Assembly (NCBI GenBank): GCA_049275655.1
Contig: JBASUY010000030.1
Coordinates: 78,446 to 142,445, forward strand
Source: Candidatus Omnitrophota bacterium
Lineage (GTDB): Bacteria > Omnitrophota > Gorgyraeia > Gygaellales > Profunditerraquicolaceae
Reading direction: 5' to 3'
DNA length: 64,000 bases
In this document: positions 1 to 64,000 of the stretch, piece after piece
How the letters are laid out: the number at the start of each line of letters is the position of its first letter
Numbering within the stretch: the first letter of the stretch is position 1
Position numbers and translations under genes: made by a program
The notes under the pieces: generated by a model
Databases searched by the model: none
Told to the model about the DNA's origin: nothing
The model's input: only the letters and a program-made list of their open reading frames with translations

Positions 1-428
1 CTTACCTGCCCTCCTGCTAATATCGTGCCGCCCTTATAAGGAGGATAGCAAGGGTCAGGGACAAGAGAATAATCCCCCTGATTTAAGAAGGCAAGAGGAA
101 AATGGGCTATCCCCTCTTTTGAACCGATTAAAGGGAGTATCTGGGTGTTGTAATTGAGGAATACTCCAAATCTCTTTTTATACCAAGAGGCAATTGATTG
201 ACGTAAAAGAGGCATGCCTTGGTCTAAGGCATAACGGTGGTTAGTAGGGTCAAGCGCTGCTTTATGTAAAGCATCAATTATATATTTAGGTGTTGGCTGA
301 TCAGGGTCTCCTATACCTAAATCAATGATATCACGGCCTTCAGCGCGTGCTTTTCTTTTTGCCTTATCTATCTCTAAAAAAAGATAGGGAGGCAAACTAT
401 TTAATTTTTTTGAAAGTTTAAAACTCAT
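1..428 (-). CDS. dapL: LL-diaminopimelate aminotransferase, N-terminal part (gene continues beyond window start)
   Basis: Reverse translation from the ATG at 426-428 gives MSFKLSKKLNSLPPYLFLEIDKAKRKA...DQGMPLLRQSIASWY, a class I aminotransferase N-terminus typical of DapL. It sits at the end of the dapB-dapA-dapF-lysA cluster. An AGGAGG SD lies upstream. Confidence 0.7.
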   Translation of the reverse strand, partial: MSFKLSKKLNSLPPYLFLEIDKAKRKARAEGRDIIDLGIGDPDQPTPKYIIDALHKAALDPTNHRYALDQGMPLLRQSIASWYKKRFGVFLNYNTQILPLIGSKEGIAHFPLAFLNQGDYSLVPDPCYPPYKGGTILAGGQV

Positions 429-435
429 TTATAAT

Positions 436-466
436 CCTCCTAAATTCTAGGGACAGCCCCTGTTGC
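436..466 (-). repeat. Copy 1 of a palindromic intergenic element fused to the dapL SD (minus-strand sense GCAACAGGGGCTGTCCCTAGAATTTAGGAGG)
   Basis: Near-identical sequence also found at 1283-1312 and 20046-20080. It contains the imperfect palindrome GGGGCTGTCCC followed by TAGAATTT and the SD. Confidence 0.6.
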
Positions 467-548
467 AAAACAGTTTCTTTAACAGGGGCCACCCTGCGAA
501 GCAGAGTGTCCCCTGTTATTTACTCCCCTCCTAAATCCTAAGCAATCC

Positions 549-1277
549 CTATTTTAAAACGTCTTGCATTGAATACAAACCCGCCGGCTTTTCAAAAACC
601 CATTTTGCCGCTTTTAAAGCGCCTAATGCAAATAAGTCGCGCGAATGGGCTTGGTGCTTTATCTCTATCCGCTCGGAATTAGCGCAAAAGACAACCGTAT
701 GGTCGCCTATGATATCTCCTAAACGCAGGGAATGAACCGGTATATCTTGTCCGGTTGCATTAGTTAAAACCTCTAATAATTTTTTAGCTGTCCCTGAGGG
801 AGAATCTTTTTTATGCTTATGGTGCGCTTCTATTATCTCAATGGTATAATCGCGCCCTAATTTTTTGGCTATATCAGGCAATATATCAAATAAAGTATTT
901 ATCCCAATGCTAAAGTTAGGAGAAAAGACCACGGGAATTAATTTTGAAACCTCTTTTAATTTATCTAACTGCGCTGAAGTTAATCCTGTTGTCCCTAAAA
1001 TAAGCGCTTTTTTATATTTAGCCGCGTAATCTAAAGTTATGTCCGTAGCTTCGGCAATAGTAAAGTCTATAAGTACATCTACTAAAAAGAGCCCATCAGG
1101 GTTAGAAGATATTTTAAGCTTGCCTATCTCTTTTCCTATAAGAGGCGTGCCTTTTTTCTCTAAAGCCAACGCTACTTCAAAATCCTTATCCTGCAAAGCA
1201 AGTTCAAATATACGCCTGCCCATCCTGCCACAAACGCCGGCAATGCCAAGTTTGATTACTTTTGGGTTAATCTTCAT
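549..1277 (-). CDS. dapB: 4-hydroxy-tetrahydrodipicolinate reductase
   Basis: N-terminal Rossmann motif GIAGVCGRMGRR, typical 242-aa DapB length, located in the dap cluster. Confidence 0.9.
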   Translation of the reverse strand: MKINPKVIKLGIAGVCGRMGRRIFELALQDKDFEVALALEKKGTPLIGKEIGKLKISSNPDGLFLVDVLIDFTIAEATDITLDYAAKYKKALILGTTGLTSAQLDKLKEVSKLIPVVFSPNFSIGINTLFDILPDIAKKLGRDYTIEIIEAHHKHKKDSPSGTAKKLLEVLTNATGQDIPVHSLRLGDIIGDHTVVFCANSERIEIKHQAHSRDLFALGALKAAKWVFEKPAGLYSMQDVLK

Positions 1278-1282
1278 CTCTT

Positions 1283-1312
1283 CTCCTAAATTCTAGGGAC
1301 AGTCCCTGTTGC
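1283..1312 (-). repeat. Copy 2 of the palindromic intergenic element fused to the dapB SD (GCAACAGGGACTGTCCCTAGAATTTAGGAG)
   Basis: Same element as at 436-466, lying 5-9 nt upstream of the dapB ATG. Confidence 0.6.
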
Positions 1313-1318
1313 GCTCTT

Positions 1319-2197
1319 TTATTTTAAAAGGCCATAGTCAATTAATGCCTTCTTTAATTTCTCTAGGTTTTCAGGCAACATTGATGACATCGGAAGCCTT
1401 AAATCCGGACTACACATGCCTAATAACCCCATCGCAGTTTTTACAGGAATAGGATTAGTCTCTACAAATAAAGCTTTTATTAAAGGGAGTAATTTATAGT
1501 GCATCCTCCGCGCCTCTTTAATATCCCCCTCTTTAAAAGATGTAACTAATTCTGCGGTATCAGCAGGGACAATATTCGCCGCTACTGATATAACGCCTGT
1601 TCCGCCTATACTTAAAACAGGCAGAGTCAAACTATCATCACCTGATATTAACTGAAAATTAGGCGGGCATAAGGATTTAATACGCGCCATCTGCTCCAAG
1701 CTCCCGGATGCTTCTTTAACACCAACTATATTCTTACAAGTTGTGGCTAATTTAGCTATTGTCTCAGGCTCAATATTAACCCCAGTACGCCCGGCTATAT
1801 TGTAAAGTATAAGAGGTATCTTTACAGAATCAGCCACGGCCTTAAAATGCTCATAAAGCCCTTTTTGGGTTGGGCGGTTGTAATAAGGAGAGACCTGCAA
1901 AGAGGCATCTGCCCCGGCGGAGGCGGCGTGTTTAGTCAAGGCAATAGCTTCTTCAGTTGAGTTTGAGCCTGTCCCGGCAATAACCGGTAGCCTCTTTCTT
2001 GCCTGCGCAATAACAATCTCTATTACCCGTCCATGTTCCTCAAAGGTAAGCGTTGCTGACTCTCCGGTAGTCCCGCAAGGAACAATACCGGATGTCCCGT
2101 TTTTAATTTGAAAATCAACTAACTCTTTAAGCTTATCCTCATCAACCCTTCCTTCTTTAAAAGGCGTGACCAAAGCTACAATAGAGCCCTTAAACAT
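1319..2197 (-). CDS. dapA: 4-hydroxy-tetrahydrodipicolinate synthase
   Basis: TPF...GIVPCGTTGES motif and 292-aa length fit the DapA/NAL family. Confidence 0.9.
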   Translation of the reverse strand: MFKGSIVALVTPFKEGRVDEDKLKELVDFQIKNGTSGIVPCGTTGESATLTFEEHGRVIEIVIAQARKRLPVIAGTGSNSTEEAIALTKHAASAGADASLQVSPYYNRPTQKGLYEHFKAVADSVKIPLILYNIAGRTGVNIEPETIAKLATTCKNIVGVKEASGSLEQMARIKSLCPPNFQLISGDDSLTLPVLSIGGTGVISVAANIVPADTAELVTSFKEGDIKEARRMHYKLLPLIKALFVETNPIPVKTAMGLLGMCSPDLRLPMSSMLPENLEKLKKALIDYGLLK

Positions 2198-3011
2198 AAT
2201 ATTCCCCCTTGTAAACTTTTTTTACACAACCCTCAAGCCAGATATTATTAAATAAAAAGCTATCTTTATTAAAATAAACCTTCAAAACTTCTTTACTCTT
2301 TGTCTTTACCCTGATCATTCCGGATCCTTGCGCCTTTAGGGTATAAGCGGTAATTAAAGCTGAGGCAACAGAACCTGTGCCACAGGCTAAGGTCTCTGCC
2401 TCTACCCCTCTTTCGTAAGTGCGCACGGATATAAAACCCTTACCTAAGGGCTCAACAAAATTTACGTTTGTCCCTTCAGGAGAAAATACCTTGTGGAAGC
2501 GTATATACCTTCCTAACTCCTCAACATCAATATCTTCTAATCCGTTAACAAAGATTACTGTATGGGGGACTCCGGTGTTGATAAAATTTACCCTCAATGC
2601 TCTTTTATTAAAATTAACCGGTATATTTAATTTCAAGCCCTTAGGAGAGGTAAGCTTTATCCTAACGCTACTACCTGTAATTTTACTTTCAATTATCCCT
2701 GCTTTTGTTTCAATATCTATCTCTTTAATTCCTCTGCCTTTATTTTCAGAATACCAATAAGAAGCACTTCTTGCGCCATTCCCGCACATATCAGCCTCTG
2801 AACCATCGGCATTAAAAATTCTCATCTTAATATCGGCTTTTTTTGAACCCTCCATTAAAAGCAATCCGTCAGCGCCGATGCCTAACCTACGGTTGCATAT
2901 CTTTTTAGCTAAGGAAGAGATATTTTGCTTATATCTACAAAACTGATTCGCGTCAACTACCACAAAATCATTCCCGGAGGCAACCATCTTAGTAAAATTA
3001 ATTTTTTGCAT
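2190..3011 (-). CDS. dapF: diaminopimelate epimerase
   Basis: SGNDFVVVD N-terminal motif and two catalytic Cys (MCGNG, ACGTGS). Confidence 0.9.
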   Translation of the reverse strand: MQKINFTKMVASGNDFVVVDANQFCRYKQNISSLAKKICNRRLGIGADGLLLMEGSKKADIKMRIFNADGSEADMCGNGARSASYWYSENKGRGIKEIDIETKAGIIESKITGSSVRIKLTSPKGLKLNIPVNFNKRALRVNFINTGVPHTVIFVNGLEDIDVEELGRYIRFHKVFSPEGTNVNFVEPLGKGFISVRTYERGVEAETLACGTGSVASALITAYTLKAQGSGMIRVKTKSKEVLKVYFNKDSFLFNNIWLEGCVKKVYKGEYYV

Positions 3012-3013
3012 AA

Positions 3014-4276
3014 TTATCTTTTTAAAAGAAACGAAGGCACAACTTCATTACGGATTAAATCCTGAAAACCTTCTCTTCTTCTAATTATAGAAACTTTTTT
3101 CCCTTTAACCATAACCTCAGCCGGCCTAAGCCGAGAATTATAATTACTTGACATACTAAAACCATAAGCGCCTGAACCCATTATCGCAAGTAGGCTGCCT
3201 TCTTTTAATTTAGGCAAGGCTCTATCTTTAGCAAAAAAATCTCCACTCTCGCATATAGGCCCGACAATATCTACTCTCTCCTTTACTTGCCTATCTTTAT
3301 TCAAAGGGAGTATCTGATGATAAGCATCGTACAAAGAGGGGCGAATTAAATCATTCATCCCTGCGTCTACAATCACAAATTTTTTCTTTGGCGTAATCTT
3401 AATATATAATACTTTTGTAACTAAGATGCCCGAATTCCCGGCGATAAATCTCCCCGGCTCCATGATTATCTTTAGTTTTGTTTTTTTAAGAAGAGGCAAA
3501 ATATTTTTTGCAAAAATTTTAGCTGTCTGAGGAGTTTCATTATTGTAGATTATCCCTAAGCCCCCGCCTATATTAAGATACTCAATAATAATGCCGTCTT
3601 TTTTAAGGGCATTGATAAAGAAAATAACCTTATTAACTGCCGATATATAAGGAGCGCTCTCGGTTATCTGCGAGCCTATATGGATGTGCAATCCTGAAAT
3701 CTTTATATGCGAAAAAGCCCTGCGCATAAGGAGTATCTGGCGGGCACTTTTAAGGTCAATGCCGAATTTATTAGTTAATTTACCTGTAGTTATATATTTA
3801 TGCGTCTTAGGCTCTACATCAGGGTTAATGCGTATCGCTACCTTAACAACCTTGTTTAACTTCCCGGCGATGCGATTGATTAACTCTAACTCCGGAAGAG
3901 ACTCAACGTTAAAAAATAAAATCCCTCTTCTTATCGCTTCCTCTATTTCTTCTTTAGTTTTACCTACTGAGGCATAAACTATTTTTTCAGGGCTACAACC
4001 TGCCTTAAGCGCGCGATATAGCTCTCCGCCTGAAACTATATCTAACCCCGCTCCCCTATTCACTAAAGCGCGTAGAACTGCAAGGTTAGAGTTTGCCTTT
4101 ACCGAATAACAGATAAGCGGGTTAAGTGGTTTAAAGGCATCTTTTAATTTTAAGAAATGGCTGATTAGGGTATTGTAGCTATAGATATAAAGCGGGCTGC
4201 CAAACTTTACAGCTAAATCTTCAACTTTTAAACCTTCGCAATAAAGATTATTCTTCTTGTAGGTAAATTCGTGCAT
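3014..4276 (-). CDS. lysA: diaminopimelate decarboxylase
   Basis: PLP-dependent Orn/DAP decarboxylase fold (YSVKAN, GGGLGI, CESGD), 420 aa, follows dapF. Confidence 0.9.
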   Translation of the reverse strand: MHEFTYKKNNLYCEGLKVEDLAVKFGSPLYIYSYNTLISHFLKLKDAFKPLNPLICYSVKANSNLAVLRALVNRGAGLDIVSGGELYRALKAGCSPEKIVYASVGKTKEEIEEAIRRGILFFNVESLPELELINRIAGKLNKVVKVAIRINPDVEPKTHKYITTGKLTNKFGIDLKSARQILLMRRAFSHIKISGLHIHIGSQITESAPYISAVNKVIFFINALKKDGIIIEYLNIGGGLGIIYNNETPQTAKIFAKNILPLLKKTKLKIIMEPGRFIAGNSGILVTKVLYIKITPKKKFVIVDAGMNDLIRPSLYDAYHQILPLNKDRQVKERVDIVGPICESGDFFAKDRALPKLKEGSLLAIMGSGAYGFSMSSNYNSRLRPAEVMVKGKKVSIIRRREGFQDLIRNEVVPSFLLKR

Positions 4277-5662
4277 TTATTTTTTTATTAAGGACTTATA
4301 CCATTTACTTAATTGTCGTCCTACTTGATTTAAGCTCGTTCCTCCGTAAGATTTTTTAAGGTTTACAGAGGCTTTAGGTTTTAATATATTTTTAAGGTCA
4401 GGGCTAAGTTTAAGAGAATACCTATGCAACTCTTGAGGCGTTAAGGATGATATTTTTATCCCTTTATCAAGGCAATCCTTAACCATTCTGCCTACAATAT
4501 CATGGGCCTGCCTATAAGAAACTCCTTTTTTAATCAAATACTCTACTATATCTACAGAGAATAATGACTCATCTTTTATCTTCTGGGCAATTGCCTCATT
4601 TTTGATTGTAATCTTCTTAAAAAGAGGGATAAAAATCTCTAACATACTTTTAACTGTATCTATCGCATCAAATAACGGAGGCTTATCTAACTGTAAATCC
4701 CTATTATACGAGGTAGGAAGCCCCTTCATCAGTATTAATACGCTCGTTAAATTACCTTGGACCTTTCCTACTGAGCCTCTGATTAACTCAAGTATATCGG
4801 GGTTTTTCTTATGCGGCATGATGCTTGAACCGGTGCAAAAAGAAAAATCTATATCTATAAAAGAGAACTCTTTTGTGGACCATAAGATTAAATCCTCTGC
4901 CATGCGCGAGAGATGAACCGAAAGTATGGCGAGCGCAGATAAAAACTCTATAATAAAATCCCTGTCGCTTACGCTGTCAATACTATTTGCAGTTATATTT
5001 TTAAAACCAAGCTCTTTGGCGACATAATTACGGTCAATATTTAATCCTGTCCCTGAAAAAGCACATGCCCCTAAGGGCATATAATCTATCCTCTTCTTAG
5101 CATCGAGTATCCTTTGCTTATCCCTCTCTAAACCTTCAATATAACTTAAAAAATGGTGTGCCAATAGTACGCATTGGGCGACCTGAAGGTGGGTATATCC
5201 GGGAATAATAATATTCTTATTATTTTTTGCAAGCTTAAGGATAGCCTTTTGCAGTTGAGTAATTAAATCTGTTAAATCGCCTGCCTCTTTCTTTATATAC
5301 ATCCTTATATCTAAGGCAATCTGGTCGTTCCTTGACCTTGCAGTATGTAATTTATGCGCAGGCTTACCAATCCTTTTAAAAAGCAAGCTCTGTATATTTG
5401 AGTGTATATCCTCGGCATTTAAATCAAACTTAAAATTTCCTCTTTTAAGGTCTGTTAGAATAGCCTTAAGCCCTTTTACTATCAATTTAGAATCTGCCGA
5501 AGGAATAATCTTCTGCCTGCCTAACATCTTAGCGTGGGCAATACTGCCTAAGATATCGTATTCTGCCAGCCTTTTATCAAAGGATATGCTTGAGGTAAAC
5601 TTATCGGTTAATGCATTCGTCTTCTTAGAGAACCTTGAACCCCATAATTTTTTAGACATCAA
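4277..5662 (-). CDS. argH: argininosuccinate lyase
   Basis: Fumarate-lyase family signature GSSIMPHKKNP, 461 aa, located in the arg operon. Confidence 0.92.
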   Translation of the reverse strand: MMSKKLWGSRFSKKTNALTDKFTSSISFDKRLAEYDILGSIAHAKMLGRQKIIPSADSKLIVKGLKAILTDLKRGNFKFDLNAEDIHSNIQSLLFKRIGKPAHKLHTARSRNDQIALDIRMYIKKEAGDLTDLITQLQKAILKLAKNNKNIIIPGYTHLQVAQCVLLAHHFLSYIEGLERDKQRILDAKKRIDYMPLGACAFSGTGLNIDRNYVAKELGFKNITANSIDSVSDRDFIIEFLSALAILSVHLSRMAEDLILWSTKEFSFIDIDFSFCTGSSIMPHKKNPDILELIRGSVGKVQGNLTSVLILMKGLPTSYNRDLQLDKPPLFDAIDTVKSMLEIFIPLFKKITIKNEAIAQKIKDESLFSVDIVEYLIKKGVSYRQAHDIVGRMVKDCLDKGIKISSLTPQELHRYSLKLSPDLKNILKPKASVNLKKSYGGTSLNQVGRQLSKWYKSLIKK

Positions 5663-5675
5663 CTCTCCTTTTATA

Positions 5676-6857
5676 TTATGACTTATAGGGCATGCCCCAA
5701 ATTTTAATAAACCCTTCGGCTAATCTTTGGTCAAATTTATCTTCTTTGCCGTAGGTGCTGAGCTCTTTTTTATAAAGCGAGTGCTTAGAGGTTCTTGATA
5801 CTGCTACGCAGTTGCCCTTAAATAATTTTAACTTTATGGAGCCGGTTACGTTCTTTTGAGTTATGCTAACAAATTTATCCAATGCCTCTCTTAAAGGAGA
5901 AAACCATAAACCATTATATACTAATTCCGAATACTTTAAAGACACAATCTCCTTAAAGTGCGCTAACTCCCTATCTAAGACTAGCGATTCAAGCTCTTTA
6001 TGCGCAGTATGCAGAATAACTGCGGCAGGCGCCTCATAGACCTCACGGGACTTTATTCCCACAAGCCGGTTTTCAATCATATCTACCCTGCCAATGCCAT
6101 GTAATCCACCGATTTCATTTAAATAACTGACGAGATCCTTTAACTTATAGTTTTTACCGTCTATCTTCTTAGGGACCCCCTTTTCGAAATATACTTCAAT
6201 ATACTTAGGATAACTTAGCTGAAGCGTAGGCTTTTTTGTAATTATATAAGTATCCTCCGGCGGCTCCTGTTCTAAATCCTCCAATACTCCCGCCTCAATA
6301 CTTATACCCCAGATATTTCTGTCTATACTGTAAGGTTTTTTCTTAGTAACATCTATGGGTATATTGTGTTTTTTAGCGTATTCTATTTCTTCTTCTCTAG
6401 ACTTAAACTCCCAAACCCTTACCGGAGCGATTATATTAAGATTAGGGGCTAATGTAGCCGCACCGACCTCAAGCCGAACCTGATCATTGCCTTTACCGGT
6501 ACAACCATGGGCTACGGCACCTGCCTTTTCTTTACGCGCTATTTCAACTAAGTATTTTGCGATTAAAGGCCTACCTAAGGCAGTAGCCAATAGATACTTT
6601 CCTTCGTAAACAGCGCCGGCTAAAAGAGCAGGAATACAATAATCTTTAAGAAACTCGTCTTGCAAGTCTTTAATATATACCTTTGCGGCTCCGGCAGATA
6701 AAGCCCTATCTTCAATAGCATTTAAGTCCTCGCCCCTGCCTAAACCTTGGCCAAGGTCAGCCATAAAACATACAACCTCATACCCTAAGTCTTTAAGCCA
6801 CCTTACTATGCAAGAAGTATCTAACCCGCCGGAATACGCTAATACAACTTTTTTCAT
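5676..6857 (-). CDS. argG: argininosuccinate synthase
   Basis: AYSGGLDTS PP-loop motif, 393 aa. Confidence 0.92.
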   Translation of the reverse strand: MKKVVLAYSGGLDTSCIVRWLKDLGYEVVCFMADLGQGLGRGEDLNAIEDRALSAGAAKVYIKDLQDEFLKDYCIPALLAGAVYEGKYLLATALGRPLIAKYLVEIARKEKAGAVAHGCTGKGNDQVRLEVGAATLAPNLNIIAPVRVWEFKSREEEIEYAKKHNIPIDVTKKKPYSIDRNIWGISIEAGVLEDLEQEPPEDTYIITKKPTLQLSYPKYIEVYFEKGVPKKIDGKNYKLKDLVSYLNEIGGLHGIGRVDMIENRLVGIKSREVYEAPAAVILHTAHKELESLVLDRELAHFKEIVSLKYSELVYNGLWFSPLREALDKFVSITQKNVTGSIKLKLFKGNCVAVSRTSKHSLYKKELSTYGKEDKFDQRLAEGFIKIWGMPYKS

Positions 6858-6871
6858 CTCTCCCTCATCCT

Positions 6872-7795
6872 TTAATCTATTTTTAATAATTTTATCAGCA
6901 CCGCTTTTTGAACGTGCAACCTATTCTCTGCCTGATCAAAGACAACCGAGTTATTGCTGTCTAAAACTTCATCGGTTATCTCTTCGCCTCTATGTGCAGG
7001 CAAGCAATGCATTACAAGCACGTTATCCTTAGCCAGTTTTAACAAAGTTTTATTTACTTGGAAGCTCTCAAAAGCCTTCTTTCTTGTTAAAGACTCTTCC
7101 TCTTGCCCCATACTCGCCCAGACATCAGTATAGATTACATCTGCGTTCCTTGCTGCATCCTGAGCATTATCAAATAGGTTAATAGTTGAGTTATTTACCT
7201 TCGCCTCTGCTTTGGCATTTTTAAAGACTGTTTCTTGCGGCTGATAACCGCAAGGAGATGCAACATTCATATTAACCCCTAGCTTAGCGCAGGCAAAGAG
7301 GAGTGAATTACAGACATTATTCCCGTCGCCGATATAGGCTAAGGTTATATTTTTGAAGCTCTTTAGCTTCTCTCTTATAGTGAAAAGGTCTGCTAGGGCT
7401 TGACAGGGATGAGAAAAATCAGACAAACCGTTTATAACCGAGATAGAAGCAGAGGAAGCCATCTTTAAACAGGTATCATGCTCAAAAGTTCTCAAGACTA
7501 TTCCGTTAAGATACCTAGATAAGGTCTTGGCAACATCAGCTATTGATTCTCTTACTCCTAAATTTATCTCTTCAGGAGAAAGATAAAGCGCATTGCCTCC
7601 TAATTGGTACATACCTACCTCAAAAGAGACCCTGGTCCTATTAGACGGCTTTTGAAATATTAACCCTAAAGTTTTTCCTTTTAAAGTTTTAGCAAACCTA
7701 TTGCTATTCTTCTTAAGCTTATCAGTAAGTAAAAATACCCCGGTTATCTCTTGAGTAGTTAAATCCTTAATAGAAACTAAATCTTTTTTCATCAT
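6872..7795 (-). CDS. argF: ornithine carbamoyltransferase
   Basis: STRTR carbamoyl-phosphate motif and HCLP motif, 307 aa, arg operon context. Confidence 0.85.
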   Translation of the reverse strand: MMKKDLVSIKDLTTQEITGVFLLTDKLKKNSNRFAKTLKGKTLGLIFQKPSNRTRVSFEVGMYQLGGNALYLSPEEINLGVRESIADVAKTLSRYLNGIVLRTFEHDTCLKMASSASISVINGLSDFSHPCQALADLFTIREKLKSFKNITLAYIGDGNNVCNSLLFACAKLGVNMNVASPCGYQPQETVFKNAKAEAKVNNSTINLFDNAQDAARNADVIYTDVWASMGQEEESLTRKKAFESFQVNKTLLKLAKDNVLVMHCLPAHRGEEITDEVLDSNNSVVFDQAENRLHVQKAVLIKLLKID

Positions 7796-8982
7796 CTCTC
7801 CTCGTAAGGAACATCCCCTAGTGCGCTATCTAAGGTAGAAATGGCTTTGACTATCTCCTTCTTTTTTACATTTAAGGCTGGCATTAGCCTTAGGACCCTC
7901 TCCTGAGTACAGTTAATCAACAACCCTCTATTCATACAACTCTGCACTATCGCCTTACCTTCAACCTTTAACTCAACCCCTACCATTAAACCTATGCCTC
8001 TTACATCTTTTATAACCTCATACTTATCTTTAAGCGCATTAAGCAGGGTAAACATATATTCGCCCATCTTTTGGGCATTAATAAGTAATTTTTCTTTTTT
8101 TATCGCCCTTAAGACGGCAATCGCAGCCTTACAGATTACCGGGCCTCCGCCAAAAGTAGAAGCATGGGTGCCTGCGGTTAAGGTATCTGCGATATCTTTC
8201 TTAACTAACATGCAACCTATAGGCATCCCTGCACCAAGGGCTTTTGCCAAAGTCATAATATCCGGGGTTATTCCATAATGTTGATAAGAGAATAACTTCC
8301 CGGTCCTACCGATTCCGGTCTGCACTTCATCTATAATCAAAAGTAAGTTCTTCTCATCGCATAACTTTCTTAAACCCAAAACAAAATCCTTATCTGCTAC
8401 GTTTATGCCTCCTTCTCCTTGAATAAGCTCAAGCATAATCCCTATAGTCTTATCAGTTATTGCGTCTTTAACTGCCTGAAGGTCATTAAACTTAACCGCC
8501 TTAAACCCTTGCAATAAGGGCTCGAAACCCTGCTGGTACTTCTTCTGCCCTGTAGCACTTAAGGTAGCCATTGTCCTGCCATGAAAAGAACCCTCAAATG
8601 TAATTATCTCATACCTTCCGGCGCCAAACTTACGCGCAAATTTTATTGCTGCTTCATTCGCCTCTGCTCCAGAATTACAAAAAAATACCTTGGCAGGAAA
8701 AGAAGATGCTACTAACTCCTTTGCCAACCTTGCCTGAGGGATATGGTAATAATTATTAGGGATAAAGATCAACCTTGATACCTGGTCTCTTATTGCTGAC
8801 ATAACCTTAGAATGGCAGTGCCCTAAGTTCCCCACGCCCCAACCCGGGAAAAAATCCAAATAAGGATTGTTATGAATATCCCACAACCTTGAACCCTTAC
8901 CCTTTACAAAGATTAAAGGCGACTTTGAGTAAGTAGGCATTATACTTTCTTGATAGCTATCAAAAATCTCTTCTTTTCTCAT
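7792..8982 (-). CDS. argD: acetylornithine aminotransferase
   Basis: Class III aminotransferase (DEVQTGIGRTG, PLP Lys region), arg operon context. Confidence 0.85.
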   Translation of the reverse strand: MRKEEIFDSYQESIMPTYSKSPLIFVKGKGSRLWDIHNNPYLDFFPGWGVGNLGHCHSKVMSAIRDQVSRLIFIPNNYYHIPQARLAKELVASSFPAKVFFCNSGAEANEAAIKFARKFGAGRYEIITFEGSFHGRTMATLSATGQKKYQQGFEPLLQGFKAVKFNDLQAVKDAITDKTIGIMLELIQGEGGINVADKDFVLGLRKLCDEKNLLLIIDEVQTGIGRTGKLFSYQHYGITPDIMTLAKALGAGMPIGCMLVKKDIADTLTAGTHASTFGGGPVICKAAIAVLRAIKKEKLLINAQKMGEYMFTLLNALKDKYEVIKDVRGIGLMVGVELKVEGKAIVQSCMNRGLLINCTQERVLRLMPALNVKKKEIVKAISTLDSALGDVPYEER

Positions 8983-9843
8983 TTATTTTATTATCTCCGT
9001 ACCAATCCCGGTATCTGTAAATATTTCTAATAAAAGCCCATGCGGAGTGCGCGCGTCAATGATGTGCGTTTTATTAACCCCTCTTTCTAAAGCCTCTATA
9101 CAAGCCTTAACTTTAGGAATCATCCCCTGCTGAATTATATTCTCTTCAATAAGACTTAAGACCTCCTCGGTATTCAAGGTAGAAAGAAATGAGTTAGAGT
9201 CCTCAGGATTTCTTAATATGCCTTTAACATTAGTTAAGAGAACAAACTTCTCAGCTTTTAAAGCTCCGGCGATACTAGATGCTGCTTCATCTGCATTTAC
9301 ATTATAAATCTTTTTATCCTTTCCTATGCCCATAGGAAGAACTACTACTATCTTATTCTTTTTTAATTCTGCATCAAGAAGCTCTGTATTTATCCCGGAA
9401 ATACGCCCTACTAGCCCTAAATCTATCTTTGCCATTTTCTTTTCAGCCTGAATCAACCTAACATCTCTCCCATTTAAACCTATTGCCTTAGCCCCGAATT
9501 CATTTAGCTCTTTGACTATAGTATAATTTAAGCTCTTAAGCTCCTCTTCTACTATACTTAAGGTCTCTTTATCCGTAACACGCATACCGTCTACAAATTC
9601 AGTTTTTTTTCCGCTAGAACGAATTCGGTCGCTTATATTAGGTCCTCCTCCGTGGACTAAGACAGGGCGCAAGCCCATAAAGCTTAAAAAAACTATATCC
9701 TCTAACACCCCTTTACGGATCTTCTCTTCTCCTAAGATACTTCCGCCATATTTAATTACAATTGTCTTTTTCTGAAACCTCTTTATATAAGGGAGTGCTT
9801 CTATTAAAACATCCGCCTTCTTAATCGCTTCTTCCATCATCAA
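8983..9843 (-). CDS. argB: acetylglutamate kinase
   Basis: Amino acid kinase fold (IVIKYGGS, VHGGGP), 286 aa. Confidence 0.9.
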   Translation of the reverse strand: MMMEEAIKKADVLIEALPYIKRFQKKTIVIKYGGSILGEEKIRKGVLEDIVFLSFMGLRPVLVHGGGPNISDRIRSSGKKTEFVDGMRVTDKETLSIVEEELKSLNYTIVKELNEFGAKAIGLNGRDVRLIQAEKKMAKIDLGLVGRISGINTELLDAELKKNKIVVVLPMGIGKDKKIYNVNADEAASSIAGALKAEKFVLLTNVKGILRNPEDSNSFLSTLNTEEVLSLIEENIIQQGMIPKVKACIEALERGVNKTHIIDARTPHGLLLEIFTDTGIGTEIIK

Positions 9844-10973
9844 TTATACTCCGCGTTGATTTTAATATACTTTGGGGTAAGATCAGAGGTATATACAGTT
9901 ATGTTAGACTCTCCTTTGCCTAAAGAAACACTTACCGTAATATATTTCTTCTTTAGCGAGCTTACCTTAATCTTTAATCTATCTTCTGCTACATCTATAC
10001 CGCTTGCGCCAACAGCAGAGACTATCCTGCCAAAATTAGGGTTCTCTCCGTAAAGTGCTGTTTTAAAAAGGTTAGAGTTGGCTATTGAAAGCGCAGTCCT
10101 TTTAGCCTGTGAGTAACTTTTAGCTTTGGATACCTTAATCTCTATAAACTTAGTTGCGCCCTCTGCATCCTTTACTATCATCTTAGCTAAGTTAAGGCAA
10201 AGAGTATTTAATGCTTCTTGGAATATACGAAGATTTCCAGGACTTGCACTTAATTTTCCAGAAGCTCCGTTTGCTAAGATTAAAACAGTATCATTAGTAC
10301 TCATACACCCATCAATAGTTATGGAATTAAAAGAACCCTCTACCGCGCCTTGCAAAGACTTTTTTAATAAAGATTGCGGCAGCAAAGCATCTGTCAGGAT
10401 AAAGACAAGGAGTGTTGCCATATTCGGAGCAATCATCCCTGCACCTTTAGCTATCCCGCAGATAGTAAAAACTTTTTCTTCTATCTTAAACCTTACAGTT
10501 GTCTTCTTAGAAAACGTATCAGTGGTCATTATTGCCCTAGAAGCATCGCTTATCCCCTTTTCTGAAAGGCTCTTTACAAGCAAAGGCAACGCAGACTTAA
10601 TTTTTCCTACAGGCAAAGCCTTGCCGATAATGCCTGTAGATGAGACTAAGATATCATCTTTCTTTAAACCTAAAGACCTTGCTGTGCTGACGGCAATAGA
10701 TTGAGCATCAAGAAACCCTTTTTTGCCGGTAAAAGAATTTGCATTCCCGCTATTTATTAGTATTCCTCTAAAATATTTTCTTTTACGCAAGAGGTTCTTA
10801 GAGAATACAACCGGCGCAGCAGGAATCTTATTAACCGTAAATAAACCTGCGGCCTTAGCAGGAATAGTAGAATAAAGAAGCGCTAAATCTAATTTTTTAG
10901 CTTTTTTTATCCCGCAATATATCCCGGATGCCTTAAAACCAAGCGGCAAAACTACTTCTTTACATACTTTCAT
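9840..10973 (-). CDS. argJ: bifunctional glutamate N-acetyltransferase/amino-acid acetyltransferase
   Basis: Autoproteolysis-site motif NMATLLVFILTDA (ATML-type Thr), 377 aa. Confidence 0.88.
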   Translation of the reverse strand: MKVCKEVVLPLGFKASGIYCGIKKAKKLDLALLYSTIPAKAAGLFTVNKIPAAPVVFSKNLLRKRKYFRGILINSGNANSFTGKKGFLDAQSIAVSTARSLGLKKDDILVSSTGIIGKALPVGKIKSALPLLVKSLSEKGISDASRAIMTTDTFSKKTTVRFKIEEKVFTICGIAKGAGMIAPNMATLLVFILTDALLPQSLLKKSLQGAVEGSFNSITIDGCMSTNDTVLILANGASGKLSASPGNLRIFQEALNTLCLNLAKMIVKDAEGATKFIEIKVSKAKSYSQAKRTALSIANSNLFKTALYGENPNFGRIVSAVGASGIDVAEDRLKIKVSSLKKKYITVSVSLGKGESNITVYTSDLTPKYIKINAEYN

Positions 10974-12001
10974 AATAACCCTTCTATCTCAGAAAATCCA
11001 AACATTATATTCATATTCTGCACTGCTTGGCCTGAAGCGCCTTTAACTAAATTATCTATCGCGCTTACTATAATAAAGCTATTCCTCTCTTGCCTTATAC
11101 CGATATCGCAAAAATTAGTATTTACTACATCTTTAAGAGAAGGATACTCCCCTTCTTTTTTAATCCTAATAAACGGCTCATCCTTATAAAAACTCTTAAA
11201 AAGATTAACTACATTGATTCCTTTAAATCTTTTTCTTGCGCTCTTATTTTTCTGTACATAAATAGTCTCTAATATCCCTCTTTCTACGGGTAGCAGATGA
11301 GGGACAAAGACAACTTTAACTTTTTTCTTTGCAATCTTAGTTAACTCTTGTTCTATTTCAGGGGTATGCTGATGAGTTCCTACCTTATAAGCCTTAAAAT
11401 CTTCTCTAAAATTAGAAGCTAAGAAAAACTCCTCTGCTTTTTTTCTTCCTGCTCCGCTTACCCCAGATTTAGCGTCAATAACTATCGTAGATAAATCAAT
11501 TAAATTGGCTTTAATTAAAGGGGCTAAAGAGAGTATCGCCGGAGTAGGATAACAACCGGGGTTAGCTATTAAAGAAGCGCTTTTAATTTGACTCTTATTT
11601 AACTCCGGGATACCATATACTACTCTTTTAGTCTCTATAGAATTTTTGCGATTAACCCCATAAAACTTAGAATATACCTTTAAATCCTTAAAGCGAAAAT
11701 CTGCGCTTAAGTCAACAACCTTCAGGCCTGCCTTAAAAAGCTTTGAGGCAATATCTATTGAGGCTGTATGCGGCAAGGCTAAAAAAACAAGCTCACATTT
11801 TTCTTTGATTTCTTTAATATCAGGCTTGCTGCAAGTTAAATTTAATTTAGATGCAAAGACGGGGAGTACTTCTTTTGCCTTCTTATTATAAGAGCTAGTG
11901 GAAAAAAGCCCGGATATCTTTACCTTAGGATGTTTTAAAAGAATGCGGATTAACTCTTGGCCCGTATAACCAGTTATACCAACTATGCCTACTTTAAGCA
12001 T
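10970..12001 (-). CDS. argC: N-acetyl-gamma-glutamyl-phosphate reductase
   Basis: N-terminal GITGYTGQEL Rossmann motif and catalytic Cys region NPGCYPT, 343 aa. AAGGAG SD upstream. Confidence 0.9.
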   Translation of the reverse strand: MLKVGIVGITGYTGQELIRILLKHPKVKISGLFSTSSYNKKAKEVLPVFASKLNLTCSKPDIKEIKEKCELVFLALPHTASIDIASKLFKAGLKVVDLSADFRFKDLKVYSKFYGVNRKNSIETKRVVYGIPELNKSQIKSASLIANPGCYPTPAILSLAPLIKANLIDLSTIVIDAKSGVSGAGRKKAEEFFLASNFREDFKAYKVGTHQHTPEIEQELTKIAKKKVKVVFVPHLLPVERGILETIYVQKNKSARKRFKGINVVNLFKSFYKDEPFIRIKKEGEYPSLKDVVNTNFCDIGIRQERNSFIIVSAIDNLVKGASGQAVQNMNIMFGFSEIEGLL

Positions 12002-12027
12002 TAATCTTTTCTCCTTATAATGGATTA

Positions 12028-12056
12028 ATATTAGAACAAAATAACCGTATAGTCAA
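12028..12056 (-). promoter_or_regulatory. sigma70-like promoter of the arg-lys-dap operon (TTGACT-17-TAATAT)
   Basis: In minus-strand sense, TTGACT (12051-12056) and TAATAT (12028-12033) with a 17-nt spacer, about 20 nt upstream of the argC SD/ATG. Confidence 0.5.
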
Positions 12057-12070
12057 GTTATTTTATCGTC

Positions 12071-12110
12071 GGAAAGAAAAATCCCGCTTTAGGCTTCAAG
12101 CGGGATTTTA
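12071..12110 (-). terminator. Rho-independent terminator downstream of rpsI
   Basis: GC stem AAAATCCCGCTT/AAGCGGGATTTT followed by TTTTTCTTT in the minus-strand sense. Confidence 0.75.
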
Positions 12111-12146
12111 AATACCTTATTCTATCTTAACTATACTTACATCTGG

Positions 12147-12542
12147 CTACCTCTTAGTCCACTGGAAGCGTTTACGCGCACCCTTTTGGCCGTATTTCTT
12201 ACGTTCCTTAGCCCGGGGGTCGCGGGTTAAATAACCCTGCTTACGCAATAAATCCTTAAAAGCAGGATCTATTAAAACCAAAGCACGCGATATACCAAGA
12301 CGCAAAGCCCCTGCCTGCCCGGTTAAACCTCCGCCTCTGATATTTGCAATGATATCATATTTGTTTATATTATTGGTGGCTTCCAATGGTTGCTTTACTA
12401 TAATCCTATCGGTCTCCCTTAAGAAATACTTCTCATAAGGGCGCTTATTTACTTTGAATAAGCCTTTCCCCGGTATAAGCTGAACTCTTGCCACTGATTC
12501 CTTACGCCTGCCTACTGCTGCATATCTTACTGTTTCACTCAT
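12147..12542 (-). CDS. rpsI: 30S ribosomal protein S9
   Basis: C-terminal GGGLTGQAGA...KKYGQKGARKRFQWTKR is a diagnostic S9 signature. Confidence 0.93.
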   Translation of the reverse strand: MSETVRYAAVGRRKESVARVQLIPGKGLFKVNKRPYEKYFLRETDRIIVKQPLEATNNINKYDIIANIRGGGLTGQAGALRLGISRALVLIDPAFKDLLRKQGYLTRDPRAKERKKYGQKGARKRFQWTKR

Positions 12543-12550
12543 TACTTTAA

Positions 12551-12982
12551 TTAAACCTCCAAAATTTGCGGATTCTGCGCTTTATGATTATGCTTTTCAT
12601 CAGCATATACCTTTAATTTTTTTAGCATATCCGTACCTAACTTACCCTTAGGAAGCATGCGCCTTATTGCAAGCTTAACCACAGTCTCAGGCTTCTTCTT
12701 AAACATCACCTCAAAAGGAACCTCTTTTAACCCACTCGGATACCCAGAATAACGGCGGTAAACTTTCTGCTTTGCCTTTCTTCCGGTTACCCTTAATTTA
12801 GCGGCGTTGATAATAACAACCGCATCTCCGGTATCTACATGGGGAGTGTATATAGGCTTATGCTTGCCGCGTAAAATTACCGCTACCTTAGAAGCAAAAC
12901 GGCCTAATACCTTACCCTTTACATCTACTAAATACCAATTCCTTTTAATATCTTTCTTTTTTGCCGAATAAGTCTTAGTCAT
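12551..12982 (-). CDS. rplM: 50S ribosomal protein L13
   Basis: N-terminal KKDIKRNWYLVDVKGKVLGRFAS is typical of L13. rplM-rpsI pairing is conserved. Confidence 0.93.
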   Translation of the reverse strand: MTKTYSAKKKDIKRNWYLVDVKGKVLGRFASKVAVILRGKHKPIYTPHVDTGDAVVIINAAKLRVTGRKAKQKVYRRYSGYPSGLKEVPFEVMFKKKPETVVKLAIRRMLPKGKLGTDMLKKLKVYADEKHNHKAQNPQILEV

Positions 12983-12991
12983 AGAATTGAA

Positions 12992-13019
12992 ATTATAGCA
13001 TATTTATTAGTTAAGTCAA
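12992..13019 (-). promoter_or_regulatory. sigma70-like promoter for rplM-rpsI (TTGACT-16-TATAAT), near-leaderless
   Basis: -35 TTGACT at 13014-13019 and -10 TATAAT at 12992-12997 (minus-strand sense). The -10 sits only 9 nt from the rplM ATG, with no SD. Confidence 0.5.
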
Positions 13020-13035
13020 ATATTTTTTGTTTTTT

Positions 13036-13827
13036 TTATTTATATTTAACCTTAATTAAGCAGAGCCCATAGGCAGGGGCGGTTTGGCCTGCTTTCTTTC
13101 TATCTCTTGCAAGGAGTATATCTTTTAAACCTCCTTTAGGGACCTTTCCCCTTCCGACTAAAATAAGAGTGCCCACAATATTTCTTACCATATTATAAAG
13201 AAAGCCATCTCCTTCTATATCAATAATTATGAGGTCTTTTTTATGCAGAATAGAGAGTTTCTTTATGGTTTTAACAGGGTTTCTATCCCTGCCTAAAGAG
13301 CCGCAAAAAGCACTAAAATCATGCCTACCTAATAAAATTTTAGACTCCCTACGCATAGCTTCAATATCCAAGGGAAAAGGATAGAAAAAAACCCTCCCCT
13401 GCATCAAAGGAGAAGAATGTTTACGGTTTAATATTGTATAGCGGTAGAGCTTTGACTTACAAGAGTAGCGGCTATGAAAAGTATTAGGTACCTCTTTTGC
13501 ATTGGATACTTTTATATCTTCCGGCAAGAGGCTATTTAAGCCTAGCTTTAATTTGTCTAAAGAGATTTTAGAAGAGGTATAAAAATTAGCTACTTGGGCT
13601 AAGGCGTGAACCCCTGCGTCAGTCCTACCGGATACAACAACTCTTATTCTTTCAGATAATAACTTACGCAGGGACTTTTCAGCTACCTCTTGGATACTTT
13701 TTTTACGCTTTTTTTTAAGGCTATTACTTAAAGCTGGGCGGGTATTTTGAACCTGCCAACCGCAATACCTAGCGCCGTTATACTCTAGGGTTAATCTTAT
13801 ATTCCTTAATTCTTTTTTATCAAGCAT
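13036..13827 (-). CDS. truA: tRNA pseudouridine(38-40) synthase
   Basis: Catalytic motif GRTDAGVHA, 263 aa. Confidence 0.88.
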   Translation of the reverse strand: MLDKKELRNIRLTLEYNGARYCGWQVQNTRPALSNSLKKKRKKSIQEVAEKSLRKLLSERIRVVVSGRTDAGVHALAQVANFYTSSKISLDKLKLGLNSLLPEDIKVSNAKEVPNTFHSRYSCKSKLYRYTILNRKHSSPLMQGRVFFYPFPLDIEAMRRESKILLGRHDFSAFCGSLGRDRNPVKTIKKLSILHKKDLIIIDIEGDGFLYNMVRNIVGTLILVGRGKVPKGGLKDILLARDRKKAGQTAPAYGLCLIKVKYK

Positions 13828-14831
13828 TCTGCAATCTGCAAGGCATTAGTAGCGGCACCCTTACGCAGATTATCCGACACTACCCAGAGCCATAACCCGT
13901 TTTTAACGTAAAAATCAGAGCGGATACGTCCGATAAATACCTCATCCTTACCCTCACAATCATAAGGCATAGGATAAGTGTTATTCTTAGGTTCATCCTG
14001 TAAAATTATACCCGGGGCATTAGATAAAACTTCCCTTGCCTTTTCAACGCTTATATGTTTTGTAGTCTCAATATATATTGACTCTGAGTGCCCGGTTCGC
14101 ACAGGTACCCTTACTGTGGTAGCAGATATCTTTATCTTAGGCGCATGCATAATCTTATGCGTCTCTTTAACTAACTTCCATTCTTCACTAGTATAATCTC
14201 CCTCGGCAAAACCGCCTATATGAGGAAAGACATTATAAGCTAACTGTTGAGGCATGGCTTTAGTAGAAGCGCTTATATGAAGATTATCAAAACCTCCCTG
14301 CATAACCAAAGAAGATTCTTCTTTAAGTTGCTCTACTGCTTGACGGCCTGCACCGCTTGAGGCTTGCAGGGTAGTAATTATCGCCCTCTTAACACCTACT
14401 TTTTTATGTAAAGGATTTAAGGCTACTACTAACTGAGTAGTGGAACAATTAGGGTTTGCGATTATGCCTTTATGTTTTTTTATATCTTGAGGGTTTACCT
14501 CAGGGACAACAAGAGGAACTTTAGGGTCCATGCGGAAATCCGCGCCATTATCTATAACTACTGCACCTCTTTTTACTGCCTCTTTAGCATAAGTTACAGA
14601 AGCACCTTTTTCTCCTTCTGTCCCGGCAAATAAAGCTATATCAATACCATTAAAACCATCAGGATTAATAGCCTCTACTGCATATTTATCCCCATCAACC
14701 TCAATACCCCGCGCTGAGCGGGCAAATACGCGTAAATCTCCAATCGGGAAGTTACGTTGCTTTAAAAGGCGTAACATCTCAAGGCCAACTACGCCTACGC
14801 CTACAACTGCTACATTATATTTTTTCATCAA
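13806..14831 (-). CDS. asd: aspartate-semialdehyde dehydrogenase
   Basis: N-terminal VAVVGVGVVG and catalytic NPNCSTTQ motif, 341 aa. Confidence 0.9.
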   Translation of the reverse strand: MMKKYNVAVVGVGVVGLEMLRLLKQRNFPIGDLRVFARSARGIEVDGDKYAVEAINPDGFNGIDIALFAGTEGEKGASVTYAKEAVKRGAVVIDNGADFRMDPKVPLVVPEVNPQDIKKHKGIIANPNCSTTQLVVALNPLHKKVGVKRAIITTLQASSGAGRQAVEQLKEESSLVMQGGFDNLHISASTKAMPQQLAYNVFPHIGGFAEGDYTSEEWKLVKETHKIMHAPKIKISATTVRVPVRTGHSESIYIETTKHISVEKAREVLSNAPGIILQDEPKNNTYPMPYDCEGKDEVFIGRIRSDFYVKNGLWLWVVSDNLRKGAATNALQIAECLIKKN

Positions 14832-14843
14832 ATAACCTCTTAA

Positions 14844-15893
14844 TTATAAATTATCTACTACTAAATCCCCTACCTCAGTAGTAGAATAACCCATTTTGCC
14901 AGCACTTAGAGATTTTAATTTACTACCAACCACCTTTATAACCGCGTTTTCTATTGCTTGGGCAGCCTTATCCTCGCCTAAGTTTTCAAGCATCATACCT
15001 GCGGCGCAAATTGCAGCTAAAGGGTTAATAACATTTTTACCCGTATATTTAGGAGCGCTTCCTCCGATAGGCTCAAATAAAGATACACCCGAAGGATTAA
15101 TGTTCCCTCCGGCTGCAATACCCATTCCACCCTGTATCATCGCCCCTAAATCCGTAATAATATCGCCAAACATATTATCAGTTACAATAACATCAAACCA
15201 TTCAGGGTTTTTAACAAGCCACATACTAATAGCATCAACATGGGCATAGTCAACTGTAATATCCGGGTATTCTTTGGCTACCTCATAAAAAGCCCTCTCC
15301 CAAAGATCCCAGGCAAAGGTTAAGACATTAGTCTTGCCACAAAGGGTTAACTTCTTTTTTTTGTTTCTCTTGCGGGCTAATTCAAAAGCATACCGGATAC
15401 AGCGCTCAGCGCCTTTTCTGGTATTATAAGAGACCTGTATAGCTACTTCGTCTTTAGTTCCTTTATCCTTGAATTCGCCTAAACCCTTATAAAGCCCTTC
15501 GGAGTTTTCCCTGACAACTACAAGGTCTATATCTTCGGGCTTTTTATCCTTTAATGGACAAAATAAATCGTTGTAGAGTTTAACCGGGCGTAAATTTATA
15601 TATTGATCTAAGGCAAACCTTAATTTAAGCAATACCCCGGTTTCAATAATCCCAGGCTTAACATCAGGGTCGCCTACTGCCCCAAGGTATATCGCACTAA
15701 ACTTCTTTAACCTTTCGATATCGCTATCATCAACTAATTTTCCTGTCTTTAAATACCTCTTGCCGCTAAAATCAAAATCCTCTGTTTCATATTTAAAGCC
15801 ATATTTTTCGCTTGCGGCTTTAATAACTTTTAAGCCCTCAAGGGCTACTTCTGGTCCGGTTCCATCCCCGGGTATAACTGCTATTTTATACAC
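14844..15893 (-). CDS. leuB: 3-isopropylmalate dehydrogenase (isocitrate/isopropylmalate DH family)
   Basis: IAVIPGDGTGPEV N-terminus and NMFGDIITDLGA motif. Adjacent to leuD and leuC. Confidence 0.72.
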   Translation of the reverse strand: MYKIAVIPGDGTGPEVALEGLKVIKAASEKYGFKYETEDFDFSGKRYLKTGKLVDDSDIERLKKFSAIYLGAVGDPDVKPGIIETGVLLKLRFALDQYINLRPVKLYNDLFCPLKDKKPEDIDLVVVRENSEGLYKGLGEFKDKGTKDEVAIQVSYNTRKGAERCIRYAFELARKRNKKKKLTLCGKTNVLTFAWDLWERAFYEVAKEYPDITVDYAHVDAISMWLVKNPEWFDVIVTDNMFGDIITDLGAMIQGGMGIAAGGNINPSGVSLFEPIGGSAPKYTGKNVINPLAAICAAGMMLENLGEDKAAQAIENAVIKVVGSKLKSLSAGKMGYSTTEVGDLVVDNL

Positions 15894-16389
15894 CTTTATC
15901 CCCCTTCCTCTTTTCTCTAATCCAATTCATCAACCCACCCTCCTTGACTAACTCCTGTAAAAAGTCCGGGAATTTTTGGGTATGATAAACTTTATTCTGG
16001 GTAATATTCTTTATCTCTCCGCTTGTTAAATCTATCTCAAGAATATCTCCTTCATTTATTTTATCCGTATCCTGTAACTCTAAAAACGGCAAGCCGATAT
16101 TAATAGCATTTCTAAAAAATATAGCGGCAAAACTCTTAGCTAAAACTGCAGATACTCCGCAACCCTTAATTGCCATAGGCGCATGTTCGCGCGAAGAGCC
16201 GCAACCAAAATTATCTCCGGAAACAATTATATCCCCAAAACTAACCTTTTTTACAAAATCTGGGGCAATCGCCTCCATACAATGCCTACCTAACTCCTTA
16301 GGGTCAGTAGAAACAAGGTATTTAGCGGAGATTATATCATCGGTGTTAATATCGTTTCCGAACTTATGCGCTTTGCCTTTGATAATCAT
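15886..16389 (-). CDS. leuD: 3-isopropylmalate dehydratase small subunit (short archaeal-type)
   Basis: 167-aa LeuD/aconitase swivel domain (GDNFGCGSSREHAP). Confidence 0.8.
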   Translation of the reverse strand: MIIKGKAHKFGNDINTDDIISAKYLVSTDPKELGRHCMEAIAPDFVKKVSFGDIIVSGDNFGCGSSREHAPMAIKGCGVSAVLAKSFAAIFFRNAINIGLPFLELQDTDKINEGDILEIDLTSGEIKNITQNKVYHTQKFPDFLQELVKEGGLMNWIREKRKGDKGV

Positions 16390-16403
16390 AACACACCTTT
16401 AAT

Positions 16404-16449
16404 GGGGGACAGCGACTTTTAATACCCTATTAAAAAGTCGCTGTCCCCA
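16404..16449 (-). promoter_or_regulatory. Perfect 16-bp intercistronic stem-loop overlapping the leuC stop codon
   Basis: GGGGACAGCGACTTTT (16405-16420) pairs with AAAAGTCGCTGTCCCC (16433-16448). The leuC stop lies in the loop. Confidence 0.6.
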
Positions 16450-17710
16450 AACTTAGAGAGTTAGGATGAGTAATCCTTCCGGTAATAGCAGAAGCAGCAG
16501 CTACTGCCGGGCTTGATAGATAAACAAAACTCTTAGGCGAACCCATCCTGCCGATAAAATTTCTATTTGTAGTGGCAATACAAGTTTCACCCTCTGTAAG
16601 TATCCCCATATGCCCGCCTAAACAAGGCCCGCAAGTAGGAGTAGAGAATATCCCCCCTGCCTTAACAAAAATTTGCGCTAAGCCTTCTCTAACTGCTTCT
16701 AAATATATCTTCTGTGTCCCGGGGAATATAATTAACTTTACCCTTGAAGAGGCCTTCTTTCCTTTAAGTATCTTAGCAGCAACTCTTAAATCCGATATCC
16801 TACCATTAGTGCAAGAGCCTATAACTACCTGGTCAACTTTTATATCCTTTAAAGAACTTACCGGCTTTACATTGCTTGGCAGGTGCGGGCAAGCTACCTG
16901 AGGCTCTAATCCGGTTATATCCCATTCGTAAATCTTATCATAATGCGCATCTTTATCCGAATAATAAAATACGGGCTTGCGCACTTTAAATTTAGAGATG
17001 TATTTTTTAGTTATACTATCCGGTTCAATTATCCCAGCTCTACCTCCTGCCTCAATAGCCATATTGCTCATAGTAAACCTATCATCCATGCCTAACTTGC
17101 GAATAACCGGCCCGGAGAACTCCATTACCTTATATAAGGCACCATCTACGCCTATCTTTCCGATAGTAAATAGAATAAGGTCTTTGCCTCCTACCCATTT
17201 GTTAAGCTTGCCCTTGTAAACAAACTTAACCGTACCCGGGACCTTAAGCCAAATCTTTCCGTCAACAAAACTTCTGGCTAAATCCGTAGAGCCAACACCC
17301 GTAGAATAACACCCTAAAGCGCCATAAGTACAGGTATGGGAATCTGCACCAATAACCAAATCGCCCGGAAGGACCAACCCTTTTTCAGGTAGAAGGACAT
17401 GCTCAATACCCATCTGCCCGACTTCAAAGTAATTTACAATCCCCTGCTCTTTAGAAAAATCAGCTAATATCTTACACTGATTTGCGCTTCTTAAATCCTT
17501 TGCCGGGGTAAAATGATCCGGAACCAAGGCTATTCTATTCTTATCAAAGACCTCTTTGAAGCCTGACTTTTTAAACTCCTCTATAGCTATAGGAGCAGTA
17601 ATATCATTGCCTAAGGCAAGATCAATATCAGCCTCTATAAACTCTCCAGGAGCAATATCTTTTCTGCCGCAATGGGCACTTAGTATTTTTTCTGCGATTG
17701 TATGGCTCAT
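16430..17710 (-). CDS. leuC: 3-isopropylmalate dehydratase large subunit (short type)
   Basis: Aconitase-family Cys ligands (GSCTNGR, CGPCLG), 426 aa. Confidence 0.85.
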   Translation of the reverse strand: MSHTIAEKILSAHCGRKDIAPGEFIEADIDLALGNDITAPIAIEEFKKSGFKEVFDKNRIALVPDHFTPAKDLRSANQCKILADFSKEQGIVNYFEVGQMGIEHVLLPEKGLVLPGDLVIGADSHTCTYGALGCYSTGVGSTDLARSFVDGKIWLKVPGTVKFVYKGKLNKWVGGKDLILFTIGKIGVDGALYKVMEFSGPVIRKLGMDDRFTMSNMAIEAGGRAGIIEPDSITKKYISKFKVRKPVFYYSDKDAHYDKIYEWDITGLEPQVACPHLPSNVKPVSSLKDIKVDQVVIGSCTNGRISDLRVAAKILKGKKASSRVKLIIFPGTQKIYLEAVREGLAQIFVKAGGIFSTPTCGPCLGGHMGILTEGETCIATTNRNFIGRMGSPKSFVYLSSPAVAAASAITGRITHPNSLSLGTATF

Positions 17711-18951
17711 TTAAACTTCTTTACAACTAAAGTAGCGTTGTGCCCTCCAAAACCAAGGGAATTAGAAACGCATACTTCTACCTTGGTTTTACGGGCAGTA
17801 TTGGGGACGTAATCAAGGTCACATTCGGGATCAGGATGGTCATAATTTATTGTCGGTGGCACAACCTGGTCTCTAATAGCAAGGCAACAAGCCAAAAACT
17901 CAACACCTCCGGCAGCGCCTAAAAGGTGGCCGGTAACAGATTTAGTTGAGGAGACCATTACCTCTTTGGCATAATCGCCAAAGACCCTCTTTATAGAAAG
18001 AGTCTCTATTTTATCATTTAGCTTAGTAGATGTCCCATGCGCATTGATGTAATCCACGTCTTCAGGATTAAGATTAGCATCAGCTAAAGCTAAAGACATC
18101 GCCCTTGCCGCTCCTTCTCCCTCAGGGTCAGGAGCTGTAATATGATACGCATCACAAGTCATACCAAAACCTACTATCTCAGCGATAATCTTAGCGTTTC
18201 TTTTTATCGCATGATCAAGGGATTCTAAGACTACTAGACCGCAACCTTCTGCCATAATAAAACCGTCTCTATCCCGGTCAAAGGGACGGGATGCTTTTTG
18301 CGGTTCATCATTTCTTTTAGATAATGCCCTTAAAGCACAAAAACCCCCGACAGCAGTAGGCACAATACAGCTCTCTGTCCCACCGGTAATCATCACATCT
18401 GCATCACCCCGTTCTATAATCCTAAAGGCATCCCCTATAGAATGCGAACCTGAAGCGCAAGCAGTAGCAATGCAGAAATTAGGGCCCTTAAGCCCAAAAG
18501 TAATACCCACAAAACCACTAGCCTCATTAACGATAAGCATAGGGATAAGAAACGGGGACATGCGCGAAGGGCCTTTATTAAGCATAACCTTATGCTCTTC
18601 TTCTATTGTGTAGAGGCTTCCAATACCAGAGCCAATTAATACCCCAATCCTCTCTTTATCCTCTTTATTCAAGTCAAGGCCAGAAGAAGCTATAGCCTGG
18701 TGACTAGCAGCAACCGCATACTGGACAAATTTAGCTGTGCGCCGCGCCTCTTTATGATCCATCCCAACACTTGACGGATCAAAACCTTTAACCTCAGCGG
18801 CAATACGCGAATCAAAATTCGTAGGGTCAAAACTGGTTAAAGGGCCGACTCCACCTTTGCCCTCTACCAAAGAACTCCAAAAAGACGAAATATCATTCCC
18901 TACAGGAGAAATGACTCCTAAACCTGTAATTACTACTCTATTTTTACCCAT
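17707..18951 (-). CDS. fabF: 3-oxoacyl-ACP synthase II
   Basis: Active-site Cys motif IATACASG, HAHGTST and the C-terminal NSLGFGGHN motif, 414 aa. Confidence 0.9.
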   Translation of the reverse strand: MGKNRVVITGLGVISPVGNDISSFWSSLVEGKGGVGPLTSFDPTNFDSRIAAEVKGFDPSSVGMDHKEARRTAKFVQYAVAASHQAIASSGLDLNKEDKERIGVLIGSGIGSLYTIEEEHKVMLNKGPSRMSPFLIPMLIVNEASGFVGITFGLKGPNFCIATACASGSHSIGDAFRIIERGDADVMITGGTESCIVPTAVGGFCALRALSKRNDEPQKASRPFDRDRDGFIMAEGCGLVVLESLDHAIKRNAKIIAEIVGFGMTCDAYHITAPDPEGEGAARAMSLALADANLNPEDVDYINAHGTSTKLNDKIETLSIKRVFGDYAKEVMVSSTKSVTGHLLGAAGGVEFLACCLAIRDQVVPPTINYDHPDPECDLDYVPNTARKTKVEVCVSNSLGFGGHNATLVVKKFK

Positions 18952-18977
18952 ATTTTAACTTTTAAGCTATTAAAACT

Positions 18978-19007
18978 TACCCCGCCAATTAAAAAAATAG
19001 CGGGGTA
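18978..19007 (-). terminator. Stem-loop (attenuator/partial terminator) between acpP and fabF
   Basis: TACCCCGC ... GCGGGGTA inverted repeat followed by a U-rich tract in the minus-strand sense, 29 nt after the acpP stop. Confidence 0.5.
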
Positions 19008-19035
19008 GGTTTCATATTAATCTATAATCAAGGTA

Positions 19036-19275
19036 TTATTTGTTGGCGCTCTTCTCTTCAATATACTTAATAGCATCAGCGACCTTAGATATCTTTTCAG
19101 CGTCCTCATCAGGTATCTCAATGCCAAACTCTTCTTCTAAGGCCATGACAAGCTCTACCGTATCCAAAGAATCTGCTCCTAAATCATCTACAAAAGAAGC
19201 CTCGGGTGTAACCTCTTCGGGTTTAACTCCTAACTGCTCTGCTATAATTGACTTAACTTTTTCTTGAACTGACAT
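19036..19275 (-). CDS. acpP: acyl carrier protein
   Basis: [20 protein letters not shown] phosphopantetheine-attachment motif, 79 aa. Confidence 0.93.
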
Positions 19276-19294
19276 TCTTTTTTCCTCCTTGTTT

Positions 19295-20038
19295 TTATGC
19301 CATCACCATTCCGCCGTCTATAGTAATAACCTGCCCGGTAATATAGCTTGATTCTTCTGAGGCTAAGAATAAACAAAGGTTGGCAACATCCTCAGGTACC
19401 CCTAACTTTGCCATAGGAATAGCCTCCAGCATCTTTTTTTTCACATCCTCCGGAAGCTTAGCAGTCATATCAGTCTGGATAAAACCCGGGGCAACTGCAT
19501 TAGCATTGATATTACGGGTGGCAAACTCTTTTGCCACGGTTTTAGTAAGAGCAATTATCCCTGCTTTAGAGGCGGCATAATTTGCCTGCCCCCAATTACC
19601 CATAAGCCCAATTATGGAAGCGATATTTACTATCTTGCCGCTTCTCTGCTTGATCATGGGGCGGGAGACAGCCTTAATGCAATTAAAAGTACCTTTTAGG
19701 TTTACACTTATAACTGCATCCCACTCTGCCTGAGACATCCTGATAAGGAGATTATCCTTATTAATCCCGGCATTGTTAACTAATATATCAACCTTTCCAA
19801 ATTTGTCAAGAATTTTGTTCACCCCTTCTTCTACTTTTGCGTAATCAGTAACATCCAACTCTAAAGCCATGGCTTTTCTGCCTAAACTCTCAATTTCAGA
19901 GGCAGTCTTGGCAGCTAAATCAAGGTTTAAATCTGCAACAACAATATCCGCACCCTCTTTAGCAAAGGTTAAGGCAATTGCCCTGCCAATGCCTTGGGCA
20001 GACCCAGTTATAAAAGCAACCTTATCTTTTAGTCTCAT
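19295..20038 (-). CDS. fabG: 3-oxoacyl-ACP reductase
   Basis: SDR family ([19 protein letters not shown]), 247 aa, between fabD and acpP. Confidence 0.9.
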
Positions 20039-20045
20039 ATTGACT

Positions 20046-20101
20046 CTCCTTGTTATAAATTCTAGGGGCAGTCCCTATTTCACTGTGGGAGCAGTCCCTG
20101 C
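20046..20101 (-). repeat. Copy 3 of the palindromic element fused to the fabG SD, with an extra tandem half-copy
   Basis: Minus-strand sense GCAGGGACTGCTCCCACAGTGAAATAGGGACTGCCCCTAGAATTTATAACAAGGAGAG, then the ATG. Confidence 0.55.
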
Positions 20102-20109
20102 TATAATAC

Positions 20110-21030
20110 TTAGTTAGATAAATTTAAAATATCCGATGCTTTTTCTATATTTATTACCTTAGCAGATGGTTCTATCTTCCTCATCAAGCCTTTAAGAACC
20201 TTGCCCGGGCCAAATTCAATAAAATCGCTTATGCCTTTAGATAATATATACCTCATTGAATCTTCCCACCTAACTGGAGAATAAATCTGGGAAGCTAAGT
20301 TATCTTTAATTTGAAGAGGATCTACTTGTATATCTGCCGTAAAATTACTTACCACAGGAACAAGCGCATTTTTAATGTTAGTATTCTCTAAAACTTTTTT
20401 TAACCCGGTTGCGGCCTCAAGCATAAATGAAGAATGAAATGCTCCGCTTACCTCTAATGGAATAGCCCTCTTAGCGCCTGCCTCAAGAGAAAGCTCAATA
20501 GCCTTATCTATTTGAACGGGACTGCCGGTTATAACAACCTGCCCAGGGCAATTAAGATTAGCTATCTGTGCTTCAGACTCTGAGCAGATATCTTTTATTT
20601 TTTCTAAGGGCAAATCCAAAATTGCCGCCATCTTCCCGGGAAATTTCTTAGAAGCACCCTCCATTAACTCTCCGCGCGCCTTAATCAATCGGATCCCATC
20701 TTCAAAGCTAATACTCTCGGTAGCTATCAAAGCGCTATACTCCCCTAAGCTCAAACCCGCCATATAGTTAGATTTAATACCACTCTTTGCCTTAAAAGAT
20801 TCAAAAGCAGCGATGCTAACAGTTACAATAGCCGGCTGGGATATATTAGTCGCTTTTAATTTATCTTCCGGGCCTTCAAAACAAATTTGCTTTAAATCAA
20901 AACCTAATAATTTTTGAGCCCTATCAAAGATAGATTTTGCCTCAGGAAAACTATCGTAAAGCTCTCTTCCCATGCCTACGTATTGAGAGCCTTGCCCGGC
21001 AAAGAGAAATGCTGCCTTATCCATCTTCAT
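20110..21030 (-). CDS. fabD: malonyl CoA-ACP transacylase
   Basis: FAGQGSQ and GLSLGEYSAL active-site Ser motif, 306 aa. Confidence 0.9.
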   Translation of the reverse strand: MKMDKAAFLFAGQGSQYVGMGRELYDSFPEAKSIFDRAQKLLGFDLKQICFEGPEDKLKATNISQPAIVTVSIAAFESFKAKSGIKSNYMAGLSLGEYSALIATESISFEDGIRLIKARGELMEGASKKFPGKMAAILDLPLEKIKDICSESEAQIANLNCPGQVVITGSPVQIDKAIELSLEAGAKRAIPLEVSGAFHSSFMLEAATGLKKVLENTNIKNALVPVVSNFTADIQVDPLQIKDNLASQIYSPVRWEDSMRYILSKGISDFIEFGPGKVLKGLMRKIEPSAKVINIEKASDILNLSN

Positions 21031-21033
21031 TTA

Positions 21034-22011
21034 TTACCAATTTATAACGCAGGCACCCCAGACTAACCCTGCGCCAAAACAATCAAGGAGAATTGTATCC
21101 CCTCTTTTAACCCTACCCTGCTTTACTGCTTCAACTAAAGCTGTAACCGTAGAAGCGCTGGACATATTCCCGTATTTTTCTATATTAAGAAAAATCTTTT
21201 CTTCGGGAATCCCGAGTTTTTTGGCTACTGCCATAATTATCCTGGAATTAGCTTGATGAGGAACTATAAGGTCAATATCCTTAAAGGTAAGCCCTGCCTG
21301 TTCTAATACTTTTTCTGCGGCCATAGTCATTGTTTTAACCGCTATCTTAAATAATTCATTCCCGCGCATCTTAAGAAAATGCATACGCTTATCCACAGTC
21401 TCATATGTCGCAGGCAAACGCGAGCCTCCGGCAGGCATATTTAATAATTCTAAGTTAGAGCCATCGCAATCCAAATAGATAGAAACTATGCCTCCGGTTT
21501 TTACCTCAGAGACAACGCATGCCCCTGCACCGTCTCCGAGTAAAACACAGGTATTACGGTCCTGCCAGTCTGTTACTGCCGAAAGCTTTTCAGCTCCGAT
21601 AACAAGGGCGTTCTTATAGGCACCGTTGGCAATAAATTGGCGCGCTACGGATAATGCATAGACAAATCCAGCACAAGCAGCAGATATATCAAAAGCTGCG
21701 GCATTCTTTATGGAGAGAGCGTTTTGCACTATAGAAGCCGTAGAAGGAAAAATAAGGTCCGGGGTAATGGTAGCGACTATTACTAAATCAATATCCTGAG
21801 GGGTTAATTTGGCATCCTTTAATGCCTCTTTGGCAGCTTTTATCGCTAAATCTGAAGTGGCTTCAGAAGAAGAGGCAATCCTACGTTCCTTTATCCCTGT
21901 TCTTGTGGTAATCCATTCGTCGGTGGTATCAACCATCTTTTCAAGGTCCGCATTAGTTAAAACCTTTGGCGGCAAATACTCACCTACCCCGATTATACCA
22001 ACCTTGCGCAT
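21034..22011 (-). CDS. fabH: 3-oxoacyl-ACP synthase III
   Basis: Cys-His-Asn triad context (AACAGF, HQAN, GNMSSAS), 325 aa. Confidence 0.9.
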   Translation of the reverse strand: MRKVGIIGVGEYLPPKVLTNADLEKMVDTTDEWITTRTGIKERRIASSSEATSDLAIKAAKEALKDAKLTPQDIDLVIVATITPDLIFPSTASIVQNALSIKNAAAFDISAACAGFVYALSVARQFIANGAYKNALVIGAEKLSAVTDWQDRNTCVLLGDGAGACVVSEVKTGGIVSIYLDCDGSNLELLNMPAGGSRLPATYETVDKRMHFLKMRGNELFKIAVKTMTMAAEKVLEQAGLTFKDIDLIVPHQANSRIIMAVAKKLGIPEEKIFLNIEKYGNMSSASTVTALVEAVKQGRVKRGDTILLDCFGAGLVWGACVINW

Positions 22012-22029
22012 TATTCAATTTCCCCTTAA

Positions 22030-23019
22030 TTAATTATACTTAATAGCTTCTAATATCTTATCATTGACCTTGCGTTTTATCTGCTCATTGGCTACCCTAA
22101 CAGCATTCTTTATTGCCCGGGCATTAGAACGGCCATGCCCAATAATGACTACGCCATTTACCCCTAAAAGAGGCGCGCCTCCGTATTCGGCATAATCAAT
22201 ATCTTTTTTAAAGCGCTTTAGGCTCGGCAAAAGAAAAAATAAACCAATCTTTCCCATAAGGTTACTTAAAAGATGCCTTTTTAAAAAGGTCTGCATTGCC
22301 TCTGCCGCGCTCTCCGAAACCTTTAAAGCGACATTGCCTACAAAGCCATCCGTAATAATAATATCGCTCTTGCCGCTAAATAAACTCTTGCCTTCAATAT
22401 TACCGATAAAATTAAGCCTACTCTTAGAAAGAAGCTCATGGGTATGGCGCATAAAATCAGTCCCCTTGGCCTCCTCTTCTCCGATATTTAATAGTCCCAC
22501 CGTAGGGTTATCTTTATTTAAGATATTGCGGCAATAGGCATCTGCCATAATCCCGTATTGAAGTAAATGCTTTGGCTTAGCATCTATATTTGCTCCAACG
22601 TCAATAATGAAAGATACTCCTTTTAACGCGGGGGTAACTATGCCTATACCCGGCCTCTCTACCCCCGGCAACATCCTTAACTCTAAAGTAGCCGCACAGA
22701 CTACTGCCCCGGTATTCCCGGCGCTAAAAAAAGCACCGGCTACTCCGGTTTTAATAAGGTTAAGCCCCAAGACAATTGAGGATTTTCTTTTACGGCGCAC
22801 GCTATTAGCAGCAGGCTCACACATATCTATTACCTCCGGGGCATGAAGAACCTCTATGTTGTTACCTGAATACTTTATCTTCTTTAAGAGGGGCGTTATC
22901 TTTGCCTCATCTCCGCAGAGTATAACCTCTACGCCAAACTCCCTCACAGCGGCAACTACGCCCTCTACTACAACCCTAGGCGCATGGTCCCCTCCCATTG
23001 CGTCCACAACAATCTTCAT
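22030..23019 (-). CDS. plsX: phosphate acyltransferase
   Basis: KIVVDAMGGDHAP N-terminus is typical of PlsX, 329 aa. Confidence 0.9.
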   Translation of the reverse strand: MKIVVDAMGGDHAPRVVVEGVVAAVREFGVEVILCGDEAKITPLLKKIKYSGNNIEVLHAPEVIDMCEPAANSVRRKRKSSIVLGLNLIKTGVAGAFFSAGNTGAVVCAATLELRMLPGVERPGIGIVTPALKGVSFIIDVGANIDAKPKHLLQYGIMADAYCRNILNKDNPTVGLLNIGEEEAKGTDFMRHTHELLSKSRLNFIGNIEGKSLFSGKSDIIITDGFVGNVALKVSESAAEAMQTFLKRHLLSNLMGKIGLFFLLPSLKRFKKDIDYAEYGGAPLLGVNGVVIIGHGRSNARAIKNAVRVANEQIKRKVNDKILEAIKYN

Positions 23020-23074
23020 TGCCTACCCCCCTAAACTAACCCTCTTTTTATCGATATATATACTATAACCAGGG

Positions 23075-23278
23075 CTAATTATTTCTTTTTTTCTTCTTCT
23101 TGGCTTTAATCTCTATAACCTGCTTACCCTTATAATATCCGCAGGTAGGACAAATACGATGAGCATGTTTAGGCTCCTTGCATTGAGGACAGACTGCAAG
23201 ATTGCCAGAAGATACCTTCCAATGCGTGCGGCGTTTTCTGCCACGGGTCTTTGAATGCCTTCTCTTAGGTAGAGCCAC
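23075..23278 (-). CDS. rpmF: 50S ribosomal protein L32 (Zn-ribbon form)
   Basis: MALPKRRHSKTRGRKRR N-terminus and CPQC...CPTC zinc ribbon. Confidence 0.85.
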   Translation of the reverse strand: MALPKRRHSKTRGRKRRTHWKVSSGNLAVCPQCKEPKHAHRICPTCGYYKGKQVIEIKAKKKKKRNN

Positions 23279-23678
23279 AGTTACAACCTCCTTCGTTTAA
23301 ATTCATCCCGCATTTTAAACAAAGCCCTTTACAATCAATACTACATAAAGGCTTAATCGGATAATCAAGTATTATCTCTTCTCTTATTTCGGGATCTAAG
23401 TCAATAATAGGCCTTGTTTTATCTAAGGCAAGATTAAAATTAAAAGTTTTGTCAAAATCCTTGTTAACTTCCTTAAGGCAACGGGAGCAATTAATAGCTA
23501 TCTTAGAGCTTAAGGTTAAATTTACACTAATAGCATTATAACTTTTAAAAATAAGAGCCTTAGCCTTTACCGGTAATATAAACCTTATGATATCGGTATT
23601 TAATTCAAGCTCTTTAGGATTAAAAACCTCTACAAGGGTTAATCCCTCTTGAGGTATTTGACGCGCGTCTATCTTCAC
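23265..23678 (-). CDS. yceD: YceD/DUF177 family protein (23S rRNA accumulation protein)
   Basis: C-terminal CxxC...CxxC cluster (CSIDCKGLCLKCG) and the conserved position upstream of rpmF-plsX. Confidence 0.7.
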   Translation of the reverse strand: MKIDARQIPQEGLTLVEVFNPKELELNTDIIRFILPVKAKALIFKSYNAISVNLTLSSKIAINCSRCLKEVNKDFDKTFNFNLALDKTRPIIDLDPEIREEIILDYPIKPLCSIDCKGLCLKCGMNLNEGGCNCGST

Positions 23679-23688
23679 TATCTTGTTA

Positions 23689-24198
23689 TCATAACTTAGC
23701 CTTAAGCGCTTTCTCTACAAAACCCGGGACAAAGCTTGATAAGTCCGCGCCTAAAGAGGCTGCCTCTTTAAGCAATTTAGAAGATAGGTAGCTAAAAGAT
23801 TCATGGGGCATAAGAAATATAGTCTCAATATCGCCGGATAACTTCCTATTAGTAAGCGCCATCTGAAATTCATATTCAAAATCAGAGAGCATCCTTAAGC
23901 CCCTGATTAGAACCTTAACTTTATGCTTGCGGGCATAATCAACTACTAAGCCGTCAAACTCAACTATCTTAACGCCACTTATCGTTTTAGTTGCAGTAGC
24001 AAGCATCTTTACCCTCTCAGATATGGTAAAAAATGGCTCTTTATAAGGATTGTGCGCTACCGCAACTATAACCTCGGGGAATATCCTATGGGCCCTTTTA
24101 ATTAAATCAATATGCCCATAAGTCACAGGGTCAAATGTCCCCGGATATATTGCCTTTTGAGGCGTCTTTACCATAAAATGAGACTTTCGTGTTGCCAT
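23689..24198 (-). CDS. coaD: phosphopantetheine adenylyltransferase (true start probably the internal Met at 24174)
   Basis: AIYPGTFDPVTYGH nucleotidyltransferase motif. Confidence 0.88.
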   Translation of the reverse strand: MATRKSHFMVKTPQKAIYPGTFDPVTYGHIDLIKRAHRIFPEVIVAVAHNPYKEPFFTISERVKMLATATKTISGVKIVEFDGLVVDYARKHKVKVLIRGLRMLSDFEYEFQMALTNRKLSGDIETIFLMPHESFSYLSSKLLKEAASLGADLSSFVPGFVEKALKAKL

Positions 24199-24712
24199 AA
24201 GTAGATAGCTTGAATAAAGTTAAAACTCCCAGTCGCTCTGGGAGGCTCTCTTTCTTTGGGTATTGTGCTATTATTAAACCAGCGGGCGATAATATATCAT
24301 AAGCAGCTAAGGTTTGCAAGGTTTTTTTTGCAAGAGAATCTTTTGAATATGCATAGGGTGGGTCAAAAAATATAAGATCAAACCTCTCTTCCCCCATAAA
24401 AAACTTTACAACTGCCTTCTCTGCGTCTAAGGGGATTAGGGAGTAATCAGAAGAGGGTATAAAACTTAAATTGCGATTAAGCACTTTAAAGACTGAAGAG
24501 TTATTCTCTACAAAGGTTACACTCTTAGCTCCTCTTGAAGATGCCTCTATCCCTACCGCCCCTGAGCCGGCGTATAACTCAAGAAAAGAAAGCCCATTTA
24601 TATCCCCAAGGATATCAAATATCGCCTTACGGGTTATACTTTGAGTAGGGCGTATCCCTTTAGGCTTATAAATGTTCCTTCCTTTATATTTTCCGGTAGT
24701 TATGCGTATCAT
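24131..24712 (-). CDS. rsmD: 16S rRNA (guanine966-N2)-methyltransferase
   Basis: SAM-MTase with FDLIFFDPPYA motif. Conserved rsmD-coaD pairing. Confidence 0.8.
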   Translation of the reverse strand: MIRITTGKYKGRNIYKPKGIRPTQSITRKAIFDILGDINGLSFLELYAGSGAVGIEASSRGAKSVTFVENNSSVFKVLNRNLSFIPSSDYSLIPLDAEKAVVKFFMGEERFDLIFFDPPYAYSKDSLAKKTLQTLAAYDILSPAGLIIAQYPKKESLPERLGVLTLFKLSTYGNTKVSFYGKDASKGNISGDI

Positions 24713-26781
24713 CCTACTAATATTAATTGCTCGTATTCCGGGAATCTTAAAATAAGCCGCTCTTTTAAGAGGAGGTTGTGTTTTAAGGTAAGCGCGGGAT
24801 CTAACCTTAATAACCTAATTGCTTCTTCCCGCGCTTTTTTTAGAAGCTGCATTTGCGCTAAAGGGTCTCCTATCTTAAGGTCGCTTAACCCGTGCTGGTT
24901 TTTGCCGAAAAACTCCCCCGGACCCCTAATCTTTAAATCCTCTTCTGATATACTAAACCCGTCGCTGTATTTTACCATCGCCGAAAGCCTATAATTTACA
25001 TCCTGACTATCAGAATCTGAAATAAGCAGGCAATAAGCTTGCTTACTACCCCTGCCTACCCTGCCCCGTAATTGATGCAATTGGGAGAGGCCAAAGCGCC
25101 CTGCATTTTCTATAACCATACAAGTAGCTGTGTGAATATCAATTCCAACCTCAAGAACAGTTGTAGAGACTAAAAGGTCTATCTTCTTATCCTTAAAATC
25201 CGCCATAACCTTTTCTTGCTCCTTCTGGGGTAATTTACCGTGGACTAATCCTAACCTAAACTCCTTAAAGAAGCCTGCCCGTAACTGTAAATACATCTTT
25301 TTAGCCCCCAAGATATCCAAGGCCAAAGACTCCTCAATAACAGGATAAATTATATAAGCCTGATTCCCCTTTTTTAACTCTTCAATAACTATAGAATAAG
25401 CGCTGTCGCGCTGAGTTTGGTTAAATAGCATTGTTTTACACCCTGCCCTCCCTGGAGGCGATTCATTAATCACAGAGATATCTAAGTCTCCGTAAATGGT
25501 AATTGCAAGCGTTCTAGGGATAGGGGTAGCGGTCATAATAAGCACGTCCGGGTTCTTTCCCTTGTCGGGCAAAAGTGCTCTTTGGCCTACCCCAAACTTA
25601 TGCTGTTCATCAATAACCACCAAACCTAAATTCTTAAAAACAACCTTATCCTCCAAGAGAGCGTGTGTGCCGATTATCAAATCTATTTTACCTTCGGCTA
25701 ACTTCTTTAAAATATCACCCCTCTCTTTTTGCGTCAAACTTCCGGTTAAAAGAAATACGCCCTCTTTTTTTAAATAAGAGCGTATGCTTTCGTAGTGCTG
25801 GCGGGCGAGAATCTCTGTCGGAGCCATAAGCGCTGCCTGATAGCCTCCGGCTATAGCTATGAACGCCGCCGTAGCAGCAACAATAGTCTTACCAGAGCCT
25901 ACATCCCCCTGAAGTAGCCGCTGCATAGGTTTTGAAGAGAACATATCATTTCTTATCTCTTCAAGCACTTTTTCTTGCGCCCGGGTAAGCCTAAAAGGTA
26001 GTGCCGCAATAAAAGAGCGCAGTAAAAGCTCATCTACTTTATGAGAGATGCCGGATTTTTCTTCTCTTTTTAATTTACGCAATGCCAAAGGAACCTGAAA
26101 TAAAAAGAACTCTTCAAAGGCTAAGCGCCGGTAAGACCTCTCCTGCAACGCAAAACTCTCAGGAAAATGTATATTTAGAAGGCTCTTAGGCAAGTTCTCT
26201 AAATCATTGCGCGACCTTATATCATAGGGGATAGAATCGCTTAGTTTAGGTAGATATTCATCCAAAGCGAATTTAACCAATTTACGAAAACTCCTCTGCC
26301 CCATCCCTTCAGGCAAAGCATAGACAGGAACAATCCTGCCAAGACTTAAGCTATCTTTACTATCCTCGCCTACAAACTCAAATTCAGGGTTGCTAAACTG
26401 TAACCTCCCGGCATAAAGCTCTACCTTACCATACAAGACCATATCCTTGCCCGGTTTAAGGTATCTTTTAATGTAGGGCTGATTAAACCATACACAAGAG
26501 ACCTTACCGGTGTTATCCATTACCTCTGCCTCGGTTATATTAAAACCTCTCTTACGCCAAGAGCTGCGGTCTTTTAAAGATAAGACCTTTGCCTGAATCG
26601 TAGATAACTCTCCTTTTTTTAATTCAGAGATTTTAACGTAATTTGACCTGTCTTCATAACGTTTAGGAAAATAATAAAATAAATCATAGATAGTATTGAT
26701 GCCTAAAGAAGAAAAACTTTTAGCCCTCTTTGGGCCAATGCCTTTTAAATATTGTATGGAGGTGTTTTGCGGATTACTCAT
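24709..26781 (-). CDS. recG: ATP-dependent DNA helicase RecG
   Basis: Wedge domain plus SF2 helicase motifs (GDVGSGKT, DEQHKFG, QLRGRVGRG), 690 aa. Confidence 0.92.
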   Translation of the reverse strand: MSNPQNTSIQYLKGIGPKRAKSFSSLGINTIYDLFYYFPKRYEDRSNYVKISELKKGELSTIQAKVLSLKDRSSWRKRGFNITEAEVMDNTGKVSCVWFNQPYIKRYLKPGKDMVLYGKVELYAGRLQFSNPEFEFVGEDSKDSLSLGRIVPVYALPEGMGQRSFRKLVKFALDEYLPKLSDSIPYDIRSRNDLENLPKSLLNIHFPESFALQERSYRRLAFEEFFLFQVPLALRKLKREEKSGISHKVDELLLRSFIAALPFRLTRAQEKVLEEIRNDMFSSKPMQRLLQGDVGSGKTIVAATAAFIAIAGGYQAALMAPTEILARQHYESIRSYLKKEGVFLLTGSLTQKERGDILKKLAEGKIDLIIGTHALLEDKVVFKNLGLVVIDEQHKFGVGQRALLPDKGKNPDVLIMTATPIPRTLAITIYGDLDISVINESPPGRAGCKTMLFNQTQRDSAYSIVIEELKKGNQAYIIYPVIEESLALDILGAKKMYLQLRAGFFKEFRLGLVHGKLPQKEQEKVMADFKDKKIDLLVSTTVLEVGIDIHTATCMVIENAGRFGLSQLHQLRGRVGRGSKQAYCLLISDSDSQDVNYRLSAMVKYSDGFSISEEDLKIRGPGEFFGKNQHGLSDLKIGDPLAQMQLLKKAREEAIRLLRLDPALTLKHNLLLKERLILRFPEYEQLILVG

Positions 26782-26788
26782 CGAAGTT

Positions 26789-26818
26789 ATTATACTATCT
26801 TGATTAATATGCCTGCAA
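26789..26818 (-). promoter_or_regulatory. Candidate sigma70 promoter for recG (TTGCAG-18-TATAAT), near-leaderless
   Basis: -10 TATAAT at 26789-26794 (minus-strand sense) sits 7 nt upstream of the recG ATG. -35 TTGCAG at 26813-26818. No SD. Confidence 0.4.
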
Positions 26819-26993
26819 GAGAAATAACCTAAAGCTAAAGCCCCCTAATTGGCCTATGGATAGTAAAAAATATAATTTAAGGTGGGCTTGATTTTTATAG
26901 ATAAATATGGCATACTTCATCTGCAGGTGAAAAGCAAACCTATAGCAAGGAGGCTCAAGAGTAGATAGCGAAAGCCAAAAGGCCTATCACCTA

Positions 26994-27025
26994 CAAAAAA
27001 CCCCGAAAAAATTCGGGGTTTTTTG
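26994..27025 (-). terminator. Rho-independent (bidirectional-looking) terminator after dusB
   Basis: AAAAAACCCCGAA-AAAA-TTCGGGGTTTTTT perfect hairpin with A and T runs on both sides, 8 nt after the dusB stop. Confidence 0.8.
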
Positions 27026-27032
27026 TTTATAA

Positions 27033-28028
27033 CTAACATCTTACCTCTGATTGAGCGGATTTCTTAAAAATTTGAAGCAATTCCTGCTTTGATTTTGCCC
27101 TTGAGGAGGCCTCTCTTAAAGGCCTGACCTTCCGAAAACCCTTTGTATACCAACTAAAAAACTTACGAAAAAGGATAACTCCGTTTTTTTCACCGTAAAA
27201 ATCTACCGAGGCATCTAAATGCTCAGTCATAACTTTTATCACTGACTCTATATTAGGTTTAGGCAAAACTTTACCTGATTTTATATATTCTTTTATCTCC
27301 TTGAATATCCAAGGATTCCCTAAAGAGCCACGCGCTACTGCCAAACCATCACAGCCTGTCTCTTGAAACATCTTACTGGCAAACTCTGCGGATAAAACAT
27401 CCCCACTGGCAATAACCGGAATAGACAAAACCCTCTTTACTTTTTTTATTATTTTATAATCAACGCTACCGCTATACCCTTGGACCTTGGTCCTTCCGTG
27501 AATAAAGACTGCGCTTGCCCCGGCATCTTCTGCAGCTAAAGCTACCTCTTTAGCATTAATTGTATCCTTATCCCAACCCGAACGGATCTTAAGCGTAACA
27601 GGCCAAGGTGAACTTTTTACTACCACCTTCAATAGCTTAATAAGTTTTTTAGGCTCCCTCATAAGCGCTACGCCTTCTCCTCTGCGTACTACCTTCTTTG
27701 CCGGGCAAGCAGAATTAAAATCAAGAATATCAAATTTGTAACCTTTTAATACATCGATGGCTTTTAGGATAAACTTCTCTTCGCACCCTAATATCTGTAC
27801 GCCTAAAGGAGTATCTTCTTTTATAGAAGTAAGCATAAAAGCAGTCCTTTTGCTTTTATAGGAGATAGAACGGCAGTTAATCATCTCTACAAAACCTAAT
27901 TCTACCCCAAACCTACGGTTAAGCATCCTAAAAGGAAGATCGCTAATCCCCGCCATAGGAGCTAATATAAGGTTGGATTTTAAATTAAAGGTGCCTATAC
28001 TGAGCATATTCAAAAAAAGTAGGGGCAC
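27033..28028 (-). CDS. dusB: tRNA-dihydrouridine synthase (start ambiguous; alternative Met at 28007)
   Basis: LAPMAGISDLPFR FMN-binding motif, TIM-barrel Dus family, 331 aa. Confidence 0.85.
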   Translation of the reverse strand: MPLLFLNMLSIGTFNLKSNLILAPMAGISDLPFRMLNRRFGVELGFVEMINCRSISYKSKRTAFMLTSIKEDTPLGVQILGCEEKFILKAIDVLKGYKFDILDFNSACPAKKVVRRGEGVALMREPKKLIKLLKVVVKSSPWPVTLKIRSGWDKDTINAKEVALAAEDAGASAVFIHGRTKVQGYSGSVDYKIIKKVKRVLSIPVIASGDVLSAEFASKMFQETGCDGLAVARGSLGNPWIFKEIKEYIKSGKVLPKPNIESVIKVMTEHLDASVDFYGEKNGVILFRKFFSWYTKGFRKVRPLREASSRAKSKQELLQIFKKSAQSEVRC

Positions 28029-28050
28029 ACTAACTTCTAAGGTGCCCCCA
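28012..28050 (-). terminator. Rho-independent terminator after pgi
   Basis: GGGGGCACC-loop-GTGCCCC followed by TACTTTTTTTG in the minus-strand sense. Overlaps the annotated dusB start. Confidence 0.65.
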
Positions 28051-28068
28051 TAAAAATAAAATTATCCT

Positions 28069-29538
28069 CTATAGTATATATTTTTTTTCTTTCTTAAGCG
28101 GGCTATTCTTTATATCCTCTGATATCTCTTTAGAAATTCCCTGCCTACCTAATTTATAATACATATAATTCTTATACCCCTCAACCCCAGGCTGGTCAAA
28201 GGCATTTACATTCAGCAATTCGCCTTCAAAGGCAGTAGCCATCTGAAAAAAGAATAAAAGAGCACCCCAATAATACGCAGTTACCTTAGGCAAGATTATT
28301 GTGCAATTAGGGCGGTTCTCTCTTGTAAGCGCCCACTCAGTAGCCTCTTGGGCTAAATTTATCAATTCAGTGTATCCTTTGCCTGACAAAAGCACATCAG
28401 ATGCAGGAACTTTCAACTCATTCTTGAAACGCTTTACTTTTATAAAAGTTACTACCTTATCATGCTTGCCTTCTACGTTATTCTGCTGTACTGAATGTAG
28501 GTCTCCTGTGCCGCGGCAAGGTATGGGGGTCCTACCTATGTTAACTATCTTCTTTTTATCCCTTACCCACTCTTCAATGTCGCCATTTAACTTTACTCTC
28601 CTAAGGTACTTTTTGCCTAAACTCTCTGCTAAAAGTTGGACATACCATTCAGCCGTAGATTTTAAAGTTTCAGAAAAAGGCATGATAACAGCTAAGGATT
28701 TATTCTTCTTTTGATAGAGCAAATGATGCAGCAATGCATACATGTATGCAGGGTTATTAAAAAAATTGCGCTCCTTGCATCTGGCCAACATATCCTTAGC
28801 GCCATTTAAAACTTCAGCAATACGTACTCCTATAAGCGCAAGATGCAAAAGCCCCATATTAAACTCAGAGTATCTACCGCCTACCCCTTTAAGCAAGGGG
28901 AGGCTACGAAAACTTAATTTATCTTTTTGATTCTCTTGGTTAACCCTTTTACGCAAAGATCCGGAATCCGGGTCAGTAATCGCAAATATCTGCCGGCCAT
29001 AATTCTTGCCAACCCCTCTTCTTAACCAATTCTCTGCACAAAGAAAAGCTGCCTTAGTCTCGGTAGTCTCCCCTGACTTAGAAATAACCACTATAAAGGT
29101 CTTTCGGGGATTTAAGTTTTTAAGCAAGGCCATTATGGTATCCGGGTCTAAATTATTACCTTCAAAATAAATACGCGGATTTTTTCCCCTTAGTAAAGGA
29201 AACTCATTGTAATACGCAGGCGCTAAGGCATCCTGCGCTGCCTTAAGCCCAAGGTAAGAACCTCCTATCCCCAAAAAAATGACATTATCATATTTAGCAG
29301 CGATATCATTTGCTATCCTTTGTATTTCTTTTATCCCCTTATCTTCCTGAAAAGGCAAATTCGCCCACTCTAAGCCAAGTTTAACCCTGCTAGATTTATT
29401 CCCTATTAAATCCCATAAATGTTCATGGCTATGCTCAATCCTCTTAGACAATCTTAAGATATCCGAAGCCTTTATCCCATGAGAATCGCCAATATTAAAG
29501 TTAAACATATTATTAAAATCAAACCTTATGCTTTCCAT
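28069..29538 (-). CDS. pgi: glucose-6-phosphate isomerase
   Basis: PGI signatures FLGIGGSYLG and SKSGETTET, 489 aa. Confidence 0.85.
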   Translation of the reverse strand: MESIRFDFNNMFNFNIGDSHGIKASDILRLSKRIEHSHEHLWDLIGNKSSRVKLGLEWANLPFQEDKGIKEIQRIANDIAAKYDNVIFLGIGGSYLGLKAAQDALAPAYYNEFPLLRGKNPRIYFEGNNLDPDTIMALLKNLNPRKTFIVVISKSGETTETKAAFLCAENWLRRGVGKNYGRQIFAITDPDSGSLRKRVNQENQKDKLSFRSLPLLKGVGGRYSEFNMGLLHLALIGVRIAEVLNGAKDMLARCKERNFFNNPAYMYALLHHLLYQKKNKSLAVIMPFSETLKSTAEWYVQLLAESLGKKYLRRVKLNGDIEEWVRDKKKIVNIGRTPIPCRGTGDLHSVQQNNVEGKHDKVVTFIKVKRFKNELKVPASDVLLSGKGYTELINLAQEATEWALTRENRPNCTIILPKVTAYYWGALLFFFQMATAFEGELLNVNAFDQPGVEGYKNYMYYKLGRQGISKEISEDIKNSPLKKEKKYIL

Positions 29539-29546
29539 AAAAACCC

Positions 29547-29870
29547 CTATCTTTGGATTATCTTAACTGTGGTGCGCAAGCCATCCTTCCAAGGCCAGAG
29601 CATGGCAAATAAAGCGCTACTTCCTTCTCTTTTAAAATAAAGGGTTTGCCCGGGCATAATACCGCCAAAACTACTTATCGCTTCTTGGGCGTGGTAGGCC
29701 AACCTATTTTTTGAGGGCCAGGCAGGATCTCCAAAAAAGCTTTTCAATCTTTCATTTAGCTTAAGGATTTCTTCTTTAAGCAACACCCCTTCAAAGTAGT
29801 TGTCGCAATCAGTACGCAAAGACTCAAAGGGTATCTTCTTTACCTCTTCTTTTAGGCTATTAAACTCCAT
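29547..29870 (-). CDS. hypothetical protein (107 aa, no recognised family)
   Basis: Intact ORF co-directional with, and 8 nt downstream of, the YkgJ-like gene. Contains an LWPW motif. No family assignable by eye. Confidence 0.4.
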   Translation of the reverse strand: MEFNSLKEEVKKIPFESLRTDCDNYFEGVLLKEEILKLNERLKSFFGDPAWPSKNRLAYHAQEAISSFGGIMPGQTLYFKREGSSALFAMLWPWKDGLRTTVKIIQR

Positions 29871-29886
29871 ATTAGTTCTTTTTACG

Positions 29887-30300
29887 CTACAAATTTTTTA
29901 CTTTTTTCAAGACACTTCTTTTTTTATTTCTATTTCTTCTTCTAATCCTATTTCTATGAAGAGTGCATAAAACACTAGCAAAAGAAGAGAGCCTCCCATT
30001 TTCATAAGGAAACTCTTTACAGGTTACAGGCTTTAAGGAATAATCGCGCTTATGTATACGGCAAAGCCCATCTTTATCCAAAAAAACACAAGGGTTATCC
30101 TCTATGCTAGTGCCTATTCTAAACCCTGAAGGAAAACCCTTATCTTTCTCTAAATGAAAAAAGTCACCCTTAATACCGGCGGATATTATCTTTTTTGCCT
30201 CTTCTAAGTCAATCCAGGCCCCAAACCTACAACAATCAGACTGAGTCTTACACTCATTACAGTTAATTTTACGCCCTGTCTTTCTTTTCTCTTTTTTCAT
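29887..30300 (-). CDS. YkgJ/UPF0153-family cysteine-cluster (putative Fe-S or Zn) protein with polybasic C-terminal tail
   Basis: CNECKTQSDCC plus a second Cys group CVFLDKDGLCRIH...C. C-terminal RNRIRRRNRNKKR tail. Confidence 0.5.
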   Translation of the reverse strand: MKKEKRKTGRKINCNECKTQSDCCRFGAWIDLEEAKKIISAGIKGDFFHLEKDKGFPSGFRIGTSIEDNPCVFLDKDGLCRIHKRDYSLKPVTCKEFPYENGRLSSFASVLCTLHRNRIRRRNRNKKRSVLKKVKNL

Positions 30301-30328
30301 CTTTTTTTATATTATACTACAATTTCAA

Positions 30329-30979
30329 TTAAAAAGGCAACCCTAAATCTTGAACTATAATTTTCCCGGAAAACTTTTTTCCTTGCCCTTTAAGCATCCC
30401 TATCTTAGGGGCTATAAAAGTAACGGTGGTATCGGCTTTTACAGCAGTACCTAGGACTTTTCCTGTATCTGCGCCTATTCCCGAAGGCAAATCAACAGAA
30501 ATGACACGCGCATTAGATTGATTAATTATATTAATAACCTCTGCGATTATGCCTTTAACTACCCCTTTTAAACCTACCCCAAAAATAGAATCTACTATCA
30601 ACCCGTAACTTGCCAACCTTTTTTTAAAGGCCATAAGGCTCTTGTCATTTATAATAAAAATTTTTTTCTTTAGTTTCAATAAAATATTTAAATTTACTCT
30701 CGCTTCTCCTTTAACCTCAGAAAATCCAGCACACAGATAAAGGTCTGGATTTACCCCCTTAGCCATAAGGTGGCGCGCCGCAGAAAACCCGTCTCCGCCG
30801 TTATTTCCTTTGCCGCAGATTATAGCTACCTTAAGTTTCTTAGAACCGATAATTCTTAAGGCTTCCATACTAACTGCCCTGCCGGCATTCTCCATAAGTA
30901 AGGCCACAGGAACGCCAAACCTTTTGATTGCCCTTGAATCCAACCTCTTTGCCTCTAAGACAGTTAATACTTTAGCCAC
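30329..30979 (-). CDS. nnrE: NAD(P)H-hydrate epimerase (stand-alone YjeF_N domain), GTG start
   Basis: YjeF_N signature ICGKGNNGGDGF. Only 216 aa, so no fused YjeF_C dehydratase domain. SD AAGGGGAGAGGG upstream of the GTG. Confidence 0.75.
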   Translation of the reverse strand: MAKVLTVLEAKRLDSRAIKRFGVPVALLMENAGRAVSMEALRIIGSKKLKVAIICGKGNNGGDGFSAARHLMAKGVNPDLYLCAGFSEVKGEARVNLNILLKLKKKIFIINDKSLMAFKKRLASYGLIVDSIFGVGLKGVVKGIIAEVINIINQSNARVISVDLPSGIGADTGKVLGTAVKADTTVTFIAPKIGMLKGQGKKFSGKIIVQDLGLPF

Positions 30980-31080
30980 TTACCCTCTCCCCTTAATTGA
31001 TACTACCGCCAACTAAAGAAGATACCACTAATCATAAGCTACTGCCTAAAAAATAATTACGCATCCTTTTTAAATACCCC

Positions 31081-32085
31081 TCAATGTAAGCGCTGATTAT
31101 CTTCTTCTATCTCGCCAACAATCTCTTCAATCAAGTCTTCTAAGGTTACAAGCCCGAGAGTTTTTTTGTTTTTATCAACCACTATTGCAAGTTGAACCTT
31201 ATCTGCCTGAAACTTACGCAAGAGCTCATTAACGCGCATGCCTTCTAAAATATAATAAGGGTTGTGAACAAGATCCCGTAATAAGAAAAGCCCCTTAGTC
31301 CTTAAGAGATATAAAAGGTCCCGGGCATAAATAATCCCTACGATATTTTCTATTGTGCCGCTATAAACAGGAAGCCTTGCATACCCTTCTTCTACAAACA
31401 TATTCAAAAGCTCATCAGAGGTAGTATTTATATTAACCGCTACTATATTTTCTTTTGTAACCATGCAATCCTCAACCCGCGTATCCCCAAATTCAAATAT
31501 ACGATGCAGCATCTTCCTCTCTTCATCGCTTACAACCCCCTCGTCTTTACCAACCTCGATCATAAGCTTAATTTCTTCTTCCGTAATAAGGGGCGAGCGC
31601 TTAGGCGGCTCTACGCCAAAAATTTTAAGTAAGGTATTGCTAATCCAAATGAAAAATCTGGTTATCGGGTCAAGAAATTTAACGAAAACTTCCATAATCG
31701 GGGCTATGAAGAGAGAGACTTTCTCCGCATGCTTAGTGGCTAATATCTTCGGGGTAATCTCGCAAAAAACAAGGACAAAAAAAACAGTAGCAAAAGTCGC
31801 TATAAAGGTCCCCAAATGAAAACCAAAGATGGGTATGCACAACCCGGTAACTAAAGCCGAAAGTGCGATATTAACAAAGCTACTGCCTATAAGCGTAGTG
31901 GCTATAAATTTATCCATCTTTCCTGAAAGCCTCTGGATACTCTGCGCTCTTTTAACCCCCTTAGCTACCATATGGCGCAGCCTTATCCTGCTTAAGGCAA
32001 TAATGGAAGATTCGGAGGCAGCAAAAATAAAGGCGGCTACGGATAGAATAATAACAAATACAAAAATTAACACCGTATTAACCAT
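31081..32085 (-). CDS. CNNM/CorC-HlyC family membrane protein (DUF21 + CBS pair)
   Basis: N-terminal TM helices and the DUF21-type IALSRIRLRHM region. CBS pair region in the C-terminal half. Confidence 0.7.
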   Translation of the reverse strand: MVNTVLIFVFVIILSVAAFIFAASESSIIALSRIRLRHMVAKGVKRAQSIQRLSGKMDKFIATTLIGSSFVNIALSALVTGLCIPIFGFHLGTFIATFATVFFVLVFCEITPKILATKHAEKVSLFIAPIMEVFVKFLDPITRFFIWISNTLLKIFGVEPPKRSPLITEEEIKLMIEVGKDEGVVSDEERKMLHRIFEFGDTRVEDCMVTKENIVAVNINTTSDELLNMFVEEGYARLPVYSGTIENIVGIIYARDLLYLLRTKGLFLLRDLVHNPYYILEGMRVNELLRKFQADKVQLAIVVDKNKKTLGLVTLEDLIEEIVGEIEEDNQRLH

Positions 32086-32086
32086 T

Positions 32087-33364
32087 TTATTTTAAACTTA
32101 TCCTCTTACTAATAGCATCTTCTACACTCTTAAGCGGCCCGATTAAGGCTAAGTTAAGGTTGTCTTCCCTAAAGGCCTTTTGGGCTACAATAGAAATATC
32201 CTCCTGCCTTACCTTATTAACCTCTTCAATAATCTCCTCTAAGGAAGGGCTTTTGCCTAAAGTAGCGGCATTTTCCCCTACCCAAAGCATATGCTCCATT
32301 GTATCTTCAAGGCCTAATTTTAATTGCCCGATATAGAATTCTTTAGCCCGTTTAAACTCAGCCCGGCCTACAGGATAATCTTTTACCTTCTTAAGCTCTT
32401 TTAGCGTCAAATTAACTGCTTCAGATACTTTACGATTGTCTATCCCGGCGTGAATAATAAAAGCACCGGTATCATAAAAACGCTTTACCGCCGTGCTAAT
32501 CCCATAGGCTAACCCGCGCTTCTCTCTTATCTCATTAAAGAGCCTACTGGACATATTTGCCCCTAAAAGAATGTGAAGCAAGGTTAGAGCTTGCCTTAAG
32601 GGATGGCCGCGCTTTAGCGCCTTAAACCCTAATGCTATATGCGTCTGTTCAGTATCTTTATAAAACGCCTTTATCTGAGCAGAAGATTGCCTTGTCTTAG
32701 CTTTAGTAAATACGCTATCCTTTCCTTTAGGCAGGAGCGCAAATTCCCTATCTATCTCTTTGCTTAACTTATCTATATCAATATCCCCAGAAGCGCTTAT
32801 GAGAATATTAGAAGGAGTATAATACCTACTCCAAAAAGATAAGAGGCTGTCCCGGGTAACTTGAGAAATAGAATTAACCGTGCCTATAATCGGAAGCCCC
32901 AAGGGTTGTTTCGGCCATAAAAGCCCATCCAAGAGCTCATATACATAACTCTGCGGCAGGTCCCGGTACATCTTAAGCTCCTCTAATATAACTCCTCTTT
33001 CTTTTTTTACCTCTACTTCGGGTAAAAGCGGCCTGATAACCATATCAGAAAGGACCTTAAACGCCTTGCCGGAATAGCGGCTTGATACTTTTACTAGATA
33101 ACAAGTTAACTCTTCGGAAGTAAAACCGTTCAGCATGCCTCCTACGCCTTCAATAGATTCTTTAATATTACGGCAAGAGTAATTTTTAGTGCCTTTAAAA
33201 AGAAGGTGCTCTAAAAAATGCGCCGAACCTTTATTCTCATTATCTTCATACCTGCCGCCCACCTTAATAAATATCCCTAAAGACAAGGAGTTTCTCCCGG
33301 GCATACGGCTTAAAAAAACCTTTAAGCCATTATTTAATACAATTTTATGATAACTTTTATTCAT
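32087..33364 (-). CDS. M16 family zinc peptidase (pitrilysin-like)
   Basis: Inverted zinc motif HFLEHLLFKGT (HxxEH), 425 aa. Confidence 0.8.
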   Translation of the reverse strand: MNKSYHKIVLNNGLKVFLSRMPGRNSLSLGIFIKVGGRYEDNENKGSAHFLEHLLFKGTKNYSCRNIKESIEGVGGMLNGFTSEELTCYLVKVSSRYSGKAFKVLSDMVIRPLLPEVEVKKERGVILEELKMYRDLPQSYVYELLDGLLWPKQPLGLPIIGTVNSISQVTRDSLLSFWSRYYTPSNILISASGDIDIDKLSKEIDREFALLPKGKDSVFTKAKTRQSSAQIKAFYKDTEQTHIALGFKALKRGHPLRQALTLLHILLGANMSSRLFNEIREKRGLAYGISTAVKRFYDTGAFIIHAGIDNRKVSEAVNLTLKELKKVKDYPVGRAEFKRAKEFYIGQLKLGLEDTMEHMLWVGENAATLGKSPSLEEIIEEVNKVRQEDISIVAQKAFREDNLNLALIGPLKSVEDAISKRISLK

Positions 33365-33365
33365 C

Positions 33366-34160
33366 CTACCTTAAAACCCTTACAAAACCTGCTACTTCTT
33401 TTACCAAATTATGCTTCCCTATATTTTCTCTTATCTTAGATACAACCGCGCTTCCCACAATAACTCCGTCCGCAAACTCCAATATCCTTGTTGCCTGCTT
33501 ACGATTGGAAACCCCAAATCCTACACAAACAGGAACCTGCGTATGCCTCTTGAGTTTTCGGACATTTGCTTTTAACCTTAAAGGAAAAGATTTACGCGCG
33601 CCTGTAACCCCGGTCAAAGAGACATAATAAATAAACCCTTTAGCTAACCTTAAAATCATCTTCATCCTTTTTAAAGTAGTAGTCGGGGCAATAAAGGATA
33701 TATTATACAACCCGGCCTTTTCGGCCCTTAAGGTAAAATTCTTTCCTTCATCCGCAGGCAGATCAGGGATTATTACTCCATCTAAGCCCTTTCTTGCCGA
33801 AAAATCTATAAACTTATCCTCCCCCATTGCAAAGATAGGATTATAGTATGTCATAATCAATATAGGAATGTGCACTCTCTTACGCAACCTGCCTACCAAA
33901 TTAATAACGTCTACCAACCGTACATTATTCTTAAGCGCCTCAAAAGATGCCTCTTGTATTACTGCTCCGTCTGCTAAAGGGTCGGTAAAAGGAACCCCTA
34001 ACTCTATCATATCAACTCCTGCCTTAGCAAACTCTACAACCAACTCTTCTGTTATCTTAAGGTTAGGGTAGCCTGCAGTTATAAAAATTATCAAAGCCTT
34101 CTTCCTGCTTTTTCTTAATTTACTAAACTTTTCGTCTATTCGGTTTATATTTTTTTGCAT
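33366..34160 (-). CDS. trpA: tryptophan synthase alpha chain
   Basis: TIM barrel TrpA motifs ([18 protein letters not shown]), 264 aa. Confidence 0.9.
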
Positions 34161-35361
34161 CCTCTAAAACTCCCGTAACAATCCCTAAATCCTTATCTCC
34201 CCGTCCTGATAAACAAACCACTACTATTGCGCCTTTTTTTACCTTACCGGATAATTTATTCAAATAAGCTAGAGCATGGGCAGACTCTAACGCAGGTATT
34301 ATCCCTTCTTCCTCACAGAGGAGGCGAAAAGCTGATAAGGCCTCTTTATCAGATACTGCCACATAGTTGGCGCGGCCTATCTTTTTATAATAAGAATGTT
34401 CCGGGCCAACTCCGGGATAATCAAGCCCTGCGGATATAGAATGCGTCTGATTTATCTGCCCAAATTTATCATACAGAAGAGCTGACTTTGCCCCGTGCAA
34501 TACCCCGACTTTGCCTTTTACTAAAGTTGCGGCATTCTCCCCTAAAGAGAACCCTCTTCCCCCTGCCTCAACCCCGATAAACTTTACGTCTTTATAATTA
34601 AAAAATGGATGAAATAATCCTAAGGCATTACTTCCGCCTCCTACGCAGGCAATCAGATAATCAGGGAACCTGCCTATTTTTTTCTTTATCTGCGTTTTAA
34701 CCTCCCTGCCAATTACAGATTGAAAATCCCTAACAAGTAATGGATAGGGATGCGGTCCGGCAACCGTGCCTACAATATAATACGTATCCCTTACATTAGT
34801 AACCCAGTCGCGCAATGCCTCGGTCATCGCCTCTTTTAAAGTTTTAGAGCCTGCGTAAACCGGTATCACCCTTGCCCCCAACAGCTCCATCCTAAAGACA
34901 TTTTGCCTCTGCCGCCTCATATCTTCTTCACCCATATAGATATCGCACTTTAAGCCAAAGAGCGCCGCAGCCGTAGCCGTAGCTACGCCATGCTGGCCTG
35001 CCCCTGTCTCTGCAATCACCCTGCGTTTTTTCATTCTTAAAGCCAATAGCGCTTGGGCTAAAACATTATTCATCTTATGCGCGCCCGTATGCAAGAGGTC
35101 CTCTCTTTTTAAATAAACCTCCATACGCTTAAAATACCTGCTTAGGTTTTTAGCATAATACAAAGGAGTAGGCCTACCGGCGTATTCCTTAAGGTAATAG
35201 TTTAGGCGGCTTAAAAAACTTTTATCTTTGCTTGCCTTACTGTATTCGCTCTCTAACTCATCTAAGGCAAAGATAAGCGTCTCAGGAACAAACCTTCCGC
35301 CAAACTCAAGGAAATGCCCGGTATCATCCGGTATCTTTTTACAAGTTGATCTTAATCTCAT
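34123..35361 (-). CDS. trpB: tryptophan synthase beta chain
   Basis: PLP Lys motif [10 protein letters not shown] and GGGSNALG, 412 aa. Confidence 0.92.
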
Positions 35362-35969
35362 TTTACTAAACTAATAAATTCTTTTATCTTCTTGTGGCTT
35401 TTTATCCCAGGCCTTAATTCAACCCCCCCTGAAACATCAACCCAATCAGGCTTAACTATTTTTAAAGCCTTCTTTACATTAGAGGTATTTAACCCTCCGG
35501 ATAAAAAAACCTCTCTTCTTATCTTAAGTGTATCTTTTAGTAAAGACCAGTCAAATCTTCTTCCTGTCCCTCCATATTTATTTTTCAAAAACCCATCAAA
35601 GAGAAAGCTGCATTTTTTATATTTAACTACCTTGCTAAAATCAAACTCCTTGCTTACCCTAAACGCCTTTATTACCTTAAAACCTGGAAACCTAAAGCAA
35701 AAATCAACTGCCTCATCCCCGTGGAATTGCAGCATATCTAAATTACACTTACGCGCAGTCTTTTTTATCCTACTCTCCGAAGCATTTACAAAGACGCCTA
35801 CCCTTTTTATGCTTTTAGGTAGGATTTTAGATATACGGCTTGCCTTCTCTAAAGTTATATAGCGCGGGCTTTTTTTATAGAATACAAAACCAACGGCATC
35901 TGCGCCGCTAAAAAAAGCCGCTAAGGCATCCTCTAAATTTGTAATACCGCATATTTTTACCTTAACCAA
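35358..35969 (-). CDS. trpF: phosphoribosylanthranilate isomerase
   Basis: KICGIT N-terminus, 203-aa TIM barrel, located between trpC and trpB. Confidence 0.85.
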
Positions 35970-36761
35970 TTACCACCTCATAATCTCTTCAACTTTGCTT
36001 AGAATATTTTCGGATTGCATAAAAACTGTCCCGATTAAACAGGCATTTATCCCGAGTATCTTTAAGAAGAGGATATCTTGACTAGATTTAATCCCGCTTT
36101 CAACTACTACCGTCAATCCTTTAGGGATAAGAGGATATAATCTCTCTACGGTCTTTAAGTCAACCTCAAGAGTGTGCAGGTTGCGGTTATTAATGCCTAT
36201 AAGGGAGACGGATTTTAATTTTAAGACTTTTTTTAGCTCTTTTTCGTCGTGCACCTCAACCAAAGAATCCATCCCTAAACTTAAAGCCAAACTAGAAAGC
36301 TCTTTTATTTCGTCCTGAGTAAGAAGAGAGGCTATTAATAATACCGCATCTGCCCCATAAGCCTTAGATTCATAAATCTGATAAGGGTCAAAGATAAAAT
36401 CCTTCCTTAAGATAGGTAGATTTGTTAAATCTTTTACCTCTTTTAAAAAGTTAAGGCTGCCTAAAAAATAATCCTCTTCGGTTAAGACTGAGATGGCCTG
36501 CACTCCGCTCTCTTGGTATGCTTTAGCAATCTGGATATGGTTAAAATCCTGACGGATAATACCTAAAGAAGGGGAGGCCTTTTTAATCTCTGCAATAAGG
36601 GATATCTGATGCGGCTTATTAACCGCCTCTTTAAACCTTGCCTTGCCTTGCGCGGAGGCTAATTTTAATTTAAGCTCTTCTAAGGGGAAAGTCTCTTTAG
36701 TTAAAGAAAGCCGCTCTTTTTTCTTTTGCACAATCTCTTTTAGTATATCAATCTTTTTCAC
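35970..36761 (-). CDS. trpC: indole-3-glycerol phosphate synthase
   Basis: IAEIKKASPS motif, 263 aa. Confidence 0.88.
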   Translation of the reverse strand: MKKIDILKEIVQKKKERLSLTKETFPLEELKLKLASAQGKARFKEAVNKPHQISLIAEIKKASPSLGIIRQDFNHIQIAKAYQESGVQAISVLTEEDYFLGSLNFLKEVKDLTNLPILRKDFIFDPYQIYESKAYGADAVLLIASLLTQDEIKELSSLALSLGMDSLVEVHDEKELKKVLKLKSVSLIGINNRNLHTLEVDLKTVERLYPLIPKGLTVVVESGIKSSQDILFLKILGINACLIGTVFMQSENILSKVEEIMRW

Positions 36762-36762
36762 C

Positions 36763-37770
36763 CTATTTAAACTCCTTTAAAATATTAAGTTTTTCTAACG
36801 CTCTTCTGCTATCTATTGAGTCTTTAGCCATAACTATCCCTTCTTCTATTGAACGTGCCTTATCCGCAGCATAAATCGCACAGGCAGAGTTTAAGAGGAC
36901 GATATCCCTCTTAGGGCCTTTCTTACCGTTTAAAATATCCAAGGCTATACGGATATTCTCATTAATATCAGACCCTGCAAGGTCATCCATAGAGGCCCTC
37001 TGAAAACCAAACTCCTCCGGAGATATTTCATAATCCTTAAAGCTTCCGTTTGCCGCCTCAGAGATAAAGGTCTTATCCGTAGTTGTAATCTCATCTAACC
37101 CGTCATTGCCATGGACAACTAAAACATGCTTAGTGCCAAGGTTACTTAATACAGCAGCTAAAGTCTTCGTCCAATGCCGGCTATAAACACCAATAAGTTG
37201 ATTAGTGGCGCGCGCAGGATTAATCAAAGGCCCTAAGATATTAAAGATAGTCTTTTCTTCTATTTGCCTTCTGGCCGGCATTACATAACTCATCGCCGGA
37301 TGGAGGTTAGGGGCAAAGAGAAAGGCAATGCCACACTCTTCAAGGCACCGCTTAATCTTACCTCTATCCATATTTATATCTACTCCTAACCCCTCAAGCA
37401 GATCTGCACTTCCGCATTTACTAGAGACAGAGCGATTCCCGTGCTTGGCTACGCAGACCCCGGCACCGCTGGCAACAAAGGCAGTAATGGTGGAGATATT
37501 AAAGGTCCCTTTTTTATCCCCTCCGGTACCACAAGTATCTAATATATTCGGCTTATCTACAATAATAGGCTCTACATATTCAAGCATCGCCTCTACTGCC
37601 GCGGTAAGTTCTTCTACTGTTTCTCCTTTGCTATTTAAAAAGGTAAGAAACTCCACTATATCTGCGGTATCCGTAACCCCAGAGAGCATATCAGAGATAA
37701 CCCCTTTTACCTCTTCGGGCTTTAAGTTCTTCTTCTCTGTAAGCATCTTTATCGCTCTTTTAATCAGCAT
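36763..37770 (-). CDS. trpD: anthranilate phosphoribosyltransferase
   Basis: CGTGGDKKGTFNIST glycine-rich motif, 335 aa. Starts 3 nt after the murA stop. Confidence 0.9.
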   Translation of the reverse strand: MLIKRAIKMLTEKKNLKPEEVKGVISDMLSGVTDTADIVEFLTFLNSKGETVEELTAAVEAMLEYVEPIIVDKPNILDTCGTGGDKKGTFNISTITAFVASGAGVCVAKHGNRSVSSKCGSADLLEGLGVDINMDRGKIKRCLEECGIAFLFAPNLHPAMSYVMPARRQIEEKTIFNILGPLINPARATNQLIGVYSRHWTKTLAAVLSNLGTKHVLVVHGNDGLDEITTTDKTFISEAANGSFKDYEISPEEFGFQRASMDDLAGSDINENIRIALDILNGKKGPKRDIVLLNSACAIYAADKARSIEEGIVMAKDSIDSRRALEKLNILKEFK

Positions 37771-37773
37771 ATA

Positions 37774-39039
37774 TTATTCTTTTTCCCTACGTACCCGCGC
37801 GCCTAATCTTAAAAGTTTATCTTCAATCCCCTCGTAACCGCGCTCTAAATGGTATATCCTTGATATCGTAGTCTTACCTGAAGAAGCTAAACCGGCTAAG
37901 ACTAAAGAAGCAGAGGCGCGTAAATCTGAAGCCATCACCGAAGCGCCGGATAACCCCTTTACCCCTGCTACTATAGCATGAGGGCCTTCGCGCTGTATAT
38001 GCGCTCCCATGCGGTTTAACTCAGCAACATGCATAAACCTATCCGGATAAACCTTCTCTGTTATTAATGTTATCCCTGGCGTAATACTCATCAAGCTCAT
38101 CATCTGTGCTTGCATATCGGTAGGAAAACCCGGATAAGGGAGGGTAGTAATATTTACTGCCTTCAAGGGCCGCTTATAAGAGATGCGCAAAGAGCTATCA
38201 GACTTTACTATAACTGCCCCAGCCTCCTGCAACTTATCAATTAAAGCTCCGAGATGATTTGATAAGACATTCTTAATGAGTATATCCCCCTTAGTTATAA
38301 GCGCAGCTAAAATCATCGTCCCTGCTTCAATCCTATCTGGGATAATCGTATGCGTTGCCCCGTGTAAAGACTTAACCCCCTCTATCTCTATCATCGGAGT
38401 GCCATGCCCTTTTATCTTAGCCCCCATCTTAATCAAAAACTCCGCTAAATCAACAACCTCCGGTTCACAGGCAGCAGCCTCAATAATAGTCTTGCCTGAA
38501 GCTAAAACAGCAGCCATCATCACATTATCAGTAGCTAAAACCGAGGAGCCAAAAACCCCGCCTAAATAAATATGCGCCCCCTTTAGCTTATCTGCCTTAG
38601 CAATTATATACCCGGAGTCAATATCTATATCCGCGCCTAATGCCCGGATCCCCTTTAAATGTAGATCAACCGGCCTAACCCCGATAATACAGCCTCCGGG
38701 AAGAGAAACCTTAGCCTTCTTTAATTTGCCCAAAAGCGGGCCTAAAACACAGAAGGAGGCACGCATAGTAGAAACAAGTTTATAGTCTGCCGTATAGCCT
38801 GCCTTCTTTTTTAAAGAAGTGATACTCAACACGCCTTTGCCGAATTCTACCTCCTTGCCTAAAGAGCGGAGTATCTTAACCATAGTATTAGTATCACGCA
38901 ATCCGGGAACACCCTTGATAAGACAAGCGCCATCCGTAAGTAAGGTCGCAGCCATAATCGGCAAGACTGAATTTTTAGCCCCGGAGATAGTAACTTCCCC
39001 TTTAAGCTTAACTCCTCCTTCAATTACTAATTTATCCAT
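37774..39039 (-). CDS. murA: UDP-N-acetylglucosamine 1-carboxyvinyltransferase
   Basis: EPT fold with the active-site Cys loop KVSLPGGCIIGVRPVD, 421 aa. Confidence 0.92.
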   Translation of the reverse strand: MDKLVIEGGVKLKGEVTISGAKNSVLPIMAATLLTDGACLIKGVPGLRDTNTMVKILRSLGKEVEFGKGVLSITSLKKKAGYTADYKLVSTMRASFCVLGPLLGKLKKAKVSLPGGCIIGVRPVDLHLKGIRALGADIDIDSGYIIAKADKLKGAHIYLGGVFGSSVLATDNVMMAAVLASGKTIIEAAACEPEVVDLAEFLIKMGAKIKGHGTPMIEIEGVKSLHGATHTIIPDRIEAGTMILAALITKGDILIKNVLSNHLGALIDKLQEAGAVIVKSDSSLRISYKRPLKAVNITTLPYPGFPTDMQAQMMSLMSITPGITLITEKVYPDRFMHVAELNRMGAHIQREGPHAIVAGVKGLSGASVMASDLRASASLVLAGLASSGKTTISRIYHLERGYEGIEDKLLRLGARVRREKE

Positions 39040-39045
39040 AACTGA

Positions 39046-39837
39046 CTAACTCCTTTTAGCTACTACAACCCGGTCTATACTATTATAATCCTTAATAATC
39101 TCAACTATTTCAAATCTCTTAGATAAAGAAAAGATTTTTTTTAATTCTTCAGACTTATTATACCCTATCTCTAAAATCAAGATCCCTCCTTTTTGAAGAT
39201 AATCTTTAGGCTCATTAATGATGCGCCTATAAAACTTAAGCCCATCCCTGCCTCCGTCTAAGGCAATCCTAGGCTCATATTTTAGCTCGGGCTGCAGCTT
39301 ATCAATTTCATCAGTTGGAATATACGGGGGATTAGAGACGCACAGCGAATACTGCTTTTTAAAGAAAAAAAGGGAAGAGAATAGATTACTTAAAATAAAT
39401 GACACCCTTTTTCCTACCCCATTTAACTTTGCATTTAAGGCTGCTAACCTCAAAGCCTCCAAAGATATATCTGTAGCAGCAACTCTATGCTCAAGAAGAG
39501 ATTTTGCCACGGAGATAGCAATACAACCTGAGCCTGTCCCTAATTCTAATATATCTTTGTCTTTAAGAAAACTCTTTTTAGCATACCTTAACACTGTTTC
39601 TACTAATATCTCTGTTTCTGGACGCGGGATAAGCACGTGTTTATTAAGTTTAAATTCCAGCCCCATAAACTCTGTCTTGCCTAATATGTATTGAATCGGC
39701 TCGCCTAATGCCCTCCTCTTTAAAGCCGATGATATAAAACGAGACTCTCTTAAAGTCAAGATTCTATCCCTATCAAGATAGAGTTTATCAATTTTACAAC
39801 CTAAAGCTTCGGTAAAGATAAGCTCGGTTTCAGTCAT
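39046..39837 (-). CDS. prmC: release factor glutamine methyltransferase
   Basis: NPPY motif (VSNPPYIP). Follows prfA. Confidence 0.85.
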   Translation of the reverse strand: MTETELIFTEALGCKIDKLYLDRDRILTLRESRFISSALKRRALGEPIQYILGKTEFMGLEFKLNKHVLIPRPETEILVETVLRYAKKSFLKDKDILELGTGSGCIAISVAKSLLEHRVAATDISLEALRLAALNAKLNGVGKRVSFILSNLFSSLFFFKKQYSLCVSNPPYIPTDEIDKLQPELKYEPRIALDGGRDGLKFYRRIINEPKDYLQKGGILILEIGYNKSEELKKIFSLSKRFEIVEIIKDYNSIDRVVVAKRS

Positions 39838-40898
39838 TATATCTGTTCTTCTTTTTCTTTTGAAGCCTTGATTAAGGCTTCTGAAATCTCTTCAAATTCA
39901 CCGTCCAAGACTGACTCTAAGGCATGGGTAGTAAAGTTTATACGGTGGTCTGTAACGCGCCGGTCAGGAAAATTATAAGTGCGTATCTTTTCGCTCCTAT
40001 CTCCTGAGCCTATCTGGTTTTTACGCTCCTGCGATAATTTCTTTGACTCTGCTTCTCTTTTAGCATCTAATAATTTAGCCCTTAAGACCCTCATCGCCTT
40101 AGCCTTATTTTTAGCCTGCGACCTTTCGTCTTGGCAAGCAACCACAACACCCGTAGGAATATGCGTAATCCTTACCGCAGAATCTGTCTTTTGCATATGT
40201 TGTCCGCCGGGACCGCTTGAACGGTAGGTATCTATTCTTAAGTCATCCGGAGAAATAACTAAATCCACCTCTTCAGGCTCTACTAAAACTACTACGGTTG
40301 CGGTAGAGGTATGTATCCTGCCTTGCGCTTCGGTTACCGGGACACGCTGGACCCTGTGAACTCCGCTTTCAAATTTTAGCCTCTTATAGGCATCTTTGCC
40401 TTTTACGCCAAAAGAGACCTCTTTAACCCCTCCTGATTCATTACCGGAGATAGAGATAAGTTCAATAACCCAACCTTTACTCTCTGCATACTTAGTATAC
40501 ATGCGGTAAAGATCGGCGGCAAATAGCCCTGCCTCATCCCCTCCTGTCCCCTGCCTTATCTCTACAATAATATCGCGCCCGGCGTCCTTATCTTCCTCGG
40601 TAAGGATTAACTTTATCTTCTCTTTTATCTTATCTTCCTTGCTCTTTAGCTCATCAAGCTCCTTCTTTACTAACTCTACAAAATCGCTATCGTGTTTTTC
40701 TTTCAATACTGCCTCAAGTTCAGATAATTCTTTTATCAGCCTCTTATACTCTCGGAATAGATTAACCGGTTCTCTTATCCCGGATAACTCTTTGGCTATT
40801 CTATTAGATTGATTACGGTCAGAGAGGACTTCTTTAGAGACTAAGAGCGCTTCTAACTCTATATAACGGGCCTCAAGTTTTTCTAACTTATCTATCAT
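39837..40898 (-). CDS. prfA: peptide chain release factor 1
   Basis: GGQ motif [23 protein letters not shown] and the PxT-type RF1 domain, 353 aa. Confidence 0.93.
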
Positions 40899-40926
40899 CT
40901 CTTGACTTTATCAGATTAGTTTGGAA

Positions 40927-41127
40927 TTATCTTTTACCATATTTTTTGATAAACTTATCTACCCTACCGGCAGAATCCACAAACTTCTGCTTTCCTGTAA
41001 AAAATGGATGGCATTTAGAGCAAATCTCTACCCTGATACTCGGGCGCGTGGAGCGGGTATGTATGGTCTCGCCGCAAGCGCAAACTATGGTAGATTCTTT
41101 ATAATTAGGGTGTATTTTATCTTTCAT
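40927..41127 (-). CDS. rpmE: 50S ribosomal protein L31 (Zn-binding type)
   Basis: [10 protein letters not shown]-terminus and CxC...CxxCHPFFTG motif, 66 aa. Confidence 0.88.
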
Positions 41128-41164
41128 CTCTTACTCCTCCTTCTTTTCGTCCATAGATTATCAG

Positions 41165-42421
41165 TTACTGGTTCATGCTATTTAAAAATTCTTCATTATT
41201 CTTTGTCTTGCTTAGTTTTTCAATTAAAAGCTCCATCGCCTCTACGTTACTTAATTCATTTAAGACCTTCCTTAAAATCCAAGTCTTTTGAAGAACCTCA
41301 GGCTTAACTAAAAGTTCCTCATGGCGGGTATTAGAGCGTTTAATATCTATAGCCGGGTAAATCCTACGTTGAAATAAATTTCTATCCAACTGCGTCTCCA
41401 TATTTCCGGTACCCTTAAATTCCTCAAATATAACCTCATCCATACGGCTTCCTGTATCAACTAAAGCGGTAGCTATAATTGTCAGGCTCCCCCCCTCTTC
41501 AACTGCCCGGGCTGCGCCAAAGAACCTCTTAGGTTTCTGCAGGGCATTAGAGTCAATCCCCCCGGAGAGGACTTTTCCGCTATGAGGCACAACCGAATTA
41601 TAGGCGCGTGCAAGCCGGGTAATACTATCTAATAATATTACCACATCCCGCTTATGCTCAACAAGCCTTTTAGCCTTCTCTAAAACAATCTCAGCTACCT
41701 GTATATGCCTTTCAGGCGGCTCATCAAAGGTAGAAGATATCACCTCTCCTTTCACATGGCGCTGCATATCCGTCACCTCTTCGGGCCTTTCATCTATTAA
41801 AAGGACAATCAAAACAACATCCGGATTATTTGTAGTAATCGCATTTGCAATCTTTTGTAAGAGTACGGTTTTGCCGCTATAGGGCTGAGCAACTATCAAC
41901 CCGCGCTGGCCCTTGCCTATCGGAGCTAAGAGGTTCATAATTCGCATGGATATCTCTTCGGGCTTAGTCTCAAGGCCAAAGGGATGGCGCGGATATACCG
42001 GGGTAAGGTTATCAAAAAGGACTTTTTCTTTTAACTCTTCAGGATTCTCAAAATTAACCGCTTCTACCTTAAGCAGGGCAAAATACTTCTCCCCTTCTTT
42101 TGGAGGGCGTATCTGCCCTGAGACAGTATCACCGGTCCTTAAATCAAATTTTCTTATCTGCGAAGGCGATATATAAATATCATCAGGACAAGGCAGATAA
42201 TTATAATTCGGGCTTCTTAAAAAACCAAACCCTTCCGGGAGAATTTCTAAGACCCCCTCCCCAAACATAAGCCCTTCCTTTTCTGCCTGAGCCTGCAAGA
42301 TTTTAAAAATCAACTCCTGCTTCTTAAGCCCGCTTGCGCCGTTAGCATTTAGCTCCTTTGCAAGCTTATTAAGCTCGCTTATCTTCATCTCCTTTAAACG
42401 CTTAATCTCCAGTTTTTCCAC
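41165..42421 (-). CDS. rho: transcription termination factor Rho
   Basis: N-terminal RNA-binding domain and RecA-like ATPase with Walker A (PYSGKT), 418 aa. Confidence 0.93.
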
Positions 42422-43034
42422 TGCTTCCTCCTTGAATTTTTTCTAATATTGATTTTACCTGTTTTTTTGTATTAGTGAATGAACCGCTATTATCTATAAT
42501 AAAGTCCGCTACGTGAGCTTTACGCCGTATCGGAATCTGCGTTTTTATACGTTTTACAACCTCTGTTTTTTTAAGGCGCCTTTTTTTTACCATCCTCCTG
42601 ATATGCTCATCCCTATCAATTATAACTACAATTAAACTATCAACTATATTTCTTAACCCTGCCTCCAGTAATAAAGGGGCATCTAATACAACGGCCCCTC
42701 TTTTAAACTTCTTTAGCTTAATCTTAATATCCCGGACTATATTAGGATGTACAATACTATTTAATCTTTTAAGCATCCTAGGGTTAGAAAATACTAAATC
42801 CCCTAACTTCTTACGGTTGATATAACGCTTAGGGCCTAAAATCCCTTTACCGAAAAAATTAACAATCTTTTTATATGCCTTAGCCTTAGGCAGAAGATAA
42901 CTGTGGGCTATTTTATCTGCGTCAATAATCTTTAAGCCAAAGGCTTTTAAGAAACGCGAAACAGTGCTCTTTCCACTTCCAAATACCCCTGTTACTCCGA
43001 TAACGATTCTTTTATCTTTTCTTTGCTTTTTCAT
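42402..43034 (-). CDS. coaE: dephospho-CoA kinase
   Basis: P-loop [13 protein letters not shown], 210 aa. Confidence 0.85.
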
Positions 43035-44400
43035 ATAATTTTATATACTCTTTAGCTGAGTTCTCCCAAGAAAAATCATACCTCATAGCAAAAGATATAA
43101 GCTTGTTAATTTTGCCTTTATCCGCAAATAGAGAAGCTGCTTTTTTTATTGCCTTTAAGAAGCTATCTTTATTATAGGAAGAAAAAACAAAGCCATTTTT
43201 ACTATTTACCGTGTCAACTAAACCCCCGGTTTTATAAACAACCGGGATCGCTCCATACCTTAAGGCGATCATCTGGCCTAAGCCGCATGGCTCATACTTA
43301 GAGGGCATTAAGAAGAAGTCCGAGCCTGCATAAATCTTATGCGCTAAAGCTTCATCAAAGCCTATATTAAAAGATAGATTATCAGGAAACCTCCCCGCAT
43401 ATCCTTTAAGTAGATTTTCATATTTAGCATCTCCTCTGCCTAAAATTACTAACTGAGAGCCTGTTTTGCATATATCCTCAATCGCCTCTAAAAGAATATC
43501 AAAACCCTTCTGCTCGGCGAGCCTGGAGACGATACCGAATAACGGGGCACCTTCTAAAATAGGCAAACCGCAATCCCTCTGAAGGGCAATTTTATTAAAC
43601 CGCTTATTTTCAGGCTTAAGCAAAGAGTAATTAAAAGCGATATGCTTATCTTTTTGAGGGTCCCAAATATCATAATCCAATCCATTTAAGATACCGTATA
43701 GATAACGGCTACGTTTAATTAATAACCCCTCAAGCCCAAACCCAAACTCAGGAGTAGTTATCTCTTTTGCATAATTAGGGCTTACGGTATTTATAATGTC
43801 AGAGAAGGCTATCCCCCCTTTTAAAAGATTAATATTGTCATAAAACTCAAAACCTTCTATATTAAATAATTCCCAACTAAGGTTAAGCTTCGGGAATTTC
43901 TCCTTTGGAAAGATACCCTGATAACCTATATTATGTATAGTCAAAAGCGTGCGCATATTGCTATAAAACTTATCCTTTGAGCAAATAGATTTAAGGTATG
44001 CCGGGATTAAAGAAGCCTGCCAATCATGCAGGTGGATAATATCACAAGAAAAGTTTACCTCTTTTAGCAAAGATAAAGCCTTGCGGCAATAAAAAGAAAA
44101 ACGCTCTAAATTATCCCCATAGTCCCCAAATTCATCTTGGTATAAGCCCTTACGGTTAAAGTATTGTTGGTTTTCTATAAAATATACTTTTATATCATCT
44201 TCGGTTAGGCAATAAGAAATATCGTCATTAAGCCTTTTAATCTTAAATTTTTTTGCCTCTATCTCTCGATACCCCGGCATTATTATAATAGCTTCATGCC
44301 CTTGCTTTTGAAGGGCAACGGGCAAAGATGCGGCTACATCTGCTAAACCTCCAGTCTTAGCAAACGGCACAACCTCGGAAGCGCAAATCGCTATCTTCAT
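43012..44400 (-). CDS. glgA: glycogen synthase (ADP-glucose type GT5)
   Basis: N-terminal KTGGLADV motif, 462 aa. Confidence 0.85.
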   Translation of the reverse strand: MKIAICASEVVPFAKTGGLADVAASLPVALQKQGHEAIIIMPGYREIEAKKFKIKRLNDDISYCLTEDDIKVYFIENQQYFNRKGLYQDEFGDYGDNLERFSFYCRKALSLLKEVNFSCDIIHLHDWQASLIPAYLKSICSKDKFYSNMRTLLTIHNIGYQGIFPKEKFPKLNLSWELFNIEGFEFYDNINLLKGGIAFSDIINTVSPNYAKEITTPEFGFGLEGLLIKRSRYLYGILNGLDYDIWDPQKDKHIAFNYSLLKPENKRFNKIALQRDCGLPILEGAPLFGIVSRLAEQKGFDILLEAIEDICKTGSQLVILGRGDAKYENLLKGYAGRFPDNLSFNIGFDEALAHKIYAGSDFFLMPSKYEPCGLGQMIALRYGAIPVVYKTGGLVDTVNSKNGFVFSSYNKDSFLKAIKKAASLFADKGKINKLISFAMRYDFSWENSAKEYIKLYEKAKKR

Positions 44401-46934
44401 ACACTCTCCATCTCAAGCCAATTATCTCCCTGCTTCATATCAACCACTACAGGGACATCCAACTCTAATGCATTCTCCATCTTATCCTTCACCAAAGGAA
44501 GCAAAAAAGACAATTCCTCTTTAGGTAAATCAAATAATAGCTCATCGTGCACCTGTAATACCAACCTAGCCTTAAAAGATTTCTTTGTTAGAGCCTCTTG
44601 AATATTGACCATAGCCAATTTAATTAAATCCGAGGCAGAGCCCTGTATAGGGGTATTAACTGCCTGACGCCGGGCAAACTGGCGCAGTGCAATATTTTTG
44701 CTGTGGATCTGCGGGATATACCTTCTTCTTCCTAAAATAGTAGTAACAAACCCTTTTTCTTCAGCTATATTTATCCCTTCCTCTATATAATCTTTAACTT
44801 TAGGGTATCTTGAAAAATACGCATCTATAAAAGCCTGCGCTTCATCTATGGAGATATTCAAATCACGGCTTAAGCCAAAAGATGTAAGCCCATAAAGAAT
44901 ACCGAAATTTACCCTTTTAGCGGTATCGCGCATCTCTTCCGTTGTATCTTTTTCTTCTACCCCATAGATTAACCCGGCGGTAATCTTATGGATATCCTTA
45001 TTGCGCCTAAAAGCCTCAATAAGATTGCCATCTTTAGAAAGATGAGCAAGCACTCTTAGCTCTATCTGCGAATAATCACAGGAGAGAAGCAGGCTATCTT
45101 TATCTGAAGCAATTATACTTCGCCTGATATTGCCCCCTATCTGAGTCCTTATCGGGATATTCTGTAAGTTTGGGTTACTGGAACTTAACCTGCCTGTCTC
45201 TGTGACGCATTGGTTAAAAGAGGCATGCAGCCTTCCTGTTGTACTATCAACCAACAAAGGCAAGGGATCAATATAAGTAGTCTTTAGTTTGGCCAACTGC
45301 CGGTATTCTAATAATATCCCGGGTAACTTATGCTCTTTGGCTAATTTGCTTAAAACCTCTTCATCCGTAGAAGGGCCTGTTTTTGTGCGTTTTATAACCG
45401 GGAGATTAAGCTTTTCAAATAGGATATTGCTTAACTGCTTAGGGGAGTTAATATTAAACTTAGCATCGCTTAGTTTATAGATATCGCGCATTAAATATTT
45501 AAGCTTTTTCTCCAACTCTTTGGATAAAGAAGCCAATAATTTTAAATCTAATCTTACGCCGTCAATCTCCATTCCCGCTAAAACATCAACCAGCGGCATC
45601 TCTACTTCCTTAAACAACTTAAAAAGCCCTTTATCTTTTAACTCTTTTTCTAACGCCAGCACAAGCATCTTTACCAAATGAGCTTCTTTATGCTGGCTTA
45701 ATGTTTCTACTGCAGCATTGGTACCTAAAAACTCAAACACTATACTATCTAAACTATAATCCGGCTTTGAAGGATTTAAAAGATAAGCAGCAACCATAAG
45801 GTCAAAAGAGGTTCCGTTAACTACTACACCCCTTCTGCCCAATACAACCTTTACCTTCTTTAGATTATGCCCTATCTTTTTAACCTTCGGATCAGATAAT
45901 ATTTTTTTAAGGTTAGGCCCTACTTCAGAAAGGAGCATTTTTTTGCCCTGAATATAAATAAAAAGGTTAGTGCCATCGTCTGCGGATATAAATAATTCTC
46001 TAATGCCCTCTAAAACTTTACCCGACTCTCTATCTTTGTATTCTTCCGCTTGGCAAGAATTAACAGCACTCTGTTTAGGCTTGATTGTTAAGAGGAATTT
46101 TTTAAACTCTAACCTTTTAAACAAGGCGGATAACTTCCCTAAATCCGGATCTTCTATTTTAAGCGCCTCTAAATCTAAACCAGCCTTTAAATCCCCTGAT
46201 AGAAATATAAGCTCTTTATTTAACCTAACTCTATCAATATTTTCTTTAATTGCTCTTTGGGTCTTTTCGCTTTCTATCTCTGAAAGGCGGTTTAAGATAT
46301 TCTCCAAAGAACCAAACTTAAGGATTAACTTTACTGCGGTTTTTTCCCCTACCCCCGGAACCCCGGGAATATTATCCGCATCATCTCCTGCTAAGCTTAA
46401 TAGGTCCGGGATCTGCTCAGGCAAAACCCCGAAGTACCGGGTAACCTCTTTTTTGTCATAAAGCAGGCCTAAGCCCTTATAAGGATTAAAGACTGAAATA
46501 TCGTCGCTTACTAACTGCAACATATCTTTATCCGAGCTTACTATGGTAACAGAAAAACCATTGGAAGCTGCCCGCTTGGCTATACTTGCAATAATGTCAT
46601 CTGCCTCAAACCCTTCTTCTTCTACAATCTTAAAACCAAAACCTAAAACAATTTCTTTAATTAAAGGAATCTGGCTGGCTAATTCATCCGGCATCTTTGG
46701 CCGTTGTATCTTATAATCCGCAAATTTACGCGACCTGAAAGTATCACCGGAGACATCAAAACATACGGCTAAATAATCGGGGCGCCCTTCCTTAAGTATC
46801 TTATTTATAATATTTATAAACCCATAAATCGCCCCGGTCGGTTGCCCATAGGAAGTACTTAAATTCCTAACTGCATAAAAAGCCCTATAACAAAAAGATG
46901 TAGCATCCAATAAATATAGTCTTTTAACAGGCAT
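44397..46934 (-). CDS. polA: DNA polymerase I (Taq-like; 3'-5' exonuclease residues apparently not conserved)
   Basis: 5'-nuclease domain, a vestigial exo region (AYLLNPS) and the family A polymerase motifs (DYSQIELR, QVHDEL), 845 aa. Confidence 0.92.
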   Translation of the reverse strand: MPVKRLYLLDATSFCYRAFYAVRNLSTSYGQPTGAIYGFINIINKILKEGRPDYLAVCFDVSGDTFRSRKFADYKIQRPKMPDELASQIPLIKEIVLGFGFKIVEEEGFEADDIIASIAKRAASNGFSVTIVSSDKDMLQLVSDDISVFNPYKGLGLLYDKKEVTRYFGVLPEQIPDLLSLAGDDADNIPGVPGVGEKTAVKLILKFGSLENILNRLSEIESEKTQRAIKENIDRVRLNKELIFLSGDLKAGLDLEALKIEDPDLGKLSALFKRLEFKKFLLTIKPKQSAVNSCQAEEYKDRESGKVLEGIRELFISADDGTNLFIYIQGKKMLLSEVGPNLKKILSDPKVKKIGHNLKKVKVVLGRRGVVVNGTSFDLMVAAYLLNPSKPDYSLDSIVFEFLGTNAAVETLSQHKEAHLVKMLVLALEKELKDKGLFKLFKEVEMPLVDVLAGMEIDGVRLDLKLLASLSKELEKKLKYLMRDIYKLSDAKFNINSPKQLSNILFEKLNLPVIKRTKTGPSTDEEVLSKLAKEHKLPGILLEYRQLAKLKTTYIDPLPLLVDSTTGRLHASFNQCVTETGRLSSSNPNLQNIPIRTQIGGNIRRSIIASDKDSLLLSCDYSQIELRVLAHLSKDGNLIEAFRRNKDIHKITAGLIYGVEEKDTTEEMRDTAKRVNFGILYGLTSFGLSRDLNISIDEAQAFIDAYFSRYPKVKDYIEEGINIAEEKGFVTTILGRRRYIPQIHSKNIALRQFARRQAVNTPIQGSASDLIKLAMVNIQEALTKKSFKARLVLQVHDELLFDLPKEELSFLLPLVKDKMENALELDVPVVVDMKQGDNWLEMESV

Positions 46935-46984
46935 TAATAAAAAATATGGAAATCAATTTGGTAGGAAATTTTCTTAAGTGGCCT

Positions 46985-47725
46985 CTATTCTGATAATGCC
47001 CTGTGCTGAACCTTTTCAATAAACTCCATTATATCTTTATTTTCAGGATCCAAATACTGGGCATCCAAAGCTTCCTTTACGGCTTTGGCATAATTGCTTT
47101 TTGCATAACTAGACTTAGCATTGTCAAAGTGCTTACGGGCAAGCGCTCTGTCATCATGCCTTAATATGTACTTTTCATTAGAAATGTCTTTTGCCAATTT
47201 CAAGATATCCTGCTCCTCAAAATCCTTTACCGGATTTTGAGAAAAACTTAAACGTATATCCTCAAAGCGCTTTTGGGCCTTCTTAGTCCAAGGGTCATTA
47301 AAATCCCCTAATTCCGAACGCTTCTTCCAACAATAAGCAGCCTTGCCAAATTCCCTTCTCTCCTCGTATAAAAGGGCTAAGTTAGTATAGGAACTTAAAT
47401 AGTACGGGTCTAATTTTAGGGCCTTAAGGTAGCTCTCTTCGGCCCTATCTATCATGCCTTTAGCCTCATAAACTACGCCTAAATCATTATAAGCTACTGC
47501 ATAAAAGGGATCTACCTCTATTGCCTTCTGATATATCTTCATTGCTACATCTAAATCGCCCGCATCTTGCGCCTTTAACCCTTCTTGGCGGTATTCACGC
47601 GCCTGAGCCTCCAAGGCAGTAAGCTCCTTTGGTTTTTCTAAGCCTGCTACTTCTTGCGCAAATACAGAATAGCTCCGGAAGAATAAAGATAAGCCTAAAA
47701 CTAAAATTAAGATTATATTTTTCAA
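46985..47725 (-). CDS. secreted TPR-repeat protein, TTG start
   Basis: Signal peptide MKNIILILVLGLSLFFRSYSVFAQE. Tandem TPR-like repeats (AYNDLGVVYEAKG, YTNLALLYEER). Confidence 0.6.
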   Translation of the reverse strand: MKNIILILVLGLSLFFRSYSVFAQEVAGLEKPKELTALEAQAREYRQEGLKAQDAGDLDVAMKIYQKAIEVDPFYAVAYNDLGVVYEAKGMIDRAEESYLKALKLDPYYLSSYTNLALLYEERREFGKAAYCWKKRSELGDFNDPWTKKAQKRFEDIRLSFSQNPVKDFEEQDILKLAKDISNEKYILRHDDRALARKHFDNAKSSYAKSNYAKAVKEALDAQYLDPENKDIMEFIEKVQHRALSE

Positions 47726-47764
47726 GTGTCTCTTGAAAATTAAGGTTGGTATATGTTTTCTTCT

Positions 47765-47792
47765 ATTATATAAAATAAAACTCGCTCGTCAA
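47765..47792 (-). promoter_or_regulatory. sigma70-like promoter (TTGACG-16-TATAAT) upstream of the TPR-polA-glgA transcription unit
   Basis: -35 at 47787-47792 and -10 at 47765-47770 in the minus-strand sense. Confidence 0.45.
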
Positions 47793-47816
47793 GAGAAAAA
47801 TTAGAATAATATAAAT

Positions 47817-49970
47817 TTATAATAAAGGATTCATAAAAAGCGCTGGGTGCTTAGCCTTCCTGAGAAAATCTAATAGGGGATTAAGAGTAAGAGCGGTATC
47901 TTCGTCAGCAATCTTTTCTAATAGGTCAGGCTCACCGATATCATAGGCTATTTTTTTTAAGTCCTTTTCAAGCAATAGCTTTAGCTCCTTAGATACCCAT
48001 ACCAAGCGCCTTAAGCCTCCTTCTGCTAAGATAAATTTATCGCTCAATATATATCTTCTGGCTATGCCCATAAACCCTGGGTTAGAAGGAATATTTTTAG
48101 CTAAATCAGAGAGGGTAGAAAAATCCATTCCCAGAGGAGTCATTCCGGGATAATTCCTATCTACCGCAATCACCCCGTTTGCCTCCGGAAGAACAGCAAG
48201 GATGCATTCAAATAAACCTGAAGTTGACAAGGGAGCCTTCGTAATAGAATAAAGACTTGCTTCTTTGATAATACTATTGGTTTTATCCGCAACAAACCTA
48301 TTGATCCCTTCCCACTGCCCTAAAGAACTACTTAAAGCCTTTCCCTTAGGTATAGGGCTATTCCAACCATAAGAAACAACCTCAGAAGATACTTTAGCAT
48401 CTAACCAAGAGTAGGCTCCGCACATCCCCGGGCGCTCTGGAGATATGATACAAATATGATTAGGAGAGGCAGACTGGCAAATAAAACAAGAATAATAATT
48501 ATCCACCTCTTCATCTAAAAGCCCTTTTAAGCGCTCGTCCCTTTCGGAGAAAATCCTTCTTGCCATTTTAAGCTTATCCCGCACATCTCCATCCCGGGTA
48601 TAAAGCTTAACTTGGGCCTTATCTATGATACCTGGATACTCCCGGCGTAGCATAGAATATATAATTAAGCCTAAGTGCTTTAGCCTAAACCCGCTCAGGA
48701 AAGCTTGGCGGCTTATCCTAATTAAATTTAGGTCCCTCTGCCCCTCATGCGCCAAGCCAGAGGCGTAGTTAATAAATCTATGGAGCTGGCGCTCTAGGAC
48801 AGGCTCAAAATCTTTTTGCATTTTTTTACCACAAACTTCAACAACCAAAGCTAAAGAAAGAGAATCTTTTTTAGGTAAATCTTGGCTAATATCCGGGCCG
48901 AACAACTCGATAGACCCATCCTCAATATCGTCTTTATCTCTGTAAACCAAAAGCTCAAAAAACAATCCCCCTCTGCCTCCAAACTCAAAGGCAAGCTCTT
49001 CTTCTTTAACCTTCTCTCCTTCATATAAATCAGAATAAGGAACAGGGATATTTATAGGCAAACCGCTTACCTTTATCCCGCAAGATTGCACGCACAAAGC
49101 GGAGATCTTTTTATAATCCGACTGCGTTAGTATGCTGACCGTTGATCCGGGCGCTATGTTATACGGGCCTTCGGGAGTTAAATCGCTTATTATAGGCAAA
49201 TCAAATACTCCCCCCGCTAAAAGAACGCCTAAATCCAATTTTTCTCTCCTTCCCAAGGCGAGAATAAAAGAAGGTATGCGTTTGCGTAAATAACTTTTTA
49301 GATTATTGAATTCTCCGGGGGCTATATTACCGTAAAGCAATGGTATCCTTATCATAAAATTCAAAGCATATATTAAGGAGAGCGGCCCCCCCCTTAAAGG
49401 CAAAATACGCGTACCCATATCTACCCCTACGGTATTATCCTTATATAATAAAGATAGCGTATTAGCACTTAACCCATCAGTAATAAAGCACAAAATATTT
49501 TTAGAATAAAAATCCCTTAGGATATCTATAAATAAAGATGTATTATTCGGCGCTCCGGAAATAATAGCTACCCCGGATAAGCGGCCATCTATAAGCTTAA
49601 GGCCTAAATCGTGCAATTTGTTATCCGATATGAAGCCAGGATCTTCCAGGAAAGGGGTTTTGTTTAATGCCTTTAAAGAGGCTAACGCCTCTTGGCATAA
49701 AAAGAACAAAACTGCCTCACTTAGAGAATCTTGTAGAGAGGGAGAAAGGCTATGCCTGCTAATCTCATCTAAAGCCTTGCTTAAATCACCTAAGTTCTCA
49801 ACTTTGATTTCTAAAAAAAAGTAAATTAAAGGAAGGTAATAACTTGTGCCGGGGAAGCTTACCCTTTTATCCAAACCAAACTTATTTATTGCCCTGCTTA
49901 AAGTTTGGCGTGCTAAAACTAAAACCCTATCTAAGCCTATATCACAAGCTTGCGCCAACCCTGCCAGCAT
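47817..49970 (-). CDS. acetyl-CoA synthase/decarbonylase beta-subunit (AcsB/CdhC) homolog with an apparently degenerate Ni-binding site
   Basis: Collinear similarity to acetogen AcsB over the full 717 aa: N-terminal GTSYYLPLI; central KMQKDFEPVLERQLHRFINYASGLAHEGQRDLNLIRIS; A-cluster [4Fe-4S] ligands SCFICQSASPNHICIISPERPGMCGA (C-x2-C-x8-C-x9-C); C-terminal GMTPLGMDFSTL, GFMGI and HPALFMNPLL. Exactly 67 aa after the last cluster Cys, where the Ni-ligand Cys-Gly-Cys is expected, the sequence reads S-G-L (STSGLFEC). Confidence 0.7.
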   Translation of the reverse strand: MLAGLAQACDIGLDRVLVLARQTLSRAINKFGLDKRVSFPGTSYYLPLIYFFLEIKVENLGDLSKALDEISRHSLSPSLQDSLSEAVLFFLCQEALASLKALNKTPFLEDPGFISDNKLHDLGLKLIDGRLSGVAIISGAPNNTSLFIDILRDFYSKNILCFITDGLSANTLSLLYKDNTVGVDMGTRILPLRGGPLSLIYALNFMIRIPLLYGNIAPGEFNNLKSYLRKRIPSFILALGRREKLDLGVLLAGGVFDLPIISDLTPEGPYNIAPGSTVSILTQSDYKKISALCVQSCGIKVSGLPINIPVPYSDLYEGEKVKEEELAFEFGGRGGLFFELLVYRDKDDIEDGSIELFGPDISQDLPKKDSLSLALVVEVCGKKMQKDFEPVLERQLHRFINYASGLAHEGQRDLNLIRISRQAFLSGFRLKHLGLIIYSMLRREYPGIIDKAQVKLYTRDGDVRDKLKMARRIFSERDERLKGLLDEEVDNYYSCFICQSASPNHICIISPERPGMCGAYSWLDAKVSSEVVSYGWNSPIPKGKALSSSLGQWEGINRFVADKTNSIIKEASLYSITKAPLSTSGLFECILAVLPEANGVIAVDRNYPGMTPLGMDFSTLSDLAKNIPSNPGFMGIARRYILSDKFILAEGGLRRLVWVSKELKLLLEKDLKKIAYDIGEPDLLEKIADEDTALTLNPLLDFLRKAKHPALFMNPLL

Positions 49971-50835
49971 CTTTATTCTCTAACCTGTTAATTATATTAT
50001 CTATTAACATCATGCTTACCGAAAGGCTCTTTTTGCCTATAACACTGCCGCAGGCAAAAATATTGCTGTAATTAGTAGCCATATTTTTATCAACTACTAT
50101 AAAATCATCCTTAATCAACACCTCTGTATTCTTTAAAAAATCAATATTTGATTTATAATTATCCATAAATAAAACTGCACATACCCCTAAGGCCTTGCCA
50201 CTCTTAAGCTTTATTGCCTGCACCTCTCCTTCGCCAATAACCTCAATTAAAGAATCACAGATAACCTCTATCTTTTTAGGTAAGTCTGAATAAGCAAGCA
50301 TAAAAGGGCTTAAAATCTTAACCTCTACCCCGTACCTATCTATTATCGCCTCTGCAACTTTTAAGGCTAGGCTATTTAAACCAACTATGCATACCGGATG
50401 TGCTATAAAACGCTTAAGAAACTCTTTAGTATCATCTAAGGTATATAAACGATAAGCACCTACTTTTCTAGCCCCGGGTATATCCGGAACAACCGGGCTT
50501 CTGCCGGAAGCGATAACTAAAATGTCATAATTAATGCTTCCCTTATCCTTAAAATATACTAAAAACTTTTCCGTATTTATACCGGATACTTTTTTATTCT
50601 TTAAAAAATTAATTCCTGCTTTCTGATAAAAATCCTCGTCGCATAAAAATATATCTTTTTCTTTTACTACTCCGCTTATAAAATCTGGTATCTTTAAATG
50701 GTCGTAGGAAAGGTAACCTTCTTGGCTAAGCAAGGTTATATTACAATCCCTATGCTTAGCCTTTAACCCTAAGGCGATATTATGCCCTGATACTGAAGCT
50801 CCTATAATAACTACATTACCCATCATAATCCGCAA
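49942..50835 (-). CDS. truncated FAD-dependent pyridine nucleotide-disulfide oxidoreductase-family protein
   Basis: N-terminal FAD Rossmann motif VVIIGASVSGHNIA. The second dinucleotide-site region is degenerate (IVGLNSLALKV). Only 297 aa with no dimerisation domain. Overlaps metF and the acsB-like gene. Confidence 0.6.
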   Translation of the reverse strand: MRIMMGNVVIIGASVSGHNIALGLKAKHRDCNITLLSQEGYLSYDHLKIPDFISGVVKEKDIFLCDEDFYQKAGINFLKNKKVSGINTEKFLVYFKDKGSINYDILVIASGRSPVVPDIPGARKVGAYRLYTLDDTKEFLKRFIAHPVCIVGLNSLALKVAEAIIDRYGVEVKILSPFMLAYSDLPKKIEVICDSLIEVIGEGEVQAIKLKSGKALGVCAVLFMDNYKSNIDFLKNTEVLIKDDFIVVDKNMATNYSNIFACGSVIGKKSLSVSMMLIDNIINRLENKDAGRVGASL

Positions 50836-51692
50836 GCGTCTAAGATTTCAGGCAATAGCCTCCCTAAGCCAATAGGCATAATATGCACTCCGTCACACAT
50901 CGGCCTTAGCTTCTTTATAAGGCTTGAGGCTATCTCTATAGCCTTAGCTGTTTTATCCTTAGCCTCTTCCATCTCTTTTATTAAAACTTCAGGGACCACA
51001 ACTCCGGCTACATTTTCGTTCATATATCTGGCCATGGTTGCTGACTTTAAAATGACTATTCCTGCTAAAATCTTAGTATTAAGATGCCTTACCTTCTTTA
51101 AGAAATCTTCAAAGACCTTTAGGTCATAAACTGCCTGAGTCTGAAAGAACTCTGCCCCTGCGGATATCTTTTTTTCCATCTTTATAATCTCCGGCTCTAA
51201 AGGGTCTGCTCCCGGATTAACCACAGCGCCTAAATAAAAATCCGGATGTTTGCCGGTTAATCTATTGCCTTTTAAATCAGACCCGTTTTTAAGCATGCTT
51301 GCTGCCTGAAGTAGTTGTACTGAATCTAAATCAAACACAGGTTTAGCCTCCGGATGGTCTCCTGCTGTAGTATGGTCTCCGGTTAATATCAAAATATTTT
51401 CTATGCCTAAAGCTGCGGCGGACAAAAGGTCTGACTGCAATGCTAAACGATTACGGTCGCGACAGGTTAATTGATATATCGGCTCAAGCCCTTTTTCTCT
51501 TAAGATGCTCGAAACTACTAATGAACCTAACCGCAAGACAGAACTCTGCAGGTCAGTTACATTAAAGGCATCAACCCTGTTACGGATAATCTCAGCCTCC
51601 TCAATTACCTGCTTAGTATCTATACCTTTGGGCGGGCCAATCTCAGAAGTCACCATAAACTTTCCTGAACGTAATTTTTCCCTGAAACTCAT
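50823..51692 (-). CDS. metF: 5,10-methylenetetrahydrofolate reductase
   Basis: MTHFR TIM-barrel family (SFEIGPPKG-like N-terminus; ILTGD), 289 aa. Located between folD and the oxidoreductase. Confidence 0.85.
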   Translation of the reverse strand: MSFREKLRSGKFMVTSEIGPPKGIDTKQVIEEAEIIRNRVDAFNVTDLQSSVLRLGSLVVSSILREKGLEPIYQLTCRDRNRLALQSDLLSAAALGIENILILTGDHTTAGDHPEAKPVFDLDSVQLLQAASMLKNGSDLKGNRLTGKHPDFYLGAVVNPGADPLEPEIIKMEKKISAGAEFFQTQAVYDLKVFEDFLKKVRHLNTKILAGIVILKSATMARYMNENVAGVVVPEVLIKEMEEAKDKTAKAIEIASSLIKKLRPMCDGVHIMPIGLGRLLPEILDACGL

Positions 51693-52561
51693 TTATATCC
51701 CCCGCTTTCTTCTCTATAGCGCTCCTGAATAATAACTACCTCAACTAAATTACGCATAAGCATAGTAACGGTTAAAGGGCCAACACCTCCAGGAACCGGC
51801 GTAATAAAAGCGGCCCTTTTTTCTGCGCTATCAAATTCCACGTCTCCTACGATTTTATCTTTTATCCAGTTAATCCCCACATCTATTACTACAGAACCCT
51901 CTTTAACCCAATCCCCTTTAATTAAATTAGGGATACCTGCGGAAGAGACTAATACCTCTGCCCTGCTAATATGCTCTTTAAGCCTTCCAGATTCGCTTGT
52001 AGCTATATGGCATACTGTAACAGTAGCCATCTTTTGTAACAATAAAAGTGCTAAAGGCCTGCCTATTATCCGGCTATGCCCAACAATAACTATCTCTTTA
52101 CCGTATAAGTCTATATTGCTTTCTGCAATTAATTCCATAACCGCAGCAGGCGTACATGGGAGAATCCCCTCTTCCCCGAGCATGATTTTGCCTAAATTAC
52201 CAGGATGCATACCCTCAACATCCTTAGCCAAATCAATAGAAGCTACTGCCTTTTTATAATTAACATGCTCAGGTAACGGGCTTTGCAAGATAATTCCGTT
52301 TATAGAATTATCTAAATTTAATTCGCCTATAAAATCCAAGAGGCCGTTCTGAGTAGTAGAAAGAGGCAAATTATAAGGTTGGTAACCAATCCCTAACTCC
52401 CGGGCAAGTTTGGCCTGCGCATTAACGTAGCTTTGCGAGCTTAAGCTTTCTCCGATAATAATGCTTGCTAAAAGAGGCTTTACTTTTAAGGAGGATATAC
52501 GCCTTCTTAAAGTGTCTTTTATCTTATCGGCAATAACCCTACCTTCTAATAACCTTGCCAA
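51689..52561 (-). CDS. folD: bifunctional methylene-THF dehydrogenase / methenyl-THF cyclohydrolase
   Basis: FolD motifs (LASIIIGE, VVIVGHSRIIGRPLA, PVPGGVGPLT), 290 aa. Confidence 0.9.
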   Translation of the reverse strand: MARLLEGRVIADKIKDTLRRRISSLKVKPLLASIIIGESLSSQSYVNAQAKLARELGIGYQPYNLPLSTTQNGLLDFIGELNLDNSINGIILQSPLPEHVNYKKAVASIDLAKDVEGMHPGNLGKIMLGEEGILPCTPAAVMELIAESNIDLYGKEIVIVGHSRIIGRPLALLLLQKMATVTVCHIATSESGRLKEHISRAEVLVSSAGIPNLIKGDWVKEGSVVIDVGINWIKDKIVGDVEFDSAEKRAAFITPVPGGVGPLTVTMLMRNLVEVVIIQERYREESGGYK

Positions 52562-53099
52562 AGCTCTCCTCCATTTTAATTCTTATCTTCTTAAGAGCCG
52601 TAGACTTCTTATTAACCTCAGCAGTAATAGCGCGGGAAAATGCCTTGTCATCTAAGCCCTTTAAATTAATCTTAATATTAAAACAAGAAGAAGCAAATCC
52701 TGCTTCAAAAAGAACTGCCGCAATAACAACATCGCTTATCAATTTAGGGTTGCCTTTTCTTATAAGCAAGGGGCATATCTTTATTCCCTCAAAACAGAGC
52801 CTAGCAACCATAAAAGGCACATTTACCGCATCCCTTATATTTTTAGATTTATAGGCAATCGCATCTAAATCAACTAAACGTATAAATTCTTTTCTAAGCC
52901 GCTCACTTTGGCTTAAAGCCTCTTTTAACTTATCCTCATGCTTTAAAAACTTAGGGTTGCCTAAGGTAAAGTTTATCGCCATACTCATCAAGGCTGCAGC
53001 CATAGCAGCGCATAACGCGGCGGCAGAACCTCCTCCCGGGACAGGGAGCCTAGAAGAAAGTTCTTTAATATAATCCTCAAGGGTTTTATCTTTATACAT
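52539..53099 (-). CDS. fchA: methenyl-THF cyclohydrolase / formiminotransferase-cyclodeaminase C-domain family (FchA-like). Start taken at the internal Met (MYKDKTLEDY); the longest ORF extends to 53138
   Basis: FTCD_C signature LPVPGGGSAAALCAAMAAAL. The longer ORF would overlap yraN by 35 nt, so the Met at 53097-53099 is preferred. Confidence 0.7.
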   Translation of the reverse strand: MYKDKTLEDYIKELSSRLPVPGGGSAAALCAAMAAALMSMAINFTLGNPKFLKHEDKLKEALSQSERLRKEFIRLVDLDAIAYKSKNIRDAVNVPFMVARLCFEGIKICPLLIRKGNPKLISDVVIAAVLFEAGFASSCFNIKINLKGLDDKAFSRAITAEVNKKSTALKKIRIKMEESFGKVIRR

Positions 53100-53103
53100 A
53101 TTT

Positions 53104-53484
53104 TTAGTAACTAAAACCGCCACTGACTTCAAAGGCATCTTTAATTAAACTTAACTTAAAAGGAGAAGAAGAAAAATCTACAGAAACTACATCAAACCTT
53201 GCCCTTTTATTTAACAGAGAATTTTCTTTAAGAAAATTTAAAGCTACCTTAGATATCCTCCTCTGTTTTAAAGAAGAGACGGCTTCTTTTGCTAAGCCAA
53301 ACCTACTGCTCCTACGGGATTTTACTTCTATAAAACATAAGGTATCTTTATCTAAAGCTACTATATCTATCTCCCCAAACTTAACTTTATACCTTCGCGC
53401 TATTATTTTATACCCCTTGCCCTTAATAAATCTTACTGCTAAGTCCTCGCCGCTTTTGCCAAGGCTTAATTCTTTTTTAGCCAT
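53104..53484 (-). CDS. yraN: YraN/UPF0102 family endonuclease
   Basis: GE(x)DIVA...EVK motif typical of UPF0102, 126 aa. Conserved pairing with rnhB. Confidence 0.8.
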   Translation of the reverse strand: MAKKELSLGKSGEDLAVRFIKGKGYKIIARRYKVKFGEIDIVALDKDTLCFIEVKSRRSSRFGLAKEAVSSLKQRRISKVALNFLKENSLLNKRARFDVVSVDFSSSPFKLSLIKDAFEVSGGFSY

Positions 53485-54079
53485 CTAAAAAGCTTCTCCT
53501 GTGTATAGGCAAAGGGCCTAACCTCTTTAAGCTTTCTTTATGCTCTTTTGTAGGATAACCCTTATGCGCCTTAAATCCGTATTCAGGATAGATACGGTCG
53601 TAAGCAAGCATTATCCTATCCCTTGTAACCTTAGCAATAATAGAAGCGGCGGCTATACTCTTAGACTTAGCATCCCCCCGGATAATAGATAGATACGGCA
53701 ATGGCAGGCTTAAAGGCATATTCCCATCAACAATAATATAAGCCTTGCCCAGCTTTACCTTGCTTAACTTTCTTATCAAAGAACGCACTGCCTTTTGAAT
53801 AGCAAGGTGTGTGGCTTGAAGAATATTAATCCTATCTATTACCTTTTCGCCTACAATCCCTATGCCGATTAAAGAGTGCTTTTTAATCTCCGTAAAAGCC
53901 TTATCCCTTGCTAAGGGTGTTAATGCTTTTGAATCATTAATAATGTTTCTAAAGGTATGCTTCTTTAACAATACCGCGGCAGCTACTACCGGACCGGCTA
54001 AAGGCCCCCTGCCTGCCTCATCCACCCCAATAATAAACTTGTATCCTAAACGCTTAAATCTGCGCTCGTAATAGAGCAT
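53477..54079 (-). CDS. rnhB: ribonuclease HII
   Basis: GVDEAGRGPLAGPVVAAAV active-site motif, 200 aa. Confidence 0.9.
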   Translation of the reverse strand: MLYYERRFKRLGYKFIIGVDEAGRGPLAGPVVAAAVLLKKHTFRNIINDSKALTPLARDKAFTEIKKHSLIGIGIVGEKVIDRINILQATHLAIQKAVRSLIRKLSKVKLGKAYIIVDGNMPLSLPLPYLSIIRGDAKSKSIAAASIIAKVTRDRIMLAYDRIYPEYGFKAHKGYPTKEHKESLKRLGPLPIHRRSFLDG

Positions 54080-54091
54080 AGCAGGTAAGGC

Positions 54092-54439
54092 TTATTCTTT
54101 GCTTGCTATCTTAGTGGCGCGCTTGCCGAATTTTCCCCTTAAATAGTAGAGCTTTGCCCGCCTTACCTTGCCTAAACGGATAACCTCAATACGCTCAATA
54201 CTAGGAGAGTTAAGCGGAAAGACCCTCTCAATCCCCTCGCCATAAGAGACCTTTCTAATCGTAAAATGCTCACTAACCCCCTTACCCTCCCTTGCGATAA
54301 CTACACCTTCAAATGGATGGAGGCGGAATTTATCCGGGCCTTCAGGTATCTTAGTAAAAACCTTTATGGTATCTCCCACATTAAATGCAGGATGCTCTTT
54401 TTTAACAAATAACAATTTTTCTAAATTAGCCCTATTCAT
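54092..54439 (-). CDS. rplS: 50S ribosomal protein L19
   Basis: L19 signature ([27 protein letters not shown]), 115 aa. Follows trmD. Confidence 0.92.
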
Positions 54440-55131
54440 TTTTCCTCCTTAATTTGTTTTTCAAAAAGATCGGGCCTGCGCTCCGCCGTCACCCTAATAG
54501 ATTCTTTCTTTCTCCAAACACTGATTTTTTTATGGTCTCCGGAAAGAAGGACCTTGGGGACACCCATATTTTTATAGTTAGCCGGCCTAGTATAATGCGG
54601 ATATTCTAATAGATTACCTTCAAAAGACTCAAAATTCAAGGAATTTTTGTCTCCCAATACCCCCGGCAACAACCTTACTACCGCGTCTATAAAGGCCATT
54701 GCCGGTAACTCTCCTCCGGTTAAGATATAATCCCCTATAGAGACCTCTTCATCAACTAAATATCTTCTTACCCTTTCATCTACCCCCTCATAATGCCCGC
54801 AAATAAGTATAAGATTCTTAAACTTAGCAAACTTTTTAGCTAAAGCCTGATTAAATACCTTCCCCTGCGCAGAAAAGAGTACAACCTTGGCTCTTTTTAT
54901 TTTAGATTTTATCTTCTCAACGCAATTAAATATCGGTTCAGGCCGCATAACCATGCCTGAGCCCCCTCCAAAGGGGCGGTCGTCAACCTTTCTATGCTTA
55001 TCTTGCGTATAGTTTCTTAAATCATGAATATAAAACCTTACCCTTTTTTTGGCTTGTGCGCGCTTCATCATAGACTCATTTAAGACGCAATCAAACATCC
55101 CGGGGAATATAGTTATTATATCTATCCTCAT
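54436..55131 (-). CDS. trmD: tRNA (guanine37-N1)-methyltransferase
   Basis: SPOUT knot motifs ([18 protein letters not shown]), 231 aa. Confidence 0.9.
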
Positions 55132-55133
55132 AC

Positions 55134-56261
<1,128 letters not shown>

Positions 56262-57251
56262 CTAGATTATAAACATTGCATCGCCATAACTATAAAATCT
56301 GTAGCGGTTATCTATCGCCTCCTTGTAGGCCTTTTTGATTAAATCTTCTTTCGCAAAAGCGGATACTAACATAAAAAGCGTAGTCTTAGGCAGATGAAAA
56401 TTAGTAAGTAGGCAATCGGCAAGTTTAAATTTAAACCCCGGGTAGATAAATAGGTTAGTAAAACCTTCGCTTAAACCTATCGCATACGCCTCTAATGCCC
56501 TTAAAGAAGTTGTCCCTACCGCTATAATCCTTTTCTTAGAAGCCTTGGCTGCTTTAATCTTCTCCTGAGTGATTTTAGGGACCTTAAAATACTCCGGCTC
56601 CATATTATGTTTAGTTATATCATCGGTTCTAACCGGCTTAAATGTGCCTAACCCTACATGCAAAGTAAGGTAGGCAATATCTATACCCAAAGACTCTATC
56701 TCTTTAAGCATCTGATGAGTAAAATGCAAGCCTGCTGTAGGAGAGGCAATTGCGCCGTCTTTTTTAGCGTAAACTGTCTGATAATAATCTTTATCTAACT
56801 CTTCAGGCGCTCTTTTTATATACGGAGGAAGCGGGACCTGCCCAAGTTGGTAGATATTATCCGCATCCTTCTTTTTAAAAGATATCTCTTTAAAAGAAGT
56901 TACTACCCCTACAACCTCACTTGGGGAAAAAGTTATCCTCTCGCCTATCTTTGTGCGGCTAGGTTGAATTAAAGCCTCAAACCTACTGCCGTCTTTGCGT
57001 TTAATTAATAATACCTCTACCTTGCCTCCGGTTGCCTTGCGTCCGGTTAAACGGCAGGTAAGCACACGTGTATCATTAAGAAGAAGAAGCTCTCCCTTAT
57101 TAAGAAAAGTTGTAAAATCCTTAAAATCCTTATGTAATATACTTTTATTTTTACGGTCAACTACCAAAAGCTTAGCTAAGGTGCGCTCCTTTAAAGGATA
57201 CTGCGCAATTAAATCTGCGGGCAAAGAGTAATCAAAAGTTGAAAGCTTCAT
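56262..57251 (-). CDS. queA: S-adenosylmethionine:tRNA ribosyltransferase-isomerase
   Basis: QueA family (MKLSTFDYSLP N-terminus, VAVGTTS), 329 aa. Confidence 0.92.
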   Translation of the reverse strand: MKLSTFDYSLPADLIAQYPLKERTLAKLLVVDRKNKSILHKDFKDFTTFLNKGELLLLNDTRVLTCRLTGRKATGGKVEVLLIKRKDGSRFEALIQPSRTKIGERITFSPSEVVGVVTSFKEISFKKKDADNIYQLGQVPLPPYIKRAPEELDKDYYQTVYAKKDGAIASPTAGLHFTHQMLKEIESLGIDIAYLTLHVGLGTFKPVRTDDITKHNMEPEYFKVPKITQEKIKAAKASKKRIIAVGTTSLRALEAYAIGLSEGFTNLFIYPGFKFKLADCLLTNFHLPKTTLFMLVSAFAKEDLIKKAYKEAIDNRYRFYSYGDAMFII

Positions 57252-57272
57252 TATGTATTGAATACTGGTAGG

Positions 57273-58454
57273 CTAACAAGAGCTTAAGTATTTAACAAGG
57301 CTATCTGTTATATCATCGTAAGAGAATATTACTATTCCGTCGGGATTTAAGGCCTCTATAGCCTTATATTGCGATATAAAGGCATTTGTGCTCTCCTTCA
57401 TTAAATATAACCCTAAACCCATAAATACCTTTCCCTTGGCCTTTAAAGCCAAAGACGCTAAAGCCAGTTCTTTAGCGAGCCGATTGTCAATTGTATAATT
57501 CATGATTACAACATAATCCAATATCCCCTCTTCAAGCCATAACGGCCAGTCTTGAAATAAACTTGAATAAGCCCTCTCTGAAGAGGCTACTACTGCAGAG
57601 GAAACCAACAAGTCTTTGGATTTATCTTTTACGCTCTTGGCTATTCCTCTTACCAACGCGGTTATTTGGTTTCTTCGCCAATCATCCCAGAGCATATGAT
57701 CCTTCGGCGTATTTAATCCCGTAAGCGGGTCAAGCCGTGCCCAGTCCTTAAACCTCTGTATATTCTTAACTCCGTAACCGTAACTTAAACCATACTTAGT
57801 AAACCTTGAGCCCGGTATAAACGGAACTGTCATCGGATAACGCGTATAATCAAGATGAACGCCACTAAACAGAGGATATCTATCTATGACCTCTTCTACA
57901 AGGGAGGTTAAAAATTTTACTACCCTCTGGTCCCCCGGCTCTAAAAACAAAAGCTCCTCTCTTAAATAATACTTATCGGATTCATTAGGCTCCTGCCTAC
58001 CCGAAGGCCTTAGGTACCGGTCTTTAGTCAAGATATCTTTACCGAACTTCTTTATTATATCCGCATTCAAATTATTCCCTAAACTTAACAAGTTAATCCA
58101 AGCAAAGACCTGAATATCGTTTGCCTTGGCTTCCTTTAATAAAAAATCTATCGTATCCTCCCCTGAAATATTTAAAATCTCTTCATACTTTAAGCGGCTA
58201 AGCTCCTTAGTATCATAATAAGCCTGGCCTGATTGATAGACCTGCAGATATATTTGGCTTATCTTCGCCTCCTTACAAAGCAAGACAAGCTTCTTTACCG
58301 CCTCTTTAGAATAGAGGACTTTATTTGCTGAAAATATGCTTACCCACACGCCCTTAGGGATGCCCCCAGAGAAAGAAGGAACCGTCAACCCTAAAAACAT
58401 AACCAAAAATAAAGCTAAAACAAATACTCTAAATAAAAATACCCTTCTTTTCAT
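57273..58454 (-). CDS. secreted glycoside-hydrolase-like TIM-barrel protein (GHL10/DUF4015-like), tentative
   Basis: Signal peptide MKRRVFLFRVFVLALFLVMFLGL. Family assignment is by weak recollection of GHL10-type proteins. Confidence 0.35.
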   Translation of the reverse strand: MKRRVFLFRVFVLALFLVMFLGLTVPSFSGGIPKGVWVSIFSANKVLYSKEAVKKLVLLCKEAKISQIYLQVYQSGQAYYDTKELSRLKYEEILNISGEDTIDFLLKEAKANDIQVFAWINLLSLGNNLNADIIKKFGKDILTKDRYLRPSGRQEPNESDKYYLREELLFLEPGDQRVVKFLTSLVEEVIDRYPLFSGVHLDYTRYPMTVPFIPGSRFTKYGLSYGYGVKNIQRFKDWARLDPLTGLNTPKDHMLWDDWRRNQITALVRGIAKSVKDKSKDLLVSSAVVASSERAYSSLFQDWPLWLEEGILDYVVIMNYTIDNRLAKELALASLALKAKGKVFMGLGLYLMKESTNAFISQYKAIEALNPDGIVIFSYDDITDSLVKYLSSC

Positions 58455-58984
58455 TTATCCTTCTTAGTGTATCTTTCTATCTCTGAATAAATACAACCGC
58501 AGTATTTCTGCATGTATAACCCTTTAGCCCTAGCCTCTTCGTGCGCCTTTCTAAAGCCGGGCCTGAAATCAAGGTAACAAAACTTAACCTCTTCTTCTTT
58601 GGATACTTCATCGCCTATTCTTTTTAACGCCTGATGGTCCTGATAGGGGCTTACCAAAAGCGTTGTAGTAAAATAATCAAACCCGTTAAGCTTAGCTATT
58701 ACGGCTGTTTTTTTAAGCCTTAATCTCCAGCATGCCAAACACCTTACAGGAGCATCTTCTTTAAAATTTACCGCCCTAAAAAATTCCTGCGGAAGGTATT
58801 CGGGAAAAATTAAATCTATATCAAAGCCTGCATTAGATAGTGCATCCTTTCTTTGTTTATACTCAAGAAAGGGATGGATATTGGGGTTGTAGAATAACCC
58901 AAAGACCTTAAAACCTTTAAGATTCAATACTTCTAAAGGATGAATAAGGCAAGGCGCACAGCAGATATGGATAAGGAGCTTCAT
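58451..58984 (-). CDS. queH: epoxyqueuosine reductase QueH (DUF208)
   Basis: N-terminal LIHICCAPC cysteine motif and C-terminal CxxC...C, 177 aa. Adjacent to queA and tgt. Confidence 0.8.
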   Translation of the reverse strand: MKLLIHICCAPCLIHPLEVLNLKGFKVFGLFYNPNIHPFLEYKQRKDALSNAGFDIDLIFPEYLPQEFFRAVNFKEDAPVRCLACWRLRLKKTAVIAKLNGFDYFTTTLLVSPYQDHQALKRIGDEVSKEEEVKFCYLDFRPGFRKAHEEARAKGLYMQKYCGCIYSEIERYTKKDK

Positions 58985-58994
58985 TTATAACTAC

Positions 58995-60047
58995 CTAGAA
59001 CAGCTCTTCCTGAGCGTCTTTAGTATATTTTATTTTAAAATGGTCAAATGCCAATTTAGTCGCAATCCGCCCGCGGGGAGTACGCTTAAGATAGCCGGCT
59101 TTAAGAAGATACGGCTCAACAGTATCAGCTATAGTATCTGCTTCTTCGTTAAGGCTGGCGGCTAAAGACTCTATACCTACAGGCCCGCCTGCGTATGATT
59201 CTAAAATTAACTTTAAGACCCTGCGGTCTAAATCATCAAGCCCGGCTTCGTCAATCCTAAGCCCGTCTAAAGACTTAGAAGCTATATCTATATCTATCTT
59301 AGAAAGTGAAGCTACCTGCGCATAATCCCTTATCCTGCGCAAAAGGCGGTTTGCTATGCGAGGAGTCCCGCGCGCCCTTCGAGCTATCTCAAGGGCGGCC
59401 TCCTCTGTAATCCCTATCTCTAAAATTTTAGCGGAGGCTTTAATTATTTTAGCCAAATCCTTATCTTCATAAAAATCTAATGTATAAAAAATACCGAACC
59501 TGCCTCTTAAAGGAGCAGCCAATAGCCCTGTACGGGTAGTCGCTCCTATCAAGGTAAAAGGTTTAAGGTTAAATTTTATCGTTTTGGCATACGGTCCTTT
59601 ATCAATAACAAAATCTATCTGAAACGTCTCCATTGCCGGGTAGAGAAACTCTTCTACCACCTTAGAGAGCCTATGTATCTCGTCAATAAAAAGAATGTCC
59701 CCTCTCTCTAGATTAGTCAAAATCCCGATTAAATCCCCTGCCCTTTCAATAGCCGGGCCGGAAGTAGCAGTAATTTTAGAGCCAACCTCATGGGCTATAA
59801 TATGCGAAAGCGAAGTCTTACCTAAGCCCGGCGGGCCGCTTAATAAGACATGCTCTAATGGCTCTTCCCTCTGCTTAGCCGCCTGAATAGAGACCTTTAG
59901 GTTATCTATTATATCCGTATGCCCTACAAACTCAGTGAACCTCTTGGGGCGTAAAGATATATTTAATACTTGGTCTTCTTCTGCCTCTTTTGCGTTGGTA
60001 ATAAGGCTATTGCCCTTTATCAGCGCTTCCCTCTCCTCTTGACTCAT
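58995..60047 (-). CDS. ruvB: Holliday junction branch migration helicase RuvB
   Basis: AAA+ Walker A GPPGLGKTS and sensor motifs, 350 aa. Confidence 0.93.
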   Translation of the reverse strand: MSQEEREALIKGNSLITNAKEAEEDQVLNISLRPKRFTEFVGHTDIIDNLKVSIQAAKQREEPLEHVLLSGPPGLGKTSLSHIIAHEVGSKITATSGPAIERAGDLIGILTNLERGDILFIDEIHRLSKVVEEFLYPAMETFQIDFVIDKGPYAKTIKFNLKPFTLIGATTRTGLLAAPLRGRFGIFYTLDFYEDKDLAKIIKASAKILEIGITEEAALEIARRARGTPRIANRLLRRIRDYAQVASLSKIDIDIASKSLDGLRIDEAGLDDLDRRVLKLILESYAGGPVGIESLAASLNEEADTIADTVEPYLLKAGYLKRTPRGRIATKLAFDHFKIKYTKDAQEELF

Positions 60048-60777
60048 AAGGCGTAATATTCTCCTTGTTTCTTAAAATCTCTATCTCGCCGAACATCCGG
60101 CTCTGCCTAGCCACAACCTCTTTTAGGCGCATCAACTCCAATATGGCAAGAAAGATAACGATAATCCCCATTTTATCTTTGGCCTTATTGAATAACTCCG
60201 AAAGCTTAACTTCTGTTTTAACTAATAAAAGGTGGAGTATATCATGCGTTGCCTGCTCAACCGTAAACTGGTCCTTAACTACCTCGTAAAAGACCTCCTT
60301 TGGGACATCCTGAAGCGCCTTAGAAAAAGCATTTATTAAATCAAATATACTCGCCTCAAAATAAACTTCTTTACTTTTCAAATCCTTAGCCTCTGCCTTT
60401 GCTTTAGGGCGCTTAAAAATATCCTGCTGGCTTGCTTCTTTTTGGCGCAGATTCTCGGCTATCTCTTTGAATTTCTCATACTCTAAGAGCCTCTTGACTA
60501 ACTCCTCGCGCGGGTCCTCTTCTTGAGCTTGAAGATTATCTGCCTCTTCAACCGGAAGAAGCATCTTAGATTTAATCTGCATCAATGTAGCAGCCATAAC
60601 CAAAAACTCCCCGGCAATATTTAAATCCAATAGTTGCATTAAGTTTATATACTGCATATATTGCTCGGTTACCTGAGCAATAGGGATATCATAAATATTC
60701 AAGTGGTCCTTTTTTACAAGGTACAAAAGCAAATCTAAGGGGCCTTCAAATATCTCTAACTTTATCTTATAGTTCAT
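60007..60777 (-). CDS. scpA: segregation and condensation protein A
   Basis: ScpA N-terminal kleisin motif FEGPLDLLLYLV, 256 aa. Confidence 0.85.
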   Translation of the reverse strand: MNYKIKLEIFEGPLDLLLYLVKKDHLNIYDIPIAQVTEQYMQYINLMQLLDLNIAGEFLVMAATLMQIKSKMLLPVEEADNLQAQEEDPREELVKRLLEYEKFKEIAENLRQKEASQQDIFKRPKAKAEAKDLKSKEVYFEASIFDLINAFSKALQDVPKEVFYEVVKDQFTVEQATHDILHLLLVKTEVKLSELFNKAKDKMGIIVIFLAILELMRLKEVVARQSRMFGEIEILRNKENITPYESRGEGSADKGQ

Positions 60778-61754
60778 AAATTTAATCCCTTAAAGGCCTC
60801 TCCTATTGTTTTAGCCGCCTCTTCCTTAGCGCGCTCATTACCTCTTTCTATAACCTTTCTTACATAGCCTTTATCCTTATAAAGCTCTTCCCTCTTTTTT
60901 TTGATAGGAGAAAGAAAAGATACAATCTTTTCAGAGAGTATCTTCTTACATTCAGTACAACCCTTCTTTGCCCCCACGCACCAATCATACGCCTCATCTT
61001 TTATCTCAGGGGCAAAAGCAGTGTAATAGGAAAAAACATTGCATACCTGCGGGCGCCCCGAATCGCTAAGCTTAATCCTTTTAGGGTCGGTAAACATGGA
61101 CAAGACTTTTTTCGTTATGAAAACAGGTGAATCGGCAAGGTTTATGGTATTATTATAACTCTTACTCATCTTACGTCCGTCTAACCCTAATAATTTAGGG
61201 ACCTTGGTTAATATCGCCTCCGGGTAAGGGAGCAACTCTTTTTTGCATAACTTATTAAAAAGCCTTGATAACTGCCTTGTAAGCTCTAAATGCGGAAGCT
61301 GATCTTTTCCAACGGGGACCTTCTCTGCCTTATAAAGCAGAATATCCGCAGCCTGCAAGACAGGATACCCTAAAAATCCATAGGTATTAAGATTGCGCGA
61401 TTTTACCTCTCTTAATTGTTCCTTGTAAGTAGGGCAACGCTCAAGCAAGCCAAGCGGGGTTAAACAGGATAGTATCATATACAAAGTTAAGTGCTCCGAA
61501 ACCTTGGATTGAATAAATATAACTGATTCTTGCGGGTCAATACCTGCACTTATCCAATCTATAACATTATCTATAATATTCTCCGGCAAATCTTTGGTAT
61601 CTGCGTATTCGCTCATTAAGGCATGCCAATCAGCAACCATAAAAAAACACCGGTATTCCTTTTGCAATTTAACCCAATTATTTAGCGCTCCTACAAGATG
61701 CCCTAAGTGTAGCCTGCCGGTAGGGCGCATTCCGCTAAGAAGGGCCTTCTTCAT
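60774..61754 (-). CDS. trpS: tryptophan--tRNA ligase
   Basis: Class I HIGH-like GRLHLGH and KMSKS motifs, 326 aa. Confidence 0.9.
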   Translation of the reverse strand: MKKALLSGMRPTGRLHLGHLVGALNNWVKLQKEYRCFFMVADWHALMSEYADTKDLPENIIDNVIDWISAGIDPQESVIFIQSKVSEHLTLYMILSCLTPLGLLERCPTYKEQLREVKSRNLNTYGFLGYPVLQAADILLYKAEKVPVGKDQLPHLELTRQLSRLFNKLCKKELLPYPEAILTKVPKLLGLDGRKMSKSYNNTINLADSPVFITKKVLSMFTDPKRIKLSDSGRPQVCNVFSYYTAFAPEIKDEAYDWCVGAKKGCTECKKILSEKIVSFLSPIKKKREELYKDKGYVRKVIERGNERAKEEAAKTIGEAFKGLNL

Positions 61755-63829
61755 ATCTTTCTGGCGATCCTCTCTACTATGTATGACTCAATAATATCAC
61801 CTTCCATTAGTTGGTCAAATCCTGCTAAGCTTATACCGCATTCAAATCCTTCTAAAACTTCGCGCACATCATCTTTAAACCTTTTTAAGGAAGAGAGTTT
61901 ACCTGTAAAGACCTCTTGCCCGTTCCTTGTCAAGATAACTAAACAAGTACGGTTAAACTTGCCTTTAACTACAAAACACCCGGCTACAGTCCCTGACTTA
62001 GAGAGCTTAAAGACCTTCCTTACCTCTGCTTTACCTAAGAAAACTTTTTTTATCTTAGGCTCAAGCATCCCCTCTAAAGCAGCTTTTATGTCGGCTGCCA
62101 ATTCATAAATAATATTATAGGTCTTTACATCCACCCCTTCCTTAGCAATAAGCTCTTTTGCTAAATCATCTATCTCTATATTAAACCCTAGTATTAAAGC
62201 ATCCGAGGCCGCCGCCAAGACAACATCCGAACTATTAATGTTTCCTACAGCTGAATGTATAAACTCTATTCTAATCTCTGTAACATTAAGCTTATCTAAA
62301 GTCTCCTTTATCGCCTCAAGTGAGCCTTGCATATCTGCCTTCAAGATAAGCCTTAATTCCTTTATCTTACCTTCGCTAATCTGATTATGCAAATCCTCAA
62401 GGCTTACTCTTTTTACCGGCTTAACCTGCTCTTCTCTATCCTTTTGAACCCTTAATTCAACTAACTCTTTGGCTTCTTTTTCGTCGGCAATGGTAAAAAA
62501 TTGCTCTCCTGCTAAAGGGACGCCGGAGATTCCTAAGACCTCAACCGGCTCCGAAGGGGCTGCGCTCGTTACTGCCTGCGCACGGTCATTAAACATTGCC
62601 CTTATCTTGCCGTAAAAGTTGCCTACAATTATATTCTCATTTAAGCGTAAGGTTCCATTTTGCACAAGAAGCGTTGCAACCGGGCCCCTACCCTTAGACA
62701 TCTCTGCTTCTATAACAACCCCGCGGGCTAAGCGATTAGGATTTGCCTTTAACTCTAACATCTGCGACTCTAAAATAATCATCTCTAAGAGATCGTCGAT
62801 ACCTTCTCTTGTCTTAGCTGAAACAGGGACTACAATAGTCCTGCCCCCCCAATCCTCGGCAGTTAAGTCAAGCTTAGCTAATTGTTTCTTAACCCGGTCA
62901 ATATCAACTCCTTGCTTGTCAATTTTATTTATCGCCACTATTATTGATACTCCTGCTGCTTTAGCATGGTCAATAGCCTCCTCGGTTTGGGGCATAACAC
63001 CATCATCCGCAGCTACTACTAAAACTACAATATCGGTAATCTTTGCCCCGCGTAAACGCATAGCAGTAAAGGCCTCATGCCCGGGAGTATCTAAAAAAGT
63101 TATCTCTCCGTTTGGTAATCTAACCCGGTAAGCTCCGATATGTTGGGTAATCCCTCCGTATTCGTTTTCAGCAACCTTAGTCTTTCTTATCGCATCCAAT
63201 AAAGAAGTCTTGCCATGATCAACATGCCCCATAAAGGTTACTACCGGAGAGCGCGCCTTAAGGTCCTTAGCAGAATCAGATAAGTTATGCGCGCTTAAAG
63301 CTAATTCTTCCCCTTTTAAGGCTTTCTTAACCTTAAAATTATATTTTTGGCAGACACTAATTACAGTCTCTTCATCTAAAGACTGGTTTATCCCTGCCAT
63401 TATCTTCATCCCCATAAGCAGTTTAATAATAGCCGAGGGCTTTTCTTGCAGTTTTATTGAAAGATCCTTTAATGTAATAGGAAACTCCAATTCTAATTCT
63501 CTTAACTCCACGACAACCGGAGTAGCAACACTAACATCAACCTTTACTTGAGGCTGAATATCCTCTTGAATCTTGACATTATCCTCAACCTTGCCTTTAA
63601 TAGTGCTCTTAGGCTTAATTTCTGGTATAGGCTTCTGCTTAGGTTTTACTACCCTCTTGGTTAAAATAGGGGGTACCTTAGCTGTTTTTTTTGGTTTAGG
63701 AGCAACTATCTTTTTTGTGCCCTTTACAGGAGGCTTAGTCTTTTTAACTTCCTTTTTAACTACCGCCTTTTTAGGCTTCAGAGAAGCCTTCTTCTTTACC
63801 TCTTTTTTTACCTTAACAATCTTTGCCAT
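61751..63829 (-). CDS. infB: translation initiation factor IF-2
   Basis: Lys/Pro-rich N-terminus and a GTPase domain (GHVDHGKTSLLD, DTPGHEAF, NKID), 692 aa. Confidence 0.93.
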   Translation of the reverse strand: MAKIVKVKKEVKKKASLKPKKAVVKKEVKKTKPPVKGTKKIVAPKPKKTAKVPPILTKRVVKPKQKPIPEIKPKSTIKGKVEDNVKIQEDIQPQVKVDVSVATPVVVELRELELEFPITLKDLSIKLQEKPSAIIKLLMGMKIMAGINQSLDEETVISVCQKYNFKVKKALKGEELALSAHNLSDSAKDLKARSPVVTFMGHVDHGKTSLLDAIRKTKVAENEYGGITQHIGAYRVRLPNGEITFLDTPGHEAFTAMRLRGAKITDIVVLVVAADDGVMPQTEEAIDHAKAAGVSIIVAINKIDKQGVDIDRVKKQLAKLDLTAEDWGGRTIVVPVSAKTREGIDDLLEMIILESQMLELKANPNRLARGVVIEAEMSKGRGPVATLLVQNGTLRLNENIIVGNFYGKIRAMFNDRAQAVTSAAPSEPVEVLGISGVPLAGEQFFTIADEKEAKELVELRVQKDREEQVKPVKRVSLEDLHNQISEGKIKELRLILKADMQGSLEAIKETLDKLNVTEIRIEFIHSAVGNINSSDVVLAAASDALILGFNIEIDDLAKELIAKEGVDVKTYNIIYELAADIKAALEGMLEPKIKKVFLGKAEVRKVFKLSKSGTVAGCFVVKGKFNRTCLVILTRNGQEVFTGKLSSLKRFKDDVREVLEGFECGISLAGFDQLMEGDIIESYIVERIARKI

Positions 63830-63834
63830 AATTT

Positions 63835-64000
63835 TTAACCTTCTCCCTTATTAAATAATTGTTTTAATCTTTTTGCTTCAGAGATAAGCTTTTCCGCTTT
63901 TTTATCCTTAATCCCTTTGATTTGAGTTAAACCCTCAACACCTAAATTTATAAGGCTCTCTAAAGAATTGACTCCGGCTTCTTTTAAGTTAGATAAGGTT
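63835..64000 (-). CDS. nusA: transcription termination/antitermination factor NusA, C-terminal end (partial; gene start beyond window)
   Basis: Reverse translation ends ...LSNLKEAGVNSLESLINLGVEGLTQIKGIKDKKAEKLISEAKRLKQLFNKGEG-stop, a helix-hairpin-helix tail typical of the NusA C-terminus. Conserved nusA-infB order. Confidence 0.6.
   Translation of the reverse strand, partial: TLSNLKEAGVNSLESLINLGVEGLTQIKGIKDKKAEKLISEAKRLKQLFNKGEG

Follow-up and report, generated by a model that had tools for sequence, protein, structure and literature searches.

The fabD-fabG spacer of this Candidatus Omnitrophota genome carries a palindromic element just ahead of the fabG ribosome-binding site, and similar elements precede dapB and dapL; the question raised by this locus is whether the element is a regulatory site of fabG or a member of a dispersed repeat family. 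The stretch of DNA analyzed, referred to here as the window, is 64,000 nucleotides long. The initial annotation, made from the letters of the window, had favored a functional cis element, for instance an internal promoter or a site bound by a global regulator. On balance, the fabG element is probably one copy of a lineage-specific REP-like (GTAG/TAG-tagged) family of this Candidatus Omnitrophota clade.

The fabD-fabG spacer

NCBIfam assignments place fabD at 20110-21030 and fabG at 19295-20038, in the order plsX-fabH-fabD-fabG-acpP-fabF, and likewise confirm the gene names dapA-dapB-dapL. The DapB, ArgJ, and FabD proteins match those of a Candidatus Omnitrophota metagenome-assembled genome at 100% identity. 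All ORFs of at least 100 amino acids that lie outside longer ORFs are on the minus strand in the window, the plus-strand GC skew is −0.19 throughout, and the intergenic share of the window is 2.8%. The minus-strand sequence that the initial annotation had quoted between fabD and fabG was found as given at 20109..20036, reading gtattatagCAGGGACTGCTCCCacagtgaaatAGGGACTGCCCCTAGAATTTataacaAGGAGagtcaatATG; from the end of fabD to the start of fabG this is TAA-gtattatagCAGGGACTGCTCCCacagtgaaatAGGGACTGCCCCTAGAATTTataacaAGGAGagtcaat-ATG. The features of the spacer are as follows.

20039-20109, minus strand: repeat-bearing fabD-fabG spacer, in the order AGGGACTGCTCCC, AGGGACTGCCCC-TAGAATTT, Shine-Dalgarno (SD) sequence
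20087..20099, minus strand: upstream palindromic unit AGGGACTGCTCCC, partly decayed, 15.6 bits by position weight matrix (PWM)
20064..20076, minus strand: main palindromic unit AGGGACTGCCCCT, PWM 21.8 bits, with an A-C mismatch as its fifth stem pair
20057..20064, minus strand: TAGAATTT, tail of the repeat unit
20046..20051, minus strand: fabG SD, AAGGAG, followed by the fabG ATG at 20036-20038

The TA of TAGAATTT closes the palindrome TAGGGAC...GTCCCTA, and GAATTT forms an A/U-rich spacer preceding the SD. As had been noted, there are two occurrences of the half-site AGGGACTGC; they lie at 20091-20099 and 20068-20076, and the window has no others. The separation of 22 nt then given is approximate, the two half-sites lying 23 nt from start to start with a 14-nt gap. 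The main unit of fabG has a decayed partner 10 nt upstream, and this AGGGACTGCTCCC unit is what had earlier been described as a tandem half-repeat. The main unit AGGGACTGCCCCT is unchanged in 11 metagenome contigs of the same species; several metagenome assemblies contain this species, and the fabD-fabG spacer is identical in them.

In the minimum free energy fold of 20030-20115, GACU.CUCC is paired with GGAGAGUC (z = −1.96), and the CUCC of the AGGGACTGCTCCC unit is able to pair with the fabG SD in this predicted fold. Sequestration of the SD was rejected as a general mechanism, the SD-pairing CUCC being confined to the fabG copy and GUCCCU not being complementary to AGGAG.

Copies ahead of dapB and dapL

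Searching the window for the 19-mer GGGACTGCCCCTAGAATTT with up to three mismatches returned three matches (20057-20075, 1288-1306, and 442-460), all on the minus strand, as compared to 0.02 expected; none of 100 shuffles reached three. That a repeated element precedes fabG, and not by chance, is thereby upheld. These are also the only loci in the window to score above 15 bits with a PWM constructed from the 26 family members described below, and all three are intergenic. The copies in the dap operon and their surroundings comprise four features.

1283..1312, minus strand: dapB copy, GCAAC-AGGGACTGTCCCT-AGAATTT-AGGAG, 24.0 bits, with the dapB ATG at 1275-1277
437..466, minus strand: dapL copy, GCAAC-AGGGGCTGTCCCT-AGAATTT-AGGAG, 22.9 bits, with the dapL ATG at 426-428
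527..551, minus strand: decayed copy with a fossil SD, TAG-GGATTGCTTAGGATTTAGGAGG, directly at the dapB stop codon
483..515, minus strand: inner hairpin CAGGGGACACTCTGCTTCGCAGGGTGGCCCCTG, between the fossil and dapL copies

The dapB copy is a perfect 6-1-6 palindrome (AGGGAC-T-GTCCCT) with the SD directly after it, and it shares with the dapL copy the 30-nt block GCAACAGGGRCTGTCCCTAGAATTTAGGAG, identical at 29 of 30 positions. Near-identical units thus precede both genes, in agreement with the arrangement of element and SD originally described as common to fabG, dapL, and dapB. Within the window, TAGAATTTAGGAG is present in the two dap copies and the fossil and nowhere else, which identifies it as part of the repeat rather than general ribosome-binding site context. 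The decayed copy at 527..551 pairs with the dapL copy in a predicted long-range stem (fold of 420-555, −48 kcal/mol, z = −4.26).

Two further elements of the original description require adjustment. A register common to the three start codons holds only approximately, as the end of TAGAAT lies 12 nt from the ATG at dapB, 15 nt at dapL, and 20 nt at fabG (7 to 20 nt across copies of the family), and the SD adjoins TAGAATTT at dapB and dapL and is displaced 6 nt further on at fabG. All three copies exist as described, but they do not represent three independent loci; because dapB and dapL are adjacent in the same operon, the number of independent loci is two. A 10-kb extension in the window species, where intergenic DNA is almost nil, contained no further copy, and the count for this species is three loci in 74 kb.

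A repeat family in related Omnitrophota genomes

Syntenic loci were taken from eight related genomes, with identities to the window ranging from 94% for DapB down to 63% for ArgJ; individual loci are designated by L numbers where they need to be told apart. The core R-GGGRC-T-GYCCC-Y is present in 26 copies in approximately 214 kb of nine related genomes, and all 26 are intergenic and inside unidirectional operons; further copies in positions comparable to those of the window, by which the initial annotation had proposed to judge its reading, were thus found. The family unit is (G)TA-GGGRC-T-GYCCC-TA, with near-invariant core positions GGG.C.G.CC; read on the sense strand, the central base is T in all but one of the 26 copies. 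The 5′ head is GTAG in nine of 26 and TTAG, ATAG, ACAG, GCAG, or CTAG in most others (ACAG, ACAG, and ATAG in the window copies). Many copies begin at or close to the upstream stop codon, and the TAG of the head is itself that stop codon at L033 argG, L031 dapB, L019 dapL, and the window dapB fossil. The genes downstream of copies are fabG, dapB, dapL, folK, plsX, fabH, leuD, leuB, asd, argH, and that of a fumarase beta subunit. The sampled density is about one locus per 6-25 kb, with copies on at least three contigs of one metagenome-assembled genome (MAG; L012, L019, L036).

Copies occur singly or in doublets 3-28 nt apart, doublets with 3-, 8-, and 28-nt spacers being found in L031, L033, L034, and L036; the outer ends of doublets are complementary (A...C, then G...T). 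Two subfamilies can be distinguished by what follows the palindrome. Type A ends in TAGAATTT, after which comes an SD or, immediately, the ATG; its members are all window copies, L012, L019, L026, L031, the L033 dapB copy, and L035. Type B, comprising L033 argH, L034, L036, and L037, continues with ACGACAAGATAAG... or ACCRAGCRAGATAAG... as far as the SD. An exact 20-mer scan of genome and metagenome collections returned few Omnitrophota matches, as the flanks of this family vary too much for so strict a query.

Promoter and operator readings

Neither a promoter nor a regulator-operator reading of the fabG element is supported. The two possibilities raised at the outset, a global-regulator operator or an internal promoter, fail on the same points: no −35 hexamer is present, the sites lie inside operons, and their number and spacing are variable.

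As an internal sigma-70 promoter, with TAGAAT as its −10 hexamer, the element would drive separate, near-leaderless transcripts of fabG, dapB, dapL, and folK. TAGAAT matches TATAAT at five of six positions, and the folK copies of L019 and L026, which lack an SD, have only 7 nt between its end and the ATG, a leaderless geometry. However, the best −35 match among ten copies, sought 16-18 nt upstream of TAGAAT, reaches only one to three of six positions, whereas true promoters of the window have the form TTGAC[TG]-17-TATAAT, and a promoter scan made no minus-strand call at these sites. The L031 orthologue reads TGGAAT and so lacks the A that is critical at position 2. In the window, transcription beginning 7 nt past TAGAAT would start inside or beyond the SD, and the type-B subfamily is wholly without TAGAAT. 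This explanation is extremely improbable. Sigma-54 and ECF-type promoters were rejected by eye, since the GG/GC or GGAAC/CGTC spacing does not fit.

An operator would instead entail recognition of duplex AGGGAC-N-GTCCCT by a dimeric regulator, co-regulating lysine, fatty-acid, and other biosynthesis genes. The perfect 13-bp palindrome has the length usual for an operator, its sequence is conserved and shows no covariation, copies are positioned just 5′ of biosynthetic gene starts, and the fabD-fabG junction carries the palindrome in four lineages (window, L035, L036, and L037). Nonetheless, the absence of a −35 box leaves no promoter to control, and the sites are intra-operon, 0-10 nt past the upstream stop codon, with one copy separating the genes for the two subunits of one fumarase. 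The number of copies and their spacing are variable, and the element is lost or decayed in L030, L032, and L038. A fixed central T on the sense strand is unexpected for a symmetric site, and the spacer and flanks have been co-copied among non-orthologous loci. We consider an operator quite unlikely.

Stem stability and the terminator reading

The GGGRC/GYCCC arms, together with flanking R-Y and T-A pairs, form a stem of 5-7 bp, folded by RNAfold with a loop of 3 nt or 5 nt. The variable stem pair is A-U in 18 copies, G-U in five, G-C in one, and A-C in two. Predicted folding energies are about −3 to −7 kcal/mol for single copies, the window fabG and dapB copies lying at about −3 to −5.5 kcal/mol, and −20 to −34 kcal/mol for doublets, whose hairpins have a U.U mismatch at the centre (z of −2.5 to −4.3).

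The doublet hairpins are G+C-rich, and at L033 the dapA-dapB hairpin is followed by UAGAUUUU, as might be expected of an intrinsic terminator or attenuator between cistrons; REPs can be partial terminators (bioRxiv 10.64898/2026.03.23.713779). In contrast, the weak hairpins of the window fabG and dapB copies are followed by a poor U-tract, UAGAAUUUA, and a terminator scan left the window copies uncalled. Ordinary terminator-like hairpins are present in the window as well. Canonical terminators in the same genomes differ from the element, for example ACCCCGC...GCGGGGT with a T-run after acpP. The terminator pattern is approached by some doublets, in relatives only, and termination as the general explanation is very unlikely.

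A search of the whole window against Rfam gave no match at gathering thresholds, and permissive thresholds applied to the fabG and dap regions returned noise only (E ≥0.7, far below gathering). A test for covariation in the stem gave a result that shuffles equalled, there being so little variation in the core; the evidence is therefore one of conserved sequence and not of a freely evolving structure. Conservation of the core without covariation is equally expected for a protein-binding site on DNA or on RNA. Both members of a doublet have T at the centre on the sense strand, and G-U pairs outnumber A-C pairs; these patterns suggest a constraint acting on one strand, either RNA or single-stranded DNA.

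Turnover and copying between loci

Comparison of orthologous junctions revealed differences in copy number (0, 1, or 2) and in spacer length (3, 8, 10, or 28 nt). The dapA-dapB junction is represented by five states.

Window: one copy
L031: a doublet with a 28-nt spacer, and in addition a GGGATATTCCC
L033: a doublet with a 3-nt spacer
L032: decayed arms, split around about 65 nt of other sequence
L030: no copy

L032 is the closest relative (DapB 94%, 4-fold sites 78% identical). Its dapB-dapL junction has a single decayed copy right after the stop codon, followed by its working SD, and this is the position of the decayed copy at 527..551 in the window. Beyond this fossil, the window has approximately 85 nt more, comprising the hairpin and a fresh copy that has its own, new SD; the dapB unit seems to have been duplicated locally, and recently, to give this segment. 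In both the window and L031, the dapB and dapL copies are closer to each other than to their orthologues and share flanks, a pattern of concerted evolution.

Likeness also extends to non-orthologous loci. A 56-nt composite at the L031 dapA-dapB junction is identical at 50 of 56 positions (89%) to one at the L033 argG-argH junction, as compared to 42% identity at 4-fold sites of dapB between L031 and L033, where synonymous sites are saturated. At the fabD-fabG junction, relatives of the window showed three conditions.

L035 (FabD 93%): cores inverted, with A at the centre; 20 nt, TAGAATTTATAACAAGGAGA, identical to the window
L036 and L037: type-B unit, whole spacer 86% identical, with 4-fold sites 44-57%
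L038: a different repeat of approximately 160 nt, also ending in an SD

The L038 repeat was found again at another junction of the same genome. Concerted evolution of neighboring copies, near-identical composites at non-orthologous loci, and gain, decay, and inversion between close relatives show that the family spreads or is homogenised by copying. Recent duplication of a mobile fragment, named in the initial annotation as an observation that would count against a cis-regulatory site, is largely what the 29/30 dap block, the within-genome likeness, and the 50/56 composite indicate.

A dedicated RNA signal as an alternative

Some of these patterns bear on a further alternative, in which GGGAC-U-GUCCC with its 3′ UAGAAUUU would be recognized, sequence-specifically, on the polycistronic mRNA by an RNA-binding protein or endoribonuclease. 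Junctions between cistrons would thereby be flagged for processing or for control of their translation, and the site would be kept by selection rather than mobility. This alternative is possible, if unlikely. The core sequence is nearly invariant without covariation, 25 of 26 copies, both doublet members included, have U as the loop base of the sense strand, and G-U (five) exceeds A-C (two) at the variable pair. The dapL-folK motif and tail are kept between L019 and L026 with diverged flanks, and the L036/L037 spacer remains 86% identical as compared to saturated synonymous sites; this spacer conservation could reflect selection for function instead of homogenisation of the repeat. GAAUUU would also agree with the loose RNase E preference RN|WUU, a point in favor of such a signal. 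Against it, the element appears dispensable, with copies decayed at both dap junctions of L032 and absent from L030 and L038; the core of L035 is inverted, with A at its centre; the tail varies by subfamily (TAGAATTT versus ACGACAAGATAAG); and the partner protein is still hypothetical. All sampled genes run in one direction, such that strand bias relative to transcription and to replication is inseparable.

A more elaborate conjecture, doubtful as it stands, combines recognition and mobility: a strand-specific GGGAC-U-GUCCC signal, read on RNA or single-stranded DNA by a dedicated protein, might move as a ribosome-binding site cassette that renews initiation regions in giant one-directional operons, and a 20-mer shared across phyla (see below) might then point to a related recognition enzyme.

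Proposed role of the repeat

Under the preferred reading, a REP-like repeat family, the unit sits where these very compact operons leave one of their few short gaps between co-directional genes. One subfamily, which includes all three window copies, carries a TAGAATTT tail followed by a Shine-Dalgarno sequence, so that a type A copy brings a ribosome-binding site. The element would be transcribed within the polycistronic mRNA and, if it acts at all, would by analogy with REPs do so as an intercistronic stem-loop, with a local influence on how the mRNA decays, on partial termination, or on how the cistrons to either side are translated. Such an effect would be strongest for doublets, given predicted stabilities of −20 to −34 kcal/mol. 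A transcribed intercistronic hairpin is, on this analogy, the likely role of the element, and a single weak hairpin such as the fabG copy probably has little effect.

Omnitrophota are an uncultivated phylum known from metagenomes only. Recognition of the family would keep its sites from being misannotated as promoters, operators, or riboswitch-like leaders, accounts for some intercistronic gaps in an otherwise gap-free genome, and provides a marker for comparison of strains and species. The SD-bearing subfamily, together with the fossil SD after dapB, shows that small repeats are able to rebuild translation-initiation regions. If the strand-specific loop base does reflect recognition by a protein, the family would offer a handle on mRNA processing or single-strand transposition in Omnitrophota.

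Comparison with REP elements and other known repeats

Literature searches with the core sequence retrieved unrelated eukaryotic primers only, and no paper on REP-type repeats in Omnitrophota was found. No Y1/REP-associated tyrosine transposase was present in the Pfam calls of the fetched loci or among the window ORFs at 29.5-50.8 kb, which are housekeeping genes (trp genes, aroA, prfA, rho, polA, ACS/CODH).

The exact 20-mer AGGGACTGTCCCTAGAATTT is also present in multi-copy palindromes of Collinsella ihumii (Coriobacteriia) and gut Clostridia MAGs. These MITE-like palindromes have the identical 20-nt core and tail, are multi-copy and often paired, and are intergenic where this can be judged (L018, L025), as in Omnitrophota. 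They differ in being symmetric over 27-31 bp (TGAAATTCTAGGGACWGTCCCTAGAATTTCA) or in forming a 60-nt hairpin with true inverted arms, unlike the Omnitrophota element, and their hosts are gut bacteria unrelated to Omnitrophota. The 20-mer shared across phyla may be due to chance, to convergence, or to mobilising enzymes that are related. The full palindrome of 33 nt had no BLAST match among plasmids and phages, nor did the 20-mer in a scan of viral contigs; the viral contig scan with GTAGGGGACTGTCCCC gave four single-copy matches, probably chance.

Intra-operon REPs are familiar from E. coli, the malE-malF REP among them. Another, REP325 in yjdMN, serves as a partial terminator and mRNA stabiliser within its operon (bioRxiv 10.64898/2026.03.23.713779). 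The E. coli and Omnitrophota elements are both hairpins between co-transcribed genes, placed to shift the expression ratio of cistrons; the predicted single-copy hairpins of Omnitrophota are much weaker than those of E. coli REPs.

The closest resemblance is to the GTAG-tagged REPs, and Omnitrophota are, we presume, members of the PVC superphylum, in which these occur. GTAG-tagged REPs have stems of 5-13 bp with G-T pairs and loops of 2-3 nt, lie mainly between unidirectional or convergent ORFs near the 3′ end of the upstream one with TAG often serving as its stop codon, can be dimeric with 1-5 or 20-100 bp between the members, and are present in the PVC superphylum (Di Nocera et al. 2013, PMC3733652). 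Like them (PMC3733652; Nunvar et al. 2010, PMC2817692), the Omnitrophota units are short G+C-rich stem-loops with loops of 1-3 nt and stem G-T pairs, are extragenic between unidirectional ORFs near the upstream 3′ end with TAG often as the upstream stop, and are quickly gained and lost among close relatives. As in GTAG-tagged REPs, BIMEs, and REPINs, they are both single and dimeric, with members a few or 20-30 bases apart. In contrast, the Omnitrophota unit spans 11-17 nt as compared to 20-40 nt for classical REPs, and the unpaired GTAG (GYAG/GTRG) tag conserved at one end of GTAG-tagged REPs, seen as GTAG in nine of the 26 Omnitrophota copies, is degenerate in the window species (ACAG/ATAG). 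REPs typically exceed 100 copies per genome; the Omnitrophota count, which looks modest in the window species, covers sampled stretches only. Both members of an Omnitrophota doublet have the same sense-strand centre, which a simple inverted-repeat (REPIN) origin does not predict, and, unlike GTAG-tagged REPs, one Omnitrophota subfamily has a fixed tail with a Shine-Dalgarno sequence.

The palindromes lie in a dense gene array

At least 74 kb (positions 1–64000 of the window and 1–10000 of L043, a 10-kb extension from the window species) has every gene in the same orientation. Intergenic DNA makes up 2.8%, the GC skew is −0.19, and overlaps of 1–40 nt are found between many genes. The string comprises arg, dap, leu, fab, and trp genes, translation factors, polA, rho, and ACS/CODH. 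The acpP–fabF gap holds a hairpin, kept in the related-genome loci L033–L037, which would fit an attenuator downstream of acpP, a highly expressed gene:

Window 18979–19006, minus strand: terminator-like hairpin, ACCCCGC-N14-GCGGGGT then AAGTTTT

Small insertions occur within the same super-operon of relatives:

L034 3121–3414: small insertion
L034 17659–18154: small insertion
L037 14450–15529: small insertion

Inserted genes include a GIY-YIG ORF in the leuC–leuD gap, a ParE toxin pair upstream of lysA, and a transposase (HTH_38 with a weak rve match) which may be IS30-like. The gene array is therefore tolerant of mobile insertions.

Palindrome copies differ between relatives

The palindrome, a unit of a REP-like family with the core R-GGGRC-T-GYCCC-Y, is present twice between dapB and dapL:

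Window 426–551, minus strand: dapB–dapL spacer, consisting in order of a fossil copy at the stop codon, which includes a likewise fossil Shine-Dalgarno, an inner hairpin (483–515), and the active copy

The whole spacer is predicted to fold at −48 kcal/mol (z = −4.26), the fossil and active copies pairing with each other and enclosing the inner hairpin, an arrangement reminiscent of a REPIN (a doublet of REP palindromes). The corresponding spacer of the closest relative, L032, is just 38 nt.

The fabD–fabG junction was compared with that of L035, a relative whose FabD is 93% identical:

L035 2121–2184: fabD–fabG spacer

The palindromic cores of this spacer read GGCAGTCCCTG, with A at the center, as compared to CAGGGACTGCC in the window; both look inverted, while the 20 nt downstream of them are the same. 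One long hairpin (−18.7 kcal/mol) is predicted for the L035 spacer. The window spacer also contains an antisense sigma-70-like sequence directed into fabD (20079–20107, plus strand; TTCACT-17-TATAAT, 10/12, TG upstream). L035 diverges across this stretch, and the match is probably due to chance.

In GCA_041643235.1, the fabD–fabG junction is taken up by a different repeat of ∼160 nt, which has 78% identity between two non-orthologous junctions (L034 5370–5590 and L038 10910–11066). It contains a hairpin, CGCCTGNCTGTT...CAGNCAGGCG, and long inverted arms, AAACTCTAAAC/GTTTAGGATTTAG, and its 3′ end is TTTAAGGAG, a Shine-Dalgarno.

Relatives also exhibit a recurrent leader 3′ of the palindrome, (C)GACAAGATAAG or AGCGAGATAAG followed by GGAGATAAG directly ahead of ATG:

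L033 15140–15187: recurrent leader
L034 4275–4316: recurrent leader
L036 4055–4086 and 6975–7031: recurrent leader
L037 5790–5843, 9392–9424, and 9930–9959: recurrent leader

A 45-nt version is common to fabG of L036 and L037 and argH of L033. AGATAAG occurs twice within the leader, possibly as a fossil and an active ribosome-binding site.

The stem base recurs in other repeats

A second hairpin family, (TA)GGGGACAGCGAC...loop...GTCGCTGTCCCC, has the same stem base as the palindrome and stems of ∼16–18 bp:

Window 16405–16448, minus strand: second-family hairpin
L032 ∼1690–1740: second-family hairpin
L033 4414–4455: second-family hairpin
L036 ∼12282–12325: second-family hairpin
L028 12012–12043: second-family hairpin

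These sites are leuC–leuD (kept in both the window and L032), leuB–asd, and dapL–folK of the window species. The shared base suggests that GGGAC...GTCCC is a stem foot common to several repeat types.

The exact 20-mer AGGGACTGTCCCTAGAATTT is present in multiple copies in unrelated gut bacteria:

L014, L020, L022, L023 (Collinsella ihumii GD8), L025: exact 20-mer
L011, L013, L015–L018, L021, L024 (Clostridia MAGs): exact 20-mer

It lies in gaps between genes in L018 and L025, the loci where position could be judged. Possible explanations for a 20-mer common to Omnitrophota and gut bacteria are a related mobilizing enzyme, convergence, or chance. In Coriobacteriia, the 20-mer sits inside a perfect palindrome of 27–31 bp, TGAAATTCTAGGGACWGTCCCTAGAATTTCA, which is frequently paired, and in the Clostridia MAGs it forms part of ∼60-nt hairpins, AAAATTCAGGACAGTCCCCTTTTG...CAAAAGAGGGACTGTCCCTAGAATTTT.

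What the first reader, a model, noticed from the sequence alone, without database searches (positions are those of the whole stretch)
47817..49970. AcsB/CdhC (acetyl-CoA synthase) homolog with the Ni-Ni site Cys-Gly-Cys replaced by Ser-Gly-Leu
The 717-aa ORF aligns by eye along its whole length with acetogen AcsB. It keeps the four Cys of the A-cluster [4Fe-4S] in exactly the canonical C-x2-C-x8-C-x9-C spacing (SCFICQSASPNHICIISPERPGMCGA) and the downstream GMTP-GM-FSTL / GFMGI / HPAL-M-P blocks. Sixty-seven residues after the fourth Cys, Moorella/Carboxydothermus AcsB carry Cys595-Gly596-Cys597, which ligate the proximal and distal Ni. Here that position reads S-G-L (…APLSTSGLFECILAVLPEANG). 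No other CxC occurs in the C-terminal domain. The protein could therefore hold the cubane but not the Ni-Ni centre, which is catalytic in every described ACS. This looks like a non-canonical, possibly non-catalytic or differently metallated, AcsB paralog that I do not recognise as described. The ORF is intact, has a good operon context, and keeps its N-terminal (CODH-docking in canonical enzymes) domain.
Basis: partly seen in the sequence, partly recalled or inferred. Interest (0 to 1): 0.88.

Follow-up and report, generated by a model that had tools for sequence, protein, structure and literature searches.

The report
Acetyl-CoA synthase homolog without nickel site
An uncultured Omnitrophota bacterium carries a full-length, selection-maintained relative of the nickel enzyme acetyl-CoA synthase that keeps its iron-sulfur cluster site but has lost both cysteines that hold the two catalytic nickel ions. 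It is therefore probably no longer that enzyme, although annotation pipelines and pathway reconstructions would count it as one.

Summary
The 717-aa ORF (47817-49970, minus strand) is an unambiguous AcsB homolog. It keeps the four cubane cysteines, but Ser-Gly-Leu stands where 96 canonical sequences all have Cys-Gly-Cys. It also changes 21 more positions that are at least 97% invariant in those sequences, and the Phe gate is Ala.

It is not an extra paralog. It sits in the same syntenic slot (fchA-folD-metF-flavoprotein-acsB-TPR-polA) as canonical CGC AcsB in related Omnitrophota. In a neighbour-joining tree, relatives form a nested series of decay: CSC, CGL, CGF, SSL, SGL.

The gene is not a dead relic. 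dN/dS is 0.14 in the cluster-binding C-terminal domain. No stops or indels occur in the full-length (717-aa) members. One lineage has cleanly deleted the N-terminal domain while keeping the middle and C-terminal domains.

Best reading: a nickel-free, ACS-derived [4Fe-4S] protein that no longer makes or cleaves acetyl-CoA and is retained for another, unknown role.

Among 104 distant family representatives, 38 keep the cubane cysteines but lack at least one Ni-ligand cysteine. I found no paper that describes this.

I could not test whether the genome holds CODH, CFeSP, AcsE or a second acsB.

The parts
47817..49970 (-). acsB* ORF: 717 aa, ATG start, a full-length acetyl-CoA synthase homolog that lacks the Ni-Ni ligands.
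   Evidence: It scores 709 bits against NCBIfam NF040764, below the 800-bit cutoff. The identical protein P0001 is labelled 'hypothetical protein, Candidatus Omnitrophota bacterium' at NCBI.
49041..49970 (-). N-terminal domain (aa 1-310). In canonical enzymes this is the CODH-docking and CO-tunnel domain. The gating helix is largely kept (G123, K125), but the invariant Arg (C. hydrogenoformans R145) is His120, and the residue equivalent to M. thermoacetica F229 is Tyr213.
   Evidence: Pfam CODH_A_N. Foldseek TMt 0.81-0.86 to structures containing only the ACS N-domain. Residue mapping. It is 45% identical to the L001 ortholog.
48531..49040 (-). Middle domain (aa 311-480). The invariant Trp is replaced by Leu416 (nt 48723-48725).
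   Evidence: Pfam CdhC, residues 308-461. Conservation table.
47820..48530 (-). C-terminal (A-cluster) domain, aa 481-717. It is 86% identical to the L001 ortholog, with dN/dS 0.14.
   Evidence: Foldseek TMt 0.96, rmsd 1.0 A, to the isolated ACS C-terminal domain 3s2x.
48420..48488 (-). Cubane-binding motif CFICQSASPNHICIISPERPGMC (C495, C498, C507, C517). Ala501 (nt 48468-48470) stands where the Phe gate is.
   Evidence: All four Cys are invariant in every homolog that covers them. The Phe role is described in PMC11321310 and PMC12289521.
48213..48221 (-). Ser584-Gly585-Leu586 in place of the Ni-binding Cys-Gly-Cys.
48084..48098 (-). KNIPS (aa 625-629) in place of the invariant Gly-Gly-Gly-x-Gln loop that precedes PGFMGI.
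49942..50835 (-). Short FAD/NAD(P)-binding flavoprotein (Pyr_redox_2, 297 aa). Its stop overlaps the acsB* start by 29 nt. It is related to CoA-disulfide reductase and NADH oxidase but has no redox-active Cys.
   Evidence: The same gene and overlap occur in L001, L003, L009 and L034, and in the canonical L007.
50823..51692 (-). metF (methylene-THF reductase).
51689..52561 (-). folD (methylene-THF dehydrogenase / cyclohydrolase).
52539..53138 (-). fchA-like methenyl-THF cyclohydrolase (FTCD_C). It is the first folate gene of the co-directional cluster.
48870..50030 (-). Hyper-divergent block relative to the closest genome (L001): 50-65% nt identity against about 91% in the flanks, with no indels. 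It covers the last ~60 nt of the flavoprotein gene and acsB* codons 1 to about 367.

Best explanation
The ORF is the vertical descendant (positional ortholog) of the Omnitrophota acetyl-CoA synthase AcsB. It has lost the di-nickel part of the A-cluster and keeps only the [4Fe-4S] cubane and the ACS fold.

All chemistry of acetyl-CoA synthase takes place on the proximal Ni: CO binding, methyl transfer from the corrinoid protein, C-C bond formation and thiolysis by CoA. That Ni is held by the thiolates of the two lost cysteines plus the bridging cubane cysteine. The protein therefore most likely cannot make or cleave acetyl-CoA.

It is nonetheless kept by purifying selection, mainly on the middle and C-terminal domains. 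It therefore most likely works as a nickel-free Fe-S protein with a secondary, non-ACS role. My best guess is a redox or structural partner within the folate C1 module it is co-transcribed with (flavoprotein-MetF).

What is shown and what is inferred:
- Shown: homology, loss of the ligands, orthology, the graded clade-wide pattern, and selection.
- Inferred: loss of ACS activity (strong inference from enzymology) and the replacement role (weak).
For: 1. Ligand loss with the cubane kept: SGL where all 96 canonical sequences have CGC, the four cubane Cys intact, and no CxC anywhere.

2. Collateral loss of catalytic hallmarks. Of 109 near-invariant positions, 23 are changed, including W416L and GGGxQ to KNIPS. 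The Phe gate (F515 in C. hydrogenoformans / F512 in M. thermoacetica) is Ala501 and the F229 equivalent is Tyr. The roles of F229 and F512 are documented in PMC11321310 and PMC12289521.

3. Orthology. The gene order fchA-folD-metF-flavoprotein-acsB-TPR-polA-glgA-coaE-rho is the same in degenerate loci (L001, L003, L033, L034/L035) and in the canonical CGC locus L007.

4. Nested stepwise decay in the neighbour-joining tree: CSC, CGL, CGF, SSL, SGL. The number of changed invariant positions rises along this series: 9 (CSC), 2 (CGL), 11, 20, 21, 23.

5. Selection.
- Window against L001: dN/dS is 0.14 in the C-domain, 0.15 in the middle domain and at most 0.28 in the N-domain. There is no stop and no indel despite 36% amino-acid divergence.
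- The full-length members of the inner part of the series with both Ni-ligand Cys or the second one lost (SGL, SSL, SGY, CGF) are all exactly 717 aa.
- A near-identical SGY pair gives 12 nonsynonymous to 9 synonymous changes, dN/dS 0.28, binomial P = 0.044 against neutrality.

6. In L033 the N-terminal domain is cleanly deleted, while the middle and C-terminal domains (SSL) remain in the same slot.

7. The fold is preserved: AF2 pLDDT 82, TM 0.79-0.80 to full-length ACS, and TMt 0.96 for the C-domain.

8. The 29-nt stop/start overlap with the flavoprotein gene is conserved.
Against: - No biochemical data exist for any member.
- The proposed replacement role is a guess. The operon arrangement and the overlap with the flavoprotein gene are ancestral and also occur with canonical CGC AcsB (L007, L009). 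They therefore do not speak specifically for a new partnership.
- Only three derived residues are shared by all five fully degenerate members: C584S, L497I and V449I. There is thus no sign of a newly built active site.
- Constraint is weaker than on most neighbours. AcsB* is 64% identical between the window and L001, against 82-99% for the neighbours. In the close SGY pair its dN is the second highest of the 18 genes compared.
- I could not establish whether CFeSP, AcsE, CODH, Ni-insertion factors or a second canonical acsB exist elsewhere in this genome.
Confidence: 0.65

Rival explanations
1. Slow gene decay. The lineage stopped using the Wood-Ljungdahl carbonyl branch, and acsB is a functionless relic on its way to being lost. 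The remaining constraint is residual, for example avoidance of a misfolding-prone product or polar effects in the operon.
For: - Invariant residues erode progressively along the clade.
- AcsB* is the most diverged protein of the locus: 64% identity against 82-99% for neighbours.
- dN/dS (0.24-0.31) is at the top of the range for the locus.
- The N-domain is lost outright in one lineage.
- Omnitrophota have reduced genomes, and many have only a partial WLP (PMC10066038).
Against: - C-domain dN/dS is 0.14, with about 86% identity.
- There are no stops or frameshifts in at least seven independent degenerate sequences. The length is exactly 717 aa across lineages that are only 45-65% identical. 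Neutral drift to 36% amino-acid divergence would be expected to introduce many stops and indels (inference).
- The cubane Cys and about 80% of the family-invariant positions are still intact.
- The N-domain deletion in L033 is in frame and leaves an intact 424-aa ORF.
Confidence: 0.2
2. It is still an acetyl-CoA synthase/decarbonylase, or a related C1 enzyme, that builds a different metal site. For example, a single metal could be held on the bridging Cys498 with Ser584 or backbone ligands. Alternatively, cysteines could be supplied in trans by a partner protein.
For: - Ser at position 584 is strictly conserved in all five fully degenerate members.
- The bridging Cys and the surrounding fold are intact.
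- The gene stays in a folate C1 operon.
- The proximal site of ACS is known to be promiscuous for Ni/Cu/Zn: a NiZn form is among the solved structures (1oao, listed).
Against: - Both thiolates are gone, and position 586 is a non-ligand residue that is not even conserved (L, L, L, Y, L). The middle Gly is also variable.
- No compensating Cys or His is conserved in the clade. C297 occurs in P0001 and P0003 but not in P0002.
- The Phe gate and another alcove residue needed for productive CO binding are also changed.
- No precedent is known to me.
Confidence: 0.07
3. It is a non-catalytic regulatory or scaffolding partner (a pseudoenzyme) for a second, canonical AcsB or CODH/ACS complex encoded elsewhere in the same genome.
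For: Pseudoenzymes commonly regulate active paralogs (general knowledge). The N-domain fold is still present in this genome.
Against: - It occupies the ancestral acsB slot, so it is the ortholog and not a duplicate.
- The genome-contig scan returned only one acsB locus from the assembly of the closest relative, CAZIUK01. This is a weak negative because the scan works from short peptide patterns.
- No CODH, CFeSP or acsE lies in the 64-kb window.
Confidence: 0.08

Closest known systems
Bacterial acetyl-CoA synthase AcsB (CODH/ACS alpha subunit) of Moorella thermoacetica, Carboxydothermus hydrogenoformans and Clostridium autoethanogenum (PDB 1OAO, 1RU3, 7ZKJ, 6YTT)
   Same: - Three-domain architecture along the whole length, with 36-37% identity.
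- Four cubane cysteines with identical spacing.
- Most family-invariant residues are kept.
- The predicted fold matches.
   Different: - Cys-Gly-Cys is Ser-Gly-Leu, so there are no ligands for the proximal or distal Ni.
- The Phe gate is Ala, the F229 equivalent is Tyr, and the invariant Trp and GGGxQ loop are lost.
- It falls below the NCBIfam equivalog cutoffs.
- No CODH, CFeSP or MeTr genes are nearby.
CODH-less 'partial Wood-Ljungdahl' AcsB, as described for Dehalococcoides mccartyi (Zhuang et al. 2014, cited in PMC9324843) and for Velamenicoccus archaeovorus-type Omnitrophota (PMC10066038)
   Same: - acsB is not adjacent to cooS/acsA.
- It is linked to folate C1 genes.
- The phylum is the same. 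The canonical Omnitrophota orthologs (e.g. P0009 in L007) occupy exactly this locus.
   Different: Those proteins keep CGC (P0070 and P0091 from Dehalococcoidia/Chloroflexota, and P0005-P0013 from Omnitrophota). They are thought to cleave or form acetyl-CoA. This one cannot bind the nickels.
Archaeal CdhC (ACDS beta subunit), which lacks the N-terminal domain
   Same: The related SSL protein P0263 (424 aa, L033) has converged on the CdhC-like two-domain layout by deleting the N-domain. The window protein matches CdhC models over residues 307-710.
   Different: CdhC keeps CGC and works inside the ACDS complex. In the window protein the N-domain is still present.
Pseudoenzymes derived from metalloenzymes (general class)
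   Same: The fold is kept and the catalytic metal ligands are lost, while purifying selection continues.
   Different: No partner or regulatory role has been demonstrated here. The comparison rests on general knowledge and not on a test.

Membership tests
Acetyl-CoA synthase (AcsB/CdhC, EC 2.3.1.169) | Homologous three-domain (or, for CdhC, two-domain) ACS fold | tested here: met
   Pfam PF18537 + PF03598 + PF19436. phmmer 1.7e-155 to ACS structures. AF2 model with TM 0.79-0.80 to 6ytt_D.
Acetyl-CoA synthase (AcsB/CdhC, EC 2.3.1.169) | Four Cys that bind the [4Fe-4S] part of the A-cluster (M. thermoacetica C506/C509/C518/C528) | tested here: met
   C495, C498, C507 and C517 are aligned and have the same spacing.
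Acetyl-CoA synthase (AcsB/CdhC, EC 2.3.1.169) | Cys-Gly-Cys (M. thermoacetica C595-G596-C597) that ligates the proximal and distal Ni | tested here: not met
   S584-G585-L586 stands in the column that is CGC in all 96 canonical sequences. There is no CxC anywhere in the protein.
Acetyl-CoA synthase (AcsB/CdhC, EC 2.3.1.169) | CO alcove and gate residues (M. thermoacetica F512 / C. hydrogenoformans F515; M. thermoacetica F229) | tested here: not met
   The residues are Ala501 and Tyr213. Their roles are taken from PMC11321310 and PMC12289521.
Acetyl-CoA synthase (AcsB/CdhC, EC 2.3.1.169) | Score above the curated equivalog cutoff (NCBIfam NF040764 / NF007078 / TIGR00316) | tested here: not met
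   Scores against cutoffs: 709 vs 800, 690 vs 809, 326 vs 356. NCBI names the identical protein 'hypothetical protein'.
Acetyl-CoA synthase (AcsB/CdhC, EC 2.3.1.169) | Co-occurrence with the corrinoid Fe-S protein (acsC/acsD), methyltransferase acsE, and CODH or a CO source | tested here: inconclusive
   None of these lies in the 64-kb window. Canonical orthologs also lack them within 10 kb, so this is uninformative. The rest of the genome was not available.
Acetyl-CoA synthase (AcsB/CdhC, EC 2.3.1.169) | Ni content and acetyl-CoA synthesis or CO-exchange activity | not testable with these tools
   This needs biochemistry.
Omnitrophota AcsB orthologous group (positional) | Same syntenic slot and nesting inside the Omnitrophota AcsB clade | tested here: met
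   Synteny. Neighbour-joining tree.

The most novel reading that the evidence does not exclude
The window protein may be one member of a widespread and so far unrecognised class of nickel-free, ACS/CdhC-derived [4Fe-4S] proteins with a function of their own.

Evidence for breadth:
- Among 104 family representatives (50% identity clusters, drawn from the 150 best hits) that cover the site, 38 keep all four cubane Cys but lack one or both Ni-ligand Cys.
- They include an orphan gene in a Tara Oceans marine archaeon with no WLP genes within 8 kb (L032).
- They include an orphan full-length SGL protein next to trkAH (L036).
- They include the Omnitrophota clade, where selection on the middle and C-terminal domains persists after loss of the Ni site and even after loss of the N-domain.
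Probability: 0.35. Interest if true: 0.8.

Novelty: new variant of a known kind. Interest (0 to 1): 0.62.

Why it matters
1. Acetyl-CoA synthase is the signature enzyme of the Wood-Ljungdahl pathway, and every characterised member needs the Ni-Ni site. An ortholog that is maintained by selection without it shows that the ACS scaffold can be kept for something else. It also gives a natural series (CGC, CSC, CGL/CGF, SSL/SGL/SGY, N-domain deleted) for studying how a complex metallocluster enzyme is dismantled.

2. There is a practical consequence for annotation. Pfam, KEGG-style and PGAP annotation call such proteins ACS. The SGY cluster is named 'acetyl-CoA decarbonylase/synthase complex subunit alpha/beta' at NCBI. 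Phylum-level reconstructions infer WLP/acetogenesis in Omnitrophota from marker genes that include acsABCDE (PMC10066038). For this subclade, and possibly for many other lineages, that inference would be wrong.

3. If the broader class is real, about a third of the divergent ACS-like sequence clusters have an unknown, nickel-independent function.

Tried and rejected
- Sequencing or assembly artefact: rejected. There are 14 contigs with the identical protein, the same motif occurs in a 64%-identical ortholog, and the pattern holds across the clade.

- Misalignment of the CGC column: rejected. The flanking P-x-[ST]-[ST] and [FC]-E-C anchors align without gaps in the HMMER and MAFFT alignments.

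- Extra paralog: rejected in favour of positional ortholog.

- dN/dS from the identical-protein loci L001 and L002: useless, because the DNA is identical.

- Simple 'relaxed selection' as the cause of the 64% identity to L001: insufficient. Synonymous and four-fold sites are themselves 2-3 times more diverged than in the flanks. I looked for a donor lineage for the N-terminal block and found none.

- Search for newly conserved residues that would mark a new active site: only C584S, L497I and V449I turned up.

- Genome-wide search for a second acsB or for cooS/acsCDE:
  - The single genome-contig scan did not contain the window's own genome. It gave one locus for the relative CAZIUK01.
  - All named ORFs of the window except 4 short ones were scanned, and none is a CODH/CFeSP/AcsE gene.

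- Literature: searches (on Omnitrophota WLP and Ni-ligand-less ACS homologs), plus 48 and 56 run for residue roles and the Dehalococcoides precedent, found no description of Ni-ligand-less ACS homologs. Adam et al. 2018 was not in the library.

- I recalled Trp418 of M. thermoacetica as the CoA-sensing Trp. By my offset the lost Trp maps to about M. thermoacetica 427, so I make no functional claim for it.
Full report
**The observation**

The reported coordinates hold a 717-aa ORF with an ATG start, on the minus strand. Pfam finds all three ACS domains: CODH_A_N at 22-94, CdhC at 308-461 and ACS_CODH_B_C at 474-717. phmmer against PDB aligns residues 20-717 to the Carboxydothermus hydrogenoformans and Moorella thermoacetica acetyl-CoA synthases (1.7e-155 and 8.5e-152).

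In that alignment C495, C498, C507 and C517 match the cubane cysteines. S584-G585-L586 lies exactly under C-G-C. The protein has no CxC at all. The best PDB hit is, tellingly, the F515A tunnel variant (8cjc), because the query also has Ala (A501) at the Phe gate.

NCBIfam scores fall below every curated ACS cutoff, for example 709 against 800. The identical protein is on record from 14 contigs as a 'hypothetical protein' of a Candidatus Omnitrophota MAG.

**How far the change goes**

I aligned 108 homologs. In 96 canonical sequences, 109 positions are at least 97% invariant. The window protein differs at 23 of them:
- the two Ni-ligand Cys;
- an invariant Trp (L416);
- the GGGxQ loop before PGFMGI (KNIPS here);
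- R120H, which is C. hydrogenoformans Arg145 of the gating helix (PMC12289521);
- G193R, R297C and R322K;
- three residues next to the cubane (L497I, A502S, L516M).

The equivalent of M. thermoacetica F229 is Tyr213. In M. thermoacetica, F229A cuts CO affinity at least 30-fold. The equivalent variant (F209A) in C. autoethanogenum fails to restore autotrophic growth to an acsB deletion strain (PMC11321310). The four cubane Cys, His505 and most structural positions are intact.

AlphaFold2 gives pLDDT 82. Foldseek returns only ACS structures, with TM 0.79-0.80 for the full length and TMt 0.96 for the C-domain.

**Ortholog, not paralog, and a clade-wide decay series**

The gene is the last of a co-directional cluster: yraN, fchA, folD, metF, a short flavoprotein, then acsB*. 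It is followed by a TPR gene, polA, glgA, coaE and rho.

Exactly this order is found around degenerate homologs:
- SGL in L001;
- CGF in L003;
- CGL in L006;
- CSC in L004;
- SGY in L034/L035;
- SSL in L033.

The same order surrounds canonical CGC AcsB of other Omnitrophota (L007; L008 and L009 in part).

A neighbour-joining tree places the degenerate proteins as one long-branched, nested group inside Omnitrophota. In order they are CSC, CGL, CGF, SSL, SGL, and the number of lost invariant positions rises along this order: 9 (CSC), 2 (CGL), 11, 20, 21, 23. Long-branch attraction could exaggerate the monophyly, but the synteny agrees with it. P0102 (SSL) is an independent case on another branch.

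**Is it still under selection?**

Window against L001:
- The neighbouring proteins are 82-99.5% identical, but AcsB* is only 64% identical.
- Codon analysis gives dN/dS of 0.24 for the whole gene, 0.14 for the C-domain, 0.15 for the middle domain and at most 0.28 for the N-domain, where dS is saturated.
- There is not a single indel or stop.

The 717-aa length is identical in the SGL, SSL, SGY and CGF lineages. A nearly identical SGY pair (L034/L035) gives 12 nonsynonymous to 9 synonymous codon changes. That is dN/dS 0.28, with P = 0.044 against neutrality.

In L033 the N-terminal domain has been removed in frame. A 424-aa middle plus C-terminal protein (SSL) remains in the same slot.

Together these results argue that the cluster-binding core is still useful, while the CODH-docking domain has become dispensable.

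**Mechanism**

Established enzymology places every ACS step on the proximal Ni. That Ni is held by the bridging cubane Cys and the two Cys of CGC. The distal Ni is held by the same two thiolates and two backbone amides.

With Ser and Leu at these positions, and no conserved substitute ligands, I infer that the protein cannot form the Ni-Ni site and so is not an acetyl-CoA synthase or decarbonylase. What remains is a standard four-Cys [4Fe-4S] site in a conserved two-domain core.

The replacement role is unknown. The most economical guess is a redox or structural partner of the folate C1 enzymes it is co-transcribed with. The stop of the flavoprotein gene overlaps the acsB* start by 29 nt in the full-length (717-aa) degenerate loci. 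However, canonical orthologs show the same arrangement, so this is weak evidence. The flavoprotein is a CoADR/NADH-oxidase-like FAD/NAD module without the redox Cys.

Rival explanations are slow decay of a useless gene, an unusual metal site, and a pseudoenzyme serving a second canonical ACS. They are weighed in the report sections.

**Breadth**

A full HMMER scan of 1.84 billion cluster representatives with residues 300-717 found 758 family members. Of the 150 best hits, 104 cover both motifs:
- 64 have CxC;
- 38 keep all four cubane Cys but lack one or both Ni-ligand Cys (20 lack both, 11 lack the second, 7 lack the first).

The list is ranked by similarity to a degenerate query, and 50% clustering over-counts fast-evolving lineages. 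The fraction is therefore not a census.

Two such proteins sit as orphans with no WLP genes nearby: P0159 in a Tara Oceans archaeal contig (L032) and P0147 next to trkAH (L036).

NCBI names the SGY cluster 'acetyl-CoA decarbonylase/synthase complex subunit alpha/beta'.

Searches of the held literature on this point, plus two run for other purposes, found no description of Ni-ligand-less ACS homologs. The Omnitrophota survey scores the WLP from marker genes that include acsABCDE (PMC10066038).

**Limits**

I could not see the rest of the genome. The presence of CFeSP, AcsE, CODH, Ni-insertion factors or a second acsB is therefore untested. The window itself holds none. The tree is distance-based. 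No biochemical data exist.

**Verdict**

This is a real, intact, selected AcsB ortholog without the catalytic Ni-Ni site. It is a new variant of a known enzyme family and probably a nickel-free Fe-S protein of unknown role. Interest is moderate to high (0.62). Interest would be higher if the family-wide class of Ni-free ACS-like proteins proves to be functional.

Noticed in passing
window 48870-50030 (acsB* codons 1 to about 367 plus the last ~60 nt of the flavoprotein gene), compared with L001: A hyper-divergent block lies inside otherwise ~91% identical genomes.
- Nucleotide identity is 50-65% with zero indels. It then steps to about 75% (48830-48590) and about 88% beyond.
- Four-fold degenerate sites differ at 59% in the N half and 40% in the C half, against 21.5% in 16 flanking genes. 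Synonymous divergence itself is therefore elevated.
- This suggests an anciently diverged or imported allele, or long-term polymorphism, rather than mere relaxed constraint.
- No donor lineage was found.
   Followed up: partly
L033 4782-6056 (protein P0263): In another Omnitrophota lineage the same syntenic slot holds a 424-aa AcsB* (SSL motif). Its whole N-terminal CODH-docking domain has been deleted in frame. It begins 69 nt after the flavoprotein gene instead of overlapping it.
   Followed up: partly
proteins P0104 (912 aa) and P0107 (alignment): Two AcsB homologs carry an intein (Hint / LAGLIDADG / intein-splicing Pfam domains). In P0104 it is inserted immediately before the Cys-Gly-Cys Ni-binding motif, in the most conserved part of the active site.
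   Followed up: no
proteins P0096, P0098, P0100, P0101: About 1200-aa fusions of AcsB with a CdhD (corrinoid Fe-S protein subunit, PF03599) domain. One is labelled Anaerolineales. All keep CGC.
   Followed up: no
proteins P0006-P0008, P0011-P0014, P0016, P0020: Many Omnitrophota AcsB are 838-865 aa long, about 120 aa more than the 717-727-aa forms. I did not locate or characterise the extra segment.
   Followed up: no
L032 8001-9332 (P0159) and L036 3620-5737 (P0147): These are orphan ACS/CdhC-like genes that keep the cubane Cys but read TGL or SGL at the Ni site.
- P0159 is in a Tara Oceans archaeal contig among housekeeping genes.
- P0147 is next to trkA/trkH and a zinc-ribbon gene.
- Neither has WLP genes nearby.
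   Followed up: partly
window 1-64000: All of the roughly 60 credible genes in the 64-kb window are on the minus strand. The '+' ORFs in the list are short and overlap minus-strand genes. This is an unusually long unidirectional stretch. GC skew and replication orientation were not examined.
   Followed up: no
window 53104-53484 / 52539-53138, against L004 4249-5940 and L008 5821-7470: Relatives carry fhs (formate-THF ligase) between yraN and fchA. The window, L001, L006 and L007 do not. I do not know whether fhs is elsewhere in this genome.
   Followed up: no
window 49942-50835: The conserved 297-aa flavoprotein between metF and acsB resembles CoA-disulfide reductase and NADH oxidase. It lacks the C-terminal dimerisation domain, and it has Leu where CoADR has the redox-active Cys (SYDHL against SYAQC). 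Its role next to MetF and AcsB in Omnitrophota is undefined.
   Followed up: partly
locus L010 (contig CAZIUK010000001.1): The genome of the closest relative is labelled 'uncultured Planctomycetales bacterium' in ENA. Its syntenic relatives are labelled Candidatus Omnitrophota at NCBI. This is probably a taxonomic label inconsistency.
   Followed up: no

Follow-up and report, generated by a model that had tools for sequence, protein, structure and literature searches.

A nickel-less acetyl-CoA synthase homologue and a shortened flavoprotein as probable remnants of a Wood-Ljungdahl operon in Omnitrophota

The stretch of Candidatus Omnitrophota DNA analysed here (64 kb, hereafter the window) carries a five-gene cluster, fchA-folD-metF-FAD'-acsB', in which AcsB' is a homologue of acetyl-CoA synthase (ACS) without its nickel site and FAD' is a shortened flavoprotein. 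We consider the last two genes to be, probably, an Fe-S/flavin remnant of the carbonyl branch that is catalytically dead yet retained by selection and stands beside housekeeping folate genes. The cluster would be the remainder of a complete Omnitrophota Wood-Ljungdahl operon, with fhs, cooS/cooF and acsC-E dropped from the locus in the lineage of the window.

The five minus-strand open reading frames that the initial annotation placed at 47817-53138 agree with the ORF list (Table 1). The overlaps it gave, 23, 4, 13 and 29 nt, hold for the longest ORFs, but the one between metF and the flavoprotein gene is really 1-4 nt, since gene callers in relatives use an ATG that gives 293 aa (TTATGATGG); the FAD' product is likely this 293-aa form, starting at 50823. 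Since yraN also runs 35 nt into fchA and every gene of the window points the same way, transcription of the unit probably begins further upstream. The promoter-like element after AcsB' probably drives the TPR gene that follows and shows where the unit has its 3' end. Searches by tblastn, and Pfam scans covering the other ORFs, detected no Fhs, CooS, CooF, CooC, AcsC, AcsD, AcsE or RACo in the 64-kb window, nor was a MetV, RnfC2 or Hdr partner for MetF found there; Pfam scans identify the remainder as housekeeping genes. The window reaches 47.8 kb on one side of the cluster and 10.9 kb beyond fchA on the high-coordinate side, so the claim that no other pathway gene lies within 15 kb on either side stands for the first and is covered for 10.9 kb on the second.

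Table 1. Features of the cluster and its neighbours, in window coordinates
Feature	Position	Strand	Remarks
fchA (methenyl-THF cyclohydrolase)	52539..53138	-	199 aa; Pfam FTCD_C
folD (bifunctional methylene-THF dehydrogenase/cyclohydrolase)	51689..52561	-	290 aa; Pfam THF_DHG_CYH
metF (MTHFR)	50823..51692	-	289 aa; Pfam MTHFR
FAD' (short-form FNOR-derived flavoprotein)	49942..50835	-	longest ORF 297 aa; Pfam Pyr_redox_2
AcsB' (nickel-less acetyl-CoA synthase homologue)	47817..49970	-	717 aa; Pfam CODH_A_N+CdhC+ACS_CODH_B_C
yraN (UPF0102)	53104..53484	-	upstream neighbour, conserved
TPR protein gene	46985..47725	-	downstream neighbour, conserved
Promoter-like TTGACG-16-TATAAT	47765..47792	-	inside 91-nt gap after AcsB'
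AcsB' S584-G585-L586	48213..48221	-	replaces Ni-binding Cys-Gly-Cys; alignment to C. hydrogenoformans ACS
AcsB' cubane motif C495-F-I-C498-Q-S-A501-...-C507-...-C517	48420..48488	-	four [4Fe-4S] Cys all present
FAD' N-terminal dinucleotide motif G-A-S-V-S-G-H (GxSxxGH)	50782..50802	-	G, S, H at least 90% conserved in short family
FAD' degenerate NAD(P) site V-C-I-V-G-L-N-S-L-A	50365..50394	-	GxGxxG in full-length FNORs
FAD' F-A-C-G-S-V	50041..50058	-	Y-A-A-G-D-C flavin motif in full-length FNORs; conserved across short family
Hyper-divergent segment (last ~40 codons of FAD', first ~420 codons of AcsB')	48720..50220	-	57-60% nt identity to sister genome

Both the fold of ACS and its [4Fe-4S] cysteines persist in AcsB'. 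With the bacterial enzymes of Moorella thermoacetica, Carboxydothermus hydrogenoformans and Clostridium autoethanogenum (1OAO, 1RU3, 8CJC, 6YTT; sequence E ~1e-155) it has in common the three-domain architecture and four cubane cysteines, whose spacing (C495-x2-C498-x8-C507-x9-C517) is intact in the alignment to C. hydrogenoformans ACS, and its AF2 model (pLDDT 82.5) matches known structures with TM-scores of up to 0.81 for the whole chain (6ytt_D) and 0.90-0.96 per domain (0.90 to the truncated ACS 3git, 0.96 to the A3 domain 3s2x). Unlike them, it has Ser-Gly-Leu for Cys-Gly-Cys and Ala for the gating Phe (Phe515 of C. hydrogenoformans, the residue mutated in the 8CJC entry), it has lost the Gly-rich loop and a conserved Trp, and no CODH, corrinoid protein or methyltransferase is encoded nearby. 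The protein is thus Ni-less with four intact [4Fe-4S] cysteines, as first annotated, and it cannot assemble the canonical A-cluster; from the sequence, a non-canonical metal site may exist, formed for instance by Cys498 and a conserved Cys589. The loss is not an assembly error, since the sequence is identical base for base across four independent assemblies. The NCBIfam AcsB score of 709 falls below the cut-off of 800, and NCBI labels the product 'hypothetical protein'.

At 132 positions that are at least 95% conserved among 91 intact AcsBs, the nickel-less set retains 92 (70%) and has lost 16, among them the Ni ligands, I497 and S502 (their neighbours by the cubane motif), the G625-G626 loop and W416. 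The cubane cysteines are invariant across all relatives, and of the 102 AcsB-family clusters in a representative library at 50% identity, 49 have them without C-G-C, which suggests a recurrent, possibly functional class. This frequency, together with the strong conservation of the A2 and A3 domains in a protein that has no Ni site left, would suit a new enzyme that uses the cubane, and perhaps a new metal site, to catalyse a different reaction or to sense CoA, acetyl-CoA or CO. We judge such a change of function highly improbable: no other set of conserved ligands came to light, the losses extend to W416 and the Gly-rich loop, and the residues at the former Ni site, which vary by lineage (SGL, SSL, CGF, SGY, CGL, CDF, CGY), resemble relaxation rather than a new motif.

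The initial annotation described the neighbouring gene as an FAD-oxidoreductase fragment; it instead encodes a confidently folding protein (AF2 pLDDT 94) belonging to a discrete, conserved short-form family of ~105 clusters. These proteins, of 265-313 aa, are separated by a length gap from the 402-437-aa FAD/NAD oxidoreductases associated with CooF (FNOR), to which they are 27% identical and from which they are descended. FNORs are known from the CooS-CooF-FNOR modules of Geobacter sulfurreducens and Clostridium spp. (PMC4703632, PMC6344411), and in relatives and other phyla, unlike the window, a full-length FNOR lies between CooF and AcsB. FAD' has 293 aa compared with ~420 and has no CooS or CooF partner; it keeps the FAD and former NAD domains of the ferredoxin-reductase fold but has neither the Pyr_redox NAD motif nor the Rubredoxin_C-type C-terminal domain, and the GD motif has become GS. 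Its conserved motifs suggest that the short form binds FAD. The model is closest to ferredoxin-NAD+ and CoA-disulfide reductases (TodA 3EF6/4EMI, putidaredoxin reductase 1Q1R, CoADR 3CGB, AorC 8C0Z_E), with a TM-score of ~0.85 over the query at 18-22% identity, and of 0.45-0.64 over the targets, which have 400-560 aa and a C-terminal domain missing in FAD'. The redox-active Cys of CoADR/Npx is absent, as is the NAD site. Relatives show what the flavoprotein works with: it is fused entire to AcsB in two (P0111, L020), its residues ~110-228 are fused within AcsBs of 838-865 aa, and at least six species have reduced it to this flavin-less middle subdomain. Because of these fusions, seen with AcsB in several lineages and never with MetF, the short flavoprotein counts as an AcsB partner.

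The origin of the arrangement can be read from collinear operons. The full Omnitrophota order, Fhs-FchA-FolD-MetF-(CooC)-CooS-CooF-FNOR-AcsB-AcsC-RACo-CooC-AcsD-AcsE, is complete in two relatives (L127, L128), and relatives' operons occupy a common chromosomal slot with trmD-rplS-rnhB-yraN upstream. The initial view that the fchA-folD-metF order derives from the Wood-Ljungdahl pathway was right. Further arrangements, intermediate stages among them, are found in that same slot: Fhs-FchA-FolD-MetF-AcsB-AcsC-RACo-CooC-AcsD-AcsE (L037, L038, L043, L130), ...MetF-CooS-CooF-FNOR-AcsB-TPR-PolA (L014, L032, L035, L036, L039), MetF-FAD'-AcsB-TPR-PolA (the window, L001, L008, L012, L016 and others) and MetF followed by AcsB with a fused flavoprotein subdomain (L009, L013, L017, L019, L021-23, L025). 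All relatives without acsC-E at that position have AcsB-TPR-PolA; fhs, which lies between yraN and fchA in relatives, is absent from the window locus; and beyond Omnitrophota FNOR stands immediately upstream of AcsB in L049 and L060. Given this collinearity and shared slot, the metF-FAD'-acsB' adjacency is inherited, through deletion of intervening genes. Crude neighbour-joining trees, and the fact that full-length CooF-FNOR-AcsB clusters are widespread, point to evolution by loss rather than gain.

The combination of metF, flavoprotein and AcsB is thus no one-off, as gene-neighbourhood comparison confirms, and its conservation in at least 10 lineages could also mean that FAD' and AcsB' serve MetF as electron-input subunits in place of MetV, RnfC2 or Hdr-MvhD. 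Acetogen MTHFR complexes of types II-IV (MetFV, MetFV-RnfC2, MetFV-HdrABC-MvhD; PMC8760232) likewise combine the fchA-folD-metF order with Fe-S/flavin genes adjoining metF, and acetogen MetFs without an NADH site require Fe-S partners (PMC8760232). In the window metF, FAD' and acsB' are moreover coupled in translation, overlapping by 1-4 and 29 nt, MetF is distant from solved NAD(P)H-type MTHFRs (E ~1e-7), no MetV-like gene stands beside metF at any Omnitrophota locus seen, AcsB' has its cubane and FAD' its N-terminal flavin motif. Unlike the acetogen complexes, the window has no MetV, RnfC2 or Hdr/Mvh homologue, and the metF neighbours derive from the carbonyl branch, with a putative link to MetF. 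Against this reading, the adjacency reflects ancestral operon order, not a new assembly; operons of the L037 type carry the same MetF (62-69% identical) with the flavoprotein absent; the flavoprotein fuses to AcsB, never MetF, and survives in some species as the middle subdomain only; and with its NAD(P) site lost it offers no obvious electron source. The MetF rate does not track its neighbours' state. Recruitment of the pair beside metF, as first proposed, is therefore contradicted by collinearity, flavoprotein-free relatives and AcsB fusions, and a MetF complex of this kind is unlikely.

Both relic genes are under purifying selection. Between the window and its sister genome, both S-G-L, dN/dS for AcsB' is 0.15 over codons 401-717 and 0.23 over codons 1-400, and L007 against L008 gives 0.17-0.21; metF is 93% identical to the sister gene with a dN/dS of 0.10. 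A separate canonical acs cluster may lie elsewhere in the genome of the window; for the sister genome, a single AcsB locus appeared in the species-representative collection within the top 80 of the 593 hits confirmed. The hyper-divergent segment is free of indels and its flanks are 90-95% identical in nucleotides to the sister genome. Relative to PolA, the C-terminal part of AcsB diverges 0.93-1.13-fold in nickel-less lineages and 0.5-0.7-fold in intact ones, an approximately twofold rate. This acceleration and the active-site loss would fit functionless genes heading to deletion, as would the lost A1 domain in L104, the lost flavin domain of fused forms and the reduced genomes of Omnitrophota (PMC10066038). 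Plain decay is nevertheless very unlikely: the dN/dS values post-date the disappearance of the Ni site, a clade whose PolA proteins share only ~72% identity has the 717-aa ORF intact throughout, ORFs are uninterrupted in every nickel-less relative seen, 70% of near-invariant positions persist, and the ~105 flavoprotein clusters have conserved motifs of their own.

Partial Omnitrophota pathways without AcsA/CooS have already been described in ~24 species (Seymour et al. 2023, PMC10066038), where genes were scored by annotation and CODH-less forms were read as CO-using AcsB-E systems. The window has gene order, chromosomal slot and phylum in common with these, but goes one step beyond them, with AcsB catalytically disabled and fhs and acsC-E absent at the locus. 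No mention of a nickel-less AcsB was found in a literature search. A precedent for AcsB without CODH is Dehalococcoides mccartyi (Zhuang et al. 2014, as cited in PMC9324843), where, according to that citation, a small genome encodes ACS with a corrinoid protein but lacks both CODH and MetF; by analogy, the initial annotation proposed an incomplete pathway in which AcsB runs without CODH. On such a reading AcsB would either cleave acetyl-CoA for methyl-THF or take external CO. This is plausible for relatives with C-G-C and a slowly evolving AcsB. It demands a working A-cluster, and AcsB' lacks both Ni-ligand cysteines and the gating Phe and has a rate of evolution about double that of intact AcsBs; the window encodes neither a corrinoid protein nor a methyltransferase or RACo, and metF is present, so an alternative route to methyl-THF is unneeded. 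For the window we give this reading very little credence. Overall the initial interpretation is supported in part, three of its points being upheld and three not.

Under the remnant explanation that we prefer, FchA, FolD and MetF would be retained for ordinary biosynthetic interconversion of folate C1 units. FNOR would have shrunk to the 293-aa form, which has no NAD(P) site that can be recognised and no C-terminal domain. From AcsB the two Ni-ligand cysteines would have gone, along with the gating Phe and further residues of the active site. Together FAD' and AcsB' would form an Fe-S/flavin heterodimer, a pseudo-enzyme able neither to make nor to cleave acetyl-CoA and maintained for a Ni-independent role that may be structural, regulatory or that of a small electron relay. 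A pathway call made here by annotation alone would be wrong, because these leftovers of a Wood-Ljungdahl operon include an AcsB without its nickel-binding cysteines and a shortened flavoprotein.

The cluster comprises five minus-strand ORFs, with the positions and overlaps of the initial annotation confirmed by an ORF listing. By Pfam and NCBIfam, the ORFs encode FchA, FolD, MetF, a Pyr_redox_2 flavoprotein (termed FAD′ below) and a full-length bacterial-type AcsB (AcsB′, 717 aa). The fchA-folD-metF order is that of the acetogen-type methyl-branch cluster; unlike that cluster, the window has no fhs at any position by tblastn. Searches of the 64-kb window with queries from related loci likewise gave no further match to Fhs, CooS, CooF, CooC, AcsC, AcsD, AcsE or RACo. 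The initial statement that no fhs, acsA, acsCD or acsE lies within at least 15 kb on either side is verified for one side; on the other, what is covered is the 10.9 kb upstream of fchA. In relatives (L010, L013, L014, L020 and others) fhs stands between yraN and fchA, and in the window yraN, the 5′ neighbour of fchA, overlaps it by 35 nt. No MetV, RnfC2 or HdrABC-MvhD subunits were detected when 57 ORFs, a set that takes in almost every minus-strand ORF of 110 aa or more, were scanned with Pfam, and the metF-AcsB gaps of relatives leave no room for MetV.

The remaining genes of the window are housekeeping genes for lysine, arginine, leucine, fatty-acid and tryptophan biosynthesis, translation and replication. 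All credible genes of the 64 kb lie on the minus strand, which is unusually long for a run of co-directional genes, and each 2-kb bin has a negative GC skew. Scans for promoters and terminators yielded site totals no higher than in shuffled sequence, so operon limits are inferred from gene overlaps; the exception is one strong promoter-like match after acsB′, the sole strong signal in 8.5 kb and the sole clear boundary signal (Table).

Table. Features of the window and gene orders at homologous loci (L-numbers) of relatives
Feature	Sequence or gene order	Position or loci	Strand	Remarks
Five-gene cluster	fchA-folD-metF-FAD′-acsB′	47817-53138	minus	
Promoter-like site	TTGACG-16-TATAAT	47765-47792	minus	91-nt gap between acsB′ and TPR gene; 11/12 match to sigma-70 consensus
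Divergent segment	5′ two-thirds of acsB′ and 3′ end of flavoprotein gene	48720-50220		1.5 kb; 57-60% DNA identity to sister genome, no indels
Identity dip	fchA/folD junction	~52620-52780		77-81% identity to sister genome (range for both dips)
Identity dip	glgA/coaE junction	~42900-43200		as preceding row
Complete operon	Fhs-FchA-FolD-MetF-(CooC)-CooS-CooF-FNOR-AcsB-AcsC-RACo-CooC-AcsD-AcsE	L127 (1-15611), L128 (1-15699)		13-14 genes in one string, then panB, apbA and a second pterin-binding gene
No CODH module	Fhs-FchA-FolD-MetF-AcsB-AcsC-RACo-CooC-AcsD-AcsE	L037, L038, L043, L130		
No acsC-E at locus	...MetF-CooS-CooF-FNOR-AcsB-TPR-PolA	L014, L032, L035, L036, L039		
Short flavoprotein	...MetF-FAD′-AcsB-TPR-PolA	window, L001 (sister genome), L008, L012, L016, L024, L026-28		
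Fusion	...MetF-[flavoprotein subdomain fused to AcsB]	L009, L013, L017, L019, L021-23, L025		
Metagenomic relative	YraN-FchA-FolD-MetF-FAD′, then AcsB′	L104 (1347-6217)		AcsB′ of 432 aa, without the CODH-binding A1 domain, S-S-L at Ni site

In all Omnitrophota loci of this series whose upstream flank is available, the cluster occupies one slot, downstream of trmD-rplS(-rnhB-yraN). When fhs, cooC/cooS/cooF and acsC-E are taken away, the complete operon is exactly collinear with the five genes of the window. Directly 5′ of AcsB in the complete operon stand CooF and FNOR, the full-length CooF-associated FAD-dependent NAD(P) oxidoreductase, an order also found in other phyla (L049, L060); CooS-CooF-FNOR is known as one of the gene contexts of CODH (PMC6344411). 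From this collinearity and the CooF-FNOR-AcsB order elsewhere, the metF-flavoprotein-AcsB arrangement arose by deletion from the ancestral order, and the gene order at the window's cluster is ancestral. The initial annotation had considered FAD′ and AcsB′ to be recruited beside metF; their adjacency is instead inherited. The neighbourhood comparison that it had proposed finds MetF-FAD′-AcsB repeatedly among relatives (Table, short flavoprotein). L104 is a further stage of reduction in which the flavoprotein is still kept. No orphan acsC-D-E cluster that could serve the AcsB-TPR-PolA loci was found; in a small sample, L127, L128, L130 and the other AcsC loci, AcsB adjoins AcsC, and no locus of this sample could be linked to a genome of the window's type.

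AcsB′ has the architecture of three ACS domains, PF18537 (CODH_A_N), PF03598 (CdhC) and PF19436 (ACS_CODH_B_C), and matches the ACS of Carboxydothermus hydrogenoformans with an E value of about 1e-155 in a PDB sequence search. The four ligands of the cubane [4Fe-4S] cluster (C495, C498, C507 and C517) are all kept and are invariant across all relatives. In the alignment to the C. hydrogenoformans enzyme, S584-G585-L586 stands at the Cys-Gly-Cys motif (C-G-C; Cys595/Gly596/Cys597 in Moorella numbering), to which the proximal and distal Ni bind. The comparison set of 91 intact AcsBs, chosen for containing C-G-C, has it at 100%. At the gating Phe beside the cubane (CQSF motif; Phe515 of the C. 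hydrogenoformans enzyme), the window has Ala501 and the sister genome Val; the top PDB match, 8CJC, is described as an engineered F515A variant and also has Ala at this column. S-G-L is not an artefact of sequencing or assembly, since four independent assemblies have identical DNA and the sister genome has the same motif. In the sister genome one AcsB locus was found among the best 80 of 593 hits from a species-representative collection; these 80 loci include none from the window's own genome.

Comparing the 91 AcsBs that have C-G-C with 12 that lack it, 92 of 132 near-invariant positions are retained in the nickel-less set and 16 are lost, including the Ni ligands, neighbours of the cubane motif, a G-G loop (K625-N626 in AcsB′) and a Trp (L416 in AcsB′). 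The AF2 model has a mean pLDDT of 82.5 (about 73 in A1, 85-97 in A2/A3) and superposes domain by domain on ACS structures, with TM-scores of 0.81 (6ytt_D), 0.90 (3git) and 0.96 (3s2x). AcsB′ scores 709 bits against the NCBIfam model NF040764, below the curated equivalog cut-off of 800, and an identical protein from a Candidatus Omnitrophota MAG is named 'hypothetical protein' by NCBI. A canonical A-cluster cannot form in AcsB′; the ACS fold and the cubane ligands are retained.

These results bear on the suggestion that the cluster is an incomplete Wood-Ljungdahl pathway of the Dehalococcoides type, which we took to require a working A-cluster. As described in PMC9324843, the Dehalococcoides pathway combines a CODH-less ACS and a corrinoid protein, with no MetF; the window in contrast has metF, no AcsC or AcsD, and no Ni ligands for an A-cluster. 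For AcsB′ the suggestion fails on the A-cluster. It may well fit the C-G-C relatives that Seymour et al. read as CO-dependent AcsB-E systems (PMC10066038).

FAD′ had been annotated as an FAD-oxidoreductase 'fragment'. It is instead a distinct short form derived from FNOR, with a family and motifs of its own and a confidently modelled fold. It ends at residue 293, compared with about 420 in FNOR, and has no Rubredoxin_C-type C-terminal domain. Its N-terminal motif G8-A-S-V-S-G13-H is of the GxSxxG type. Within the short family its G, S and H are conserved at 90% or more, which predicts that FAD′ binds FAD. The site of the NAD(P) motif GxGxxG reads G-L-N-S-L-A and is accompanied by a deletion of ~15 aa; Pfam Pyr_redox (PF00070) is present in all full-length proteins and missing from all short-form proteins but three. 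A search of 5.8 billion proteins found about 105 short-family clusters (265-313 aa, 36-100% identity), and nearly all that carry a source name are labelled Omnitrophota. Below them comes a gap, then full-length FNORs of 402-437 aa at about 27% identity. The short family conserves GxSxxGH, A-S-G-R and the family-specific F-A-C-G-S, and has 'pVC..Gs' in place of the NAD GxGxxG. The AF2 model (pLDDT 94, pTM 0.89) best matches ferredoxin-NAD reductases and CoA-disulfide reductases, with TM-scores of about 0.85 over the query and 0.45-0.64 over the longer targets. The window holds no CooF or CooS partner for FAD′.

The flavoprotein is a partner of AcsB, to which it is fused in several relatives. 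P0111 (1024 aa) and an L020 ORF (1035 aa) consist of the whole short flavoprotein joined to the AcsB N-terminus. In AcsBs of 838-865 aa (P0006, P0012, P0014, P0020, P0110) the N-terminus is extended by a homologue of FAD′ residues about 110-228, which comprises the former NAD subdomain and leaves out the flavin domain. We read these fusions as evidence that the flavoprotein would contact AcsB, a contact that may outweigh redox chemistry in several lineages.

Both relic genes, FAD′ and acsB′, are under purifying selection. Between the window and the sister genome, nineteen flanking genes are 81-99.5% identical (dS 0.19-0.52, dN/dS 0.01-0.25) and AcsB′ is 64% identical, with dN/dS of 0.15 in the C-terminal 317 codons and 0.23 in the first 400; because both genomes are S-G-L, selection acted after the Ni site was lost. 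For L007 (S-S-L) and L008 (C-G-F), dN/dS is 0.17-0.21 in AcsB and 0.08 in PolA, dS being saturated for all pairs except the closest. Relative to PolA, A2/A3 of AcsB diverge 0.5-0.7-fold in all C-G-C lineages, with CODH or without, and 0.93-1.13-fold in nickel-less ones; constraint on nickel-less AcsB is roughly halved, not abolished.

The divergent segment of acsB′ (Table) lies within 20 kb of flanks that are 90-95% identical to the sister genome. Within it, 0.63-0.65 of fourfold sites at conserved residues differ, compared with 0.14-0.33 in flanking genes, and dN/dS is about 0.23. This excess of fourfold differences, the greater divergence of third than of first and second positions, and the absence of indels rule out neutral drift; the segment looks like a recombined or imported allele, or a very old one, kept under selection. 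Two smaller identity dips occur elsewhere (Table), which suggests that the window and sister lineages are mosaic (recombining) in general.

A1 distances are 12-26% among CODH-linked AcsBs, 55-76% between CODH-linked and CODH-less ones, and 15-36% among CODH-less C-G-C forms. Over residues 1-300, identity is 74-88% among CODH-linked loci (L014, L035, L036, L039) and 24-45% between these and CODH-less L012 and L016, while A2/A3 of the same two classes are 75-80% identical. The pattern suggests that A1 may have been remodelled when the partner changed or CODH was lost.

A neighbour-joining tree of PolA groups the window with L001, L007 and L008 in a single clade and so implies that the second Cys was lost once, in their ancestor. 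L047 (C-D-F) falls beside a C-G-C genome, and L009 (C-G-L) and L010 (C-S-C) fall elsewhere; the Ni site has thus degenerated at least twice, and probably more often. The AcsB tree, also a crude neighbour-joining one, places all degenerate sequences in one group, possibly by long-branch attraction, suspected because PolA and housekeeping trees place L047, L009 and L010 away from the window's clade.

In a representative library at 50% identity (P0109-P0255), 49 of the 102 AcsB-family clusters with key positions covered keep the four cubane Cys and do not have exactly C-G-C, and about 35 of these 49 are without at least one Ni cysteine, counts in which such clustering over-represents fast-evolving lineages. 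The variants include SGL (P0138), CGF, CGR, SSL, CYR and many C-S-C. Homologues of AcsB without the Ni site nevertheless seem common, and their range may extend far outside Omnitrophota. Two further homologues, P0104 (912 aa) and P0107 (649 aa), contain the intein/homing-endonuclease domain PF14890, P0104 with PF14528 and PF07591 in addition; the P0104 insertion begins exactly at the Cys-Gly-Cys position ('...ETSC|CVADTNLF...').

In the mechanism that we propose, FchA, FolD and MetF would perform ordinary folate C1 interconversion; with no Fhs in the window, formate activation is not encoded at this locus. FAD′ and AcsB′ would form a heterodimer of a dead enzyme, with Fe-S and flavin, kept for a Ni-independent role that may be structural, regulatory or in electron transfer. 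One possible form of that role, raised by the initial annotation, is that the pair is a redox partner of MetF. Translational coupling agrees with it, as do the lack of a MetV gene adjoining metF in any Omnitrophota locus and the remote similarity of this MetF to solved NAD(P)H-type MTHFRs. In acetogens, a MetF that has no NADH site depends on Fe-S partners (PMC8760232). However, relatives have the same MetF without any flavoprotein, the fusions join the flavoprotein to AcsB, its NAD site is lost, and some forms retain the flavin-less subdomain only. We consider it unlikely that nickel-less AcsBs, instead of being sporadic wrecks, are a widespread unrecognised Fe-S class which in Omnitrophota joins the short flavoprotein in a novel module for electron transfer or regulation in C1/folate metabolism, such as the missing electron input of the MetV-less MetF.

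Partial Wood-Ljungdahl pathways in Omnitrophota are already published (PMC10066038). In the open-access literature we found no description of nickel-less AcsB, the short FNOR-derived family, its AcsB fusion or the graded syntenic series, nor of the physical FNOR-AcsB contact that the gene fusions predict, even for the intact enzymes of other phyla.

Genome-based reconstructions take an AcsB match as evidence of the carbonyl branch, and earlier descriptions make Omnitrophota acetogens whose Wood-Ljungdahl pathway is full or partial. As this locus shows, some of those AcsB matches are catalytically dead, so such pathway calls need a check for Cys-Gly-Cys. One syntenic slot holds all stages, from the complete operon through CODH-less, truncated or fused flavoprotein and nickel-less forms to an A1-less one. 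The series is a natural experiment in how reduced genomes take apart a multi-subunit metalloenzyme and which of its pieces stay selected. Should the retained pair serve MetF after all, this would have implications for the question of which electron donor MetV-type and MetV-less MTHFRs use in the cell.
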